Below, piece after piece: positions 1 to 64,000 of a stretch of DNA of 64,000 bases (the stretch's first letter is position 1; every line of letters starts with the position of its first letter). Position numbers and translations under genes: made by a program. Location: IMG/VR virus record IMGVR_UViG_3300042567_000108, positions 15,357 to 79,356 of that record; one strand, 5' to 3'. Source of the DNA: a virus. The notes under the pieces were generated by a model. The model did not search any database, was not told where the DNA came from, and worked only from the letters and a program-made list of their open reading frames with translations.

Positions 1-260
1 CTACCCTTACGTTTGTGCCACACCACACCTGTCCATGCGTTGTCGTTAGCCATCTCGACTATCAACTCTTCTGTCCACCCCGCCAAGTCCATCTTGGCGT
101 GGTTTTTTATCTCTATTGTAACTCCAGGTATACCTGAGATGTCACCTTTATCTAGGGTTGCACCAGCCAAGCGTCTGTCTACATAAGGGAACCATTGCTT
201 GAGATACTTAACTACATCTCGCTCTGCTCCTGAGCCTTTGGCTTTGGCTGCGCTACCCAT
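1..260 (-). CDS. Holliday junction resolvase-like nuclease (3' end outside window)
   Basis: Hand translation MGSAAKAKGSGAERDVVKYLK...DKGDI...IEIKN; homologous to 38617..38985; TAATG overlap with helicase stop. Confidence 0.7.
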   Translation of the reverse strand, partial: MGSAAKAKGSGAERDVVKYLKQWFPYVDRRLAGATLDKGDISGIPGVTIEIKNHAKMDLAGWTEELIVEMANDNAWTGVVWHKRKG

Positions 261-1075
261 TACACCTTCATCTCTACTTGTCTGTAGTCTCTTACTACAT
301 CCTCTAAGTACATAGAGGCTGGGTCAAATGATAGTGATACGTATGTGTTACCAGTAAAGTCTGCTTTACCATAACGATTTTTAACAGGGGCTACACATAG
401 ATATGCGTCTGGTCCCTGCATCATCTGTCCTACTGTCAACACCATAGCAGGTACTTGACTAACCATACCCTGCAACGCTGAGCGTGGCTGACATGGAAAA
501 CCTTGAGCACCTTCTTTAGTATGGTGTAACACTAGTACACATGCATTGGTATCTCTTGCAAGATACTTGAGTTCTTTCATAACTTGTCGCATAGCAGCAA
601 ACTCTTCGCCACCATCAACAGCAATATCCATAAGGTTATCTACTACGATAAGCGTAGGACTTCTACCCCACATAGTTTCAAATGCAGATACTTCTGCATC
701 TAAATCGTTAAGGGTTGGGCTGGGTTCAAACGACCAGTACAAATTAGAGAACTCTCGCAAGAGTTCTTCTGCTTTGGCTGGCTCCGTCTTAAGCATATGT
801 TCTGCATGCGCCTGACTTATCTTTGCTTTCATAGCAAGCAAACGCATAGCCATAGTGTGTGCATTAGTATCGGCAGAAAAGTATAGTGTCGGTTGTTTTA
901 GCCTTGCTGCGATATGTAATGCAATAGATGACTTACCTGCGCCAGGAGTACCAGCAATTACTGATACTTCTGCACGGCGTAAGATAATGCCTTCCCGTTG
1001 AAAAGCCTGAAAGGGAGGGGGTAATGGTTCTCCTCCTACTTCTGGCTTACCAATACTACGGCGTAATGTTTTCAT
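260..1075 (-). CDS. DnaB/RecA-like replicative helicase (C-terminal domain type)
   Basis: Walker A GTPGAGKS, Walker B LIVVDNL, VLHH and KNRYG motifs. Confidence 0.85.
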   Translation of the reverse strand: MKTLRRSIGKPEVGGEPLPPPFQAFQREGIILRRAEVSVIAGTPGAGKSSIALHIAARLKQPTLYFSADTNAHTMAMRLLAMKAKISQAHAEHMLKTEPAKAEELLREFSNLYWSFEPSPTLNDLDAEVSAFETMWGRSPTLIVVDNLMDIAVDGGEEFAAMRQVMKELKYLARDTNACVLVLHHTKEGAQGFPCQPRSALQGMVSQVPAMVLTVGQMMQGPDAYLCVAPVKNRYGKADFTGNTYVSLSFDPASMYLEDVVRDYRQVEMKV

Positions 1076-1518
1076 TATGCCTTGGTCTGGTCAGGTACGA
1101 ATGAGTTCCACTCTGCTTGGTTCTGCTTGATGTACTGAGTTGTACACTTAGTTGGGTCGCCTTGCTTAGCAGGGCAGAAGTAACCCTTGTATGGACCAAA
1201 CTTACCTGTTAGTCCATGGATGCGTGTCATTGTACCGTGAGGACAAGTGCGTGAACCTGCACTTATTGTTGGTGGTGGTGTATCAAATGAGTCAACAACT
1301 GTGCCACCAAATTGATTAGCAATAGATGCTACTGCTGGGTTAGGTGGTACTGCTGCATTAGTGCCACGCACTGCTGTTTCTACTTCATTGACTGCTTCTA
1401 CGATAGCAAAGATGGTTGCTGATAGCGCAGTGAATTCATCTGCGTTGTTAGCACGCAAAGTAATTTGTGTTTTGTTTGGTGTGTGTAGGTTGATACTGAT
1501 TGGTGCTTCGCTGTGCAT
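1075..1518 (-). CDS. Replication-associated protein with C-terminal Cys/His metal-binding motif
   Basis: CPHG..FC..KC motif; homologous to 37180..37596; lies between nuclease and helicase in both genomes. Confidence 0.6.
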   Translation of the reverse strand: MHSEAPISINLHTPNKTQITLRANNADEFTALSATIFAIVEAVNEVETAVRGTNAAVPPNPAVASIANQFGGTVVDSFDTPPPTISAGSRTCPHGTMTRIHGLTGKFGPYKGYFCPAKQGDPTKCTTQYIKQNQAEWNSFVPDQTKA

Positions 1519-2295
1519 TTATTCTCCTTGAATAGGTGTTACTAGGGACTTTTTTGTATCTCGGAAAGTACGAACTTTCATTGCTAATTCTATACCTTTC
1601 CAACCTTGTTTGATGTCAACGAAATGCAGTTCACATTTACCACTACCTGCTGGTAGATGGACAATGATTCCTTTCTCTTGGTTGACACCACCCCAAGAAC
1701 CACGGGTTGCCGTAGCGGGGTCATACGGCAAGCCGTGTGCATACACCGCTAACTGCATGGCAATCTTATTTGGGTAGGCAATACTACCAGTCTTTAGGTC
1801 AGAGATATATAACTCTCCATTGTATTCAACTACACGGTCAGGTGTACCCGCAATCTTGTACTTGTCTAGCACACAGAACTGTTCAATGAATACATTCTTA
1901 AACTTCTTAGTTGCATCTGCATATGCTTGTATGTCTGCAACATACTCGTCAGGTATAACTCCAAGGTCTTCACCTCGGTCATGTTTTTCTGTTAGTGTAT
2001 GGATAGCAGTACCAATATTGGCTTGTGTTGTAGCACCTGCTGCTTCCATTGCATCTTCAACCAACTTGTCCATCTCTAACTTGTTGTCTCTGTGTGCTGA
2101 TGCTGCTAGCAATAAGTCAGGTCGCAGTGTTAATCCTGCTGCAGCCATGCGCAACTTCCACGCTACTAGTGCAGTGCCATCATCTAATGAACCTGCAACT
2201 GTTGTTGTTCTTGTGTACGGCACAGCCTTGCCACCCTTCGGTGGCACTACCATTGGTCTACCGTAACGGTCTCTTGGAACTTCTACTTCTGACAT
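1519..2295 (-). CDS. PD-(D/E)XK exonuclease
   Basis: GTAIH, AGTPDR, ISDLKTG and QLAVYA motifs. Confidence 0.8.
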   Translation of the reverse strand: MSEVEVPRDRYGRPMVVPPKGGKAVPYTRTTTVAGSLDDGTALVAWKLRMAAAGLTLRPDLLLAASAHRDNKLEMDKLVEDAMEAAGATTQANIGTAIHTLTEKHDRGEDLGVIPDEYVADIQAYADATKKFKNVFIEQFCVLDKYKIAGTPDRVVEYNGELYISDLKTGSIAYPNKIAMQLAVYAHGLPYDPATATRGSWGGVNQEKGIIVHLPAGSGKCELHFVDIKQGWKGIELAMKVRTFRDTKKSLVTPIQGE

Positions 2296-2385
2296 ACGTC
2301 TCCCTTGTTAATAGGTTGGGGAGCAGGAACAAGGAGAGAGCCGAAACCCTGCCACCCCAACCCACTCATCATAACATAGCAGGGG

Positions 2386-2766
2386 CTATGCGTTGATGTC
2401 ATTGCCACAGTGAGGGCAAAGTTTTTCTCGTTTCTTGTAGACTTCATGTATCACTTGGTCTTTAAAGTTTTGATGCACATATATCTTGCATCTGTTGCGT
2501 GCTTTAACAGCACGTACTATAGCACCTGACTGGTGCAGTACTGACAACACACCACTAGCAGTGCCGTGATGCCAGCCTGTACCTTCGGCTAATTCTTTCC
2601 ACGTCATACCATGTACACCTGCTAGTTTTAAATATGATAATGCTCTAGCCTGGTTGTTTGCTTCTTGTCCTGATGCAACATTATCTATAGCACGAGCCTT
2701 AGATGTATCAGTACCTGACCATCCAGCCGTACCTTTGTATGGTCTATAAGGTACGTATTCTGCCAT
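2386..2766 (-). CDS. Winged-helix DNA-binding protein
   Basis: GMTWKELAEGTGWHHGTASGVLSVL HTH-like segment; C-terminal CPHC. Confidence 0.55.
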   Translation of the reverse strand: MAEYVPYRPYKGTAGWSGTDTSKARAIDNVASGQEANNQARALSYLKLAGVHGMTWKELAEGTGWHHGTASGVLSVLHQSGAIVRAVKARNRCKIYVHQNFKDQVIHEVYKKREKLCPHCGNDINA

Positions 2767-3185
2767 TAGTCTTCTTCTTCCATATCATGTACTTCAATCT
2801 GGTCAACCTCAATGTCGCCATCATAGAAGTCAACTGTTACGTTGTCTGTAAAGATAGTCTCGGCATCATCTGCATCTTCTGCATCTACGCTGAAGGTACC
2901 AGTGATTGTGTATGTAGCACTGTATCTTGTTGTAAGTTTGTTGGCACCAATGGATTCAAGTAACTCATTGACATCTGACTTTGTGATTGTTGTTTCACCA
3001 TCACTCCATTCACACTCACTGAAGAAGTCACGGACTTTATAAGTATTACTAATCCTTTGTGCGCGGTCTTCTGATGCACTTGCTTGGATTGCATTTACTT
3101 CGCCTGCTTTCTCAATGAATCGAATTACTTCTGACTCAGTGTAGTTTACAACACCATCTACTGTGTTAATCTGGATTGTGTTCAT
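2766..3185 (-). CDS. Acidic hypothetical protein
   Basis: 139-aa ORF with GAGAGGA RBS; very acidic C-terminus. Confidence 0.7.
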   Translation of the reverse strand: MNTIQINTVDGVVNYTESEVIRFIEKAGEVNAIQASASEDRAQRISNTYKVRDFFSECEWSDGETTITKSDVNELLESIGANKLTTRYSATYTITGTFSVDAEDADDAETIFTDNVTVDFYDGDIEVDQIEVHDMEEED

Positions 3186-3310
3186 GTGTTCCTCTCGTTG
3201 TTTAGTGTCCCGTGTGCGCTACTGGCGGGACAACCCAGTAAAAGGCAGCAACTGTATAGGAAATGAACGAAACTATACAGTAACCGTGCGCATTTACCCG
3301 ATAGGTAAAC

Positions 3311-4306
3311 CTATACTAGCAGAGATAAAGCCTTAGTCTTTACTCTGTCATTGCGTCCACTAAGGGTGGCGGCTGCAAGACGTTCAGCGCCGCCCGTTGC
3401 ATAGTGGTCAGCAAATTCTACCACTGCATGCCATGCACCAAAGGCTGTGCCTCTGATGTTCTCTTGTGTTTCTGATTCGCTATAGATAGACCATGCTTTA
3501 GCACGTGCATCTTTAGCAATGGTCTGTTGCTTGCGTTCACCACGTGTGAGCAAATCGTATGGCTTATCTTCAATGGTAGAAGGTAGTGCCCATACTGACT
3601 TGAAGAAGTTAATTGCTTGCTCACGTGAGAAGTCAATGCCAAGCAGACGATTGGCTGTTAACTCGTAATCATCTATAGCCTGATATGTAAGGTTAGTAAT
3701 GTTACGGATGTCAGCAATAGATAACTCTTGGTTAGTAGTGTGTGACATACGGTATGTGTACTCATTGTACTTACGCTTTTGATTGTTACTAATCAAACCG
3801 TTGACCTGATTAGCACAGAACAAACGCTCAATGATTGGCTTGATAACAACAGATGATGAGCCATCATGTGATGTCTTTACTAATAAGAATGCAGCGTGTG
3901 GGTCATTGGCTACCGAGATACCACGAGGTAACTCTAGTACCATCCAGATGTTAGAGCCACCATTAAACTCACCTGCTGCTGCATAGCGTGCATCACCTGC
4001 ATCTACTAGTGTATCTAATGCGTTAAAGACTTCCATGTTTTGTACTACTTTATACTTAGTACCAACAATACCAATGACTGAGTTGTTATCCTCACGGATA
4101 ATAGCCTGCTTTTTTGGTACATCTATGTATGTGGCTGGTGTTACACCATGCTCATCAATAGATAGGGGTGTACTTACTGCTTGTAGTTCACCTGTGCGTA
4201 CAGTCCAGTTAAGTCCTGCTTGTGTGGCTGCACTTGCAGCAGAGGTAGCCTCCACTGCTGTGCCACCACGTACCCATGCTGAGCGGTGTTTACTTGCTAC
4301 TGTCAT
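3311..4306 (-). CDS. DUF932-family phage/plasmid protein
   Basis: AGLNWTV, YKVVQN, SHDGSSS, CANQ, HTTN and GTAFGAWHAVVEFADH pattern; start placed at MTVASK. Confidence 0.8.
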   Translation of the reverse strand: MTVASKHRSAWVRGGTAVEATSAASAATQAGLNWTVRTGELQAVSTPLSIDEHGVTPATYIDVPKKQAIIREDNNSVIGIVGTKYKVVQNMEVFNALDTLVDAGDARYAAAGEFNGGSNIWMVLELPRGISVANDPHAAFLLVKTSHDGSSSVVIKPIIERLFCANQVNGLISNNQKRKYNEYTYRMSHTTNQELSIADIRNITNLTYQAIDDYELTANRLLGIDFSREQAINFFKSVWALPSTIEDKPYDLLTRGERKQQTIAKDARAKAWSIYSESETQENIRGTAFGAWHAVVEFADHYATGGAERLAAATLSGRNDRVKTKALSLLV

Positions 4307-4835
4307 GTGCTTCTCCAAAGATTCCTGCTGTTACTTTAGGATGTAGTTCCATTTGCATGGCTTGGAAGGCAGCAACTGGCCACCCTGAACCAAACACTCT
4401 ACCTAACAGGGTAGCCAGTGAATAGCCTTGTCCTTTGCCAATCTTTAATAGTTCAAATGCTTTATCAACATCTGACTTCTGATAGTACGTAAGTGCTAGC
4501 AGTGTGGCTGGTGCTGCGACAGTGTCACTTGTTGCTGCATCATGTAACCATTCAAGAATAGGAATAGTTTTATCTGTATCTTCTGGTACTAGTAGACCCA
4601 TGGCATAGTCACGTACTTGTACGTCACGTAATGCTAGTAGTACTGCTGCTGTTGTTTCTGTCATTAGTTCTTCGTCAGTCTTAAAGAGGTCAAAGTTTTT
4701 GATGAACAACTCTACCGTTTCAGCAGCATGACGTTGCTCACTGTGACCTAGTTCAAACTGACCCTTATAATCTGCCACTGTTACTTCTTTAATGGCATAT
4801 ATTCTTTCTCTTATCTTTTCTTTATTCACTTGCAT
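4290..4835 (-). CDS. DUF4192-like protein
   Basis: LRDVQVRDYAMG...APATLLALTYY...YSLATLL resembles actinobacterial DUF4192. Confidence 0.55.
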   Translation of the reverse strand: MQVNKEKIRERIYAIKEVTVADYKGQFELGHSEQRHAAETVELFIKNFDLFKTDEELMTETTAAVLLALRDVQVRDYAMGLLVPEDTDKTIPILEWLHDAATSDTVAAPATLLALTYYQKSDVDKAFELLKIGKGQGYSLATLLGRVFGSGWPVAAFQAMQMELHPKVTAGIFGEAHDSSK

Positions 4836-4992
4836 CTCCCTTGTTTGATAGTCCCTTACTTGATTGCCATATCCACACTACATCTGTGTTATCAAATGGT
4901 AGTGTCTTTGTTACCTTGTATAAAGCATCATCATCATTGTCTGCTTCAACAAAGAACGCTATGTTTATTTGCCATTGTCTAGTACCAGCCAT
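4822..4992 (-). CDS. Small hypothetical protein (56 aa, not in ORF track)
   Basis: MAGTRQWQINIAFFVEADNDDDALYKV...; fills the gap in the minus-strand operon. Confidence 0.55.
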   Translation of the reverse strand: MAGTRQWQINIAFFVEADNDDDALYKVTKTLPFDNTDVVWIWQSSKGLSNKGDASE

Positions 4993-5407
4993 GCTTCCTC
5001 CAATGTGCCCATGCTGCTGAAGGTTTGTCGTACCTATGTACTATGTACTCCAGCCCCCGCGCAACTTGTTGCGGGGCTGGGGTTCCAGGCTTGGTGCCTA
5101 AGACTTGTGCTATACCATAGGCTGTTGACTCAGGGTTATCCGCATCATGTCTCCATGCTGACTCTTTACCCCATAGTTTCATCAGTGCTTTATGTTCGCT
5201 GCGGTTCCACTCAGGGAACCACATTTTCATGTATGAAACTGCATACAATTTTGCTGCGTATGGTGTCCATACTTTAGGTAGTCTGTGTTCGTTATAACAT
5301 AGGTCGTTAACATGTTGTGAGTAATACTTATAAGGCAGACCTAGCATTGTAGTAAAGGTCAACATCATAGTACTACCAACAGCCAACCACTTTCTTACTT
5401 CGTTCAT
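4979..5407 (-). CDS. Membrane-anchored lytic transglycosylase-like protein
   Basis: N-terminal hydrophobic segment; LWGKESAW, AYGIAQ, GLEYIVHRY and AWAHW lysozyme-fold motifs. Confidence 0.75.
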   Translation of the reverse strand: MNEVRKWLAVGSTMMLTFTTMLGLPYKYYSQHVNDLCYNEHRLPKVWTPYAAKLYAVSYMKMWFPEWNRSEHKALMKLWGKESAWRHDADNPESTAYGIAQVLGTKPGTPAPQQVARGLEYIVHRYDKPSAAWAHWRKHGWY

Positions 5408-5416
5408 GACTATCTC

Positions 5417-5545
5417 CTAGTCTTCGTCTCCGTACATACGGTCAGGCTCATTGCATACACACTCATAGATAAAGCAACCGCAATCTTCGCACTCATCTGA
5501 TTCACCTGTTGCAACAGGGTCATCAAGCGGTGGTTCGTAACTCAT
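5417..5545 (-). CDS. Acidic Cys-rich microprotein (42 aa, MSYEPPLDD...)
   Basis: Hand translation; AGGAG RBS; N-terminus shared with 43314..43421. Confidence 0.65.
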   Translation of the reverse strand: MSYEPPLDDPVATGESDECEDCGCFIYECVCNEPDRMYGDED

Positions 5546-5810
5546 AGTTTCTCCTTCGTGTTACATGTATTGGGTCTCCATACATACTGCTTCTTATGAT
5601 TGTATCTATTGATACTCCGTATACATCACACAATTTTAGCAGCCTTCTAAGTGTAATGTTTCTACTGTTGCGTTCGTAACTACCCACTGCTTCTTTAGTA
5701 AACTCACCATTAGTAACTAGTTCTACATGCTCAAGGGTATAACCTTTGAGTAAGCGTACATACTTAAGGGTGTTTACTACTTCTAAGTATTCAGGATTTA
5801 AGTTACTCAT
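5523..5810 (-). CDS. XRE-family HTH regulator
   Basis: LKYVRLLKGYTLEHV...VGSYERNSRNITLRRLLKLCDVYGVS; start moved to MSNLNP. Confidence 0.75.
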   Translation of the reverse strand: MSNLNPEYLEVVNTLKYVRLLKGYTLEHVELVTNGEFTKEAVGSYERNSRNITLRRLLKLCDVYGVSIDTIIRSSMYGDPIHVTRRRNYELRTTA

Positions 5811-5916
5811 TATCTTCCTCACATTCATCACACTCTTTGCATAACCCACAGTCATCACATACAAAGTTATACTGCTCGCATACTTCACAGTATGGTGGTG
5901 TGTATGGTCCACTCAT
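5803..5916 (-). CDS. Cys-rich microprotein (37 aa)
   Basis: MSGPYTPPYCEVCEQYNFVCDDCGLCKECDECEEDNE; repeated CxxC. Confidence 0.5.
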   Translation of the reverse strand: MSGPYTPPYCEVCEQYNFVCDDCGLCKECDECEEDNE

Positions 5917-5919
5917 GGC

Positions 5920-6276
5920 TTACCAACTAGCCAAGTACTCAAACATAGCATCGTCTACTGACTCATCTATTACTCTGTCAAGTAGTGTAATTGTTTCTTT
6001 TAGGATATCCCAGTACCATTCATCTATACCTGTACCACCAAAGAAAAACCCTTCTGTAGGTGGCAGTAGTTCCATTGCTGTTTCTTCTGTGCCTTCATCT
6101 ACTACTTTTTGGCAGTCATCTCGCAGTTGAATGATGTCTTGTTTGGTTAGGCTAACAGGTGTGCAGTCATCTACTACACCAGCATTGTTGATAATCCAAC
6201 CATGAATTGCATTAGCCTTACGCCAGTATGCAACCTCATGTACTTGCTTCTCATACAGATACATGTCTAGTCCCAT
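5920..6276 (-). CDS. Conserved phage hypothetical protein
   Basis: MGLDMYL..YWRKANAIHGW..LLP..GFFFG..Y.ASW pattern; AGGAG RBS. Confidence 0.7.
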   Translation of the reverse strand: MGLDMYLYEKQVHEVAYWRKANAIHGWIINNAGVVDDCTPVSLTKQDIIQLRDDCQKVVDEGTEETAMELLPPTEGFFFGGTGIDEWYWDILKETITLLDRVIDESVDDAMFEYLASW

Positions 6277-6277
6277 G

Positions 6278-6487
6278 TTACTCTCCTTGTTTTAGTACTT
6301 CGATAGATACTTTGTTAATGAATGGCTTGGTCATGTTAACCCAGTCCACACCATACTCATCAGCCAATCGCTCCCATGCTGCTGTCTCTACATCACGCTG
6401 GTCAGGGCTGAATGTTGTTTCGATAGTAGTGACCATGATGAAATGGTCTGCTGCAAATAGAACATCAGTTGTAATTGTATTGCTCAT
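6278..6487 (-). CDS. Hypothetical protein
   Basis: ORF in operon; start likely MSNTITT. Confidence 0.6.
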   Translation of the reverse strand: MSNTITTDVLFAADHFIMVTTIETTFSPDQRDVETAAWERLADEYGVDWVNMTKPFINKVSIEVLKQGE

Positions 6488-6663
6488 TAGAATGGTACCT
6501 CCACATGGTTTTGACATGACTTGCGCCATGCTAATAATCTACGGCGTAGATATCTGTTTTCTTCTATCAGTTTTACATTGGCATACGTCAGTATAAACAG
6601 CATCACTAGGCTAGCACCTAACGCTATAGTTATACCAACAATCATTGCTGTATCTAAATACAT
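6487..6663 (-). CDS. Small single-TM protein (58 aa, not in ORF track)
   Basis: MYLDTAMIVGITIALGASLVMLFILTY..LRRR; GGGAGAG RBS; similar layout to 46613..46753. Confidence 0.6.
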   Translation of the reverse strand: MYLDTAMIVGITIALGASLVMLFILTYANVKLIEENRYLRRRLLAWRKSCQNHVEVPF

Positions 6664-6736
6664 GTTGCTCTCCCTGTAGTTATAAAAAAGTTATGGACTT
6701 GTAGCGGTCCGCTGAGGTTACGGTGCCCCGCACCAT

Positions 6737-6780
6737 AAAAAAAGGGAGAGTGAGTGACTATCTCTAGCCACCCACCCTCC
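6737..6780 (-). terminator. Intrinsic terminator after SSB-like gene
   Basis: Minus-strand stem GGAGGGTGGGTGGCTA-GAGA-TAGTCACTCACTCTCC with G-U pairs, then a T7 run. Confidence 0.75.
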
Positions 6781-6786
6781 TGTCTT

Positions 6787-7131
6787 TTAGTTTGTTACGA
6801 CCTCATGAACCTCTAACTGTAACTGAGGTGCTCGTCGTGCGCTTTCCTCCACGTTTTGACGGCGGTCAAAGCGTGTAACTAGACGACCTTTAAGTGTTAC
6901 CAGGTCGGATTGTTCCTGACCAGCACGAGTCACACCAAGGATTTCACCTACGGTTGAGTCATCCAATGCCACGATATTAAACCCACATACATACACTTGA
7001 CGGTCAGCCTCCCCGTTTGAGAACGCTGAGATTTCGCGTTGGTCAAACCAGCCTGTCACCATGGTTCCCTTTGAACCTGTGAATGTACGTACGTTCTTAA
7101 TCTTACCTGTGATTGTTACTTCGTTGTTCAT
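6787..7131 (-). CDS. SSB-like OB-fold protein
   Basis: MNNEVTITGKIKN...VTLKGRLVTR...LQLEVHEV pattern. Confidence 0.6.
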   Translation of the reverse strand: MNNEVTITGKIKNVRTFTGSKGTMVTGWFDQREISAFSNGEADRQVYVCGFNIVALDDSTVGEILGVTRAGQEQSDLVTLKGRLVTRFDRRQNVEESARRAPQLQLEVHEVVTN

Positions 7132-7216
7132 CTGTTTCTCCTTGTTAGTTTCGGTAGTTGATTTTAGGCTGATAGCCCGCTATCACGAAGTGTAGCGGGA
7201 CTATCTGCCCTTCTTT

Positions 7217-7771
7217 CTATCTTACGTTGTTTTCCAATGGCTTGTCACATGATTGACAGTCATTGAATGCTTTGGGTGTGAGTATGTGACACCATTTGCA
7301 CTCTGTTTCACGTGCACGTTGGCGCTCATCGTCCAACTCCCATAGTTCTTCATACTCACCACCGTCCATCAATTGTGCGATAGGTGGTGTGAACTCTTTT
7401 CGTAGTAACCAAGGGTCATCTTGGTCTACGAACTTAACGGATAGTTCTATGAGAGTCATGCTCTCGTCTTTCCATATTTCGGTGAACACTGCTTTTCTCC
7501 TTGCTTTACCGACTACTGTTTCTGACGACACCCAATCGCTTGCCGTTGGGTTGTCGTCTTGGTTTAGGGTTAGTGCTTTGCCTTCCCCTAGTCTGTCATC
7601 TTCATGCAAGTCCCAAGCGTGCTTGTCGGACTTGCTTTCTTTTGTTTCGTAGCAGTTGATGCAACTGTCTACTTGCTCATCGCCTGTGTATAGGTGCATG
7701 AGGTTTGATGTCACAGGGAACTCACAGCATGTTTCTGTGTGTGTGGTGATGCTGATGCCTTGTTCTGTCAT
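7217..7771 (-). CDS. Early hypothetical protein with CxxC motifs
   Basis: First ORF of the early arm; CINC and CKWC..CQSC. Confidence 0.6.
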   Translation of the reverse strand: MTEQGISITTHTETCCEFPVTSNLMHLYTGDEQVDSCINCYETKESKSDKHAWDLHEDDRLGEGKALTLNQDDNPTASDWVSSETVVGKARRKAVFTEIWKDESMTLIELSVKFVDQDDPWLLRKEFTPPIAQLMDGGEYEELWELDDERQRARETECKWCHILTPKAFNDCQSCDKPLENNVR

Positions 7772-7927
7772 TTCCTTATCCTTTCGTCTGTTTCCACCTG
7801 ATGTGAAAACGCGTATATCAATACTCCTAAGTCAATCGGATAGCGCATATGCGCTAGACGCGGGGCGTGGCTGGACTGCGAGCCTGCGAGCAGGCGCACA
7901 TTCATGGGCGCTCCAGACACGACAGAT

Positions 7928-8178
7928 GCGTGGTTTACCACGCTGAGAGCAATCATTACCGCTTTGCTCTGCTGAATAGGCAGAGCAGGGAATGATTTGA
8001 CGACGGAGTATGATAGGAGCACCGCAGGAGGACGAGCCTGAGTATGTCGTAGCGCGGCTTTGACGCGCCGACAGACTGGCGAGAGATGAGGGCTGAGTGC
8101 ATGTCAGCATGAGAAGGCAATAGACCATAAGGCTATGCCTTCGATTGCGACAGGCGAGAACGCGTGGTTTACCACGCG
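7928..8178. repeat. Two copies of the palindrome GCGTGG-TTTA-CCACGC
   Basis: Identical 16-mers at 7928-7943 and 8162-8177 in the non-coding region. Confidence 0.85.
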
Positions 8179-8395
8179 GACGGACAGCCTTCGTTCCGAC
8201 CAGTCAGTACGATAGAACTGGTGAGGGTTTGGCAACCATTGCCAAGGCATTAGTTCATAGACGGACAGTCCGAGTATATTCATTTAGTTAGACTGTCAGT
8301 ATCAGACTGGCTCCCAGTCTGCAGGGAGACAGTACACTGTCAGACAACCCTCAGTATAGTAGTCTGTCTGTACAATAATAGTTCTGTCTATAGTC

Positions 8396-8553
8396 TATGA
8401 CCCCCAGTCTTTTAACTATCGGCTGTAGTTCATACTGTATCTCTATCTAGAAATATTTCTGTATATAGTTACAGGGGGCATATAACAGTCTGACCAGCAC
8501 TTTTATAAATATTTCTGTCTAAATAGTTCGTTTAGGTAGTTTGAACGGATTAA
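8396..8553 (+). promoter_or_regulatory. Conserved pre-terminase cis block (candidate packaging/terminus site or late promoter), copy A
   Basis: TATGACCCCC-N5-TTTAA, CTGACCAG and GTTCG-N9-TTTGAAC shared with 47912..48070. Confidence 0.55.
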
Positions 8554-8667
8554 GTATAAGTAGAGACTAAAATATATTCGGAAGTCTTTATAGAGCCTTC
8601 CTCATACTGTTACAGTGTACTGTACAAATATACATCTGTAGGGCGGGGGGACTCTGCCACAAAGGAG

Positions 8668-10578
8668 ATGAACGTGGCTACACCAGCGCACAAGGGATTC
8701 AAAAAGGGTGGGGAACACCACCTCGCCAAGGGGGTTGCCCAGGCTAAAGCCGATGTACTTGACAGGGTACGTCAAGGGGTGAGTGTCCAAGCCGCTATGG
8801 TTGCGGCGGGTAAAAAACCAGACACCGTTCGTCAGTGGATGAACCGAGACCCCGAGTTTGCCCGTAACTTGGAAGAAGCCAAGGAAGCGGGAAGTAAGCA
8901 GACCTTCACCGCCATGGGCGTTGAGAAGGAATCTATCCCATTTGCGGATTTCAGTAAGATGTTTTTTGACCAGACAGTCTTCCCCCATCATCAGAACTGG
9001 GTAGACCTACTGGAAGGGCGCGAACCTTCGTGGCTCCCGCCTTCTATAATTTATGAGCCAGGTGAGGGGAACCGCCTGCTAATTAACGTGCCACCTGAGC
9101 ATGCTAAATCCACGGTTATCACCGTGAACTATCCGACTTACCGCATCGCCCTCAATCCTAACATCCGCATCATCGTGGTATCAAAGACATTGAATAAGGC
9201 ACGCGAGTTCGTATACGCTATCAAGCAACGATTGTCTCATCCCCGCTGGCTCAAGTTACAGACCGCATATGGTCCCGAGGGCGGATGGAAAGAAGACGCA
9301 GATACTTGGCGTACCGATACTGTCTATCTTGGCGGCGATGCGCGTAACTCTTCAGAAAAAGACCCAACGCTTCAGGCGCTAGGTATGGGTGGTCAGATTT
9401 ACGGCGCCCGTGCCGACCTGATTATTCTTGACGACTGTATCACTACCGCTAACGCCCATGAGTGGGAACAGCAGATGAACTGGCTACAGAAGGAAGTTAT
9501 TACTCGTTTGGGTAAAAACGGTAAACTTCTAGTAGTAGGGACTCGAATTGCGGCAAACGACCTTTACAAAGAACTTCGCAATCCTAAGCACTGGTCTGGC
9601 GGTAAGACACCGTTTACCTATATGGGTATGCCTGCAGTTCTTGAATATGCTGAGAAACCCGAAGACTGGCAAACCCTATGGGCTGAGTCGGATGTTCCGT
9701 GGGATGGTGATTCGGATACTCCGAAAGAGAATGGATTCTATCCTAAGTGGGATGGACCAGCGCTCTTTAAGCGCAGAAGCGAAGTTACACCGTCAACATG
9801 GGCACTTGTCTACCAACAAGAAGACATTCAAGAAGACTCCATATTCCCGCCAGTACTCGTGCAGGGAGCGACCAATGGGATGCGCAAGCGCGGACCGTTA
9901 AAGGCTGGAGCAGCAGGACATCCTCCACAAGTTGAAGGACACACTGTAATTGGATTTGACCCTGCTATGGCAGGTAACGCTGCATTTGTTGCGTGTACCT
10001 ACAACAGAGCAGATGGCAAGATTTATGTGCTTGACTGCATCAACATGGAAGAGCCAACACCACAAAAGATTCGGGCGACAATTGAAGAACTCGTTATTAA
10101 GTACAGACCACAAGAGTTCCGAGTTGAAATTAACGCACACCAGAAAGCCTATTCACTCGATGACGACTTACGAAACTGGCTTGCTGCATACGGCGTACGG
10201 CTTGACGCGCACTTCACAGGGAAAAATAAATGGGACACTTCGTTTGGTGTTGCTTCAATGTCTAACCTCTTTGGCACTGTCCGTGAAGACAAGTTTCAAA
10301 AAAACAACATATTAGAATTACCTTCATCTGAAGGTTCTGAAGGTATCAAAGCCTTGACTCAACAACTCCTAACATGGAAGCCAGAGACCAAGGGTAAGAC
10401 CGATACCGTCATGGCTTTATGGTTTGCTGTGATTCGCATACGCGAACTGATGCAGGCTAGTAGCCGAACATCGCAGTACGCAACAAACCGCTGGGCAACA
10501 CGTGCTCAGATGGACCAACGCTATGCAGTAAACCTCGATGAGATGTTTGCTGAGCAGTGGCAAGAAAACTTCGGATAA
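8668..10578 (+). CDS. terL: Terminase large subunit with N-terminal HTH extension
   Basis: NVPPEHAKS Walker A, LIILDD Walker B, GFDPA nuclease motif, DTVMALW. Confidence 0.92.
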   Translation: MNVATPAHKGFKKGGEHHLAKGVAQAKADVLDRVRQGVSVQAAMVAAGKKPDTVRQWMNRDPEFARNLEEAKEAGSKQTFTAMGVEKESIPFADFSKMFFDQTVFPHHQNWVDLLEGREPSWLPPSIIYEPGEGNRLLINVPPEHAKSTVITVNYPTYRIALNPNIRIIVVSKTLNKAREFVYAIKQRLSHPRWLKLQTAYGPEGGWKEDADTWRTDTVYLGGDARNSSEKDPTLQALGMGGQIYGARADLIILDDCITTANAHEWEQQMNWLQKEVITRLGKNGKLLVVGTRIAANDLYKELRNPKHWSGGKTPFTYMGMPAVLEYAEKPEDWQTLWAESDVPWDGDSDTPKENGFYPKWDGPALFKRRSEVTPSTWALVYQQEDIQEDSIFPPVLVQGATNGMRKRGPLKAGAAGHPPQVEGHTVIGFDPAMAGNAAFVACTYNRADGKIYVLDCINMEEPTPQKIRATIEELVIKYRPQEFRVEINAHQKAYSLDDDLRNWLAAYGVRLDAHFTGKNKWDTSFGVASMSNLFGTVREDKFQKNNILELPSSEGSEGIKALTQQLLTWKPETKGKTDTVMALWFAVIRIRELMQASSRTSQYATNRWATRAQMDQRYAVNLDEMFAEQWQENFG

Positions 10579-10588
10579 GGAAAATAAA

Positions 10589-10891
10589 ATGGCAATGATG
10601 AAAAAAGCAGTAGCAAAGAAAGCAGCAGTAAAGATTACAGGAACTGCTAAGTCAACTGGCGGCAACATGAAGAGCCAGGCAATGAAGAAGGTAGTAAAGA
10701 AGGCTGACCCAATGAAAACATCAGCACGTTCTCACCAAGCAGATTTAGCAAGAATGTCAGGCGACACAGCAGGAAACAAAAAGTTTAGAGATGATAAAAA
10801 GGCTGGCAAAATGTATCGCGAAGATAAACCAAGCCCTGCATATATTGCTGGCAAGAAGGCTGAACGCCGCACACTTAAGTCATTTAAGTAA
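10589..10891 (+). CDS. Lys/Met/Ala-rich basic protein
   Basis: MAMMKKAVAKK...; AAGGA RBS. Confidence 0.7.
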   Translation: MAMMKKAVAKKAAVKITGTAKSTGGNMKSQAMKKVVKKADPMKTSARSHQADLARMSGDTAGNKKFRDDKKAGKMYREDKPSPAYIAGKKAERRTLKSFK

Positions 10892-10900
10892 GGAAATAAA

Positions 10901-11080
10901 ATGCCAGTACCAGTAGCAGCAGCAGTAATTGCTGGAACTATGGGCGTAGTAGGTGGACGCTTAGTTAAAAAGCAATATGACACTCACAAAAAATTAGAAA
11001 AATTAAACAAGAATACTTCGCGCACTGAAAGTGGTATTAAAGGTCGCGGTGGAGCAAACGTAAATAAACTTTACAAGTAA
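10901..11080 (+). CDS. Small basic protein (59 aa, not in ORF track)
   Basis: MPVPVAAAVIAG...GIKGRGGANVNKLYK; motif shared with the ORFs at 50095-50863. Confidence 0.7.
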   Translation: MPVPVAAAVIAGTMGVVGGRLVKKQYDTHKKLEKLNKNTSRTESGIKGRGGANVNKLYK

Positions 11081-11105
11081 TTCTTAATCAATCGTTAGGA
11101 CAATA

Positions 11106-12863
11106 ATGTTAACAATGGACCAGATTGGCGCGAGAGTCCAGACTCTGCGCTACCGTGCGCATGGTCGTGACCAGCGCAACGGTGACGTACAGATGGTGCG
11201 CCAAGGAAAGATTAGTCAGGTATACCCTAACTTCTTTCCAGATGGTATTGACCAAAACGTAGTTGCTAACTTTATTGATATTGTTGCACGTGACTTGTCA
11301 GAAGTTATGGCACCGCTTCCAGCGGTAAACTGTTCTGCTGCCAACCAAACTAATGACCGTGCTCGTAAGTTTGCTGACACACGCACACGTATTGCATCTA
11401 ACTACTTTAATCATTCTGATTTACAAGTACAGATGTACAACGGTGCAGACATGTACATTACATACGGTTTCCTCCCATTCATTATTGAATTGGATGAAGA
11501 AGCAAAGTTGCCACGTATCCGACTAGAAAACCCAGTGGGCGCTTACCCAGAGTTTGACCGCTACGGACGTTGCGTTGCCTTTGCTAAAAGATACTCAATG
11601 ACACTAGGTGAGTTAGTTGCGATGTTCCCAGAACATCAAAGCGCACTACTTGGTAGAGATGGGTACAAGCAAGACCTTAACGGCATGATTGAAATGATTC
11701 GTTATTACGATAAAGACCAAACAGTTCTTTATTTACCATCACGCAACAATATGTTATTGTCGCATGCATCTAATCCTATGAAGAAGATGAACGTAATCAT
11801 TGCACGCCGCCCTTCACCAGATGGTGAATTGCGTGGGCAGTTTGATGATGTACTTGGTATTCAGTTACTTCGCAACCGTTTTGCATTACTTGCAATGGAA
11901 GCAGCAGAGAAGTCAGTACAAGCACCAATTGTTTTGCCACAGGATGTACAAGAACTACAACTTGGTGGAGATGCTGTTATTCGTACAGCAAACCCAGCAG
12001 GTGTACGCCGTGTTGAACTTACGCTCCCACAGGGTGCATTTACAACACAGCAGGTACTTAACCAAGAACTGCGCGTTGGAGCGCGTTACCCTGAATCTCG
12101 TACGGGTAACATTGATGCTTCAATTGTCACTGGACAGGGTGTACAGGCTCTACTTGGTGCATTTGATACACAAGTTAAATCAGCACAGGCTATCTTCTCA
12201 GCAGCACTGCGTGATGTTATTGCGCTTTGCTTTGAGGTAGATGAAGCATTATTTAACGAAGAAAAAACAATTCGTGGTATTGATGCTGGTTCACCGTTTG
12301 CTTTAACTTATATTCCTTCAAAGGATATTAAAAAAGATTATTCTGCAGATGTAAGATACGGAATGTTGGCTGGATTGAATCCAGCACAGGGACTTATCTT
12401 TATGTTGCAGGCACTTGGAGGGGGACTTATCTCCAAGGACATGGCTATGCGTGAACTACCATTCGGCGTCAACGTGACTCTTGAACAAGAGAAAATTGAA
12501 ATTGAAAAGATGCGTGACGCATTGGTTGGTTCATTAGCATCTATGGCACAAGCAATTCCTCAAATGGCTATGCAGGGACAAGACCCATCAGCACTAGTAC
12601 GCCAGATGTCAGAAGTGATTAAGGCACGCAAGGCTGGCAAGTCTATTGAAGATGCCATTGAGGAAGTGTTTAAACCTGAGAATCCTCCTGCTGGCGCAGA
12701 GGCACAGTCTGAGCAACCTGTCCCCGCTGCTCCTGGTTCCGCTCCAGCAGGAGGCGCTCCAGTACCACAAGGGCGACCAGACTTACAATCAATTCTTAGC
12801 ACTATGACTGGCGAAGGTCAGGGACGTAGCGCAGTACGGACAACTAGAGAACGAGCAGTCTAA
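11106..12863 (+). CDS. Portal protein
   Basis: 585 aa following the terminase; Pro/Gln-rich tail; strongly conserved with 50863..52629. Confidence 0.85.
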   Translation: MLTMDQIGARVQTLRYRAHGRDQRNGDVQMVRQGKISQVYPNFFPDGIDQNVVANFIDIVARDLSEVMAPLPAVNCSAANQTNDRARKFADTRTRIASNYFNHSDLQVQMYNGADMYITYGFLPFIIELDEEAKLPRIRLENPVGAYPEFDRYGRCVAFAKRYSMTLGELVAMFPEHQSALLGRDGYKQDLNGMIEMIRYYDKDQTVLYLPSRNNMLLSHASNPMKKMNVIIARRPSPDGELRGQFDDVLGIQLLRNRFALLAMEAAEKSVQAPIVLPQDVQELQLGGDAVIRTANPAGVRRVELTLPQGAFTTQQVLNQELRVGARYPESRTGNIDASIVTGQGVQALLGAFDTQVKSAQAIFSAALRDVIALCFEVDEALFNEEKTIRGIDAGSPFALTYIPSKDIKKDYSADVRYGMLAGLNPAQGLIFMLQALGGGLISKDMAMRELPFGVNVTLEQEKIEIEKMRDALVGSLASMAQAIPQMAMQGQDPSALVRQMSEVIKARKAGKSIEDAIEEVFKPENPPAGAEAQSEQPVPAAPGSAPAGGAPVPQGRPDLQSILSTMTGEGQGRSAVRTTRERAV

Positions 12864-12873
12864 GGAGTAAACC

Positions 12874-13104
12874 ATGGCAACACCTCGTAAGAGAAAAGTA
12901 CAAACAGTTGCTGATGAAAGTTATTCCAAGTTAGACCAATATTGCATTTGGTTAAATGAATACTACCGCTCTTTAAAGCGTGCTGGTTTCAGCGAAGACA
13001 TGGCATATTGGTTATTAACAAACAAGGACTCATACCCTGACTGGGTTAACGGAGTCAAAGTAAAAGACATTATTGAACATATTGAAGATGAGGAGGACGA
13101 ATAA
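12874..13104 (+). CDS. Hypothetical protein
   Basis: AAGGAG RBS; YYRSLKRAGFSED motif. Confidence 0.65.
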   Translation: MATPRKRKVQTVADESYSKLDQYCIWLNEYYRSLKRAGFSEDMAYWLLTNKDSYPDWVNGVKVKDIIEHIEDEEDE

Positions 13105-13517
13105 TGCCAAGAGGCGGATACCGTCAGCCTAACAACCCAGCACCTGTATCAGGTCCTGGTGCACTTTCACAGCGCACAGATGGTGGAGCAACAGAAGGTA
13201 TGACACAACCACAACAACGATACACAGGATTTAACTACGGTGAAGGCGGAGAAATTGCTGCGCAACAAAGCAGCGCACCGCTTGCTGGTGCAGGATTTCC
13301 TGACTTTAAGTTTACGCCACTAGACGCTCCAACAGAGCGTCCTAATCAACCAGTAACTGCTGGTATTGATATTGGAGACGGTGGCGGTTCAGAGTTAATG
13401 GCAGGTATGCCTAACTATGCACCAACACTAACTGATACATTAAAGCGTCTTGCACAGTACGACCCATCAGGCGATGCAGAATTAATCTATAGACAACTAC
13501 TTGATAACGGGTACTAA
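13104..13517 (+). CDS. Small Pro/Gly-rich virion (internal) protein
   Basis: PTERPNQPVTAGID motif matches PTMNPDEPITAGIN in 53198..53647. Confidence 0.65.
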   Translation: MPRGGYRQPNNPAPVSGPGALSQRTDGGATEGMTQPQQRYTGFNYGEGGEIAAQQSSAPLAGAGFPDFKFTPLDAPTERPNQPVTAGIDIGDGGGSELMAGMPNYAPTLTDTLKRLAQYDPSGDAELIYRQLLDNGY

Positions 13518-16500
13518 TGCCTCAGTATATCAAACCTGTTGTTGCTGAAGTTTCACCTAACCTTTATGCTGCTGCTAAATCTGCGGGTTTATCTGGCGTA
13601 GAAAAAAACCAAGTAGAACAAATGAGTTACACGATTAAGAAGCATCGTGAACTTGCTAAACTTGGCACTGAGGGTGCACGCAAAGAGTTTGACCGTTTAG
13701 ACCCAGGTATTCAAGACCAATTAAGATTTATGTACAAAGATGCGGAGTACATGCAGGAAGCACCTGATGCTGCTGACCGCGTTATGGGTGTAGTTAAAGG
13801 TGCTGCTAAGATTGCGGCTTCACCGCTTATTGGTTTATTTAAACTAGGTGGACAATATAACCGTTTAATTAATGCTCCTTATAAGGTTGCTCGTCAAGTT
13901 TCACAGGGTGCAGATTTATTTGCTGCTAAAACTTGGACTGATGCATGGGATGGTAAGAACCAGTATGACCAAGGTGCACTAACAGAAGCAACAAACTACT
14001 TTGGTAAGTTTGATGTTGAGGTAGCAAAAGGATTACTTGCTGGTAAGACTCCTGGTGAAATTGTTCAAGATTACGGCAGAGTAGACCCTAACCTACTTAA
14101 CTCAATTAAAAAAGCCTACGATGACCCTGATGCTTTTAAGCAGGTTCTAGATGGTGTTAAGTATGCACAGGTTTCACCTGGTCGAGATATTGCTCGTATG
14201 CTTGACCGCAAGCCACCTTCAAGTGGTGTTAGCGGAAGCACTAAAAATATTTCTGGTGTTATTGATTTTATTTATCAGATTGCAGTAGACCCGCTTACTT
14301 GGATGACAGGTGGATTAAGCAAGGGTGTTACTAAGGGTGAGCGTATTGCTAACTCACTTACTGAAGCAATTAACAACGGCGTTCCAATTGAAAAGGCTGT
14401 TGAAACTACATTTAAAAATCCATTAGTATTTGAACTATGGGAAAAAGGTATTGGTCCTGCAATTAAAAGAGTTGCAGAGGCTAAGAATCCAGGTGACAAA
14501 TCACTAGCAATTGATAACATTGCTAAAAACTTTCCAGGATACAATGACCCTAATGCTATTAAAACACTTAGCGAAGCCAAAGTATTTGATGCTGGCACAG
14601 CACAAAAGTTTTTCGAAGATGCTGGCAATTTAAATTTATTGCTTGCTGGTCGTGTTGATGGTGTAACCTACATGCGTAATGGCGTAGCAGTTGCTCGCAC
14701 AAATCGTTTGATGTCTGATGCAATTACACGCTCACTTGATAATTTATTTAACAACATGAGCCGTACAGGTAAGGAACGCGATGAAGCGTTAACACCTATT
14801 ACAGCAGCATTACTTAATACTGAAGATGCTTTACAGCGTTTAATTAATCCTAATGCTGACATGTCTGTTGTGTTAAAGGCTAATGAAGAAATTAAAGGTT
14901 GGAAAAGAATTGGGCAGATGGCTGCTCGTTCTCCACAAGGGCTAGAAGTACGCATTGGTGTTAATGCTGTTGATACTGCTGCTAATTTTACAGCACGTGC
15001 ACGTCAGATTCTTCCTAAAGAAATGGCTCAAGCATTAACTGTACGATTCCTTGAGTCAACTGCTGATGAGCAAATTGTTATTTTGCGTAACTTAGATGCT
15101 GCAACCATGTACTCAATGGGTCTTGGTGGTAGCGTTAAGGGTGAAGATTTAATTATTAAAACACTTCAAGACAAGTATGGTGACAAAGCAGGCTTTGCAA
15201 CTAAAAGAGACCTAGCAATTAACCCAGACCATGCTAAGTTTGCACCAGCAAACTCTGTACGTGAGTCCGAAACTGGATTTTTTGTTAACACAGAAGGTCC
15301 AATTCAGCCATACCAGTCAACTTGGGCTGTTGGTCCACTACCTTATGACATAATTGGTTCAACTGTATGGGAAATTAAGTCAAAGAAAAATATTGTTAAT
15401 GCACTTGGTGGTGCAACACAGGGTAATTTCTCAAAAAAATTAGTTGATGCTTGGTCTATCTTAACTTTGTTCCCACGTTTAGGTGTGCGTTCTGCAATTG
15501 ATGAAGCAACAATGTATTTGTTGTCTGCACCTAATAAAGATTTGCGTCATTTTGCATCTCTTGAAGGTTTGCGTTTAGGAAATATGTCTCGTGCCTCTAC
15601 AGGTTCTAAGTCTGCTACAGGTCCAATTCGTGAAGGCATTCAAAAGGCTTTAAGTTTTATACCTAAGTCTGATAGACCAATGCGTATTGGCAAACAGCCA
15701 CGTTATTCACACGAAGAAGCATTAACATTGCTAGACCGTCAGAATATTCTTGAGGCTAAGGCTCTTGAGTTGGGTGTTGACCCAGTAATGTTGTCTAGTT
15801 TAGAAAAGCGTCAGGCTATTTCTGAACATGTGTCTCAAATGTATGGTCGTTACGTTGACCCTGAATCTGCTGGTTATTTAATGCAGGCATTTATTCACTC
15901 ACCTGATGCCCTAAACTCTATGGCTTCTTCATTAGTTGCTGCTAGCGGTATTTCTGGTCGCTATGGCGATGAAGTTGCTGCATCAGTTATTACGCCATCT
16001 ATGCTTGACATGGCTTTTGAGCAACTTGGTATTAAAATGGGCAAGGGCACACGTACCATTGACACTGGTATGCTGTCAGAACAAGAAGCAGCGCTAGCGC
16101 ATTTTGAAAAATGGTTTAAGATGCTTGCTGGTAACAAGGCTAAGTTAACAGATGAACGTACGCTTAACCCAGCAGATATATTTTTTAGATACAATGCACT
16201 TAAGCCAGGTGAGATTGACCCTCGCACTGGTAAAGAAATGATGGAACTAGCATTAGATGCTGGTATGACTAAGGTTGGTTTTGAGTTTAGCGACTTAACT
16301 AAGACTTGGGTTATTAAAGATGAGAAGGCTGTTAGAGCGTTTCTTGAACGCTCCATGTACACAGTACAAGCCCGTGCTAAAGGTTTAGATGATGAACAAA
16401 TTGTACGTGGTCAGTTGTTCCGCATGTTTAGTGATATGTATGAGACTTTTCATGGCGATGCAAACAAGTTTAATGAGACACTGCTTGGTGTAGTTAAAGA

Positions 16501-18625
16501 CAGTTATCGTCAACTACAAAAGATGGCTACTGATAGTGGTCGTGTTCCTTCATGGAATGAAGCAGTTGCTCGTATTCCGCTAGATGAGTTCCAAGATGCT
16601 AGCAAGGGTTTCCGCATTAGCGGACCCATTAATACTGAATTAGCATTTGGTGACTTTGATATTGAGTCTGTATTCAGACGTTACGGTAATACTATGATGG
16701 ATATGATGGATAAGCAGGTAACTGGTATCTTTCGTCAGCCAGCAATCATGGTTACATATGCTCAACTTCGTAAAAAGTATGCAGGCATTGAGCGTGAGTT
16801 TGTACGCCAACAAGTAAAGAATGAAATGGGTCCTTTTGCTGGGGCTACACAAAAGCAGATTGACGCTGTTACTGAAAAGTATAGAGCAATTGCAGAAAAA
16901 CGATTTACTGAATTAGCAGTGCGTGAGGCAGCAGATACTATCCTTAAGTTTGCTGATAACCCTAAGATTCGTTCTAACTTTTCATTTAGTCTACGTACTG
17001 TAGGTCGTTACTACCGTGCAACTGAAGACTTCTATCGCCGTCTTTACCGCTTGAAGGATGTTGCACCACGTACGCTATATCGTTTGCGTTTATCTAACGT
17101 AGGTCTTGAGGCTAGCGGTGCTGTTTTTGAAGACCAGAATGGCGAGCCATATGTAGTAATGCCTATGGACAACGTAATCTTTAAGGCAACTGATGGTGCG
17201 TTCCGCGCACTAACAGGTAACTTAGGATACAGCCAGCCATTGTTTAACGAGTTTACATTTAAACTCCGTATGGTTAACCCATCATTCTCACAAGATGCAG
17301 GTCTTCCTACACTATCTGGTCCTATTGCAGGACTAGGTGTTATTGCTGTAAAGAACTTATTGGGTACAGTACCAGGCAAGATTCCATTTGTTGGTGGTCA
17401 GATACAGCCATATGCACAGCAGTTAGGTGAGAGCATTGATACATTTGCGCTAGGTAGCATCGGCGATAACGTAGATGTTTTCCGTGCTGTAGTACCTGCT
17501 TCATTGCAGCGTGTATGGGCAGGACTTGGTATTGATGAAAAGTCTCGTCAACAGACGACTGCTGCTATGCAAGCGGTTGCTTATAATGCAGCAAATGGCA
17601 TAGGTATTGACCCTAATGCTAGCGATTTAGAGAAGGCTAAGTACCTAGATAACATTCGCATCTCAGCACACAACGTGTTGTTTATGCGTCACTTCTTAGG
17701 ACTATTCTCACCAGTTGCTCCTACAACTATGGAAACCGTAGGCGTTCCTGACTATATTAAGGAAACAGGTATTACTAGCCTGCGTTCAGAGTTCTTTGAT
17801 ATTCTTAATGGAATTACTGCTGCTAATCAGGGTGACATTGCAGACCCATATGAGGCTGCATTGGCTACATACATTGGCAAAAACCCAGGCAAACTTATCT
17901 ACACAGTGTCTCGTGAAGACAAGCAGACCAGAGTTCTTATTAAGAACACAGATAAGTTAAAGGACTGGGGCATTAGAAATGCCAAATTAGTAGAGCAGTA
18001 TGGCGAAGCAGCCTACATTTTTGCACCGCAAATTGGTGACTTTAATGCTGCTACATATAATTGGATTCAATCAGCAGGACTTGTTAAAAGCAAAAGCCTT
18101 GAAAAGTATTACAAGGATTTGCAGACAGCAGAAGACAAGCAGAAGTATTATGACATTGCACGTCAGGAAAAAGAAATCCTAGCGGAAATGTCAGACCCAC
18201 AACTGCGTGCTAATGTTATTAAAGCGGCAACGCAGCAGCGTGCTGCACTTAAGGCTAACAATCCATTGCTTAACTCAGCGCTTATTGGTGAGGGTAATAC
18301 CATTGGTAATGAGCAAGTGCTAATGAATAGCGTAGAGCAAATGATTAGCAACCCTGATGTAAAGATTAATGCAGCAACACGTCAGCGTATGGCACTAGCC
18401 ATCAAAATGATTCGTGAGTTTATTGCGTTCTCTACTGACCCAGAACTAAAGAATGTTAACAATGCACCACAGTTAAAGGCTGCACGCAAGGCACAGATTG
18501 AGGCTGACTTGAATGAATTAATGCTAGGCGACCTGTATGTAACAGAAGCAAACCGAGCAATCTTTAGGTCAATTCTTAATTTCTATTCACGTGATTCATA
18601 CTATGCTTATAAGGAGTTAAAGTAA
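13517..18625 (+). CDS. Large internal virion/ejection protein
   Basis: 1702 aa in the virion operon; short motifs shared with 53647..58260. Confidence 0.6.
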   Translation: MPQYIKPVVAEVSPNLYAAAKSAGLSGVEKNQVEQMSYTIKKHRELAKLGTEGARKEFDRLDPGIQDQLRFMYKDAEYMQEAPDAADRVMGVVKGAAKIAASPLIGLFKLGGQYNRLINAPYKVARQVSQGADLFAAKTWTDAWDGKNQYDQGALTEATNYFGKFDVEVAKGLLAGKTPGEIVQDYGRVDPNLLNSIKKAYDDPDAFKQVLDGVKYAQVSPGRDIARMLDRKPPSSGVSGSTKNISGVIDFIYQIAVDPLTWMTGGLSKGVTKGERIANSLTEAINNGVPIEKAVETTFKNPLVFELWEKGIGPAIKRVAEAKNPGDKSLAIDNIAKNFPGYNDPNAIKTLSEAKVFDAGTAQKFFEDAGNLNLLLAGRVDGVTYMRNGVAVARTNRLMSDAITRSLDNLFNNMSRTGKERDEALTPITAALLNTEDALQRLINPNADMSVVLKANEEIKGWKRIGQMAARSPQGLEVRIGVNAVDTAANFTARARQILPKEMAQALTVRFLESTADEQIVILRNLDAATMYSMGLGGSVKGEDLIIKTLQDKYGDKAGFATKRDLAINPDHAKFAPANSVRESETGFFVNTEGPIQPYQSTWAVGPLPYDIIGSTVWEIKSKKNIVNALGGATQGNFSKKLVDAWSILTLFPRLGVRSAIDEATMYLLSAPNKDLRHFASLEGLRLGNMSRASTGSKSATGPIREGIQKALSFIPKSDRPMRIGKQPRYSHEEALTLLDRQNILEAKALELGVDPVMLSSLEKRQAISEHVSQMYGRYVDPESAGYLMQAFIHSPDALNSMASSLVAASGISGRYGDEVAASVITPSMLDMAFEQLGIKMGKGTRTIDTGMLSEQEAALAHFEKWFKMLAGNKAKLTDERTLNPADIFFRYNALKPGEIDPRTGKEMMELALDAGMTKVGFEFSDLTKTWVIKDEKAVRAFLERSMYTVQARAKGLDDEQIVRGQLFRMFSDMYETFHGDANKFNETLLGVVKDSYRQLQKMATDSGRVPSWNEAVARIPLDEFQDASKGFRISGPINTELAFGDFDIESVFRRYGNTMMDMMDKQVTGIFRQPAIMVTYAQLRKKYAGIEREFVRQQVKNEMGPFAGATQKQIDAVTEKYRAIAEKRFTELAVREAADTILKFADNPKIRSNFSFSLRTVGRYYRATEDFYRRLYRLKDVAPRTLYRLRLSNVGLEASGAVFEDQNGEPYVVMPMDNVIFKATDGAFRALTGNLGYSQPLFNEFTFKLRMVNPSFSQDAGLPTLSGPIAGLGVIAVKNLLGTVPGKIPFVGGQIQPYAQQLGESIDTFALGSIGDNVDVFRAVVPASLQRVWAGLGIDEKSRQQTTAAMQAVAYNAANGIGIDPNASDLEKAKYLDNIRISAHNVLFMRHFLGLFSPVAPTTMETVGVPDYIKETGITSLRSEFFDILNGITAANQGDIADPYEAALATYIGKNPGKLIYTVSREDKQTRVLIKNTDKLKDWGIRNAKLVEQYGEAAYIFAPQIGDFNAATYNWIQSAGLVKSKSLEKYYKDLQTAEDKQKYYDIARQEKEILAEMSDPQLRANVIKAATQQRAALKANNPLLNSALIGEGNTIGNEQVLMNSVEQMISNPDVKINAATRQRMALAIKMIREFIAFSTDPELKNVNNAPQLKAARKAQIEADLNELMLGDLYVTEANRAIFRSILNFYSRDSYYAYKELK

Positions 18626-20229
18626 TGGCTAAGTATTCAGATGATGCTAAGTACGTTAGCGCCTATAATAGAGCATTAGCAGCAAGTAATAAGGCTAAAG
18701 GTTATCTTGCGGAATTAAACAAGGCTAAGCCTGGTACTCCTAAACACACAGAACTTAAGGCTAAGTATGATGCTGCTAAGGCTGCTTTTACGGCAGCAGA
18801 AGATGAGCGCATTAAGCGCAAGCAGGAAATTGATACTGCTGCAAAGAATGAAAAAGCAGATAAGACTGCCGCAAAAGAAAAGACTTCAGCAAAGGCTGAC
18901 ATTCCTCAACTTGAGTTTCAAGTACAGGCTGCTAAAAATGCTGGTGATAAGGCTGCTCAGGCTGCCGCTGAAGCGGCACTTAAGGCTGCTAAAGATAAGG
19001 CTGCTGGTATTAAACCACCTGCTCCAGATAACGAAACCGTTGTCAAAAAAGATGGGTTAGAAGAAGTAGCAAATAACAAGTTTAAAGACTACACAATTAA
19101 CAGTGATGGTTCAGTTGTTGGAAAAGGTGGAACTCGTTCGTTTTTTATTAGCGTAAAAAATGCAGATGGTACATCTACTCTGCAAGAGTATAAAAGCGTA
19201 GCCACTGCTCGTGACGCATTTCTTAAAAACTACTCAGCACCAGGTGCATTAGACAAACTAAAGCAACAGTTGCGTTCTAGAAATTACATTTCTGCATCAC
19301 AAGCAAAAAGCGATGACTGGATTCGTGGTCTTGATGACATGTTGGGTGATTACACCCGAGATGCAGTTAGTGCTGTTAAATATGCTGGTGCTAAAGAAGC
19401 ACCATTAATTGATGCATGGTTTGCTAAGGCAAGTGGTGGTTCAGGTACAGGAGAAACCAGCAAGGCTGGTACCTGGAAAGATACAGACCTTGACCTAACT
19501 ACTGTTGGCGATGCATACAGAGAAATCAATGATTACATGATTGATGCTGTAGGTAGAGAAGCAACTCAAGAAGAAAAAGCCGCTTACTATGCAGACATTA
19601 ACAAGCGTGAGAAAGCATCAGCAGTTAAGACGGTTGACGTGCGAGATGCAACTGGAAAGATTACAAACACTACACGCACAGGCGAGTTTGTTACACAAGA
19701 AGAACGCCTTAACGCTAAGAACGCTATTGTTATTAATGCCCTAAAGGGCACAGATGCAGGTGAACTACTTAAGGCTGCTAAGGGCAGCCAAGTTGCTATT
19801 CAGATTGGTGCACTGCAAAAGGCTAGTGCCGAATACGGACAGCCAATATCTGCTGGCGAAGCACTTAAATATGTCATTGATGGCGGTCCTGAAAAGGATT
19901 CAATTAAAAAGCAAACAGAACGTATGCGTCTTAACGCTATGACTATGTACGGAAACCTTAAAGACCACATCAGAGATGGTGGAAATGTTAAGGACATTGC
20001 AGACCAGTACGCTTTAATTAAGGCTAAGAAACTAGGTATACCTGTAACAGATGCGTTTAATGATAAAGATGTTAAAGCAGCATTAACTAAAGACGGTGGT
20101 CTTATGAGCACCGCAGAGTTCGCAAGACAGATGCAAGCAAACCCACTATGGCGTCAGACAGATGAAGCACGAGATATTGCTTCTGACTTTGCTAACACCA
20201 TACTTAAGTCGTTTGGATTCATGGGCTAA
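18625..20229 (+). CDS. Internal virion protein
   Basis: Ala/Lys-rich coiled N-terminus; C-terminus homologous to 59578..60435. Confidence 0.55.
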   Translation: MAKYSDDAKYVSAYNRALAASNKAKGYLAELNKAKPGTPKHTELKAKYDAAKAAFTAAEDERIKRKQEIDTAAKNEKADKTAAKEKTSAKADIPQLEFQVQAAKNAGDKAAQAAAEAALKAAKDKAAGIKPPAPDNETVVKKDGLEEVANNKFKDYTINSDGSVVGKGGTRSFFISVKNADGTSTLQEYKSVATARDAFLKNYSAPGALDKLKQQLRSRNYISASQAKSDDWIRGLDDMLGDYTRDAVSAVKYAGAKEAPLIDAWFAKASGGSGTGETSKAGTWKDTDLDLTTVGDAYREINDYMIDAVGREATQEEKAAYYADINKREKASAVKTVDVRDATGKITNTTRTGEFVTQEERLNAKNAIVINALKGTDAGELLKAAKGSQVAIQIGALQKASAEYGQPISAGEALKYVIDGGPEKDSIKKQTERMRLNAMTMYGNLKDHIRDGGNVKDIADQYALIKAKKLGIPVTDAFNDKDVKAALTKDGGLMSTAEFARQMQANPLWRQTDEARDIASDFANTILKSFGFMG

Positions 20230-21527
20230 TGGCGCGTAAAGATAAAGATACAGGTATCGTTAAACCTACTCCAGTAATTGTTGATGAAAGAACAAAGGCT
20301 GCGGGTATGCGTGCTGCTGCAGCAAGCGCAGCCACAATGGAAACAAAAATTGCTGCTATGTCTCCTGCTGCTCGTGCGGCTGCTGCCGCATCTAAGGCTA
20401 GTTGGACTGCAGACCTTGACCCATATACAACGGCTATTGTTCCTGGTACTGGATTAACTCAAGCACAAATTGACACACGTAAATCTGCTGCTGGTGTATC
20501 TGCAAGCATTAACGAATCTTATGGCAGTCTTGGTATTAAGTCTACTGTTGACCCGCTTACTGGAAAAATTACTACAAAATCTCCAACAGGTGAAGACCTT
20601 GGAAGTCCTAGTCCTATTGAAGAAAAAAAGATTATAGAAGAAAAAAAGATTGTAGAACCAGAAAAGAAAGAAATTAGCGATGCTACTCGTGATGCGTTTG
20701 CTGCTCTTAAAGACTTGTTTGCATCATATGGGCTTGAAAGTTTAGCAGGTGAAATTTCTGATTACATGGCACAAGGACTTACAGCAGGTGAGGCTTTGAT
20801 TAAGTTAAAGACTAACCCTAGTGGCGCTTATGCTAAGCGTTTTGCTGGTAACTTTGCTCGCGTAAAGAATGGTCTTAATGCTATTTCTGAGGCTGCATAT
20901 ATTGGTCTTGAAAACTCATACGCTTCAACACTTAAAGCATATGGTTTAGGTAACATGGTTAGCCTTAATCGTGACGACAATTACAAAAAGTTTGCTGACT
21001 ATATTGCAGGAGACATATCTGCCGATGAGTTTAAGGACCGCGTAGACACAGTTGTTACCCGTGTACAAAATGCAGATGCATCAATTAAGTCAACACTTAA
21101 GGCTTTTTATCCTGAGATTACTGATGCTGACCTAATTGGTTACTTCCTTAATCCAAAGGAAAACTTGCCTAAGTTGCAGGAAAAGGTAACGGCATCTGAA
21201 ATTGGTGCTGCTGCTACAGGTATGGGTCTTGCTACAAATGTAGGAACAGCAACTGACCTTGCTAAATACGGTGTAGACCAGAAAGAAGCCCGTGAGGGTT
21301 ACTCAACTATTGCTGGCATATTGCCAACTGCTACAAAACTTGGTGATATTTACAATCAGGCTGGCGTTAAATACGCACAGGCTGAGGGTGAAGCCGAAGT
21401 ATTTAAGGGTAATCAAGATGCAGCAACTAAGCGTAAGCGCTTAGCCTCTATGGAACGTGCCGCTTTTAGCGGCAGTTCTGGTACAGGACAGTCAAGCCTA
21501 ACAAGAAGTACACAAGGCTTACTCTAA
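20229..21527 (+). CDS. Internal virion protein
   Basis: C-terminal two-thirds homologous to 60435..61829 (RVQNAD, ASEIG, ILPTA.KL.DIY). Confidence 0.6.
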   Translation: MARKDKDTGIVKPTPVIVDERTKAAGMRAAAASAATMETKIAAMSPAARAAAAASKASWTADLDPYTTAIVPGTGLTQAQIDTRKSAAGVSASINESYGSLGIKSTVDPLTGKITTKSPTGEDLGSPSPIEEKKIIEEKKIVEPEKKEISDATRDAFAALKDLFASYGLESLAGEISDYMAQGLTAGEALIKLKTNPSGAYAKRFAGNFARVKNGLNAISEAAYIGLENSYASTLKAYGLGNMVSLNRDDNYKKFADYIAGDISADEFKDRVDTVVTRVQNADASIKSTLKAFYPEITDADLIGYFLNPKENLPKLQEKVTASEIGAAATGMGLATNVGTATDLAKYGVDQKEAREGYSTIAGILPTATKLGDIYNQAGVKYAQAEGEAEVFKGNQDAATKRKRLASMERAAFSGSSGTGQSSLTRSTQGLL

Positions 21528-21531
21528 AAAA

Positions 21532-21625
21532 TAGAATCCAGAGCGGACCCACCAGCCCCGCCTGCGTATAAGACTGGTAGCAGAAGCCAGACGGTATTCC
21601 CCAATGCCGAACCTGTGGTCTGCGA
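21532..21625 (+). ncRNA. Candidate structured cis-regulatory RNA in the scaffold leader, copy A
   Basis: Pseudoknot plus nested stem; compensatory changes versus 61827..61917. Confidence 0.65.
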
Positions 21626-21655
21626 TTCAACTAATGAGATGGGAGAACGGTTGCT

Positions 21656-22129
21656 ATGAGCAACAACTACTGGGACGAAGACGAAGACGACATCGATACA
21701 ACTCCAAACACTGATGAAGGTGCAATGAAACAATTGCGCAAGGCTAAGCGTGCGGATGAAAAGCGTATCAAGGAGTTAACCGAGCAACTTGAGACATTCA
21801 CAAAAGCGCAACGTGAAGCGGTTATCAAGAAAGTCCTAGAAACAAAAGGCGTAAGTCCTAAAGCGGCACGATTAGTAGCACGAGAGATTGAAGGCGACTT
21901 CACAGAAGAGACAGTTTCTAACTGGCTTGATGATAACGCTGATGTCTTTGGGCTACAAGTGCAGCAGGAACAGCCTGCAAACACCCTTGACCGTGCTGCA
22001 TTGCGTCAGCAGGACATGGTAACACAGCAGGCGATGACGCCTGATGCCGACCAAAATCTGGCATACCAAGTAGACAACGCTTCGGAAGAAGAACTACTTG
22101 CCATGATTTATTCAGGCAAAATTAATTAA
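21656..22129 (+). CDS. Capsid scaffolding protein
   Basis: Acidic N-terminus, coiled coil LRKAKRADEKRIKELTEQLE, directly upstream of the capsid gene. Confidence 0.75.
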   Translation: MSNNYWDEDEDDIDTTPNTDEGAMKQLRKAKRADEKRIKELTEQLETFTKAQREAVIKKVLETKGVSPKAARLVAREIEGDFTEETVSNWLDDNADVFGLQVQQEQPANTLDRAALRQQDMVTQQAMTPDADQNLAYQVDNASEEELLAMIYSGKIN

Positions 22130-22169
22130 CAACAACCGAATCTAATACCCTCATAAGGAGGTGCAATAA

Positions 22170-23366
22170 ATGGCTAATGCATATACAACCACAGGCTCCA
22201 ACTCGCTTGGAGGTACCGTTGGTGGTGCTGGTCTCGTACAAAAGGCGTATGACCGTCTTGTCGAGTTCGCACTCCGTGCACAACCACTAATCCGTTCAGT
22301 TGCCGATAAGACACCTGCACGTCAAAGCATCCCTGGTTCATCAGTTGTTTTGCAGCGTTATGTTGACTTGACAAAGAAGACAGCAACACTCACAGAAACA
22401 GTTGACCCAGATGCAGTAGCGTTGGCAACACCAACCTACACAACAATTACTCTTGCAGAGTATGGTAACGCAGTACTTGTAACACGTGCGTTGGAACTAT
22501 TCAGCCTTGCTGATGTAGACCCAGCAATCGCTAACATTATTGCGTTCAACATGGCAGACTCAATTGACGAAGTTGCTCAGACAGTGCTACGCGCTGGAAC
22601 AAACGTACTTCGTGGCGGAACTGCTACATCTCGCGGAACAATTACATCATCTGATGTATTTACTTCAGCACTTGCACGTAAGGCAACTGCAAAGTTGCGT
22701 TCTGAAAAGGCTATCCCTCGCAAGGGTTCACTATACTGGGCTGGTATCCACCCAGAAGTTTCACATGACCTTCGCGCCGAAACAGGCGTAGGTTCATGGC
22801 GTCAGCCACACGAGTATCAGTCAAATGATGCTATCTGGGCAGGCGAAATTGGTACATACGAAGGTGCTTTCTATGTAGAGTCACCACGTCTGTACTCAGA
22901 CAAGTTAGGTGCAGACCGCACAGCACTTGCAACTACAGCAGTAACTGTAGCAGCAGCATCAGCAGCAACATCATTTGGTATTGCTTCTTCTTCTGCTATC
23001 GCTACATCTGCACAGCCAGGAGATAAGATTTCAGGAACAGGCATTGCGTCTGGTTCTCTTATCGTATCTATTACAACAGATGGTTCAACATCAACAGTTA
23101 CTGTTGATACACCATTCTCTGCTGCAGTCACATCGACTACAACAATCACTGTTACACCTGAGACAAAGGTATTCAATACCTACTTCGCAGGACAGCAGGC
23201 ATTGGCTGAGGCAGTTGCCGAAGAGCCACACGTTGTAATCGGACCTGTCGTTGACAAGTTGATGCGTCACCGTCCACTCGGATGGTACGGCGTACTTGGT
23301 CACGCTATCTACCGTGAAGAGGCGCTTTACCGCGTTGAGACTTCTTCATCAATTGACTTTGTGTAA
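22170..23366 (+). CDS. Major capsid protein (N4-gp56-like) with Ser/Thr-rich insertion
   Basis: EYGNAV, IHPEVSHDLR, GEIGTYEG and DKLMR..GWYG motifs; AGGAGG RBS. Confidence 0.9.
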   Translation: MANAYTTTGSNSLGGTVGGAGLVQKAYDRLVEFALRAQPLIRSVADKTPARQSIPGSSVVLQRYVDLTKKTATLTETVDPDAVALATPTYTTITLAEYGNAVLVTRALELFSLADVDPAIANIIAFNMADSIDEVAQTVLRAGTNVLRGGTATSRGTITSSDVFTSALARKATAKLRSEKAIPRKGSLYWAGIHPEVSHDLRAETGVGSWRQPHEYQSNDAIWAGEIGTYEGAFYVESPRLYSDKLGADRTALATTAVTVAAASAATSFGIASSSAIATSAQPGDKISGTGIASGSLIVSITTDGSTSTVTVDTPFSAAVTSTTTITVTPETKVFNTYFAGQQALAEAVAEEPHVVIGPVVDKLMRHRPLGWYGVLGHAIYREEALYRVETSSSIDFV

Positions 23367-23370
23367 GCAA

Positions 23371-23428
23371 TAGTTAACTGACGACAGAGCAGGGGCAGCA
23401 ATGTCCCTGCTTTGTAGTAAGTCAACTA
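23371..23428 (+). ncRNA. Conserved post-capsid hairpin, copy A
   Basis: TAGTTAACTGAC..long stem, GCAA loop..GTAAGTCAACTA; homolog at 63655..63706. Confidence 0.55.
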
Positions 23429-23437
23429 AGGAGACTA

Positions 23438-23698
23438 ATGACTAAGTATTACTTAAATCCTCCTACGGAGGAATACGGTCCAGCAGGCGGTGGACGTTTG
23501 TTTATCCGCTATCGCTTGACACGAGGCATCAGTCTTATGCGCAACAACGGCGTTTGGTCTGAGATTAGATTCCCTACTGAAGACATCATAAGAGAAGCCG
23601 ACAAGTTTTATCTTGGCGGTAGTGAATATGAAATTGATTTAGGTACATATGATTCCTTGGTAGCACAAGGGTACGGGGCATACGTAAGGACGGAATAA
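23438..23698 (+). CDS. Small virion-associated protein
   Basis: Homologous to 63718..63987 (LTRGIS, YLGGS). Confidence 0.7.
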   Translation: MTKYYLNPPTEEYGPAGGGRLFIRYRLTRGISLMRNNGVWSEIRFPTEDIIREADKFYLGGSEYEIDLGTYDSLVAQGYGAYVRTE

Positions 23699-24141
23699 TG
23701 GAGCATCAGCATATTAGCAAGGTGCTTGAATGGGGATTCAGTGCAGACCACAACTTTGAAGTAGCCCTATGGGGTTGCGTGTTGTGCGACATAACATCAG
23801 ATAAACCATTTGAGTATGAAGAAATTTCAATTGACCACACTCAGTGTGATGATGATTGTTTTGGTTGCAAGGCTAAAGGTTTGCAACTAGCAACAGGAGA
23901 TGCAGCAGGCAACATTGTTGCTAGCGGTACTACTCAGAAAAAATGGGACAAAGAGTTGGCTTTCTATAAAGAGGCTAGAGCACAAGGGGTACAACCTGAA
24001 GGCACTTCTCGCAAGGCTATAGAAAAGGCATTAGATGCATCAGCGGTTTTAAACAAACCTTACAATGCCGAAAAGATGCCTAAAGCCAAAGATGTAACTA
24101 AAGAAACCGTAGCAGTAATGAAAGAGATAGGTCAAATCTAA
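23698..24141 (+). CDS. Hypothetical protein with Cys motifs
   Basis: CFGCK..KKWDKEL..Y..AR.QG.QP.GT. Confidence 0.65.
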   Translation: MEHQHISKVLEWGFSADHNFEVALWGCVLCDITSDKPFEYEEISIDHTQCDDDCFGCKAKGLQLATGDAAGNIVASGTTQKKWDKELAFYKEARAQGVQPEGTSRKAIEKALDASAVLNKPYNAEKMPKAKDVTKETVAVMKEIGQI

Positions 24142-24347
24142 TGGCAGCAAAAAAGAAGGCAGCCTCAATGTCAATGAAAAAAGACATGAAGCAAGATGCA
24201 AAGATGATGAAGGGCATGAAGCCAGCGCAGAAGTCCGCCTTCAAGAAGGCTGACAAAAAGATGGATGCTAAGCGACCTACCGCTAAAGCAGACATGCGTA
24301 TGGACATGGCTCTTCGCAAGCGTATTATGGCAAAGAAGGGTAAGTAA
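24141..24347 (+). CDS. Lys/Met-rich basic microprotein
   Basis: Translationally coupled; extreme K/M content. Confidence 0.7.
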   Translation: MAAKKKAASMSMKKDMKQDAKMMKGMKPAQKSAFKKADKKMDAKRPTAKADMRMDMALRKRIMAKKGK

Positions 24348-24349
24348 TT

Positions 24350-24544
24350 ATGTGCACAGCATGTGGATGTAAGGATACAGCAGTAACTATTGACGCACCA
24401 GTGCGTAACAGTACAAAGCCAGCAGCAGGAGCAATCCCTGGCTACACACAGGGTTCATCAATTGGTGGACAAGAACTTCATCGCTCAGATGCAAGTGTCA
24501 TTAAGGGTTGGAATGTTCCAGCACCATACGGAAAAGGAAAGTAA
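24350..24544 (+). CDS. Small protein starting MCTACGC
   Basis: ORF in operon. Confidence 0.6.
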   Translation: MCTACGCKDTAVTIDAPVRNSTKPAAGAIPGYTQGSSIGGQELHRSDASVIKGWNVPAPYGKGK

Positions 24545-24546
24545 CA

Positions 24547-24780
24547 ATGGCTAACGAATACATGAAATCAAATGAGACAGCAGCAGGTCTTGTTATTCCT
24601 GCAAAGGTACGTAAGGCTGCAACAGATACATCATCTGTAAACAAGGCTCAGTTTATGGGCGGAGTAGGTCCAGCAGTAGCACCTATGTCAGCACCACGCT
24701 CAGGCAAGGGTACACCTAACGGACCTGCACAGGTTATCAAGGGTGTGTACACACAGCCTGAAGGCGGACGCAGACCGTAA
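24547..24780 (+). CDS. Small basic protein
   Basis: Start MANEYMK with AAGGA RBS. Confidence 0.6.
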   Translation: MANEYMKSNETAAGLVIPAKVRKAATDTSSVNKAQFMGGVGPAVAPMSAPRSGKGTPNGPAQVIKGVYTQPEGGRRP

Positions 24781-24926
24781 TGGCTACCGCTAAGAAAGCA
24801 GTTGCAAAAGGTTCAGTTGCTAAGACATTTGATGTAAACAAACTAAAGCCAAAGATGACTCCGCAAGATAGGGCAATGCTTAAAATCTTGCAGAACAAAT
24901 ATGGCAAAGACGTTTATAAAGGATAA
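24780..24926 (+). CDS. Basic microprotein (48 aa, not in ORF track)
   Basis: MATAKKAVAKGSVAKTFDVNKLKPK...; TAATG coupling. Confidence 0.65.
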   Translation: MATAKKAVAKGSVAKTFDVNKLKPKMTPQDRAMLKILQNKYGKDVYKG

Positions 24927-24928
24927 CA

Positions 24929-25084
24929 ATGGCAAAGGGCATGGGCTTCAAAGCCGCACAAAAGAGCATCGCAAAGAAGAGCGGTGTATCAATGAAGTCT
25001 GCTGGTGCAATCCTCGCATCCTCTACACGCAAGGCAAGCCCAGCAGCAAAGAAAAAGAATCCGAATCTGAAGAAGGTTAAGTAA
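24929..25084 (+). CDS. Basic microprotein (51 aa, not in ORF track)
   Basis: MAKGMGFKAAQKSIAKKSG...KKKNPNLKKVK; TAATG coupling to the next gene. Confidence 0.7.
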   Translation: MAKGMGFKAAQKSIAKKSGVSMKSAGAILASSTRKASPAAKKKNPNLKKVK

Positions 25085-25341
25085 TGACAGACCCTAGACT
25101 AAAGCGAGCAGGAGTGTCAGGTTTTAATAAGCCTAAGCGCACACCAAACCACCCAAAGAAAAGCCACGTAGTTGTGGCTAAAGAAGGTAGTACGGTCAAG
25201 ACTATTCGCTTTGGTCAACAGGGCGTTACTGGTGACCGTCAGCCAAGTAAGCGACAGGCTTCATTTAAAGCCCGTCATGCTAAGAACATTGCTAAGGGCA
25301 AGATGTCGGCTGCATACTGGGCGGATAGAGTCAAATGGTAG
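25084..25341 (+). CDS. Basic conserved phage protein
   Basis: IRFGQQG..SFKARH..SAAYWA..W pattern. Confidence 0.7.
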   Translation: MTDPRLKRAGVSGFNKPKRTPNHPKKSHVVVAKEGSTVKTIRFGQQGVTGDRQPSKRQASFKARHAKNIAKGKMSAAYWADRVKW

Positions 25342-25517
25342 CAAAGAAAAAATCCACAGTTAACTCTGCTGGTAATTACACAAAGCCCGCTATGCGTGCT
25401 TCTTTGTTTAAGAAAATCAAGGCTGGCTCTAAGGGTGGAGACCCTGGTGAGTGGTCTGCTCGTAAGGCTCAGTTGCTTGCTACTCAATACAAAAAAGCAG
25501 GCGGAGGCTACAAGTAA
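25335..25517 (+). CDS. Basic protein, DUF5872-like N-terminal part
   Basis: NYTKP..GSKGG.PGEWSARKAQLLA..YKKAGGGYK. Confidence 0.6.
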   Translation: MVAKKKSTVNSAGNYTKPAMRASLFKKIKAGSKGGDPGEWSARKAQLLATQYKKAGGGYK

Positions 25518-25753
25518 TGGCACTAGCCAAATCACAAGAGTCACTTAAAAAGTGGACTGCACAAAAATGGAAGACTTCTGATGGCAAACCATCTAAAGGC
25601 AAGAAAAGATATTTGCCAGAAAAAGCATGGAGTTCTTTGACTGCTGCAGAAAAAGCAGCAACTAATAAAGCCAAGGCTTCAGGTAATGCAAAGGGCAAAC
25701 AGTTTGTAAAACAACCTAAGCCTATTGCTAAAAAAACAGCAAAATACAGATAA
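25517..25753 (+). CDS. Basic protein, DUF5872-like C-terminal part
   Basis: QESLKKWT.QKW.T..RYLPEKAW..L..EK.ATN.AK..GKQFV. Confidence 0.6.
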   Translation: MALAKSQESLKKWTAQKWKTSDGKPSKGKKRYLPEKAWSSLTAAEKAATNKAKASGNAKGKQFVKQPKPIAKKTAKYR

Positions 25754-25761
25754 GGTAGATA

Positions 25762-26094
25762 ATGACAGTATATGGAACTGCAACTTACAATGGTACTAGT
25801 TATACCCTGTATGGTTTTCCTGGGTCTACACTTCGTGACGAACTCAATCGCCTTGCTAATGGCGGGGAGTATCCACCGCTTACAGAATACAAAGATGAAG
25901 ACGGAGCGGTTAACGACTGGGTTGGAACACCAGCAGGTACACCTCTAGCATCTGCTCTTAATCTTAAGTCTGACCCTAATCGTGCATACACGGCATACAA
26001 GGGCAACAACGCTGCTGCATGCGAAATTGCTGGTATTACAGACCCAGCCAAATACATTGAAATTGTTACCGCACTAAGAACGGTTGCTTCCTAA
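25762..26094 (+). CDS. Virion-associated hypothetical protein
   Basis: ELNRLANGG.YP; coupled to the next gene. Confidence 0.6.
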   Translation: MTVYGTATYNGTSYTLYGFPGSTLRDELNRLANGGEYPPLTEYKDEDGAVNDWVGTPAGTPLASALNLKSDPNRAYTAYKGNNAAACEIAGITDPAKYIEIVTALRTVAS

Positions 26095-26987
26095 TGACAA
26101 CACTAGACAATTTAATTGATGATGTACAGATAGACCTTGCAGGTTTTACGTACCGTCAAGACAGAGTAACTTACCTAGTATCTGCTGCTACCAGTTCAGA
26201 CCTAGTACTCAATGTTGCTACCACCGACAATATTGCCAAAGGCATTATTGAAATTGACAATGAAATGATGTGGGTAGATTCTTATGACCGTCAAGCAAAT
26301 ACTGTTACTATCGCTCCTTTTGGTCGCGGATACAATGGCACTACTCCTACTGCTCACGCTACTAACACAAAAGTAGTTATTACCCCTACCTTTCCACGTC
26401 AAGTGGTTAAGCGTGCAGTCAACGATACAATTGGTGCAGTATACCCAAAGGTATTTGCAACTGGATATACAGGCGTAACATTTTTGGCTAGCCGCACAAC
26501 ATACGCAGTACCACAAGAAGCAATTCAAATTCTTTCAATGGCATGGCAATCAGTAGGACCAACAAAGGAATGGTTACCAGTTCGTCAATGGCGTTGGGAC
26601 CCTATTGCTTATCCATCAGCATTTCCTACAGGCAGAACTGTATCAATCTATGACAACGTACTTCCAGGTCGTACTATAAATATTGTTTACTCACACATGC
26701 CAGTTGCATTAGAAAATGATTCAGATGATTTTGAGACTGTATCGGGACTACCATCTTCAATGAGAGATGTAATTATATATGGCGCTGCATGGCGTTTATC
26801 CTCATACCTTGACCCAGCACGTAACTCTATTACTACACCAGCATCAGATGAACTTGACACCAAGCGTCCATATGGCACAGGCACCACAGTAACAAGAAAC
26901 TTACAGACGTTGTATTTACAACGCCTTGAAGAAGAATCCCTGAAGCAGAAACTTCAGTTCCCTACCCGCGTCCACTATTCACGATAG
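26094..26987 (+). CDS. Head-tail adaptor / tail tubular protein A-like
   Basis: Position and size; GLPSSMRDVIIYGAAWRL helix typical of adaptors. Confidence 0.55.
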   Translation: MTTLDNLIDDVQIDLAGFTYRQDRVTYLVSAATSSDLVLNVATTDNIAKGIIEIDNEMMWVDSYDRQANTVTIAPFGRGYNGTTPTAHATNTKVVITPTFPRQVVKRAVNDTIGAVYPKVFATGYTGVTFLASRTTYAVPQEAIQILSMAWQSVGPTKEWLPVRQWRWDPIAYPSAFPTGRTVSIYDNVLPGRTINIVYSHMPVALENDSDDFETVSGLPSSMRDVIIYGAAWRLSSYLDPARNSITTPASDELDTKRPYGTGTTVTRNLQTLYLQRLEEESLKQKLQFPTRVHYSR

Positions 26988-26995
26988 GCGAATAA

Positions 26996-28873
26996 ATGAC
27001 AGTACGTAAGTATACCTCCCGTTCACAGCAAACAACACTGTCATCAGCAGTTACCTCTGGTGCTACTGTTATCCCAGTAACTAACGCTTCTACGTTACTT
27101 GCTGGTACAACTATCTCTGCTGGTCAAACCTTTGTGGTTGTTATTGACCCAGATACAGCCCTTGAAGAAATTGTAGAAATTACCTCTGCGTCTTCTAATA
27201 ACCTGACAGTAACTCGCGCTGTTGATATGTCTGGTGCATCAGCACAAGACCACTCATCAGGTGCTGTAGTACGTCACATGATTATTGGACGTGACCTTCG
27301 TGAATCAAACCTACACATTGAAGCAACTGGTGCTTACAATGATGGTACTGGCACTCACGCTATGCACGGACTTGGTTCATCAGATGGTGTGGTAGTTGGT
27401 ACTACTGCTACTCAGACACTTACTAACAAGACTCTTACATCACCAATTCTTACTGGTGCTGGTGTAGATGCAAGTATTGTATTTGAAGGTGCAACTGCAG
27501 ATGCTCATGAAACTACACTTACCGTAGCAGAGCCAACTCAAGACAACACAATTACATTGCCTAATACATCAGGTACTGTAGCAATTCTTGATGCTACTCA
27601 AACTTTAACTAATAAGACATTAACTACAGCAACTCTTGGTTCTGCTCTTAATGCTGGTGCTTTTAAGATTACAAATCTTGCAACACCAACAGATGCTAGT
27701 GATGCAGTACGTAAAGATTTTGCAGATGCTCAAGTTGCTGCTGCTGCTACATCTGCTGCATCAGCGGCGGCTTCTGCCACCGCTGCTGCTACCAGCGCTA
27801 CAAGCGCTGCTGCTTCTGCTACTACTGCTGCTGCTTCTGTAGCCAGTATACTCTCAGCCGCAACAAGTGCAAGTAACTCTGCTAGCGCGGCGGCAACTTC
27901 TGCTACCAGCGCTGCAGCCTCGGCTACGGCTGCTGCTACAAGTGCTACCAGTGCCGCTGCAAGCGCCACTACAGCCTCTAACTCGGCTTCTACGGCTACT
28001 ACACAGGCTGCTGCAGCCGTTGTCTCAGCAACCTCTGCAGCCGCTTCTGCTACCGCAGCAGCCACGTCTGCTACATCTGCTGCTGCATCAGTATCTGCCG
28101 TGGCTACATCTGCAGCCTCTGCTTTAACTAGTCAAACCGCTGCTGCTACTTCGGCTACTTCTGCTGCAGCGTCTCAGACGGCAGCAGCGACCTCAGCCTC
28201 AAGTGCTGCTACCTCAGCATCTAGTGCTGCAACTAGCGCATCATCTGCTGCTACAACTTATGACAACTTTGATGACCGTTACCTTGGTAGCAAGTCAACT
28301 GCTCCTACTGTAGACAATGATGGCAATACACTTCTTGTGGGTGCTATTTACTGGAACGATGTTCTTAATGCTATGTATGTATGGTCAGGTACTGTATGGG
28401 TACAGATTGCAACAACATCTGTTTACACAGCGCCTACTCTTGGTAGCACAACTATTGCATCAGGTACAACTTATGCAAATGTATCTGGATTAACTATTAA
28501 CTCAACTACTATACCAACATCTAAGACATTAGTAGTTACTACAGATAAATTAAATGTTCTTGCTGCAACAACTTCTGCAGAATTGGCTGGTGTTATTTCT
28601 GATGAGACTGGTTCTGGTGCATTAGTATTTGCTAATACGCCAACACTGGTTACTCCAGCATTAGGTGTAGCAACTGCTACTAGTATTAATGGAACAACAA
28701 TTCCATCATCTAAAACTTTAGTTGCTACAGATTCAACTCAATATGTAGTGCCAAGTCAAACTGGCAATTCAGGTAAATATTTAACTACTGACGGAACAAC
28801 TGCTTCTTGGGCAGTAGTTGACGTAACTTCAATTCAAGACAACTATATCCTCGTCCTTATGGGCGCAATCTAA
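26996..28873 (+). CDS. Tail fibre protein with Ala/Ser/Thr repeat shaft
   Basis: TQTLTNKTLT repeats, long AATSATSAAAS tract, FDDRYLG. Confidence 0.8.
   Translation: MTVRKYTSRSQQTTLSSAVTSGATVIPVTNASTLLAGTTISAGQTFVVVIDPDTALEEIVEITSASSNNLTVTRAVDMSGASAQDHSSGAVVRHMIIGRDLRESNLHIEATGAYNDGTGTHAMHGLGSSDGVVVGTTATQTLTNKTLTSPILTGAGVDASIVFEGATADAHETTLTVAEPTQDNTITLPNTSGTVAILDATQTLTNKTLTTATLGSALNAGAFKITNLATPTDASDAVRKDFADAQVAAAATSAASAAASATAAATSATSAAASATTAAASVASILSAATSASNSASAAATSATSAAASATAAATSATSAAASATTASNSASTATTQAAAAVVSATSAAASATAAATSATSAAASVSAVATSAASALTSQTAAATSATSAAASQTAAATSASSAATSASSAATSASSAATTYDNFDDRYLGSKSTAPTVDNDGNTLLVGAIYWNDVLNAMYVWSGTVWVQIATTSVYTAPTLGSTTIASGTTYANVSGLTINSTTIPTSKTLVVTTDKLNVLAATTSAELAGVISDETGSGALVFANTPTLVTPALGVATATSINGTTIPSSKTLVATDSTQYVVPSQTGNSGKYLTTDGTTASWAVVDVTSIQDNYILVLMGAI
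27735..28255 (+). repeat. Degenerate coding repeat (AATSATSAAASAT)n
   Basis: Low-complexity A/S/T tract within the tail fibre. Confidence 0.85.
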
Positions 28874-28890
28874 GAAAGGCGTAGTAACTA

Positions 28891-29193
28891 ATGGCTACCG
28901 TATCAAAGACCCTGGCTCGTACAGCAGCAGCAACATCAAACACTACTCTATACACAGTCCCATCCTTAACTACAACTGTAGTAACTGACATTGTTGTGAC
29001 TAATACTGCATCATCTACTTCTAATTTTACTTTAAGTTTTAATGATATTGTTTTTGCACAGAATGTAACTGTTGGAGCCTATGACTCAACGGTTGTTCAG
29101 GTAAAGCAACCTCTTGCCGCTGCGCAAACAATTAAAGGTTTAGCGTCTGCAACAACAGTTAACTTCCACATTGGCGGAGTGGAGATTGCATAG
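28891..29193 (+). CDS. Small beta-rich tail-fibre-associated protein
   Basis: TTLYTVP..IVVTN..NFHIGGVEI. Confidence 0.65.
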   Translation: MATVSKTLARTAAATSNTTLYTVPSLTTTVVTDIVVTNTASSTSNFTLSFNDIVFAQNVTVGAYDSTVVQVKQPLAAAQTIKGLASATTVNFHIGGVEIA

Positions 29194-29810
29194 TGTCAGT
29201 CTACAAACTTTCTAATGCAGGTGGATTGAAAGCAAAAACTGTATACACTTCTTTCCTTGCAGGAAACTCTACGTATGTTCCCCCATTTGTACCTAGTGGT
29301 GCTTATGATTCTATTGCTACAACAACAGTTGGAACAGGTGGTGCGTCTACTATTACTTTTAGTTCTATCCCTCAAACTTACAAACACTTACAGTTGCGTA
29401 TTCTTGTTCAAGGAACATCATCTTTTGATTCTCCATTTTTACCAGTTCAACTTAACGGAGTTACCGCTGCATCTTATGCTTTCCATAGGTTCTGGGGTGA
29501 TGGCTCAACTGCTACTTATCAAACATCAGCCAATCAAAATTACATTGTTCTTCCAAGATTTGTTGATACTGGAAATGCAGGTTACGCAAACAAGTTTGGA
29601 GCAATGATTGTAGATATTGCGGATTATTCAAGCACAACTAAAACTAAAACAATTCTTGCAACAGGTGGATTTGACTCAAATGGTGCTGGTCAAATTGGTT
29701 TTAATTCTGGGTTGTTTAACAACACTTCAGCAATTACATCTATAACTTTTGACACTTCTGGTGTAGCGCAATATTCACAATTTGCTTTATACGGAATTAA
29801 GGGAGATTAA
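29193..29810 (+). CDS. Fibre/receptor-binding module paralog 1
   Basis: ATTTVGTGGASTITFSSIPQTYKHL..TSAITSI..FALYGI. Confidence 0.65.
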   Translation: MSVYKLSNAGGLKAKTVYTSFLAGNSTYVPPFVPSGAYDSIATTTVGTGGASTITFSSIPQTYKHLQLRILVQGTSSFDSPFLPVQLNGVTAASYAFHRFWGDGSTATYQTSANQNYIVLPRFVDTGNAGYANKFGAMIVDIADYSSTTKTKTILATGGFDSNGAGQIGFNSGLFNNTSAITSITFDTSGVAQYSQFALYGIKGD

Positions 29811-29812
29811 TT

Positions 29813-30304
29813 ATGCCAGCAGGAAATACATATGTTGCAATAGCAACACAGACTCTTGGGTCTGCAGCAGCCTCAGTTACCTTTAGTTCTATTCCAAGTA
29901 CCTATACTGATTTGGTATTAGTGGTTTCAGCACAAAACACGTCTTCATTAAACAATGGTCAAATTACTTTTAATGGCGACACAAGTACAAATTATTCAGG
30001 AACTTATCTGCAAGGAAATAGTTCTAACCCATCAAGCGGTAGAGTTACAAATACTAGTAATGCTTATACAATGGAATTTACATCTACTGGTTTATCACCT
30101 TTAATTACAAATATAATGAATTATTCAAATACTACTACTTTTAAAACTTTACTACAAAGAGGTGGTTCTGCTAGTGATAGAACTGCTGCTTGGGTAAACC
30201 TTTGGCGGTCAACATCTGCTATTACAAGTTTATCTATAGCAACTTTTGGTGGCAATTTTGCGACTAATTCAACCTTCTCTCTATACGGAATTGCGAGTGC
30301 TTAA
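29813..30304 (+). CDS. Fibre/receptor-binding module paralog 2
   Basis: ATQTLGSAAASVTFSSIPSTYTDL..TSAITSL..FSLYGI. Confidence 0.65.
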   Translation: MPAGNTYVAIATQTLGSAAASVTFSSIPSTYTDLVLVVSAQNTSSLNNGQITFNGDTSTNYSGTYLQGNSSNPSSGRVTNTSNAYTMEFTSTGLSPLITNIMNYSNTTTFKTLLQRGGSASDRTAAWVNLWRSTSAITSLSIATFGGNFATNSTFSLYGIASA

Positions 30305-30306
30305 CT

Positions 30307-31581
30307 ATGTCTGATAATTATATTCTTTTAGAAAAGATTACTGTTGGCGCAGCGGGCGCATCTTCTGTGGTATTTTCTAACATTCCTCAAACTGGGTATA
30401 CAGACTTAGTTATTAAAGGTTCTGTTAGAACAACACAAGCAGCAACTTACGGTGTACTTGGAATACGACCTAATGGTAGTACTTCTAATTTAACTGGTAT
30501 AAGAATGTACGCTGGTGATGGTAATGTTTATTCCGATAATACAGTTACACTTGCTCTCATAAGTGGTGACTCTACTGGAGCAAATATATTTGGACCTTTC
30601 GAAACATATATTGCAAATTATGCAGGTTCAAGTTTTAAAACAATTACAACATACGGCACAGGCGAAAGGAACCAAACAAACGATACGTATATGAGCGCAT
30701 CTACTATTTTATGGTCAGATACTGCAGCAATTACTTCAATAGAATTAACACCTGGTGCTGTAGGATTTATTGAACGTTCAACTTTTTACCTTTATGGCGT
30801 TGCAAAACTAGGTTCCACTCCTGCTATTGCACCTAAAGCAACAGGTGGAAGTATAATCGAAACTGACGGTACTTACTGGTACCACGCATTCCTCTCATCG
30901 GGAACATTTACTCCTGTTGAGGCTTTATCTTGTGATGTACTTGTAGTAGCAGGTGGCGGTGGAGGTGGTTATTACAACGGTGGCGGCGGTGGTGCTGGAG
31001 GATTACAAGCATTTACTAGTCAATCTATATCAAGCAGTAAAACAATTACTATTGGTGCAGGTGCGCCCGCACCTGCTGGTTACGTTGATTCATTAAATGG
31101 CAACGATTCAACATTTCAAGGTTTAACCGCCTCTGTTGGCGGCGGCGCGGGTTCAAGTTATTACACAAAGCCTTCACAAGTTGGCGGTTCAGGCGGTGGT
31201 GGTGGAATGGATTACAACACCACTGGTTCAGCAGGAACAGCAGGTCAAGGTAATGCAGGTGCAAACGGAAACGGAACAACAGTTGCTGGCGGCGGTGGTG
31301 GAGCGGGTGGTGTTGGTCAATCGGGCGCAGCAGGTGGAGCAGGCGGTGTTGGTTCATCAACTTACTCTTCTTGGGGGTCAGTAACAGGCACAGGTCAAAA
31401 TGTCTCAGGAACTTATTACTATGCAGGTGGTGGTGGTTGGTTAACAGGTGGCTCAGGTGGTGGTGGTGCAAATGCTTCTAACGGAGTGGCTAACACTGGT
31501 GGCGGTGGCGGTTGCGGTAAAGGCGTCACAAACGGCACAGGCGGAGGTTCAGGTATTGTGATTGTGAGGTATACAGTATGA
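30307..31581 (+). CDS. Fibre module paralog 3 fused to a glycine-rich domain
   Basis: VVFSNIPQTGYTDL..; LVVAGGGGGG..GGSGIVIVRY glycine-rich domain. Confidence 0.7.
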   Translation: MSDNYILLEKITVGAAGASSVVFSNIPQTGYTDLVIKGSVRTTQAATYGVLGIRPNGSTSNLTGIRMYAGDGNVYSDNTVTLALISGDSTGANIFGPFETYIANYAGSSFKTITTYGTGERNQTNDTYMSASTILWSDTAAITSIELTPGAVGFIERSTFYLYGVAKLGSTPAIAPKATGGSIIETDGTYWYHAFLSSGTFTPVEALSCDVLVVAGGGGGGYYNGGGGGAGGLQAFTSQSISSSKTITIGAGAPAPAGYVDSLNGNDSTFQGLTASVGGGAGSSYYTKPSQVGGSGGGGGMDYNTTGSAGTAGQGNAGANGNGTTVAGGGGGAGGVGQSGAAGGAGGVGSSTYSSWGSVTGTGQNVSGTYYYAGGGGWLTGGSGGGGANASNGVANTGGGGGCGKGVTNGTGGGSGIVIVRYTV

Positions 31582-31865
31582 GTCATTGGGCAGAAGTAGA
31601 TAACAACAACGTAGTACTACGTGTTCTAGTAGGACCTAACTATGGAGATGAAGGCGAAGCCTTCTTTAACGCACTTGGCGGTACTTGGGTTAAAACAAGT
31701 TACAACAACAATATCCGTAAAAACTTTGCAGGTATTGGCTACGCATATGACCCAACACTAGATGGATTTATTCCACCTAAGTGCCACGATGAAGCAGTAC
31801 TAGATGAGGCAACTTGTCTTTGGATTTGCAATAACGAACAACATACTATCAAGGAGATAATCTAA
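31578..31865 (+). CDS. Fibre-associated small protein
   Basis: MSHWAEVD..WVKTSYN..RKNFAGIG..YD..D.FIPP family that typically follows glycine-rich fibres. Confidence 0.7.
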   Translation: MSHWAEVDNNNVVLRVLVGPNYGDEGEAFFNALGGTWVKTSYNNNIRKNFAGIGYAYDPTLDGFIPPKCHDEAVLDEATCLWICNNEQHTIKEII

Positions 31866-32098
31866 TGTCAGAGACACTAACAAAAATAATCGTAGACTGC
31901 TCAACTGGTGTAGTGGCAGAAGTGCCATTGACTGGTGAAGAAATTGCACAGCGTGAGGCTGATGTTATTGCAGCAGCAGAACAGAAGGCACTACAAGATG
32001 CAGCAGTTGCCGCAGAAGAAGCAGCCAAAGAATCTGCTAAGGCTAAACTAGCAACACTTGGTCTAACACCAGAAGAAATCGCAGCACTATCTAAGTAA
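31865..32098 (+). CDS. Fibre-associated coiled-coil protein
   Basis: VDCSTG..LT.EEIA..AKL..LGLT.EEI. Confidence 0.7.
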   Translation: MSETLTKIIVDCSTGVVAEVPLTGEEIAQREADVIAAAEQKALQDAAVAAEEAAKESAKAKLATLGLTPEEIAALSK

Positions 32099-32114
32099 CG
32101 GAAGCGGGGACGCA

Positions 32115-32837
32115 ATGATTCAACCAAAAGAAACAGTAGCCATTGGCTGGTGCGATGGTGGTATGGTAGATGGTAAATTTACTGAGGGACTGATGTCTGC
32201 AGTAATTACTGGCGGGGCTAACAAGATGCCAATTAGTACATCCATCAGAGTGCAAGGTAATCAAATTGGCAGACAACGCCAAGTTTTATTTGATTACTGG
32301 GCTGACAATATGAAGACTGACTGGCTACTATGGGTAGATTCAGACATTGTTCTAACACCAGAAGTAATGCAGAAATTATGGGCAACTGCTGACAAGCATC
32401 ACCGTCCTGTAGTAAGTGGCGTGTACTTCATCTCTAAGGAGAATGAAGGCACATTGATGAAGCCATATCCAGTACTCTTTAATGATGTATCTGAGTATGA
32501 GATTCAGTATGTACACCCACTACCACAGAACGAAGTTATCAAGTGTGACTCAGCAGGATTTGGGCTAGTGCTTATGCACAGGTCTATCGTGTCCACTATG
32601 CGAGACAAGCATCCTAACCAGTCCCTATTTATGGAGACTGCAGGCGGAACCGATGACCAGTTTATCGGTGAAGATATCATCTTCTTCCGCAAGATGAAGG
32701 CTGCTGGTATCCCACTACATGCACACACTGGTGCTCTAGTAAAGCATATGAAGCGCTTTGCGCTTGACTATGATTACTATGGTATGTACTGGACAATGGA
32801 TAGTATTCAAAAGAAAATGAAAGAACAACCAAACTAA
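32115..32837 (+). CDS. GT-A fold (family 2-like) glycosyltransferase
   Basis: WLLWVDSDI (DxD), GFGLVLMHR, GEDIIF, VKHMK. Confidence 0.8.
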   Translation: MIQPKETVAIGWCDGGMVDGKFTEGLMSAVITGGANKMPISTSIRVQGNQIGRQRQVLFDYWADNMKTDWLLWVDSDIVLTPEVMQKLWATADKHHRPVVSGVYFISKENEGTLMKPYPVLFNDVSEYEIQYVHPLPQNEVIKCDSAGFGLVLMHRSIVSTMRDKHPNQSLFMETAGGTDDQFIGEDIIFFRKMKAAGIPLHAHTGALVKHMKRFALDYDYYGMYWTMDSIQKKMKEQPN

Positions 32838-32846
32838 GGAGTCTAC

Positions 32847-35063
32847 GTGGCTGGTCGTGATATTACCGAAGGTCGTGCAACGCGGGCAATTGCTGTTGAT
32901 GTTGGTGTAGTTTCTACTACATCCATCTGGCAGAACACTGATGTAGCATACGATACTGCTATTGGCGGTATGCCGTTTATTTATGCTATCAGCGATGCAC
33001 GTCCTTATATCCGACAGACTGCACCGTTCCGTAAGGAACAGTTCGACAATCAGACTGAACCAGGCGAGCAATCACTTACTGGTTGGTGGATTCGTAGTCA
33101 GCAGTCTTTCCACGGTGGAGACGGTATAACCTTTTACGACCCAGCCCAGACTGCATCTAACTCACCTGACCACTATCGCTTTGCCGATAGCAAGGGTGTA
33201 GATGTATGGACACAGGGTAAAGTAACGCTACTTAATAATGTTAATGTAGGACACATTACAACTGGAGCAATCAAATCTAATGGTCGCCCAAATCAATACC
33301 TACGTTCGATTAGATGGAATGATACTCCAGGCGTTTTATTGGCAGATGAATATGATGTTGATAAGATTGATACCGATGGCAATGAGACACACTTCATTAA
33401 CTACAATGCTGGCACAGATTCAGCGGTATATGCTATCTGCGACGATGGAACATTTGCCTACTGGATTACTAACACATCAACCAAAAAGACTGTATACAAG
33501 AAGCCACTGACTGGCACTTCTGCATCTACAGCAGATGTTACACTGATGTTTGATGAGATTGGCACAATCAACAACGCTGCTATGGAGTATGTAAAAGAGC
33601 GTATTGTTATGTGCGCCGATAACAAGGTGTATGAGTTTGCTGCATCTGCAGTAGCGATGCCAAGCCCTGTATACACACACCCATCAACAACCCATGTGTA
33701 CACATCTGTTGCTGCTTCTGGTCCTGCCATTTACGTATCTGGCTACAATGGAATCCAGTCTAGCATCATCAAGTTTACCCTATCAACTGCTGGCGTTATG
33801 CCAACATTGACATCTGCAATTACTGCAGCAGAGTTCCCAGTAGGTGAAATCGTACATAAGATTCACTACTACTTAGGTTATATGATTATTGGAACTAACA
33901 AGGGAATCCGCGTTGCAGTAGTTTCAGACCAAGACGGTTCACTTACTTATGGACCTCTTATCGTAGAGACAAGCCAGCCTTGCTATGATTTTGCTAGCCG
34001 TGACCATTATGTATGGTGTGCAACTGGCGTAGATGGCGAACCTGGAGTTATCCGTATTGACCTAAGTCTACAGTTGGAAGCATTGCGCTTTGCTTATGCA
34101 AACGATATCTATTATGGTGGAGTTACAGGCCGTGTCACTACTGCTTGCGCATTTGCTAACGGCACTGACCAATTAGTATTTGCATCCACTGGTTTAACTG
34201 TTGGTGGCACAATTACCAATAAGGTTATGACATCAGGTGTTGCAACACTAACAACCGCTACAGCCCATGGGTTGACTACTGGAGATGCTGTATGGGTAGA
34301 GGGAGTTGATTCTAACTTTAACTCTTCTACTGGTCCTTGGACTGTGACGAGTGCAACAACAACAACCTTTACATACACTAGCGCGGTGACTTCAACCGTG
34401 GCATCGACTGCAGTATCATCAGCGACAGCAGTAGCCAATACTCCTGGCTCTACATACATTCAAGATGACACAGAACTGCTACCAACTGGATACATACAGA
34501 CTGGCTACATTCGCTACAACACGCTAGAGCCAAAGAACTTCAAGCGTCTTATTGCACGCGGTGACTATACCTATGGCTCAATGACACTGGAAACAGTTAC
34601 AGCAGATGGCACTGAGTACGATGTCGTATCTTACGATGCGTCAGTCCCGCCAGTAGAAGTAACTACATCTAATCCACAAGAAGCACAGGAATATCTGGCT
34701 TATAAGTTCCTCTTATTCCGTGATGGTGTTGACAACACTAAGGGACCAATCATGGAAGGCTATCAGGCTAAGTCGACTATCGCTACGCCTCGCCAACGTG
34801 TAATGAGATTCCCCGTCTATTGCTATGACGTGGAGACAGACCGATACAACGTACAGGTTGGGTATGAAGGCAGAGCCTTCGATAGAATTGCCCAGCTAGA
34901 ATCCATTGAAGAAAATGGTGACGTTGTAACTTGGCAAGACTTAACCACAGGTGAGTCACGTCAGGCTGTCATTGAACAAATCTCTTTCACCCGCCTCACA
35001 CCTCCAGACCGTGGCTTCACAGGCTATGGTGGTGTCATTGATATCACGATTAGGACAGTCTAA
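32847..35063 (+). CDS. Tail nozzle / tubular protein B-like beta-propeller protein
   Basis: 738 aa, beta-rich, last structural gene; Thr-rich insertion TAHGLTTGDAV. Confidence 0.6.
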   Translation: MAGRDITEGRATRAIAVDVGVVSTTSIWQNTDVAYDTAIGGMPFIYAISDARPYIRQTAPFRKEQFDNQTEPGEQSLTGWWIRSQQSFHGGDGITFYDPAQTASNSPDHYRFADSKGVDVWTQGKVTLLNNVNVGHITTGAIKSNGRPNQYLRSIRWNDTPGVLLADEYDVDKIDTDGNETHFINYNAGTDSAVYAICDDGTFAYWITNTSTKKTVYKKPLTGTSASTADVTLMFDEIGTINNAAMEYVKERIVMCADNKVYEFAASAVAMPSPVYTHPSTTHVYTSVAASGPAIYVSGYNGIQSSIIKFTLSTAGVMPTLTSAITAAEFPVGEIVHKIHYYLGYMIIGTNKGIRVAVVSDQDGSLTYGPLIVETSQPCYDFASRDHYVWCATGVDGEPGVIRIDLSLQLEALRFAYANDIYYGGVTGRVTTACAFANGTDQLVFASTGLTVGGTITNKVMTSGVATLTTATAHGLTTGDAVWVEGVDSNFNSSTGPWTVTSATTTTFTYTSAVTSTVASTAVSSATAVANTPGSTYIQDDTELLPTGYIQTGYIRYNTLEPKNFKRLIARGDYTYGSMTLETVTADGTEYDVVSYDASVPPVEVTTSNPQEAQEYLAYKFLLFRDGVDNTKGPIMEGYQAKSTIATPRQRVMRFPVYCYDVETDRYNVQVGYEGRAFDRIAQLESIEENGDVVTWQDLTTGESRQAVIEQISFTRLTPPDRGFTGYGGVIDITIRTV

Positions 35064-35269
35064 TGCAACCACAAGACTACGCAACGGTAGCCGTTGCAGT
35101 ACTTACAATTATAGGTGGATTCCTTGGAGCCGTTAAGTGGCTAGTCAAGCACTACCTCAACGAACTTAAGCCCAATGGTGGTTCAAGTGTTAAAGATTCC
35201 GTCATTAGACTGGAAGAAAAAGTAGAAATTCTATACCAAATGATGTTACAGCGAGGGAAGAATGAATGA
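35063..35269 (+). CDS. Single-TM membrane protein (lysis-associated)
   Basis: TM helix followed by ELKPNGGSS.KD...RLE. Confidence 0.6.
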   Translation: MQPQDYATVAVAVLTIIGGFLGAVKWLVKHYLNELKPNGGSSVKDSVIRLEEKVEILYQMMLQRGKNE

Positions 35270-35775
35270 AAATTGTTGTCAAGAAAGCCACACCTGCCGC
35301 TACTGCTGTCCTTCGACAAGCCACAGCGATAGCGCCCTCTCGTTTGAAAGTATCCGATGGACTTCTGCCGTCGAAAGCACATCAGGCACAGAATCCAACC
35401 AGCGACCATAACACAGGTCTTGCTGTAGATTTAACCCATGACCCTAAGCACGGCATCGACTGCGTCGATATCTTCCAGAAGTTAAAGGAAGACAAGCGAG
35501 TCAAGTACCTGATTTTCAAGGGAAAGATTTGGTCAAAGGAACGTGCAGCTGAAGGCGACCGTGAATACACAGGTAGCAACAAGCACAACAAGCACCTACA
35601 TATTTCAATCAATGACGGGGCGGGCAATGATACTTCACCTTGGTTCTGGTGGCTTAATCAGCCTAAGGTAATCAATCAGGTGAAGGCGGTACTCACACCA
35701 TCGCCAAGCAAGAAAACGTATAAGACTGAAGTTTGCACTTGTTGCAAAGTCCATGCGTCAAATCCTACGTCCTAA
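35266..35775 (+). CDS. Endolysin, Zn-peptidase (M15-like)
   Basis: SDHNTGLAVD and HNKHLHIS motifs; flanked by membrane genes. Confidence 0.7.
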   Translation: MKIVVKKATPAATAVLRQATAIAPSRLKVSDGLLPSKAHQAQNPTSDHNTGLAVDLTHDPKHGIDCVDIFQKLKEDKRVKYLIFKGKIWSKERAAEGDREYTGSNKHNKHLHISINDGAGNDTSPWFWWLNQPKVINQVKAVLTPSPSKKTYKTEVCTCCKVHASNPTS

Positions 35776-35784
35776 GGAGGACTT

Positions 35785-35976
35785 ATGAATACAGAGAAAC
35801 TAGTTGCTATCGCAGGCACATACCTACGTGCAGCTTTCGCATCTGTGCTAGCAATGTACATCGCAGGAATCACAGACCCTAAGGCATTAGGTTCAGCATT
35901 CCTCGCATCACTTGCTGCACCTATCCTAAAGGCTCTAGACTCTAAAGAGACTGCCTACGGCAAAGGCTCAGAGTAA
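35785..35976 (+). CDS. Holin-like protein
   Basis: Two hydrophobic helices; AAGGAGG RBS; follows the lysin. Confidence 0.65.
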   Translation: MNTEKLVAIAGTYLRAAFASVLAMYIAGITDPKALGSAFLASLAAPILKALDSKETAYGKGSE

Positions 35977-36008
35977 CCATTTAAGGGCCCTAGCAGGTCC
36001 ATAGCAAC

Positions 36009-36056
36009 AAGAAACCCCCCTTCCTAAGGTAATCACCCTAGGTTGGGGGGTCTTTT
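36009..36056. terminator. Probably bidirectional intrinsic terminator
   Basis: AAGAAA-CCCCCC..CCTA.GGT-AATC-ACC.TAGG..GGGGGG-TCTTTT between convergent genes. Confidence 0.8.
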
Positions 36057-36070
36057 GTCGTTTCTAAATG

Positions 36071-36229
36071 TTACTTGATGTCATCATCGTCGGCTTCGAA
36101 GTCCTCAACTAGGTCTTGGAATGCCTTCATATCTTTCTTGAATCGGTACTGTCTGTATCTTTCAATCAGTTCTAAGTAGACATCGCGTACAGCGATGGCT
36201 AGTAATACTCCAAAGAAAACTTCTAACAT
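36071..36229 (-). CDS. Small membrane protein (52 aa, not in ORF track)
   Basis: MLEVFFGVLLAIAVRDVY...; GGAGATACTATG start context identical to the gene starting at 43945. Confidence 0.6.
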   Translation of the reverse strand: MLEVFFGVLLAIAVRDVYLELIERYRQYRFKKDMKAFQDLVEDFEADDDDIK

Positions 36230-36239
36230 AGTATCTCCT

Positions 36240-36315
36240 ATAGTATATATATTATATATATAATAACCCCCTTCGGGGGTTTATATTATTATATATTATA
36301 TTTAATTATACACAT
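36240..36315. other. AT-rich imperfect palindrome around a CCCCC-TTC-GGGGG core; candidate replication origin
   Basis: Almost pure A/T flanks, directly upstream of the replication genes. Confidence 0.45.
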
Positions 36316-36339
36316 AGAATCTGACCATGTAAGTAAGCG

Positions 36340-36390
36340 ACTCGGATATGCCTAGTGGCACCGATGTCCGAGTGTGTTATAGTTATCTCA
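36340..36390 (+). promoter_or_regulatory. Extended -10 promoter (TGnTATAGT) giving a leaderless mRNA, preceded by an inverted repeat
   Basis: TATAGT at 36378-36383, ATG at 36390; ACTCGGATAT..ATGTCCGAGT arms at 36340-36373. Confidence 0.55.
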
Positions 36391-36581
36391 TGATACAACT
36401 TGGAGATTACGAATTACCTGAACACGTGAGTTACTCAGCGTTCAGTACCTATGTCGATTGCGGTTACCAGTACTACCTTGGTCGACTCATGCAGGTTCCT
36501 GAGGAACCATCAGTCTGGTCAGTAGGTGGCTCTGCCTTCCATACAGCGACAGAAATGTGGGACTTAGAAAATGCAGAATGA
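36390..36581 (+). CDS. Cas4/AddB-like nuclease, N-terminal part
   Basis: HVSYSAFSTYVDCGYQYYL..GSAFH. Confidence 0.7.
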   Translation: MIQLGDYELPEHVSYSAFSTYVDCGYQYYLGRLMQVPEEPSVWSVGGSAFHTATEMWDLENAE

Positions 36582-37176
36582 ATTATGGGCTAAGGCCTGG
36601 GCACAAGAACTTGGTGACAAGGACCTGACCAATGCACGTGTTGGTGGTCGAGCAACCAAGGCTAACCCACAGAAGGAAGATGTTAACTTTTGGCAAGCGA
36701 CTGGACCTCAATGGGTACAGGCGTACATTGATTGGCGTAAGGCTAACCCTAACTGGAAGCTGTGGAAAACACCACAGGGCGTACCAGCCATTGAGTTAGC
36801 GATGCTACCTGAATTTGCTGGCGTGCCAGTCAAGATGATTCTTGACAGGGTGTTTGAAGTCAATGGCGAACTGGTTATCGTCGACTTGAAAACCTCTCAG
36901 CAAACACCAACCAATACACTGCAACTTGGATTCTACAAGGTCGGTATATTAAAGACCTTTGGTATCGATGTTAAGTGGGGGACCTATTGGATGGCACGTC
37001 AGCACGGTGTGTCACCTCTTGTTAGCCTCGAGCAGTACACAGAGGATAAACTTGAGTACCTTGTAGCAGGATTTGACAAGGCTCGTAAGGCTGGAATATT
37101 TTTACCGAACACAAACAACTGCCAATATAAATGTGGATTGACAGCACACTGTCAGTTCTCAACGAAGATAGGATAA
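36571..37176 (+). CDS. Cas4/AddB-like PD-(D/E)XK nuclease, C-terminal part
   Basis: ILDRVF, IVDLKT, QLGFY and CQYKC..C motifs. Confidence 0.8.
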   Translation: MQNELWAKAWAQELGDKDLTNARVGGRATKANPQKEDVNFWQATGPQWVQAYIDWRKANPNWKLWKTPQGVPAIELAMLPEFAGVPVKMILDRVFEVNGELVIVDLKTSQQTPTNTLQLGFYKVGILKTFGIDVKWGTYWMARQHGVSPLVSLEQYTEDKLEYLVAGFDKARKAGIFLPNTNNCQYKCGLTAHCQFSTKIG

Positions 37177-37179
37177 CAA

Positions 37180-37596
37180 ATGGAAGAATGGAAACTACAA
37201 GTTAGTTACAAGACACCTGCTGGTGACATGATTAACGTCCGCGCTAACACTGCTGACGAACTAAGTGTGTTGCTTGAAGGTGTTGGTGACTACTCAACAC
37301 AAGTAGCAGCGGTACAACGATTGGTTGTAGGTGCTTACAATGCAGCCCCTTTGGGGACCACGCCTTCAACTCCAAGCACTACGCAATTCACGTCCTCCGC
37401 TCCCAGCCAGGGGCAGGGTCCGTCACTTACACCTCCACCAAGCGCGGTAACTCCATCAGGAACAGCAAGTCCGACGTGCATACACGGAGCGAGAATCTTC
37501 CGACAGGGAGTGAGCAAAGCCAGTGGAAAGCCTTACGCTTTCTGGGCATGCCCAACCCCACAGGGGACACCCGACCAGTGCAAGCCAGTAAACTAA
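37180..37596 (+). CDS. Replication-associated protein (homolog of 1075..1518)
   Basis: INVRANTADEL and CIHG..WAC..QC. Confidence 0.6.
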   Translation: MEEWKLQVSYKTPAGDMINVRANTADELSVLLEGVGDYSTQVAAVQRLVVGAYNAAPLGTTPSTPSTTQFTSSAPSQGQGPSLTPPPSAVTPSGTASPTCIHGARIFRQGVSKASGKPYAFWACPTPQGTPDQCKPVN

Positions 37597-37677
37597 AACG
37601 TTGATGAGAGAACGCAGCTACCGACGCACACCACAGAAGTGGCTGCGTTCTTTCTACACAGAAGGGAATGAATCAGG

Positions 37678-38460
37678 ATGCGTACACTTGTCCGCTCAGT
37701 TGGTCGTTCCAGTATTGGTGGAGAACCGCTCCCTAGTTGCTTTAAGGCATTCGAAAGTAACAAGATTATCATTAGGCGCTCTGAGGTTTCGATGTTCGCA
37801 GCCGCACCTGGAGTCGGAAAGTCAACACTAGCACTGGCTTTAGCACTGAAGATGAAAGTTCCAACACTTTACATCTCAGCAGATACCAATGCACACACGA
37901 TGGCTATGCGATTAGCCTCAATGATTTCAGGTAAGTCACAGACTGACGTTGAAGCATTGATGAATACAGACCATGGTTGGACAAAGGCAACACTTGCAAA
38001 GGGTAGCCACATTGTATGGTCGTTTGAATCAGCACCAACACTACAAGATATTGATGAAGAAGTGCAAGCCTTCGAAGAACTATGGGGTTGCCCACCAACA
38101 TTGATTGTTGTAGATAACTTAATGGATGTAGCCACCGATGGTGGCGAAGAGTTTGCATCTATGCGTGCAATCATGAAGGAGTTGAAGTATCTTGCGAGGG
38201 CTACTAATGCTGCAGTGGTTGTACTACATCACACTTCGGAGGCTGTCCAAGGTAGCCCGTGTCAACCGCGCTCCGCTATTCAGGGTAAGGTTGCTCAACT
38301 TCCTGCTCTTATATGCACCCTCGGCGTTGTTGGTACTTCTATGGGTGTTGCACCTGTTAAGAATAGATACGGTAGAGCTGACGCAGGAGGAGGACTCATG
38401 ACATGGGTTGCTTTCAATCCTGAGTACATGTTCATTGATGATATACCAGAGAATGTTTAA
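37678..38460 (+). CDS. DnaB/RecA-like helicase
   Basis: AAPGVGKS, LIVVDNLMD, KNRYG; close homolog of 260..1075. Confidence 0.85.
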   Translation: MRTLVRSVGRSSIGGEPLPSCFKAFESNKIIIRRSEVSMFAAAPGVGKSTLALALALKMKVPTLYISADTNAHTMAMRLASMISGKSQTDVEALMNTDHGWTKATLAKGSHIVWSFESAPTLQDIDEEVQAFEELWGCPPTLIVVDNLMDVATDGGEEFASMRAIMKELKYLARATNAAVVVLHHTSEAVQGSPCQPRSAIQGKVAQLPALICTLGVVGTSMGVAPVKNRYGRADAGGGLMTWVAFNPEYMFIDDIPENV

Positions 38461-38468
38461 GGAGAATA

Positions 38469-38645
38469 ATGCTAATGGAAAAGACGCTTAAGATTATGAA
38501 GCAAGAAGCATATGTCGAAGGTTGGCAAGATGCAGTAGCTGCATTAACTAAAGAGTACGAAGATAGATTACGTTCAGTCATTGAGAAGTTCGAACTACCA
38601 AAGGAATACGAAGTAGATGACGACACGGAAAAGCCACAAGGCTAG
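38469..38645 (+). CDS. Small hypothetical protein (58 aa, not in ORF track)
   Basis: MLMEKTLKIMKQEAYVEGWQDA...; AAGGAG RBS. Confidence 0.55.
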   Translation: MLMEKTLKIMKQEAYVEGWQDAVAALTKEYEDRLRSVIEKFELPKEYEVDDDTEKPQG

Positions 38646-38985
38646 AGGTGCAACCTTTGAAACCGACATCAGAGATTGGTTTCGAGCAAATGGATACGAT
38701 AGTGAACGACTTGCTCGAACAGGTGCAAGAGATGAGGGCGACGTTGTTGTCCGCAAAGACTTCCTTGGAAGCATTGGCATCATCGAATGTAAAGCACCAG
38801 GTGCAGGCAACGCCATTGACCTTAGTGGGTGGACGAAAGAAGCACAGATTGAAGCAACGCATTATGCGGAAGCAAGGGGTATCGACCGTGACACCGTCCT
38901 CCCAGCGTTACTTATCAAGGCTAGAGGAAAGTCAATAGCAGATTCATATTTAGTATTACGATTAGGAGATGTATTCGGTGAATGA
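38617..38985 (+). CDS. Holliday junction resolvase-like nuclease
   Basis: KARGATFE, DEGDV, IIECKA. Confidence 0.7.
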   Translation: MTTRKSHKARGATFETDIRDWFRANGYDSERLARTGARDEGDVVVRKDFLGSIGIIECKAPGAGNAIDLSGWTKEAQIEATHYAEARGIDRDTVLPALLIKARGKSIADSYLVLRLGDVFGE

Positions 38986-39343
38986 TTTACCCAGCATCAA
39001 GGCTGTACTAGAACACTATGGTGCTAGTATGCGTCGCGACCATGGGCAAGTCAATCTTAAGTGTCCGTTTCATGGTGACTCACATCAAAGTGGAACGGCA
39101 AACTTAGACGAGAACTTATTCGTATGCTTTGCCTGCGGTGTACAAGGAAACAGTTTACAAATCATAGCACAACAAGAAGGATGTGACATACGTGGGGCAG
39201 CAAAATTCGCAGAAGGAACTCTTGGGCATAGCGTCCAAAAAGTACCAGGAAAGCATCTATCAGGCAGAGGTCTACCTTCGAAGCAGAGGTATAACTCTGG
39301 AGGTAGCGCGGTTGGCACGATTAGGCGTAGTCGCGGAGCCTGA
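38978..39343 (+). CDS. Primase zinc-binding (CHC2) domain protein
   Basis: CPFHGD..F.CFACG. Confidence 0.8.
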   Translation: MNDLPSIKAVLEHYGASMRRDHGQVNLKCPFHGDSHQSGTANLDENLFVCFACGVQGNSLQIIAQQEGCDIRGAAKFAEGTLGHSVQKVPGKHLSGRGLPSKQRYNSGGSAVGTIRRSRGA

Positions 39344-39821
39344 ACCAGGACACGAACAATATACTGGCAGGCTTAGTATACCTTATGTAACTAAGTCAGG
39401 CATTGTAGACATACGCTTTCGCTCACTCAACCCTGCCGTTGAACCTAAGTACATGGGTATGGTAGGAGCTGATACTAAGATGTACAATGTGTTAGACATT
39501 GAACGAGCAGGTGATTGGATTGGAGTATGCGAAGGTGAACTCGATACACTTACTATGTCTCGTTGTGTTGGCATACCTTGTGTTGGAGTACCAGGTGCAA
39601 ACAGTTGGAAGAAACACTACACACGATTGCTTGCTGACTTCGAACGAATCTTTGTATTCGCAGATGGTGATGGGCCAGGCAGGGAGTTCGCAAACAGTTT
39701 GGCTCGAGAGTTGCCAGTCACCATTGTTGGATTCGGCGACGGAGAAGATGTTAATTCGGCATATACCAAATACGGAGCATCATTTATTAAAGAGAAGATG
39801 GGATTAACAAATGAAGAATAA
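39183..39821 (+). CDS. Primase TOPRIM catalytic domain protein
   Basis: YL.SRGI, IPY, KY, VCEGELD, FADGD.PG, D.N. Confidence 0.85.
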   Translation: MTYVGQQNSQKELLGIASKKYQESIYQAEVYLRSRGITLEVARLARLGVVAEPEPGHEQYTGRLSIPYVTKSGIVDIRFRSLNPAVEPKYMGMVGADTKMYNVLDIERAGDWIGVCEGELDTLTMSRCVGIPCVGVPGANSWKKHYTRLLADFERIFVFADGDGPGREFANSLARELPVTIVGFGDGEDVNSAYTKYGASFIKEKMGLTNEE

Positions 39822-40149
39822 GATTAATCCTTGTCCAGAATGTGGACAGCACTTTGATAATGTGTTCGAAGCAACAGACCATCTACTTGAAGATGATGAA
39901 GAGTTCGACCCAGCATTGGTATTGCCTAACGGCTATCGCCTTATGATTGGTTCGTTGTTACGTTGTATGTACCGCTACGCAGAGCAACCTGAACAGATAC
40001 GAACGATAACACAGGACACGTACATGACCCTGTTCTCCGCAGAGACAGACCCAGGTACAGTACTTGAAGTTATTGAAGATATGATTGTTGGCTCTAGCAT
40101 GGTAGGAATTGATGATGAACTTAAACAGCTACTCGAAGATGGAGAGTGA
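39811..40149 (+). CDS. Hypothetical protein with a CxxC..H motif
   Basis: CPECG..DHL. Confidence 0.65.
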   Translation: MKNKINPCPECGQHFDNVFEATDHLLEDDEEFDPALVLPNGYRLMIGSLLRCMYRYAEQPEQIRTITQDTYMTLFSAETDPGTVLEVIEDMIVGSSMVGIDDELKQLLEDGE

Positions 40150-40155
40150 AGAGAT

Positions 40156-40542
40156 ATGGCAGATTATCCAATACGTATCAGGACTGGGATTGAAGATACA
40201 GTCGTATCACAAGGAAAACACTCAGCTAAAAATAACTTTAACAATACCGCTATTGCACGCGAAGTCCACCTAGAGGTGCACCTTAGCAACACAATCAATG
40301 AGTTGTCTGAGTTGTTGCTGAGCAAGCATAAGGACTATGGTCCTAAGAATATTTCCCAAGCACCAGGTGGTGCAATCAATGGTCTGCGTGTACGTATGCA
40401 TGATAAGTTAGCACGAATCAATAACCTGATTGACAGTGGTGCAAACCCTGAGCACGAATCCTTAGAAGATTCCTTCAAGGACATGGCTAACTATGCAATC
40501 ATTGGGTTGCTGGTTTTACGAAAGCAATGGGACAATGACTAA
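40156..40542 (+). CDS. Nucleotide modification-associated domain 1 (DUF1599-like) protein
   Basis: KHKDYG..VRMHDKLAR..ESLEDSFKDMANYAII. Confidence 0.75.
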   Translation: MADYPIRIRTGIEDTVVSQGKHSAKNNFNNTAIAREVHLEVHLSNTINELSELLLSKHKDYGPKNISQAPGGAINGLRVRMHDKLARINNLIDSGANPEHESLEDSFKDMANYAIIGLLVLRKQWDND

Positions 40543-40945
40543 CAAATCTTCATTCGATTTAGACTTTGGATACGGACGCAAGGGCGAGCAGTTAGTAGAT
40601 GAGTTGCTTACTGGTGGACGTACTGTCGAAGTAAAGCGTGACCGCAAGTGGGCTAAGACTAACAACCTATACATTGAGACTGAGTGCTTCTTCAAGAAGA
40701 TTGAGGACTGGGCACCATCAGGGTTAGGTGTGACAGAAGCAGCATACTGGGCGTTCGTGCTTGAAGAGAGCACACTCATTGTCCCAACAGATGCGTTGCG
40801 TTATGCAGTTAAAGAATTTGGTAGAGAGATTACGTGTAACATCCCACCTAATTTGTCTAAGGGATTCTTAATTACAGTAGATGATTTAATGTCAGCGACA
40901 CGACTATACAAGAGAGCAAAGGCAGATGAACTGGCAACAAATTGA
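40535..40945 (+). CDS. Restriction-endonuclease-fold phage protein
   Basis: FDLD..G..GE..VEVKRD..T.NLYIE..SGL..T.A.YW. Confidence 0.6.
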   Translation: MTNKSSFDLDFGYGRKGEQLVDELLTGGRTVEVKRDRKWAKTNNLYIETECFFKKIEDWAPSGLGVTEAAYWAFVLEESTLIVPTDALRYAVKEFGREITCNIPPNLSKGFLITVDDLMSATRLYKRAKADELATN

Positions 40946-41618
40946 GCCTTGGGAATATGTAATTACGGCAGTAGCCTCTGAATATCATCGTAAGTTTGAC
41001 ATGGTTGAACTCGAAGATATCAAGCAGAGTTTATATGAGTGGTTTGCTAAGCACCCTAACAAGGTGGCTGAGTGGGAGAAGATAGGTAACAAGGATGCAA
41101 AGAACCTTATCTATCGTAGCCTTCGCAACCATGCATTAGATTATTGTCAGAGATGGAAGGCTAAGAGTGTCGGATATGACGTGTCGGATATCTATTACTA
41201 TGAGGCAGATGTTGTAGAAGCACTGCTCCCTGCTGTGTTGCGTAGTGAGTATGGTGTTACTCATAAGTTAAACTTGGGTAGACCAGGGCGACCAAGCGCC
41301 CCTTCTGAGGGTGGAAACTTATCTGTCATGATGATGGAGATAGACTCCGCATACTGGAAGTTGAGTAAGGAGGATAGAAAGATACTCTTCTTCCGATATG
41401 CAGAGTCTATGGACTACAAAGAGATAAGCAATTACTTATCACTAGGTAGTGATGACGCAGCACGCATGAGAGGTAACAGAGCTGTCAAGCGACTGGTCAA
41501 TAAACTTGGTGGCTTCAAACCATTCTATGATAACGACATCATGGAGCCCACGGAAACAGAGCCATCAGAAGACTCATCATACCAAGAATTAGGTACACCG
41601 CAAGAGTCAGAACAGTAA
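40926..41618 (+). CDS. Sigma70-like (ECF-type) transcription factor
   Basis: EDIKQ..LRNHALDY region-2-like segment; LSKEDRKILFFRY..MDYKEIS..L region-4 HTH. Confidence 0.7.
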   Translation: MNWQQIEPWEYVITAVASEYHRKFDMVELEDIKQSLYEWFAKHPNKVAEWEKIGNKDAKNLIYRSLRNHALDYCQRWKAKSVGYDVSDIYYYEADVVEALLPAVLRSEYGVTHKLNLGRPGRPSAPSEGGNLSVMMMEIDSAYWKLSKEDRKILFFRYAESMDYKEISNYLSLGSDDAARMRGNRAVKRLVNKLGGFKPFYDNDIMEPTETEPSEDSSYQELGTPQESEQ

Positions 41619-41671
41619 AGAATGTTACCACTATGATTGCGAAGGCACGGAATGTACTAGTACTGCGCTTT

Positions 41672-41890
41672 CTACTCTGCATCAGGGTCAAACTCCCTGT
41701 CGAAGTCAACCTCTGAGTCTATCATCTCTTGTATCATACCTTCCAAGTCCAACTCTGCTGGGTCAACATGTAACGCTTCCCCATTTACATTGTAGAACTC
41801 TTCAATCTCTTTCATGCTAGCAAACTGTAGCTCATCAGACTGTAAGTCACAGGCTGAACAACCACCAGCTTCGCATACTTCACATACCAT
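41672..41890 (-). CDS. Acidic hypothetical protein
   Basis: N-terminal CxxC..CxxC; AGGAGG RBS. Confidence 0.55.
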   Translation of the reverse strand: MVCEVCEAGGCSACDLQSDELQFASMKEIEEFYNVNGEALHVDPAELDLEGMIQEMIDSEVDFDREFDPDAE

Positions 41891-41893
41891 TTG

Positions 41894-42070
41894 CTATCCT
41901 CCTGTTGAATAGAATCCACTGCCATTAAACTTGACAGGTGGTGCACTGTACACCCTTACCATTGGCTCATTACAACTGTCGCAGTAAGGTATGATTTCCT
42001 GTTCGGTCATACCCCTACTGATTGTGATAGTGCTTGAGTCAACCTCACACTTGTATTCATAGCTAGCCAT
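41894..42070 (-). CDS. FmdB-like zinc-ribbon protein
   Basis: YEYKC..CDSC..M.RVYS..F.GSGFYST. Confidence 0.75.
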   Translation of the reverse strand: MASYEYKCEVDSSTITISRGMTEQEIIPYCDSCNEPMVRVYSAPPVKFNGSGFYSTGG

Positions 42071-42245
42071 TTGCTTCTTCCTCTCCAGCCCATGGGTCTC
42101 TGTACCTGTACTGTCTTTCCATGTCACGATTGATTGCATCTAGCAGAGCACTAGGTATTCTTAGAGTTGGTGGCTCTATCATTAATGTTCGATACTCTTC
42201 ATCGCGCTCGCGCTTCTTAACTATATGATGTAGAAACTCAGTCAT
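42063..42245 (-). CDS. Hypothetical protein (MTEFLH leader)
   Basis: ORF in operon. Confidence 0.55.
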   Translation of the reverse strand: MTEFLHHIVKKRERDEEYRTLMIEPPTLRIPSALLDAINRDMERQYRYRDPWAGEEEANG

Positions 42246-42462
42246 CTTCTATCTCCGTTCCTTCTGGTGTTGGTGCTGTTGCTAGTGTACCACACTCAGC
42301 GCATTCCATGTCAAGGAAGTACATACCAATCTCTCCGTCATCATCAAAGATAGTCTTGAGATTCCAAATCTCACAACCACATGGGCACACTAGTGTAGGC
42401 TCACCGCGTATGTCCATAGCCTGTGTATAATCAGGCTTCATTTCCGTTACATGCTTAGCCAT
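42238..42462 (-). CDS. Zinc-binding actinophage protein
   Basis: DIRGEPT.VCPCG..YFLD.ECAECG...TAPTP. Confidence 0.7.
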   Translation of the reverse strand: MAKHVTEMKPDYTQAMDIRGEPTLVCPCGCEIWNLKTIFDDDGEIGMYFLDMECAECGTLATAPTPEGTEIEDD

Positions 42463-42474
42463 AATCTATCCTCT

Positions 42475-42585
42475 CTATAAATCATCATAGCAAATACCAC
42501 ATACCCACCATGAAAGCAGTTCCAATAACTCACTCTCGGGTGTTGGTTCTTCACACCGAGTGCAGTTAATTGTTTCTTCCTCCAT
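42475..42585 (-). CDS. Zinc-finger microprotein (36 aa, not in ORF track)
   Basis: MEEETINCTRCEE..WVCGICYDDL. Confidence 0.55.
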   Translation of the reverse strand: MEEETINCTRCEEPTPESELLELLSWWVCGICYDDL

Positions 42586-42977
42586 TAGTAGTTACCATTC
42601 CTTTTCCAATGAGTCCATGCATCGCATGGTGTGCCGTATCTGTAGAAAATGTAATCAAGCCCACGCTCTATCTGTCGTGGTGCTGGTGTGTCAGGGTCAA
42701 GCCCCAACAGTTGTGGAATCCCACCCGCATGCTTCCCCATTACACGGATAGGATTAAAGGCATCAGGATTCCAAGCGGATTCCTTACCCCACAATCTGTT
42801 GAGACATGACACCTGATTATCTTTCCACTCGTTGAGTTTATCTCTAGCGTATGCCTTGCTATCTGCCTTACTCCAAATGACTTGCACGCCTTTGTCTGTT
42901 GTGTCCGTGGCTGTCTTTGAGTTGTCGGTTAATAGCAGAGCTACTACTACGAGCAGTAAGAATGTTAGTGATTTCAT
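42585..42977 (-). CDS. Secreted/anchored lytic transglycosylase-like protein
   Basis: Signal/TM segment; LWGKESAW, GIPQ, GLDYI..RY; homolog of 4979..5407. Confidence 0.75.
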   Translation of the reverse strand: MKSLTFLLLVVVALLLTDNSKTATDTTDKGVQVIWSKADSKAYARDKLNEWKDNQVSCLNRLWGKESAWNPDAFNPIRVMGKHAGGIPQLLGLDPDTPAPRQIERGLDYIFYRYGTPCDAWTHWKRNGNY

Positions 42978-43303
42978 TTGGTAGTTGCCCTTACTCTGTG
43001 TGCGAAGTTAATCATAGACCTGCGATTGTTCCATGTTAATGGGACAGATGCAAGTAGGACACGCTCACCAGGTAGAGTGCCTCCCCAAATACCATTGTCT
43101 AAGTTCTCTCGTTTCATACCCTCAGTAAAGCATTCAGCCTTGGCTGGGCATGCGTTACAGATAGATAGCGCGGTCTTTACGTTAGCGATACGTTGCTTGT
43201 ACTCTGGACTATTTTCATTGACGCGATTGTTCTCAGCGTCGCTGTCGATAGACTCGCTGAACCATAGGTCAGGGTTCTCATGACCTGTGCATAGACCTTG
43301 CAT
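42974..43303 (-). CDS. whiB: WhiB-family transcription factor
   Basis: Four Cys (C..CxxC.....C), PDLWF, GIWGG. Confidence 0.85.
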   Translation of the reverse strand: MQGLCTGHENPDLWFSESIDSDAENNRVNENSPEYKQRIANVKTALSICNACPAKAECFTEGMKRENLDNGIWGGTLPGERVLLASVPLTWNNRRSMINFAHRVRATTK

Positions 43304-43313
43304 ACTCTATCTC

Positions 43314-43421
43314 CTATCTCTCTAGTGCTATCTCTGTCATCTCGTCGAATTCTTCGTCGAGTTCTTCTTCATCATCATGCCCTAATGCTATGTCGTCGTC
43401 AAGTGGTGGCTCGTAACTCAT
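43314..43421 (-). CDS. Acidic microprotein (35 aa, MSYEPPLDD...)
   Basis: Hand translation; GGGGAG RBS. Confidence 0.65.
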   Translation of the reverse strand: MSYEPPLDDDIALGHDDEEELDEEFDEMTEIALER

Positions 43422-43430
43422 GTTCTCCCC

Positions 43431-43622
43431 TTAGTGTAGTACTGGTCGGTAGATAGGTATGACAGTAGCATTGACCAGCTTGCTACCGAACGTTGTTGCT
43501 TCTTGGATACTAGCGAACACTCCGTATAGTATGCGGTCGCTATCTACTGTGGTTAGCGTTACAAATCCAACAGGTGGCTGTTCGCTACTGTATTCAAATC
43601 CTTGTACTGTTACTGTGCTCAT
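43431..43622 (-). CDS. Hypothetical protein
   Basis: ORF in operon with RBS. Confidence 0.6.
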   Translation of the reverse strand: MSTVTVQGFEYSSEQPPVGFVTLTTVDSDRILYGVFASIQEATTFGSKLVNATVIPIYRPVLH

Positions 43623-43945
43623 TGTCTATCCTCTCTTAGTTGTTGTGTGTGTTCTGACCTACAATCCATGCAGTAATACTTGTATTGTACTGTATTACTT
43701 AGACTAATGTCAAATACCCACCTATGTTCGCAACCAATAGTGCTAAAGATAGCACGCACTAGTCGCCATGACGGGGTATCCCACCAATCTTGAACATTTC
43801 GTATAACTTCAGGCAGATTATAGATAAGGTTACTATAACATGCTGGTATGTATACGCCACGATAGAGTGGAGCGTACTGTGCAGGGAATACTGGTGATGA
43901 TTGACGCTCACGTTGAGCAACAACCTCATGTAGAAACTCTGTCAT
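43619..43945 (-). CDS. Hypothetical protein (MTEFLH leader; CxHxW..CxxC)
   Basis: GGAG RBS. Confidence 0.6.
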   Translation of the reverse strand: MTEFLHEVVAQRERQSSPVFPAQYAPLYRGVYIPACYSNLIYNLPEVIRNVQDWWDTPSWRLVRAIFSTIGCEHRWVFDISLSNTVQYKYYCMDCRSEHTQQLREDRQ

Positions 43946-43970
43946 AGTATCTCCAATCTATAAAGTTAAG

Positions 43971-43998
43971 TGAGCAGTTTTATGTCGTGCTCAGGACA
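43971..43998 (-). ncRNA. Compact H-type pseudoknot candidate
   Basis: TGTC-C-TGAGCA-C-GACA-TAAAAC-TGCTCA. Confidence 0.45.
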
Positions 43999-44011
43999 GG
44001 TGGCGAAGTTA

Positions 44012-44275
44012 TTACGCTTCGAACACCACTTCTGTGTAGCCTGATAGTCTCTCATGTGTAGTGATGAGACCCTTGCTACCAGTAAGGTGCTTGTATGTGC
44101 CGTTGCCTAGTGATACCCACATAGACTTAGGCTTGAAGCGTGTCTGTGAAGGTAGTGCTTTCACGATAGTGCCACGCTTTGGGTAGTCACTTGATGTATC
44201 AACTGCGTTGTATGAAATCTCGTCTGCGATAATGCGTAATTCCTCAGCAAGATTTAGGATTGTGTCGTTAGACAT
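44012..44275 (-). CDS. Hypothetical protein
   Basis: GAGAGG RBS. Confidence 0.65.
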   Translation of the reverse strand: MSNDTILNLAEELRIIADEISYNAVDTSSDYPKRGTIVKALPSQTRFKPKSMWVSLGNGTYKHLTGSKGLITTHERLSGYTEVVFEA

Positions 44276-44290
44276 TTGTTACCTCTCTAG

Positions 44291-45094
44291 TTAGTATAGG
44301 AAATCGGCAAGGCTTCGTTTGCTTTGCCAATCTTTGTTCGGTGTGTAACATAGGCAGTCATCTATCATGATTGAACAATCAAAGCATGACTTGCACATGT
44401 TACAGTAGTACGGGTTGTCTGTCAAATCCGTGGCAGACTCACAGTAGGGGCAGACTTCTAAGTCTACATCTACTGTGTAGTCCCACAGTTTGTCGGTATA
44501 ATCTATGGCTTTGACAGGCTCTAGGTAGGTAGTACGCTTATGACTTTGGTTACTCCACCAGATACCTTCATTGTCCCATGAACCAGCCGACTCGTTGAGT
44601 AGATACATAGGGTGTTGTGCTGCTGGGTCACATGTAATGATAGCAATCTTGCTACCCTTAGCCCAAGTCTCAGCCATAATCCATACGTTATCGTCATCAA
44701 GTGCGGACACGCCACCAATTCTAGGTAGTGTATCCTCAGCGAAGACACGCGTATCACTACGCTTGTCGGACTTGCCGATACTTATGTCAAGCACACCATT
44801 GTGTGCTAAGTAAGTACGCTCATCATCACCAACCTTGAAGGGGTGGCAATTCTGTTCGTTCTTAACACCATGTGTGGCGTATCGTGCATGCCACATGGCG
44901 TAGCCGTCAGGGAATTGCTTGCGTAATTCCAAGAAGCGTGCAATAGATTTTTTAGCAGACATGCTACGCTCTGAGATAATCCTATCACCAGCATGAATAG
45001 CAAAGCCAAATCCGTGTGGATTACTACACGCACCAGCGTGTAAGTCTGCTTTGTTTGGTGTGGAGTTTGGCTCGCACACTACAAGTAAGCACAT
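44291..45094 (-). CDS. Class II (Ntn) glutamine amidotransferase
   Basis: N-terminal MC, NPHGFG, HARYATHG, NCHPF, HNG, SDT. Confidence 0.85.
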   Translation of the reverse strand: MCLLVVCEPNSTPNKADLHAGACSNPHGFGFAIHAGDRIISERSMSAKKSIARFLELRKQFPDGYAMWHARYATHGVKNEQNCHPFKVGDDERTYLAHNGVLDISIGKSDKRSDTRVFAEDTLPRIGGVSALDDDNVWIMAETWAKGSKIAIITCDPAAQHPMYLLNESAGSWDNEGIWWSNQSHKRTTYLEPVKAIDYTDKLWDYTVDVDLEVCPYCESATDLTDNPYYCNMCKSCFDCSIMIDDCLCYTPNKDWQSKRSLADFLY

Positions 45095-45106
45095 AGTATC
45101 ATCTCC

Positions 45107-46402
45107 CTAAGCGTTAGCAGTTATCTTGTTGTTGATGTCTACTGATTGTATCTTGTCCAACCTAGAGTATAGGTCGGGGTAGAGTCCATTGTTGGACACT
45201 ACATAGTCAGCAAACCACTCCCAAGATAGTGCGCCAAGTTTGACGTCATCTAGTCGTAGTTCCCTAGTGTATTCTACCATGGCTTGTGCTAAGTCTAGGG
45301 CACTTAACACGCCACTTGTTTTCATTGTGCCCCTGAAGAAGCGCAATTCTATGGTGTTCTTGTTCTGCGTATTGACGGCTGAGTATCTCTCTGTGCTGTG
45401 TCGGTCGGGGTTGCCGACCTTGTGCTTGATAGAGAATACGGGGCGGTCATACTCGTCAAAGGTGTACACATCATTGAACCTTGCGAAGCGTGACTTACGA
45501 CCCGCAAACTTCATCATGTGTGGTGCGTTGTGGTACACAAAGGCTATGAACCTATGCAAGTGTGCGCCACTACTAAATCCGTCACGACTTAGGTGTATGT
45601 GCAGACCACATGTGTCTGTATCCCACGACCTAGCGTCATAGTCCTTGCGTAGTGTCTCTATGGTATTCCATAGCGTTGCACTATTGTCGCGGTATTCTTG
45701 GTGCGTATGTGGGTGAGTAACTATCTCGAACCCACTAGTAATACTTCCGTCATGTTTGAGGTAGGCAGTACCTTGCAAGGCACTAGAAGCAAAGTACGCA
45801 CCCTCATCTACGCGTGGCATCTCTGTCTCTAGCTCAAAGCCGAGATACATCTTGCGCTTACTGACACCCTTAAAGATAGGTGCTGGCTTGCATGAGTAGT
45901 CGTGGATAGTACCGCTTGCGCGGTAGCCACGGCAACACTTACCCTCTACACTATCGCTCTCACGACAATCGCAAGGGTAATCATTGTGGTATGACTCATC
46001 ACAGTCATCACAGTAGTAGCAGTTATCAGAGAAGCAACTCTCACAGTATGGGTTATCCCCAACGTAGGTTGTACTCTCTGATGACGACTCGCAACAATTC
46101 TCACAGTAGTAACTGTAATTCTCGTAGCAATAGTCGCACCAATCCTCGTTATCTACTGTGTGGCTATTCTCACTAGGCATGCCGTCCTCACAGCGGTCAC
46201 AGTGACTAGCGCAACTTGTACACCAATACTCACCATTGACAATGATGTTGTCCTCAGTGTCGCGTATGTCGTTGCACTCATGGCAACTGAACACGCAATC
46301 GGTGCAGTAAGTGTAGTCGTTGAGGACTAACTCATCACCCGACTCTATCTTGTTAGAGCATGTGTGGCATGCTAAAGTCTCGTTATCCTCCATGTATCTC
46401 AC
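45107..46402 (-). CDS. Putative amidoligase (COOH-NH2 ligase) with N-terminal CxxC repeats
   Basis: GFELE, KHDGS, GFEIVTHP, TCGLHIH, RYSAVN, TIELR. Confidence 0.85.
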   Translation of the reverse strand: MRYMEDNETLACHTCSNKIESGDELVLNDYTYCTDCVFSCHECNDIRDTEDNIIVNGEYWCTSCASHCDRCEDGMPSENSHTVDNEDWCDYCYENYSYYCENCCESSSESTTYVGDNPYCESCFSDNCYYCDDCDESYHNDYPCDCRESDSVEGKCCRGYRASGTIHDYSCKPAPIFKGVSKRKMYLGFELETEMPRVDEGAYFASSALQGTAYLKHDGSITSGFEIVTHPHTHQEYRDNSATLWNTIETLRKDYDARSWDTDTCGLHIHLSRDGFSSGAHLHRFIAFVYHNAPHMMKFAGRKSRFARFNDVYTFDEYDRPVFSIKHKVGNPDRHSTERYSAVNTQNKNTIELRFFRGTMKTSGVLSALDLAQAMVEYTRELRLDDVKLGALSWEWFADYVVSNNGLYPDLYSRLDKIQSVDINNKITANA

Positions 46403-46437
46403 CCCCTCTCGCTGTATAGTCGTAGTATAGCATGGCG

Positions 46438-46626
46438 TTAAGCCTTTGTCAATTCTCTCGCGTTGTCTATAATTGCGTCCGCAATCTTTGAGCGCAAGCC
46501 TTGTACCTCTAGCACTAGGCTAGGGAAATCGTTGCGCTTATGGGTATCCTCTTGCAATCGTAGTGCAAGTCGGATAACCTCGACCTCACGTTGTGTAAGG
46601 TCTAACAATAGGTTATCGTGCGTCAT
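46438..46626 (-). CDS. Hypothetical protein
   Basis: ORF with GAGGGG RBS. Confidence 0.6.
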   Translation of the reverse strand: MTHDNLLLDLTQREVEVIRLALRLQEDTHKRNDFPSLVLEVQGLRSKIADAIIDNARELTKA

Positions 46627-46753
46627 AGTACCCCTCGTAACGGCGTAGTCTACGTTCTAACACATAGACTCTACGAAAGGCTATCAATAGTACCATGTTC
46701 ACCGATAGCAAGGCTATCATTAGGGCGAACATGTCACTTGTAGATAGTGTCAT
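46613..46753 (-). CDS. Small single-TM protein (46 aa, not in ORF track)
   Basis: MTLSTSDMFALMIALLSVNMVLLIAFRR..; GAGAGG RBS. Confidence 0.6.
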   Translation of the reverse strand: MTLSTSDMFALMIALLSVNMVLLIAFRRVYVLERRLRRYEGYYDAR

Positions 46754-46865
46754 GTCTAACCTCTCTCACAAGGACACCATGAGCCTAGATTAAGTTTGCC
46801 ACACTTAGGACAAGTCCAAAACCTATCCTTGCGTGGGTCGCTTTCACTAGCCACTTGATACCCCT

Positions 46866-46894
46866 ATCTTATCATGGGCTTGACGCTTTGTCAA
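46866..46894 (-). promoter_or_regulatory. Sigma-A-type early promoter P5
   Basis: TTGACA-N17-TAAGAT. Confidence 0.75.
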
Positions 46895-46899
46895 GTCGT

Positions 46900-46944
46900 G
46901 CCACGCTAGGTCGTGAACCTATGTAGCCTATCGCTAGGCGTGGC
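46900..46944 (-). ncRNA. Mini three-way-junction (tRNA-elbow-like) element, copy 1
   Basis: 7-bp closing stem, TAGC-GATAG-GCTA arm, TAGG-TTCACGA-CCTA arm. Confidence 0.5.
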
Positions 46945-46950
46945 GTAATT

Positions 46951-47274
46951 CTAGTCGTTCGCGTCTATGTGGACGCTAGGTAGCGTGGCGCGAAAGGTCT
47001 GCTCGCGTTCGGCTAGTGCAAGTTCACGCGCTAGGCGTTCTTGTGTGGCTTCATCAAGGGTAGGTAGTACGCGCTCAACCTTAGGGCGGTTGGTCGTGAC
47101 GGCATGGCGTGTGCGTGTGCGCTTAATGCGTACGGCTTTACCATGTTGCGTGTCCGTAAGTCGTGCCCCGATAGTGCCCAAGCGTCTATCAGACGCATGA
47201 ACCTTGCGTGGCGTGACTACGATACTACCTAAACCCCCGTAAGGGTTGTAGGTCAAGTGTCTATCCTCTCTCAT
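46951..47274 (-). CDS. Basic early protein
   Basis: First ORF downstream of the promoter cluster. Confidence 0.5.
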   Translation of the reverse strand: MREDRHLTYNPYGGLGSIVVTPRKVHASDRRLGTIGARLTDTQHGKAVRIKRTRTRHAVTTNRPKVERVLPTLDEATQERLARELALAEREQTFRATLPSVHIDAND

Positions 47275-47303
47275 GCTTAGCCTAGCAACATGCTAGGTCT
47301 AGT

Positions 47304-47346
47304 GTCGCGCTAGGTTGTGAGCCTAGTATAGCCTACGCTACGCGAC
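47304..47346 (-). ncRNA. Mini three-way-junction element, copy 2
   Basis: GTCGCG/CGCGAC stem, TAGC-GTAG-GCTA arm, TAGG-CTCACAA-CCTA arm. Confidence 0.5.
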
Positions 47347-47353
47347 TTGTCAA
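47325..47353 (-). promoter_or_regulatory. Sigma-A-type early promoter P4
   Basis: TTGACA-N17-TATACT. Confidence 0.75.
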
Positions 47354-47413
47354 GTCGGACACAATAGAGTCGTGTTACCCAACCCCGAGGGTCTGCTACT
47401 AGGTAACGAGTCA

Positions 47414-47442
47414 AGCCTATCATGTCTCTATTGACTTGTCAA
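47414..47442 (-). promoter_or_regulatory. Sigma-A-type early promoter P3
   Basis: TTGACA-N17-TAGGCT. Confidence 0.7.
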
Positions 47443-47488
47443 GTGATGACGCTCTAACTCTCGTTAGGTCTTTCACTTGTTGGAGATA

Positions 47489-47517
47489 ACTTTACACTAT
47501 CCCCTAGCCTTTGTCAA
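47489..47517 (-). promoter_or_regulatory. Sigma-A-type early promoter P2
   Basis: TTGACA-N17-TAAAGT. Confidence 0.75.
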
Positions 47518-47589
47518 GTCTCACGACTTGTCGGGCGTGTCGTACTTTGTGACCCTTTGGGGTTATTCCCCTATCCGATTACAAGACAA

Positions 47590-47618
47590 AGACTACACGC
47601 TCACCATGCCAAAGTCAA
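47590..47618 (-). promoter_or_regulatory. Sigma-A-type early promoter P1
   Basis: TTGACT-N17-TAGTCT. Confidence 0.7.
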
Positions 47619-47639
47619 GCCCGACACACGCTCAACCTT

Positions 47640-47655
47640 TGTGATTTAGGTCACA
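47640..47655. promoter_or_regulatory. CRP/GlxR-type binding site
   Basis: Perfect TGTGA-N6-TCACA just upstream of P1. Confidence 0.6.
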
Positions 47656-47718
47656 CCCCATAATCGCATACACGCATAGACGCTAAATAGAAAGGTATAA
47701 CCCAAGACCCCTAGAAGT

Positions 47719-47795
47719 CTGAGAGTTTCCTGAGAGTTTCCTGAGAGGATAACTACCTGAGAGTTTCCTGAGAAATTATTGTGTGCCCCCTGAGA
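47719..47795 (+). repeat. Phased (C)CTGAGA repeat array, six copies
   Basis: CTGAGA at 47719, 47730, 47741, 47757, 47768 and 47790. Confidence 0.85.
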
Positions 47796-47911
47796 AATTA
47801 CTGTGTCGGGTAGATAGTCGGTAAATAGATAAATACCTAAATAGATAACACGCTAAAGAGATTTATCGACAATTCATAGATACCCTAACCCTATACTAGA
47901 GACTTAGACAT

Positions 47912-48070
47912 TATGACCCCCGATTGTTTAATTCGAGTGCACGGGTCGGATATAGTATCCCATAAAAAATTTCTGTTATATAATACTATAGCCCCCCTAT
48001 ATATAGCCCTGACCAGGGCTTTTAAAAATATATTGGTTTCAGTTGTTCGGTTTTACGATTTGAACAGGTT
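47912..48070 (+). promoter_or_regulatory. Conserved pre-terminase cis block, copy B
   Basis: Same motifs and spacing as 8396..8553. Confidence 0.55.
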
Positions 48071-48215
48071 ATCTTATATGTATAGAAATACATATACGGA
48101 GTCGCTCCGTTTAAGACTCCGCGACTCTTATATATTATATAATATATTATATATATGGGGAAGTTCTGCCGTTAATCGGCCAGCGTTAAATGACTGTAAA
48201 TGATGGGGACAACTG

Positions 48216-50084
48216 ATGGGTAGAAAACCTGGGATTCAGAATATCCCTAAGCGCGAGGCGCAAGAGAAGGCCTTGCAGCAACTGAGTCAGGGTAGCACGA
48301 TTACCCAGGCTATGGCCTCCGTGGGCCGCTCAGATGTGGCATTCCGCCAATGGTCAGCAACTGACCCTGAGTTCAAAGCACGTGCCGAGGCTGCTCGCCT
48401 CGAGGGTAAAGGCATCAAGACTGACCTAAAGGAGCTGGGAGATATTTCCTTTCCAGACTTCTCTGAGCAGTTTCTAGACACTAAGCTCTTTGACCATCAC
48501 CTTGACTGGGTAGACCTAATTGAGGGCCGTGAGCCTCGCTGGTTAGACCCAGCCATGACCTACGAGCCAGGAGCGGCTAACCGTGTTCTCATTAACGTAC
48601 CGCCTGAGCATGCTAAAAGTACGGTCATTACGACTAACTACGTCGTTTATAAGATTGTTACCAACCCCAATGCGCGAGTCATTATTGTTTCTAAGACTCA
48701 GGGTATGGCTCGCAAATTCCTTGGCGCAATCAAAACAAGACTTTCCCACCCAGCCTACACCAAACTCCAAGTAGCCTTCGGCCCAAATGGAGGGTATAAG
48801 GCAGACTCAACACAATGGTCTGCTGACATGATTTATCTGGGTACAGGACGCGACTCTGGCGAAAAAGACCCAACGGTCCAGGCCCTAGGTATGGGCTCAC
48901 AGATTTACGGTGCTCGCGCTGACCTGATTATTATCGACGATGCTGTGATGGGCTCAAACGCCCACGAGTGGGAAAAGCAGCTCGAGTGGATTCAAAAGGA
49001 AGTTATTACCCGCCTTGGGCGACATGGTAAATTAATTATCGTTGGCACTCGAGTTGCACCAATTGACCTATACAAAATGCTACGTGACCCTCAACAGTGG
49101 TCTGGTGGCAAGTCACCCTTTACTTACTTTGCGATGCCTGCCGTACTTCAGTTTGACGAGAAGCCTGATAACTGGAAGACGCTGTGGCCTAAGACCACAA
49201 TGCAGGAGAACGAGATTGATGAGCCTGATGACAATGGACTTTATCCGAAATGGGATGGACCCTCTTTATTTACGCGCCGCTCTGAAGTTGCGCCATCTGT
49301 CTGGGCTATGGTCTACCAACAAGAAGACGTCCAGTCCGATTCTATATTCGCGCCAGCAGCAATTGCAGGATGTGTTAACGGTATGCGAAAGCGTGGACCG
49401 CTTAAACCAGGTGCTCCAGGGCACCCGCGCAGCGGAAACGCCACCTACACGGTAATTGGTTTTGACCCTGCCGTATCTGGTCGTTCAGCATTTGTAGCCG
49501 TAACTCTTAACCGAGATGACAGCACAATCTATGTACTTGACTGCGTCAACATGGCAGACCCTACTCCTCAAAAGGAGAACGCTTTAATTCGTGAATGGGT
49601 TGAGAGGTATAGCCCTCAAGAATTTCGTGTAGAAATTAACGCACACCAGAAGTACTATGCTATGGACACTGACTTGCGTAACTACCTAGCAAGTTATGGC
49701 TGTCAACTAAACTCACACTTTACTGGTAAAAACAAATGGGACACATCTTTTGGTGTGGCATCTATGGCTAGCCTTTTTGGTACTATCCATGATGGTCGCT
49801 ACCAAGACAATGGTTTAATCGAACTACCAAGCAATGAAGGCTCAGAGGGACTTAAATCTCTTGTACAACAGCTCATTACCTGGAAGCCAGATACCAAGAA
49901 CCCAACTGACTGCGTGATGGCTTTATGGTTTGCTATCATTCGTATACGTGAGTTGATGCAACAAAGCAGTAAAGTAGGTCAGTTCCAAAACAATCGCTGG
50001 GCAACCAGAAGTCAAAAACAACAACGCATGTCACTCAATCTTGATGAAGCCTTTGCTGAACAGTGGGCTGACACTTACGGATAA
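48216..50084 (+). CDS. terL: Terminase large subunit with N-terminal HTH extension
   Basis: NVPPEHAKS, LIIIDD, GFDPA, DCVMALW. Confidence 0.92.
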   Translation: MGRKPGIQNIPKREAQEKALQQLSQGSTITQAMASVGRSDVAFRQWSATDPEFKARAEAARLEGKGIKTDLKELGDISFPDFSEQFLDTKLFDHHLDWVDLIEGREPRWLDPAMTYEPGAANRVLINVPPEHAKSTVITTNYVVYKIVTNPNARVIIVSKTQGMARKFLGAIKTRLSHPAYTKLQVAFGPNGGYKADSTQWSADMIYLGTGRDSGEKDPTVQALGMGSQIYGARADLIIIDDAVMGSNAHEWEKQLEWIQKEVITRLGRHGKLIIVGTRVAPIDLYKMLRDPQQWSGGKSPFTYFAMPAVLQFDEKPDNWKTLWPKTTMQENEIDEPDDNGLYPKWDGPSLFTRRSEVAPSVWAMVYQQEDVQSDSIFAPAAIAGCVNGMRKRGPLKPGAPGHPRSGNATYTVIGFDPAVSGRSAFVAVTLNRDDSTIYVLDCVNMADPTPQKENALIREWVERYSPQEFRVEINAHQKYYAMDTDLRNYLASYGCQLNSHFTGKNKWDTSFGVASMASLFGTIHDGRYQDNGLIELPSNEGSEGLKSLVQQLITWKPDTKNPTDCVMALWFAIIRIRELMQQSSKVGQFQNNRWATRSQKQQRMSLNLDEAFAEQWADTYG

Positions 50085-50094
50085 GGAAAAAAAA

Positions 50095-50307
50095 ATGGCA
50101 AATCCAGTTAAAATTATTAAAGCAGTAGTTCGCGGAGTAGGCGGAATCTCAGGAAAGGGTGCAAAGAATGTTGACCCTGTTTACAGAGAGACTGGCAATT
50201 CTGTTAAGGTTATTAAGCCTGGAACAAAGCCTTTAACACAACCAAACGTTCCATACCACGCATTTGCTCCACGCAGCGCGGCAGACCTAAAGCGTATGGG
50301 TCTTTAA
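50095..50307 (+). CDS. Small basic protein (GIxxxG..VxxxY family)
   Basis: MANPVKIIK..GISGKGAKNVDPVYR. Confidence 0.7.
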   Translation: MANPVKIIKAVVRGVGGISGKGAKNVDPVYRETGNSVKVIKPGTKPLTQPNVPYHAFAPRSAADLKRMGL

Positions 50308-50316
50308 TTTTAACTA

Positions 50317-50529
50317 ATGGTAAAACGTACCGAAGTTAAAGTAAATAAAACACCCATTGGTGGCAACACACTCAAGGCAATGAAAATTGTTGATGAGTAT
50401 GTAATGCCAAAGTCTGCTGCCGATGTCGCATTTCTTGCTGTTGGTGGTCCTGGGCTTCGTGCAATTGGTGGCATCACAAAAAAGGGTGCTAAGTATGTAA
50501 ACAAAGTTTACAGGAACATGACTAAATAA
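50317..50529 (+). CDS. Small basic protein (GIxxxG..VxxxY family)
   Basis: GITKKGAKYVNKVYR. Confidence 0.7.
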   Translation: MVKRTEVKVNKTPIGGNTLKAMKIVDEYVMPKSAADVAFLAVGGPGLRAIGGITKKGAKYVNKVYRNMTK

Positions 50530-50554
50530 TTTTTGAATCTACGTTAGGATAACA

Positions 50555-50863
50555 ATGGTACTACCAATTGCAGGAATAGTTGCAGCAGCAAGACTTGCTC
50601 GTGCAGCACAAGTAGCAACAAGAACTGCCTCTGGTATTAAAACTGCTAAGACTGTAGAAAAAATTTATAGAGAAGGTTCTGCATCTCCAATTGTAAGTGC
50701 TCCAACAAAAAGTCAGTCACAGATTAATGCAGAAGGCATTGCTAAAGCAAGAGCAGCATTAAAGATGCCAGCTAAAGGAACTACAGCTGCAAAGAATGCT
50801 GATGAGGCACGCAAGCGTGCAGCAGAGGCTCAGTTATACAAAAGTAGAATTAAGGGTAAATAA
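50555..50863 (+). CDS. Small basic protein (same family, degenerate motif)
   Basis: MVLPIAGIVAAA..GIKTAKTVEKIYR. Confidence 0.7.
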   Translation: MVLPIAGIVAAARLARAAQVATRTASGIKTAKTVEKIYREGSASPIVSAPTKSQSQINAEGIAKARAALKMPAKGTTAAKNADEARKRAAEAQLYKSRIKGK

Positions 50864-52629
50864 TGGCATTATCAATGGAACAAGTTGCAGCGCGGGTCGA
50901 GAACCTTCGCTTCCGCAACGCTGAACGCGACGGTCGCAACCTAGACGTTCTTTCGGTCCGTAAAGGTAATATTGCATCTGTCTATCCTGACTTCTTCCCA
51001 GACGGAGTAGATGCTAACGTAGTTGCAAACTTTATTGACGTTGTCGCAAGCGACCTGTCAGAAGTTATGGCACCACTACCTGCGGTCAACTGTTCTGCTG
51101 CTAACTCTGTTTCAGATAGAGCACGTTCATTTGCTGATAAGCGCACACGTATTGCCTCTAATTATTTTTCACATTCTGACCTTTCAGTCCACATGTATCA
51201 AGGTGCGGACTGGTATATCACTTATGGTTTCCTCCCATTCTTTATTGAATTGGATGAGGAAGCAAAGTTGCCGCGCATCCGCCTAGAAAACCCTGTGGGT
51301 GCTTACCCAGAATTCGACCGCTACGGACGCTGCACTGCCTTTGCAAAACGTTACATGACCTCTTTGGCTGAGTTAGTTGCATTATACCCTGAGTACGAAT
51401 ACTCCTTGTTAGGTGGCTACGGCTACAAACAAGACTTAAATACTCAAGTTGAAATGATTCGTTACTACGACAAAGACCAATCAATCATCTATATCCCTAC
51501 AAAAAATAACTTAGTACTATCACGTGCTACAAATCCATTGGGTAAGATGATGGTTGTAGTGGCACGTAAACCATCTATTGATGATGAACTACGTGGACAG
51601 TTTGATGACGTTCTTGGTATCCAGTTGCTTCGCAATCGCTTTGCGTTGCTTGCAATGGAAGCTGCAGAGAAATCTGTACAGGCTCCTATCGTACTTCCAC
51701 AAGATGTGCAGGAGTTGCAACTTGGTGGCGATGCTGTTATCCGTACAGCAAACCCAGCAGGCGTACGCCGCGTAGAACTTAATATTCCAGCAGGTGCGTT
51801 TACTGAGCAGACCTTGCTTGGTCAAGAATTGCGTGTTGGTACACGTTACCCTGAATCACGTACAGGAAACATCAGTGCATCAGTTGTTACTGGACAAGGT
51901 GTTCAGGCTCTTATGGGAGCCTTTGATACACAGGTCAAGTCAGCACAAGCAATCTTTGCATCCGCACTGCGCGATGTAATCCAACTTTGTTTCCAAGTTG
52001 ATGAATTAATTTTCCCAGACGAAAAGACAATTCGTGGTGTAGACTCAGGTTCACCATATGAAATTACATACAACCCTAAGAAGGACATTAAGGGTGACTA
52101 CTCAGCCGATGTCCGTTACGGTATGTTGGCAGGACTTAATCCTGCACAGGGACTTATCTTTATGTTACAGGCACTTGGTGGTGGACTCATCTCCAAGGAT
52201 ATGGCAATGCGTGAACTTCCATTCACAGTTAACGTAACCCAGGAAGTAGAAAAGATTGAAATCGAGAGTATGCGAGCTTCGCTTCTCGGTTCCATTAATG
52301 CACTCTCTCAAGCGATACCACAGATGGCTATGCAAGGCCAGGACGCTTCTGAAGTTGTGCGACAGATTGCGGCTGTCATTAAGGCACGCCAAAAGGGACA
52401 GGCACTAGAGGACGTCATTGAAGAAGTCTTTACGCCACAGCCGCAACCAGTTCCTCCTGCTGGAGCCCAACAAGCGGTTGAGCAACCGTCCCCTGTTCCC
52501 GCTGGTGTTCCAGCAGGAGGCGCTACACCTGAAATTGAGGCAGCACCACCAGACATTATGAGCTTACTATCAGGTATTACTGGTAGTGGAAAGCCAACAG
52601 CAAGCGTTCGTTCAACGCGACGCATATAA
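50863..52629 (+). CDS. Portal protein
   Basis: Long identical stretches with 11106..12863. Confidence 0.85.
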   Translation: MALSMEQVAARVENLRFRNAERDGRNLDVLSVRKGNIASVYPDFFPDGVDANVVANFIDVVASDLSEVMAPLPAVNCSAANSVSDRARSFADKRTRIASNYFSHSDLSVHMYQGADWYITYGFLPFFIELDEEAKLPRIRLENPVGAYPEFDRYGRCTAFAKRYMTSLAELVALYPEYEYSLLGGYGYKQDLNTQVEMIRYYDKDQSIIYIPTKNNLVLSRATNPLGKMMVVVARKPSIDDELRGQFDDVLGIQLLRNRFALLAMEAAEKSVQAPIVLPQDVQELQLGGDAVIRTANPAGVRRVELNIPAGAFTEQTLLGQELRVGTRYPESRTGNISASVVTGQGVQALMGAFDTQVKSAQAIFASALRDVIQLCFQVDELIFPDEKTIRGVDSGSPYEITYNPKKDIKGDYSADVRYGMLAGLNPAQGLIFMLQALGGGLISKDMAMRELPFTVNVTQEVEKIEIESMRASLLGSINALSQAIPQMAMQGQDASEVVRQIAAVIKARQKGQALEDVIEEVFTPQPQPVPPAGAQQAVEQPSPVPAGVPAGGATPEIEAAPPDIMSLLSGITGSGKPTASVRSTRRI

Positions 52630-52643
52630 TCTAGGAGGGGACA

Positions 52644-53189
52644 ATGACTACGATTATTGGTGTTCAGCACGAAGACAAGTGTGTAATCGTAGCAGACAGT
52701 CGAATCAACGCTGCTGGTAAAGTTTACACTCACCCCGACATGACAAAGGCAGTTGAACGTGGAAGTTATATTATTTCTGGTGCTGGTAACTATCGTAGTT
52801 TACAAGTGGTACTCCATGGGTGGACGCCTCCACTAGTTACAGTAAAGGCTAAAGCAAACTTATACGAGTTTGCAATTAACAAAGTAGTGCCATCGCTTAA
52901 AGCGGCACTTACTGAAGCAGGCGTAGACTTTAATAAAACATCAGACGATGATGATAACAAGTTTGAACTAAGTCTTCTACTAGGAATCAATGGAACTATC
53001 TTTGAAATAGATTCTGATTTTTCAGTTGGAATGAATAACACAGGATTTTATGGTATTGGTTCTGGTGGTGACTTTGCAGTTGGAGCGCTACATGCAGGAA
53101 CTACAATGCTAGATGCAATGAGAATTGCAGCAGTTAATAATAACGAGACGGCTCCGCCGTTTCATATCTTTGAACAATTTACTAAGTAG
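52644..53189 (+). CDS. Proteasome-beta/HslV-like Ntn threonine protease
   Basis: N-terminal MTTII, ADSR, K near position 33, GIGSGG. Confidence 0.75.
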   Translation: MTTIIGVQHEDKCVIVADSRINAAGKVYTHPDMTKAVERGSYIISGAGNYRSLQVVLHGWTPPLVTVKAKANLYEFAINKVVPSLKAALTEAGVDFNKTSDDDDNKFELSLLLGINGTIFEIDSDFSVGMNNTGFYGIGSGGDFAVGALHAGTTMLDAMRIAAVNNNETAPPFHIFEQFTK

Positions 53190-53197
53190 GAGGAAAC

Positions 53198-53647
53198 ATG
53201 GCTGTAGAAAATCGTGGTGGTGCTAATGGTGGCCCACAGTATAGTCCTACTAATGTTTCTGGTACAGGCGGAGCGGGTCAATCTGGACGCGTAGCACAAG
53301 GTTATGCTTATGGCATGAACAAGCAGATTAACGACCAAGCCGCCGCTGCTCCTCTTGCTAAAGTTGCTGCAACCGTTGCACGTCCAATGGATGTAGCACC
53401 AACACAGCCACCTATTACTACATTAACCGAACCAACAATGAATCCTGATGAACCAATTACAGCAGGTATTAATATGGGCGCAGGTCCAGGTTCAGAAGCG
53501 CTTATGCTTCCAAGTGACGCTGACAACAATGCCGAGTTCAATAAGAGCATTGCATCATATTATCCAGTTTTAAGTTACATTGCTTCCCGTCCTAACACTT
53601 CATCAGAAACCCGTCGCGCACTAGCAACCTTGATGAATGGCATTTAA
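53198..53647 (+). CDS. Small Pro/Gly-rich virion protein
   Basis: Homolog of 13104..13517. Confidence 0.65.
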   Translation: MAVENRGGANGGPQYSPTNVSGTGGAGQSGRVAQGYAYGMNKQINDQAAAAPLAKVAATVARPMDVAPTQPPITTLTEPTMNPDEPITAGINMGAGPGSEALMLPSDADNNAEFNKSIASYYPVLSYIASRPNTSSETRRALATLMNGI

Positions 53648-56600
53648 TGGACGTATGGAACCGTATTGGTGACCTTGTAAAAGGAACCAGGGACTGGGGT
53701 TTAGACATCGGTCTTGCAATTGCATCTCCAGCAAAATTTGCATGGGATATTGCAACAGCTCCATGGAATGACAGAAAAGAATACAACGGCTTTCTTAGTA
53801 CAGTAAAGCAAGCAACTATTGACCTAGGTAAGAATGCTTTACGCCCAATCGGTGGCGTTCTTGGTGCTATTGAAGCAACCAACCGCAACCTTATTCGCGA
53901 GCCACTTTCTGCTATAACATTGTTTGGTTCAAGCCGTGGCAAAGGTTCAATATCTGAAGAATGGAAAAAGGCCTGGGAAGCACGTAATGAAATTTCTTTT
54001 GGTCAGGCATTAACTGCACAATTCGGTCAGGCCGTCGGAGATTTCTTACCAGATGATTTAACTCCAAAGTTTATGGACTCTGACTTTGATATCTACGATG
54101 ACAAGCAACGCGAAGAAGCTTTTAGTAATAGCCTTATGGGTCGATTGACATCAGGTACTGTTGACACAATCACTCAGTTTGCTGGGGACGTTTCAATTAT
54201 CGGTGGAAAGTTTGTTGCAACAAAGCGTGCTGCAGATTCTGCTAAGGATGCAATCCTTGCACTTCGTGAGGTTCGTGCAGGTGCTCCAACAACTAGCAAG
54301 TTATCAGATAAGTACAATAGACTTGCTGAAGATTTCGCTAACAATGATATTGCTTGGGCGCAGAATCACCCTTGGATTAAGGGTAGCAACAATGAAGCTA
54401 CTGTTTCTTATTTATTGGGAACTGCTGCGACTAAAGAAGAAGCAGTCAACACAATGCTTGCAGTTATGGGCGACAAGAGCGGTATAGATATTCTTGATGA
54501 GTTGAAGCGCCCAGACATCGCTGCACCTTTGCGTATCGCAAATGGCGAGATGTCAATGAGCGATTACAAAGTTTTACTCAACGAAGAAGCAAAGTTAGTC
54601 GATGCTACAACTGATGATATGTTGCAGTTTGCCCTACGCACACCCGATGAGATTCAGGCTGACCGTGATTTTATTTCTGCATGGGCTAAGCATGACCGTT
54701 ATGTAGACACATTACTGGGAGTTTCAGAAACTCCAGCACTTGCAGAAGGTGCAGGTGGTTTATTCCAGGGTACAGGTCGTTTCCTTGCAACAGCACGCAG
54801 CCTACCATATCACTCAAATGCTGTAGCTGATGCACAAATTACAATGTATCAGCCGACACCGTTCCATAAATTGTACTACAAGGTAACTTGGGGACAAAAG
54901 GAACGTCCAAGTGGTGTAATTAATCTTAACGAAGGTGACTCAATCCGCGAGGTAACAGCAGTTACTGACCGTTTGATTCAGTTATCTAGGCCAGTGCCTA
55001 CAAAAGGTGCAGCTTTTATCACTCGTTTGCAAACTGGAACCTTTACGACTCAAGATGCCCTATCATACGTCGAACGATACGCTCGCGCAACAACACCAGA
55101 AGCGCGTGCTCGTGTCATTAATGACCTAGAGCAGACTGGCTACAGAATTGTTGCTGCCAAAAACGGCGTTTCTGAAGAACAGGCTGAACAACTTTTTAAT
55201 TATCACACACAATTGCGCGCTGGTAAACTACGTGAATCCAAAGAAGAAGGATTTATGTACGACCATGAACTTAATCAAATGATTAAGGTACCATTGTTTG
55301 AATCTCAAACAGCAAACTTTTTACCAATTGCAGATTTTGATTCAATTGATGCAATCATTAAAAGAAATGGCAGCACATTACGTGCAGTCGGCGGTAGTTT
55401 GCATGACACAATTGCAATAACATCTGACCTGTGGAAGGCTGCAGTTCTTCTGCGCCTTGGATATCCTATCCGCAACGCAGTTGACTCGCAGTTGCGCATC
55501 TGGGCTACAGTAGGTGCTATGGCTTCCTTGCGTCACGCAGGTGAAGGAATGAGAAATCTAGTTGACAATACTAGAACTGCCAAGAATCGCATGGTTGATA
55601 ATTATCAAGCGCCAACTAAGGTAGATTACAAGGCACTTAAAGATGAACTTCAAAAGAGTGGTGCAGAAATTGCACGCTTGTCAAAGGAAGTTGCTGGTCT
55701 TGAATCACGCATTGTACTAGAACCAGAAAATGCAGATTTAATCGGTGAATTAGTTGTAAAGCAAAAGTCACTAGATACAGCAAATGCTGCTTACGAGTCA
55801 AACAATGTGGCACTTACTAAGTTGGAACAATCAAAGGTTGCTTCACGCAAGAAGCGCATCGGCGAGCAGGACATTGAACTTACATCAACTGTCGATAGTC
55901 CAGACGGAACCAAGTACACAATCTGGGGTGCCTTTGGCGGCCCTAATGGTGGATTGTTCCGTGAGTTGAACTCATCACAGCAGACTTTCTATTCACTCCT
56001 TGAGGACTACTCTACCATTTATGGTGCAAACGTAGCAAGTAAGGGCCGTGGTGCTGTGCGTCCAGGCGATGTTAACTACTACCAAGAGTGGACAAATGCC
56101 ATTAATGAGACATTTGCTAATGCTGCAGTTCCTCGTGGACTTATGGCTGGCAAGAGTGTTGATGAAGTAGCAAAGGAACTTGCAGACAACAAAGAACTTC
56201 GTGCTCGCTTGGGTATTGCCCGTGCCGACTCACTTGAGTATGTTGTTACAGCGCAGAAGTTCTTAGACAACTACATACCTGACGGTTACGGCATACGTGA
56301 GAAGATTATGTCAGCGCTTCCTGGAGAAGAAGTTGGCAAGGTAACAGAAGATTTCCTCCGTAATGCAGTACGTGACCCTAATGCACTACCTATTGTGCAC
56401 GGTCATTTACTGGATGCTAACATGAATCTTAGGCCACGGGCTGTTACTAGACAAATTACATCATCATTGTTTAAGTATCTAGCGCAAATACCTGAAGATA
56501 ACTGGGCACGTCATCCATTGTTCATTGACCTATATGAGAAGTCTATTCAGAAGCGTCTTGAGACGGCAGAGTTCTTAAAGGGTGGAACATTTACTCGTGA

Positions 56601-58260
56601 AGAGTTCGCTGACCTACAATACAACTTAACTGCAGGTGCACGAGCAGATGCTCTTAAAGGTGTAAAGGGAATCCTTTATAACGTAGAACGTCGCTCAAAT
56701 GCTGCACATATGCTACGCTTTGTATCACCATTTTTCTCTGCACAAGAGAATGCAATTAAGACATGGTTCGGAATTGCTATGGACAACCCTACTATTCTTA
56801 ACCGTGCTAACATTATATGGAATGCACCTGAGCGTTCAGGTCTAATTACCGATGAAAAGGGTGAGCCAGTCCCACCAGGACAGACACTAAACCCTAACAA
56901 CACAATGTGGCTTCCTGTGCCTAAGGCATTAAAGAAACTTCCTATCATTGGTGAGGGGCTATCGTCACTTGACCAGATAGGTATTAGTAAGCGAAGCCTT
57001 GATGTTATGTTCCAGGGTAATCCGTTTGGCGTATCTGTCGGACCATTCGCTGCAATTCCTGTAGCAAATGTTTTGAAGTTAAAGCCAGAATTATCTGAAG
57101 TAGTATCGTTTGCATTCCCATACGGACCTGATGCATCACTATCTCAGTTCCTACCTACATGGATGCGCAACTCTTTGAAGGCTGTACAAGGCCAAAACAA
57201 CGATGACTATGCTAAGACATATCAACTTATCTGGTTAACGGAACAGCAAAAGGCTCAAGAAGCTGGTACTGCCTATCTTACAGATGGAGAGATTAAGAAG
57301 AAGACTGACGCATTCTACAAGATGCGTGTAGCTGCTAACTTAATCCTACCATTTGCACCACAATTCGAAAGCCCTTACCGTTTCTATATGGATAAGTGGC
57401 GTGAATACAGCCAGACTTATGGCTTGGGTGCAGATGCTAAGTTCCTTGAAGATTATCCTGAGTACTTCGGATTTGCTACATCTTTGTCTAAGAACCCTAC
57501 AGGTTCACAGGCTACAATGGATGATGTACAGAATGCTAAGCGTTATACAGACTTAATCGCTGACGTAAAGGGTGATAACTCATACCTTATTGGCCTAATT
57601 ACCAAGGGTTCAGGTGCTGCCAAGTTTAATCCTACAGCATACTGGTGGCAATCAGAGACATCTATTTCACCAGGAAGTTCCGAGAAGTACCGCGGTAAGC
57701 AAGACCCTCAAGAAGCACAGCAACAGAATGCTGCTCGTGAAGGCTGGGCTAAGTACCGCCGTGCCATGGCAGTTCTTGATGCACACCTTGACAAGCGTGG
57801 ACTTACATCACTACAACAGGCAGGTGCTGAAGACTTGGCCGCTGCGAAGCAGGCTATCGTTAAGCAACTAGCATCTGAAATTGACCCAGTTACAGGTCAG
57901 CCAACAGGCTCACCTAGTGCATGGTACCAAGACTACCGTGATGTTGATGGCACAAAGGGTGCAAAGACAATCATTGGATTCAAGAAGATTCTTGCTAATG
58001 AGAAGTTCATGGCAGATAATGCTGATGACCCTACATGGAAATCAGTTGCTGTATATATGAAGGCAAGAGATGCAGTTGCAGCAAGATTACGTGGACGAGC
58101 ATCTAATAATATCGATGCTAAAGATAACATAGATTTGCGTATAATTCTTGACTACTATGTTAACCAACTTAAAGCTGGTGATTTAGAGTTTGCTAATATC
58201 TATGACAGATTCTTATCACAAGATAGAATCTATGACAAATATCTAGGTTCAGGACTATAG
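53647..58260 (+). CDS. Large internal virion/ejection protein
   Basis: 1537 aa, syntenic with 13517..18625. Confidence 0.6.
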   Translation: MDVWNRIGDLVKGTRDWGLDIGLAIASPAKFAWDIATAPWNDRKEYNGFLSTVKQATIDLGKNALRPIGGVLGAIEATNRNLIREPLSAITLFGSSRGKGSISEEWKKAWEARNEISFGQALTAQFGQAVGDFLPDDLTPKFMDSDFDIYDDKQREEAFSNSLMGRLTSGTVDTITQFAGDVSIIGGKFVATKRAADSAKDAILALREVRAGAPTTSKLSDKYNRLAEDFANNDIAWAQNHPWIKGSNNEATVSYLLGTAATKEEAVNTMLAVMGDKSGIDILDELKRPDIAAPLRIANGEMSMSDYKVLLNEEAKLVDATTDDMLQFALRTPDEIQADRDFISAWAKHDRYVDTLLGVSETPALAEGAGGLFQGTGRFLATARSLPYHSNAVADAQITMYQPTPFHKLYYKVTWGQKERPSGVINLNEGDSIREVTAVTDRLIQLSRPVPTKGAAFITRLQTGTFTTQDALSYVERYARATTPEARARVINDLEQTGYRIVAAKNGVSEEQAEQLFNYHTQLRAGKLRESKEEGFMYDHELNQMIKVPLFESQTANFLPIADFDSIDAIIKRNGSTLRAVGGSLHDTIAITSDLWKAAVLLRLGYPIRNAVDSQLRIWATVGAMASLRHAGEGMRNLVDNTRTAKNRMVDNYQAPTKVDYKALKDELQKSGAEIARLSKEVAGLESRIVLEPENADLIGELVVKQKSLDTANAAYESNNVALTKLEQSKVASRKKRIGEQDIELTSTVDSPDGTKYTIWGAFGGPNGGLFRELNSSQQTFYSLLEDYSTIYGANVASKGRGAVRPGDVNYYQEWTNAINETFANAAVPRGLMAGKSVDEVAKELADNKELRARLGIARADSLEYVVTAQKFLDNYIPDGYGIREKIMSALPGEEVGKVTEDFLRNAVRDPNALPIVHGHLLDANMNLRPRAVTRQITSSLFKYLAQIPEDNWARHPLFIDLYEKSIQKRLETAEFLKGGTFTREEFADLQYNLTAGARADALKGVKGILYNVERRSNAAHMLRFVSPFFSAQENAIKTWFGIAMDNPTILNRANIIWNAPERSGLITDEKGEPVPPGQTLNPNNTMWLPVPKALKKLPIIGEGLSSLDQIGISKRSLDVMFQGNPFGVSVGPFAAIPVANVLKLKPELSEVVSFAFPYGPDASLSQFLPTWMRNSLKAVQGQNNDDYAKTYQLIWLTEQQKAQEAGTAYLTDGEIKKKTDAFYKMRVAANLILPFAPQFESPYRFYMDKWREYSQTYGLGADAKFLEDYPEYFGFATSLSKNPTGSQATMDDVQNAKRYTDLIADVKGDNSYLIGLITKGSGAAKFNPTAYWWQSETSISPGSSEKYRGKQDPQEAQQQNAAREGWAKYRRAMAVLDAHLDKRGLTSLQQAGAEDLAAAKQAIVKQLASEIDPVTGQPTGSPSAWYQDYRDVDGTKGAKTIIGFKKILANEKFMADNADDPTWKSVAVYMKARDAVAARLRGRASNNIDAKDNIDLRIILDYYVNQLKAGDLEFANIYDRFLSQDRIYDKYLGSGL

Positions 58261-58309
58261 TAATCATGTTTTACCAACAAACATTTAATAGCAATGGAAA
58301 AGGTTTATA

Positions 58310-59578
58310 ATGGCTGGAGATTCATCAAAACTTGGACCAGATTCCAAGGGATATGTAATTGACACAGTAACGGGTAAGAGAGCCAACGGTGAATACAAAA
58401 ATCCACGCACTGGTATCGTATCCTATTACAGTGATGGCCTTCCAGCAAATGCTGATGGAGTCCCAGTTAGACTTAGTTTTAATCCAGATGGCACTATAAA
58501 GTCTACACCATTGCAAACACCCTCATTAGCGCCTAAACCAAAACCAACTGGCTCTACATCATCAAGCAGTACAGAAAAGTTGCTTGCTGAAAAAAAGGAA
58601 TTAACAGCAAGAATTGCTGCTAATTCTAAAGTAGATATTACTGCAAATACTGCAGCGGAACGTATTGCTTCTATGGAGGCTACAAAAGCAGACCGTGCTA
58701 GACTGGCTGAGATTAATCGTCAATTAGCAGGAGAAGCCAAGACTCCACCAAAGTCTGATAAACCTGTACCTTCGCTTAAGGGACCAGCCCTTGCACCGAA
58801 TGCACCTGTCGGTATTACTGATGATTTAGCTGCAGACCTTAGAGCAGCCACTGGTCTTGACATGAATGACCCATCTGTATGGGCAGCAGGAGCAGCTGGA
58901 AGTACAGCGTTTGTATATACTGGAGAAGTTAATGACCCTACAAAAGGATTAACTTTTAAGGATGGCAAACCAGTATCATCAGTTACACCTACATTAAAGT
59001 TGGCTTCAAATTATGCGGCTGACTTTTGGAATAACCAGGATTTACAGAATAGAATTATTGGTGCATATGCTGCCAAAGGCAAAACTATTAGCACTGTAGA
59101 GGCATACGGTTTATGGTCACAACTAGTGACAACTGCAGCTACAATCTATCAAGGTGGGCGTGGACCTAAGGTTACTCCACTTCAGTTACTAAATGATTCA
59201 TTAAAGTCTGTAAAGGGAGATGAGCCAACTCTTCCAACTCGTTCTATTTCAGAGTTAGACAAGGTTAAAACATTCGAAGCATTAGACCAATGGGGTCTCA
59301 GTAAGATTGGTCAGAAGCTAGATGCCACCCAAAAAGAAGAACTGTTTGACCTACTTAACAAGGCCAACACTGGTACTCTTACTACCTACAAGAAGGTTAA
59401 GAACAAGAAGACTGGAAAGTTGGAGAATGTACAGGTTACTACACCTGGTCTTACTGCTGAAGCATCTGAAGCAATTGTTGAAAAGAAACTTAAGGAATCA
59501 AATCCTGAGGAATTCGAACGCCGCAAGGGATTTGAGTTTATGAAAGATATGACTAGTATCTTGTCTGGAGGTCTATAA
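58310..59578 (+). CDS. Internal virion protein
   Basis: Syntenic with the N-terminal part of 18625..20229. Confidence 0.55.
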   Translation: MAGDSSKLGPDSKGYVIDTVTGKRANGEYKNPRTGIVSYYSDGLPANADGVPVRLSFNPDGTIKSTPLQTPSLAPKPKPTGSTSSSSTEKLLAEKKELTARIAANSKVDITANTAAERIASMEATKADRARLAEINRQLAGEAKTPPKSDKPVPSLKGPALAPNAPVGITDDLAADLRAATGLDMNDPSVWAAGAAGSTAFVYTGEVNDPTKGLTFKDGKPVSSVTPTLKLASNYAADFWNNQDLQNRIIGAYAAKGKTISTVEAYGLWSQLVTTAATIYQGGRGPKVTPLQLLNDSLKSVKGDEPTLPTRSISELDKVKTFEALDQWGLSKIGQKLDATQKEELFDLLNKANTGTLTTYKKVKNKKTGKLENVQVTTPGLTAEASEAIVEKKLKESNPEEFERRKGFEFMKDMTSILSGGL

Positions 59579-60435
59579 TGGCTATTAGCGACAACGATGC
59601 TACCGTAGCAGAACAACTTCAAATGATTCTTGCTCTCAAGGCTACTGACCCAGACCTTGAGAAAGCATGGCAGGCATATCTTAAAGGGGACATGGACGGC
59701 TTCCGTTCTTTCGTTTTAGGAAGTGCATTCTACCGAAACAATAACTCTATTGCTCGTACCAGACAAACTGCGGCGACTAATCAGCCTGGCGTATATGCAC
59801 AAGACTTAAATGCATACAAGGTAAAGTCAAAGAAGCGTTTGATTCAGCAAGGTATTCAATGGACACCTGGTGTTGAAAAGCAAGTAGAAATTGGTTACCA
59901 GAGTGGTATGAGTGAAGACCAGGTTGACCAGTTAATTGTCAAGTCTGGCTCTATGGGCAAACTTGGTGGAAGCACCATGAGTTCCGTATCGGCATTGCAA
60001 TCATTCGCTAACGCCTACGGCGTTGGCAACCTACTAAACACTGCATATTGGGATACAAAGTCGACAGCATTATTTGCTGGTGAGACTACAACAGACGATA
60101 TCATGAATGATATTAAGAATCTTTCCGCTAGCGCATACCCTGCATATGCAGAAGGAATCAAGAATAACGTATCTTTGTCAGCCCTTGCATCTAACGTAAC
60201 ATCTTCAGTAGCTAACATTCTAGAACTAGACCCAGATACAGTAGACTTTAATAATCCTTTGGTTAAAAGAATCATGGGTTACATTAACCCTACTACTGGC
60301 AAGCAAGAGATAATGCCACAATGGATGGTTGACAAGACAATCAAGAGTTCACCTGACTGGGTATATACAAACAATGCACGTAACACTATTGATTCACTTA
60401 CTACTAAAGTATTCAGCGATTGGGGTCTGATGTAA
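59578..60435 (+). CDS. Internal virion protein
   Basis: C-terminus (PDWVYTNNARN) matches 18625..20229 (PLWRQTDEARD). Confidence 0.55.
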   Translation: MAISDNDATVAEQLQMILALKATDPDLEKAWQAYLKGDMDGFRSFVLGSAFYRNNNSIARTRQTAATNQPGVYAQDLNAYKVKSKKRLIQQGIQWTPGVEKQVEIGYQSGMSEDQVDQLIVKSGSMGKLGGSTMSSVSALQSFANAYGVGNLLNTAYWDTKSTALFAGETTTDDIMNDIKNLSASAYPAYAEGIKNNVSLSALASNVTSSVANILELDPDTVDFNNPLVKRIMGYINPTTGKQEIMPQWMVDKTIKSSPDWVYTNNARNTIDSLTTKVFSDWGLM

Positions 60436-61829
60436 TGAGATACAATCCAGAATTAATGATGGTTGATGGTGAAGGTGGCGGTGTACCCAATAACCCTACG
60501 CTAACTCCAGCACAGATGCAAACAGCTGTTAGAAAACTAGGAGCAGGTCAGCCATTAACTGATGCTGAAAAAATTGCATTAGGTGTTCCAGTAAGCGTAA
60601 GCCCTGCTGCTGCACCAAGTGAAGTTCTAAGTGGACCAGTGGGCATGGACGACCCACGTTACTACACAATGAAGGTCGGCTCAACTGGTAAAACCTCTGC
60701 ACAATTGGCAGCATTTGAGAATGCTACTAATACTGCTACAGTAATTAACCAAAACGTGCCTGGATATAAGTCAACTGTAGACCCAATAACTGGTCAAGTA
60801 ACTACCAAAAAGACCACAACCGCTACCCCACCACCTCCTCCAGGAGTTGTACCAAATGCTCCGTCACCGCAAACTATTATTAATAACATAACTGACCCTG
60901 CTGTACTTGCTCTGATTCAATCATTAAATTCTCAAATTGCTAACTTATCTAATGCAAACAAAACAGCCGCAGACTTAGCGGCAGCTGAGAAGAAAGCTGC
61001 AGCAGAGACTACACGTAAGAATGCTATAGATGTTCTTACTGAGCGCTTTCAGCGTTATGGTCTAGGCAGTCTTGTTAATAAGATTAAAGAACTAGCAATT
61101 GATGGCGCAACTGAAGCAACGATTACATTAGGCTTGCAAGAGACTCAAGAGTACAAGACGCGCTTCAAGGCAAATGAAGCACGCATTAAGAAGGGCTTAG
61201 CAGTTCTTAATCCTGGAGAGTACCTTAATGTTGAAGATGGCTATCGCCAGGTTCTACGTGCGTATGGACTCAAGCAGTTTGATACTGATGATTATGTATC
61301 TCAGTTCATCGCTAATGACGTATCTGCTGCAGAACTTTCTAACCGTGTGGTTACAGCAGTACAGCGTGTACAGAATGCTGACCCTGCTATCTCACAGCAA
61401 CTACGTGATTTCTATGGCATTGGCCAAGCAGACCTAGTTGCTTATGTACTAGACCCTAACCAGCAGTTCCAGAAGATTGAACGTCAGGTTGCAGCATCTG
61501 AAATTGGTGTAGCAGCGGCACGTCAAGGGCTAAAGACTGGTGTATCAGTTGCTGAACAACTAGCAGCACAAGGTGTTACACAGGCAGAAGCACAAAAGGG
61601 TTACGCAACTATTGCAGATATCCTTCCAACTGCTGAGAAACTATCTGATATCTATGGCACAACTCTTGATAGTTATGGCCAGACAGAAGCTGAGCAAGAG
61701 GTATTTAATAGTCTAGCATCAGCACAACGTAAGCGTCAAAAACTTACACAACGTGAAATTGCATCCTTTAGTGGTGCAGCAGGCACGAACAAAACAAGTC
61801 TTACTACATCTGCAGTAGGACAATTCTAG
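60435..61829 (+). CDS. Internal virion protein
   Basis: Homolog of 20229..21527; start at TAATG. Confidence 0.6.
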   Translation: MRYNPELMMVDGEGGGVPNNPTLTPAQMQTAVRKLGAGQPLTDAEKIALGVPVSVSPAAAPSEVLSGPVGMDDPRYYTMKVGSTGKTSAQLAAFENATNTATVINQNVPGYKSTVDPITGQVTTKKTTTATPPPPPGVVPNAPSPQTIINNITDPAVLALIQSLNSQIANLSNANKTAADLAAAEKKAAAETTRKNAIDVLTERFQRYGLGSLVNKIKELAIDGATEATITLGLQETQEYKTRFKANEARIKKGLAVLNPGEYLNVEDGYRQVLRAYGLKQFDTDDYVSQFIANDVSAAELSNRVVTAVQRVQNADPAISQQLRDFYGIGQADLVAYVLDPNQQFQKIERQVAASEIGVAAARQGLKTGVSVAEQLAAQGVTQAEAQKGYATIADILPTAEKLSDIYGTTLDSYGQTEAEQEVFNSLASAQRKRQKLTQREIASFSGAAGTNKTSLTTSAVGQF

Positions 61830-61917
61830 AATCCTGAACGGACCTATCGGCCCCGTCAGAGTAATAGACCGATAGTAGGAGCCAGCCAATTTCCCCGAAT
61901 TGAACTGTGGCCTGCGA
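61827..61917 (+). ncRNA. Candidate structured cis-regulatory RNA in the scaffold leader, copy B
   Basis: Covarying homolog of 21532..21625. Confidence 0.65.
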
Positions 61918-61946
61918 ACTAACAACGAATAGAAGGGTGGGTTGCT

Positions 61947-62420
61947 ATGAGCAACAACTACTGGGACGACGAAGACGAAGACCAAGATACCGACACAGAT
62001 ACACATATGGACGGCAGTGACTTACTTAAAAAGTTACGTAAAGCCAAGCGTGCAGATGAAAAGCGTATTAAGGAACTCACTGAGCAACTTGAGGGATTTT
62101 CCAAGGCGCAGCGTGAGTCTACCGTTAAGTCAGTACTAGAAAAGAAGGGTGTAAACCAAAAGGCAGCACGTCTAATCCTTAAGGATTTAGATGGAGATTT
62201 CTCTGAAGAATCAGTTTCTAACTGGCTCAACGATAACGGCGAACTATTTGGTTTAGAAGTATCAAACAGACCTGACGAACAAAACCTAGCGACGCTACGT
62301 CAGCAGGACGTCATGACTCAAAATGCTTCCACCCCAGACAGAGCACAGGACTTAGAGCAACGCATGGATAATGCAAACTCTATGGAGGAACTCCTCACCC
62401 TGATGCAGTCACAACAATAA
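61947..62420 (+). CDS. Capsid scaffolding protein
   Basis: MSNNYWD..LRKAKRADEKRIKELTEQLE. Confidence 0.75.
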   Translation: MSNNYWDDEDEDQDTDTDTHMDGSDLLKKLRKAKRADEKRIKELTEQLEGFSKAQRESTVKSVLEKKGVNQKAARLILKDLDGDFSEESVSNWLNDNGELFGLEVSNRPDEQNLATLRQQDVMTQNASTPDRAQDLEQRMDNANSMEELLTLMQSQQ

Positions 62421-62451
62421 TATCCGTTCATAGTCAAGGAGACTAAAAGAA

Positions 62452-63654
62452 ATGCCTAACGCATATACAGATACGTCGAGCACATCATTCGGCGGTACAG
62501 TAGGCGGCGCAGGCCTCGTACAGAAGGCATATGACCGCCTTCTCGAGTTCGCTCTCCGTTCAGAACCCCTAATTCGTTCTGTCGCAGATAAGCGCCCCGC
62601 ACGTCAAGCAATCCCAGGTTCAACTGTAGTTCTACAGAAGTACGTTGACCTAGACACAAAGACATCTACTCTAACAGAAACAGTTGACCCAGATGCAGTA
62701 GCATTGTCAACACCAACATCTGTTACAGTAACACTTAACGAGTACGGTAACGCTGTACTTGTAACACGCGCATTGGAACTATTCTCTCTAGCAGATGTAG
62801 ACCCAGCAATCGCAAACATCATTGCATACAACCTAGCCGATTCTATCGACGTAGTTGCAATGAACACACTTCGCTCAGGCTCAAACAACATCTTCGCAGG
62901 CAATGCAACAGCAACTGCTAACGTAGATGCAGCCGATACACTAGACTCAGCAGACATCCGCAAGGCTGTTGCTAAGCTACGTTCTAACAAGGCTAAGGGC
63001 CGTCGCGGAAATGCATACTGGGTTGGTATCCACCCAGAAGTTTCACACGACCTTCGTGCAGAAACAGGCGACCTTGGATGGCGCTACCCACAGTCACAGT
63101 CTGCTTCAGAAGCAAGCAAGATTTGGGCTGGAGAAATCGGTGAGTACGAAGGCGCATTCTTCGTAGAGTCATCACGTCTGTACAACGCTAAGACAGGTGC
63201 AGACCAGTCAGCATTGGCAACAACAGCAGTAACAGTAGCAGGAACATCAGCTGGATTCACATTCGGCGTTGCTTCATCTGCAGTTATCGCAACACGCGCT
63301 GAAGTTGGTGACAAGATTGCAGGAACAGGTATCGCTTCAGGTGCTAAGATTACTGCTATCACTACATCAGGTTCAACAACTACATTTACTGTAGACACAG
63401 CAAACACAGCAGCAGTAACAGTTTCAACAACTGTAACTGTAACACCAGTAACACGTGTCTTCGACACAATCGTTGCAGGTTCACAGGCAATGGCAGAAGC
63501 TGTAGCTGAAGAGCCACACGTAGTTATCGGTAACGTAACTGATAAGTTGATGCGCTTCCGCCCAATGGGTTGGTACGGCGTACTTGGCTTCGCAGTATAC
63601 CGTGACGAGGCTCTATACCGAATCACATCAGGTTCATCAATCGCTGCTCTCTAG
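62452..63654 (+). CDS. Major capsid protein (N4-gp56-like) with Ser/Thr-rich insertion
   Basis: Close homolog of 22170..23366. Confidence 0.9.
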   Translation: MPNAYTDTSSTSFGGTVGGAGLVQKAYDRLLEFALRSEPLIRSVADKRPARQAIPGSTVVLQKYVDLDTKTSTLTETVDPDAVALSTPTSVTVTLNEYGNAVLVTRALELFSLADVDPAIANIIAYNLADSIDVVAMNTLRSGSNNIFAGNATATANVDAADTLDSADIRKAVAKLRSNKAKGRRGNAYWVGIHPEVSHDLRAETGDLGWRYPQSQSASEASKIWAGEIGEYEGAFFVESSRLYNAKTGADQSALATTAVTVAGTSAGFTFGVASSAVIATRAEVGDKIAGTGIASGAKITAITTSGSTTTFTVDTANTAAVTVSTTVTVTPVTRVFDTIVAGSQAMAEAVAEEPHVVIGNVTDKLMRFRPMGWYGVLGFAVYRDEALYRITSGSSIAAL

Positions 63655-63706
63655 TAGTTAATTGACTGCAGGGCTAGGGAAACCTAGCCTTGTGGTGAGT
63701 CCACTA
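63655..63706 (+). ncRNA. Conserved post-capsid hairpin, copy B
   Basis: TAGTTAATTGAC..stem, GAAA loop..GTGAGTCCACTA. Confidence 0.55.
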
Positions 63707-63717
63707 AAGGAGGAGTC

Positions 63718-63987
63718 ATGACAGATTACATCTTCGAGACACCAACTGTCGATGAAGGCTTTGAAGGAGTTCAACGACTCTTTACATTCTATAAGTTAAC
63801 ACGTGGCATTAGTATCATCAGAGTTAATGGAACTTACCGTCAGGTGCGTTATCCATACGATGGTGACTTAGATACTTACCAAGAAGTATACCTTGGTGGT
63901 AGCAAGTATACTGTAGATGATGCAACTCGTGAGGCACTAATCAACGGAAACGTTGGAGTAACGACAGATAACTTTACAGCAATATAG
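63718..63987 (+). CDS. Small virion-associated protein
   Basis: Homolog of 23438..23698. Confidence 0.7.
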   Translation: MTDYIFETPTVDEGFEGVQRLFTFYKLTRGISIIRVNGTYRQVRYPYDGDLDTYQEVYLGGSKYTVDDATREALINGNVGVTTDNFTAI

Positions 63988-64000
63988 GGGACATATGGGA

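Follow-up and report, generated by a model that had tools for sequence, protein, structure and literature searches.

Gene 32 of phage T4 is controlled by an operator that consists of an H-type pseudoknot at the 5' end of the mRNA leader, next to which an unstructured A/U- or A/C-rich stretch carries the ribosome-binding site, and that acts in cis on one highly expressed gene. The leader RNA described here, which precedes the head-scaffold gene in considerably more than a thousand sequences of actinobacterial phages, cultured Streptomyces phages included, has the same architecture, with its pseudoknot supported by covariation, and would likewise act in cis. It differs from the T4 element in the gene downstream, which is scaffold-like and does not encode a single-stranded DNA-binding protein (SSB), and in possessing another large arm with a tip complementary to the Shine-Dalgarno (SD) sequence; there is no sequence similarity between the two, and, unlike for the T4 operator, we know of no repressor for the leader. 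Rfam does not hold a model for the T4 gene 32 element (PMC10690425). In the preQ1-III riboswitch (RF02680), as in the leader, a pseudoknotted 5' domain precedes a hairpin that engages (in the leader: is proposed to engage) a distal SD, within ~100 nt. The leader gave no cmscan match to this family at E values up to 10 and lacks a link to queuosine genes. Helices a few nucleotides from the 5' end of the mRNA, upstream of a highly expressed gene, are a feature of the E. coli ompA leader and of the 5' stabilisers of B. subtilis; here the 5' end is a likely one, and the leader is far more elaborate and more sequence-constrained than such stem-loops. Their stabilising effect on bacterial mRNAs was reportedly described by Emory et al. 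in 1992, a study cited in the review named further below. Finally, post-transcriptional control of a phage scaffold gene, which we propose for the leader, is also the principle of scaffolding protein autoregulation in P22, but the two phage lineages are unrelated. To our knowledge, P22 is the only well-studied precedent for regulation of this gene class, the setting of the scaffold-to-capsid ratio is known genetically for P22 only, and for the scaffolding protein of P22 no target RNA of defined structure has been reported.

The window, i.e. the whole stretch of 64,000 nucleotides that was analysed (positions 1-64000), is part of an IMG/VR record of 79,356 bases in which two related phage genomes of ~40 kb are arranged head to tail; this two-genome record may be a chimeric assembly of two co-occurring strains. 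The two leader copies, A and B, are 40,295 bases apart in the record. In both genomes the leader is on the + strand, between a gene of unknown function and a gene for a 157-aa scaffold-like protein, which is followed by the gene for the major head protein. The gene 5' of the copy A leader encodes a protein of 432 aa (phrog_8424, function unknown) that is not the portal; portal and terminase genes are located further upstream. The scaffold-like gene (21656..22129, + strand, 157 aa) matches phrog_7813 and, weakly, phrog_3760 (head scaffolding protein). Its product is 28% identical to gp35 of Streptomyces phage Zeigle, and several phage records list orthologues of gp35 as "scaffolding protein". 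Next on the same strand comes the gene for the major head protein (22170..23366, + strand; Pfam Phage_capsid_3, phrog_1357). A scaffold-like gene was found downstream of the leader in every member, and the protein encoded there starts with MSN..W in all groups. The capsid proteins vary in length, with 398 aa in the window clade, 309 aa in a second freshwater clade (L169:4256-5185) and ~320 aa in the Streptomyces phages, which implies a putative insertion of ~80-90 aa in the window clade. Upstream in the late operon, an ORF of 1,702 aa (13517-18625 of the window) is without a Pfam or PHROG match.

The leader RNA (~95 bases, + strand) folds into two domains, the first made up of helix P1 and a pseudoknot, the second an arm of helices P3, P3a and P4 with a CCCC tip. 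In copy A, the core spans 21533..21625 (93 nt; 94.6 bits and E 1e-22 with covariance model R1, introduced below). Its P1 hairpin (21539..21564) is formed by 21539-21546, with A21542 bulged, and 21558-21564. The P1 loop holds the 5' strand of the pseudoknot (21551..21578), in which ACCAGC (21551-21556) pairs with G21572 and CUGGU (21574-21578); both strands are joined by the A-rich linker GUAUAAGA. The 3' arm (21580..21623), coaxial over ~17 bp, comprises P3 (21580-21584/21619-21623), P3a (21587-21590/21613-21617) and P4 (21592-21598/21603-21609). P3 and P3a are separated by an internal loop, to which the 5' strand contributes a conserved A-G-C and the 3' strand G-G, and the apical loop CCCC (21599..21602), which is invariant, is the proposed partner of the GGG of the SD. 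Downstream of the core, we read from the sequence (21626..21645) a C/A-rich, unstructured linker (21626-21640) and the SD GGGAG (21641-21645), followed by a hairpin around the start codon (21650..21664; GUUGCU-AUG-AGCAAC, gene start at 21656). Copy B (core 61828..61917, + strand, 90 nt; 84.3 bits, E 6e-20) follows the same plan, with P1 formed by 61834-61841 and 61853-61859, the pseudoknot by 61846-61851 with 61867 and 61869-61873, P3 by 61875-61879 and 61911-61915, P3a by 61882-61885 and 61905-61909, and P4 by 61887-61892 and 61897-61902, all on the + strand; the CCCC loop is at 61893-61896. Its linker, SD and start-codon hairpin occupy 61918..61955 on the same strand (SD GGGUGG at 61935-61940, hairpin at 61941-61955 with the ATG at 61947). 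The sequence differences between the two copies are compensatory.

All pairings that an earlier note on this DNA had drawn for the two leaders are present where it had placed them, and its five pseudoknot pairs were extended by a sixth across a bulged A, which changes from C-G to U-A in four sequences. The segments described there as invariant need some revision. CCCC is indeed invariant, but the flanking U's of the supposed TCCCC loop belong to closing pairs that covary; TAGAATCC and GGACC are conserved in only part of the family, and GGTTGCTATG turned out to be the 5' half of the start-codon hairpin. Common to all groups are a P1 of ~8 bp with one bulge, the central 5-6 nt of its loop being engaged in the pseudoknot, and a 3' pseudoknot segment 9-13 nt downstream of P1, across the A-rich linker GUAUAAGA or GUAGUGAAGA. 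These are followed by a P3 of 5 bp, the AGC/GG internal loop, P3a, P4 and a C-rich apical loop, then by a C/A-rich linker of 10-17 nt without conserved pairing, the SD and the start codon. A closing helix P0 (5' AGAAUC / 3' GAUUC) was discarded, as it fits copy A but not many relatives and is without a mutual-information signal.

Homologues were collected from IMG/VR by a capsid-based search, which yielded at least 592 relatives, the best 80 of which were kept, and by a context-free DNA pattern derived from the 3' arm, which added at least 120 further stretches. Nearly all capsid- and pattern-found loci carry the motif, adding up to 151 distinct core sequences, and at the pattern-found loci (at least 120) a scaffold-like ORF starts 22-33 nt downstream wherever the sequence is long enough. 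A covariance model, R1, was built; in each phage genome of the window it picks out a single copy, with the scores given above. Pairs were counted in 99 IMG/VR homologues, each less than 93% identical to any other. In this set, 96.1% of cells are paired, compared to 24-39% when the 3' partners are slid to other registers; compensatory changes occur in 23 of 30 pairs, and the observed score was reached by none of 500 shuffles. Compensation is seen in 7 of 8 pairs of P1, in all seven of P4 and in five pairs of P3 and P3a, which together are 99.9% paired. The pseudoknot pairs also alternate (CG:75/UA:24, AU:64/GC:35, CG:96/UA:3 and, for the sixth pair, CG:92/UA:4). In a mutual-information scan of the whole leader, the top column pairs were those of the stems, with no other long-range signal. 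The + strand is the RNA, because G-U pairs (173 GU/UG) far outnumber A-C combinations (24 AC/CA), and the stretch is non-coding, because the leaders do not have lengths divisible by three and all frames are interrupted by stops in most members. The view that a real, strand-specific, non-coding and pseudoknotted RNA resides in the scaffold/capsid leader, as had been proposed from the two copies, is thus borne out by the covariation in 99 homologues and by the G-U excess; pair counts on the collected leaders of homologues, whose collection had been suggested at the time, revealed covariation that extends to the pseudoknot. Stop-codon read-through or -1 frameshifting driven by the pseudoknot was considered and rejected: relative to the RNA, the reading frame is not the same in copy A as in copy B, P1 contains indels of 1-2 nt, and most members have stops in all frames.

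Lake metatranscriptomes contain contigs of close relatives that start within the leader, cover the scaffold gene and extend into the capsid gene (e.g. 21550-22492), so that leader and gene share contigs in RNA libraries, keeping in mind that RNA libraries may contain DNA. In four lake RNA runs we found no contig on 20200-21400, except for a single depth-2 piece at 21411-21558. Neither this gap in coverage nor the ends of contigs from two studies at 21547 and 21550 were taken to indicate an mRNA 5' end, since these contigs derive from relatives at 90-95% identity and assembly graphs break at the variable P1 arms.

The element is not confined to the clade of the window. In the second freshwater clade (clade II; 309-aa capsid, at least 552 relatives) the motif is present at 78 of 80 loci, with the same plan and a CCCC loop, and its pseudoknot covaries independently (ACCGG/CCGGU, ACUGG/CCAGU). 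Altogether, 223 distinct freshwater sequences show CCCC without exception. The Beephvirinae, a subfamily of cultured Streptomyces phages whose capsid protein is ~44% identical to that of the freshwater phages, have a divergent homologue in the ~115-nt gap between tRNA-Val and the scaffold gene in 29 of 29 records, among them Zeigle, WRightOn, FlowerPower, Abafar and Manuel. For these leaders, R1 and a further model, R2, align the 3' arm only (17-24 bits), and the 5' domain was set by hand and by pair counts. Their eight distinct leaders are 99.6% paired, with compensatory changes in 14 of 32 pairs overall and in three of the five pseudoknot pairs; three pseudoknot sequences occur (GCUGG/CCAGC, GCCAG/CUGGC and GUCAG/CUGAC). 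Soil relatives (252 capsid relatives in IMG/VR) contributed 38 further distinct leaders, in which the pseudoknot covaries as well. In another 15, more divergent soil leaders, read by eye, a tRNA-like stretch (GGTTCGA..TCC) is located just upstream of the element. In Bacillus phage Page, with a capsid protein of 27% identity, the gap between portal and scaffold genes is A/T-rich and gave no R1 match. One contig in a metagenome-assembled genome bin of Actinomycetota carries the capsid gene and the motif together; going by this binned contig and the Streptomyces relatives, the freshwater phages probably infect Actinomycetota. The lineage is most likely one of actinobacterial podovirus-like phages, and the element a cis-acting 5' leader of their scaffold (and capsid) message.

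We found no gathering-score match over the whole window to any of the 4,227 models of Rfam 15, which include riboswitches, ribozymes, leaders and xrRNAs. With E values up to 10, the region 21400-21750 gave only a 13-bit chance match to a snoRNA; the Streptomyces phage leaders gave only the neighbouring tRNA, and one clade II leader gave nothing. This agrees with the impression of the earlier note, which had not recognised a named family and had advised a cmscan comparison with Rfam. A description of the leader element did not turn up in our literature search. A survey of IMG/VR v3 from 2023 (Fremin et al., PMC10690425) lists 8,495 unnamed candidate structured RNAs ("DNAVirus_N"), most of them without function or description. 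It used the same data source and aimed at the same kind of object, namely covarying intergenic RNAs of uncultured phages, and the leader motif, with its hundreds of copies, may be among these entries. We regard the leader as a new RNA family of a known general kind, that of pseudoknotted, putatively SD-masking phage leaders.

A second pseudoknot has been proposed between the tip of the 3' arm and the SD. In every freshwater member, the loop CCCC is accompanied by an SD GGGAG or GGGUGG; most other genes of the window have SDs of the AAGGAG type, GGGAG being found in about 5 of 54. The Streptomyces phages and their closest soil relatives have a loop (C)CCUAG and an SD (C/U)UAGGAG, corresponding to a 5-bp match. 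One lineage (L324) combines the loop CCCUAA with the SD UUAGGAG and represents a full compensatory variant (CCUAA/UUAGG), four lineages have a G-U intermediate, and in more distant soil lineages CCCC is again found with GGGAG. Within the 38 soil/Streptomyces sequences, the loop-SD helix is 91% paired, compared to 25-57% in slid registers, and has 14 doubly changed cells versus 3.4 +/- 1.4 in shuffles, with UA:28/CG:8 and GC:23/GU:6/AU:1 as pair types; the switch from U-A to C-G may have been a single evolutionary event. In the freshwater clades both partners are invariant, hence no covariation signal is possible there. The largest freshwater subgroup (loop CCCC-GAA, SD GAAGGGUGG, copy B included) can form three G-C pairs at most. 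Moreover, a loop of only four bases on top of a stem is poorly suited for pairing as long as the two weak top pairs of the stem stay closed. By hand tally, a flanking loop-SD pair occurs in 11 of 18 soil GGGAG lineages, compared to about 8 expected by chance, which we do not take as an excess. The base after the C-run and that before the G-run combine as U with A in 18 of 18 clade I sequences, which stem from only ~5 lineages, and a G-A mismatch dominates the largest subgroup; this association is suggestive at best. Another one, between the nucleotide before the C-run (position 81) and the SD base after GGG, was inconsistent on inspection and was abandoned. Judging from these comparisons of sequences, we put the chance that the second pseudoknot is real at a little over one half. 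The idea of the C-rich loop pairing with the G-rich ribosome-binding site had been raised for the window phages; it gains independent support from the combinations CCCUAG/CUAGGAG and CCCC/GGGAG in the soil and Streptomyces sequences, but is weakly supported in the largest freshwater subgroup, to which copy B belongs.

In the freshwater clades, the start codon of the scaffold gene lies in the loop of a hairpin of 5-6 bp (GUUGCU-AUG-AGCAAC in copy A), whose arms covary (AUUGC/GCAAU, UGCC/GGCA, GGAC/GUCC, GGUUG/CAACC) and for which -4.6 to -6.3 kcal/mol are predicted in 44 of 44 freshwater variants. Such a hairpin is not evident in the Streptomyces phages. In leaders of the copy B type, the SD GGGUGG can also pair with codons 5-6 (~-9 kcal/mol). 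The GGGAG SD of the scaffold gene has an unusually long spacing of 10 nt to the ATG (21641-21655), and the capsid gene has the near-perfect SD AAGGAGGUG at 7 nt (22150-22169).

At its 5' edge, P1 starts 1-12 nt after a stop codon in the freshwater phages and 0-3 nt after the 3' end of tRNA-Val in the Streptomyces phages; at the loci of Zeigle (L286:89-2102) and other Beephvirinae, it is an array of ~21 tRNA genes that ends at this distance from P1. Since a gap of 0-3 nt after the tRNA leaves no room for a promoter, the element is co-transcribed with the upstream genes in the Streptomyces phages, and tRNA maturation would leave it at the very 5' end of the scaffold-capsid message. ARAGORN detected no tRNA-like gene within 21300-21800 of the window. 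A -10-like hexamer, TAGAAT (21532-21537), overlaps the stop-codon region ahead of copy A and is kept, as TANNNT, in much of clade I only.

What could the function of such a leader be? It probably controls the output of scaffold protein, as far as can be told from sequence conservation and gene order. We consider it most likely, with an even chance of being right, that the leader acts in cis by masking the ribosome-binding site of the scaffold gene and by capping the 5' end of the mRNA. According to this proposal, the tip (CCCC, or CCCUAG in the Streptomyces phages) would pair with the SD 35-45 nt downstream, and the resulting second pseudoknot would mask the ribosome-binding site; in the freshwater clades, the small hairpin would also hold the start codon. 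The masked SD and the start-codon hairpin would limit or gate initiation at the scaffold gene, in contrast to the capsid gene on the same strand with its strong and open SD. The base-paired 5' end, for its part, would shield the processed message from 5'-end-dependent RNases. Candidates for opening or locking the masked state are ribosome competition, scaffold or capsid protein, or another factor. It is counter-intuitive to find a doubly masked start site here, as scaffold protein is needed in large amounts.

The leader might instead serve as a boundary and stability device of the mRNA only, a reading that we regard as possible but rather unlikely. The late transcript would be cut, either by tRNA maturation or by an RNase in the A/U-rich stop-codon region, and the compact pseudoknot at the new 5' end would block RNase J and RNase E, such that the scaffold-capsid segment outlives the upstream genes; the SD complementarity would be incidental or only add compaction. 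Mechanical stability is typical of H-type pseudoknots whose third loop is A-rich. The position of P1 directly after the tRNA in Streptomyces and soil phages, without room for a promoter, implies a processed 5'-monophosphate end, its short distance from the stop codon in the freshwater clades points in the same direction, and 5'-terminal helices are known to stabilise bacterial mRNAs by blocking 5'-end-dependent RNases (reviewed in PMC3997798). However, a mere boundary function does not explain why the CCCC tip is invariant, nor does it explain the AGC/GG internal loop, the short and constant spacing to the SD or the co-variation of tip and SD, and the Rfam search gave no match, which includes any exonuclease-resistant RNA families in Rfam.

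Of the same low probability is a protein-binding translational operator: a phage protein, be it free scaffold protein, capsid protein or another one, would attach to the conserved loops and keep the RNA in its repressed fold, with scaffold synthesis being autoregulated by the assembly state as in phage P22. For P22, autoregulation by the scaffolding protein was reportedly established by Wyckoff and Casjens in 1985. An operator would account for the strict link to one gene family over a deep divergence (~44% identity of the capsid and ~28% of the scaffold proteins between freshwater and Streptomyces phages), for the conserved unpaired nucleotides (CCCC, AGC/GG and the A-rich linker), which are typical protein contacts, and for the weak and structured start site of the scaffold gene next to a strong and open capsid SD. 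On the other hand, the unpaired RNA bases stay fixed even where the scaffold protein, at 28% identity, has become hardly recognisable, which mildly favours a conserved host partner or a self-contained fold. The more specific version, in which free scaffold (or capsid) protein would bind the AGC/GG loop and the C-rich tip and thereby lock the SD-masking pseudoknot as an assembly-sensing autogenous operator, appears a little less probable again, and autoregulation by the scaffold protein is drawn from analogy with P22 only. If true, a build-up of unassembled protein would throttle scaffold synthesis, and the leader would be a structurally defined operator kept from lake phages to cultured Streptomyces phages.

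The two further options of the earlier note, a riboswitch-like or a ribozyme-like RNA, found no backing, as nothing points to a ligand or to self-cleavage and no Rfam family matched. A small-molecule riboswitch, with the pseudoknot domain as aptamer and the SD-masking arm as expression platform, is very improbable: the succession of a pseudoknot and a hairpin pairing with a distal SD does resemble preQ1-III, and the junction nucleotides are highly conserved, but there is no match to a riboswitch model of Rfam even at E values up to 10, the regulated gene is structural and not metabolic, and one alternative pairing that we inspected, between the pseudoknot 3' strand and the P3a 5' strand, is not kept where the pseudoknot sequence has changed. 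The corresponding two-state switch, with CUGGU re-pairing with GCCAG of P3a, was dropped, as inspection showed it to be lost in members with AUCGG/CCGAU pseudoknots. Just as improbable is a new ribozyme class whose self-cleavage would sever the late transcript and so generate the 5' end of the mRNA for scaffold and capsid. Phage genomes often contain small ribozymes, and the element, with its pseudoknot and conserved junctions, sits at a likely processing boundary; against this, it matches none of the Rfam families and hence none of the self-cleaving classes represented there, its topology presumably differs from those of pistol and HDV, and tRNA processing already provides the 5' end in the Streptomyces phages. 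Finally, that the leader is not an RNA structure but a signal in the DNA or a short coding region can be practically dismissed, since G-U pairs set the strand, stops occur in all frames, and the one promoter candidate, a sigma-70-like TACACA-17-TAGAAT ending at 21537, is of a kind expected by chance (5 found, 4.5 expected), would start transcription ~7 nt downstream and thus remove strongly covarying outer P1 pairs, is absent from clade II and from divergent clade I members, and has its position occupied by a tRNA in the Streptomyces phages.

The leader thus adds a new, well-supported RNA family with two pseudoknots, the second of them proposed, in a stretch of ~95 nt and the adjoining ribosome-binding region. 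Its members go with one gene class only, that of the head scaffold, in a lineage of actinobacterial phages that is both deep and abundant. Its presence in cultured, easily handled Streptomyces phages makes the mechanism directly testable, and the leader offers itself as a small natural module with which to adjust translation or mRNA stability in Actinomycetota.
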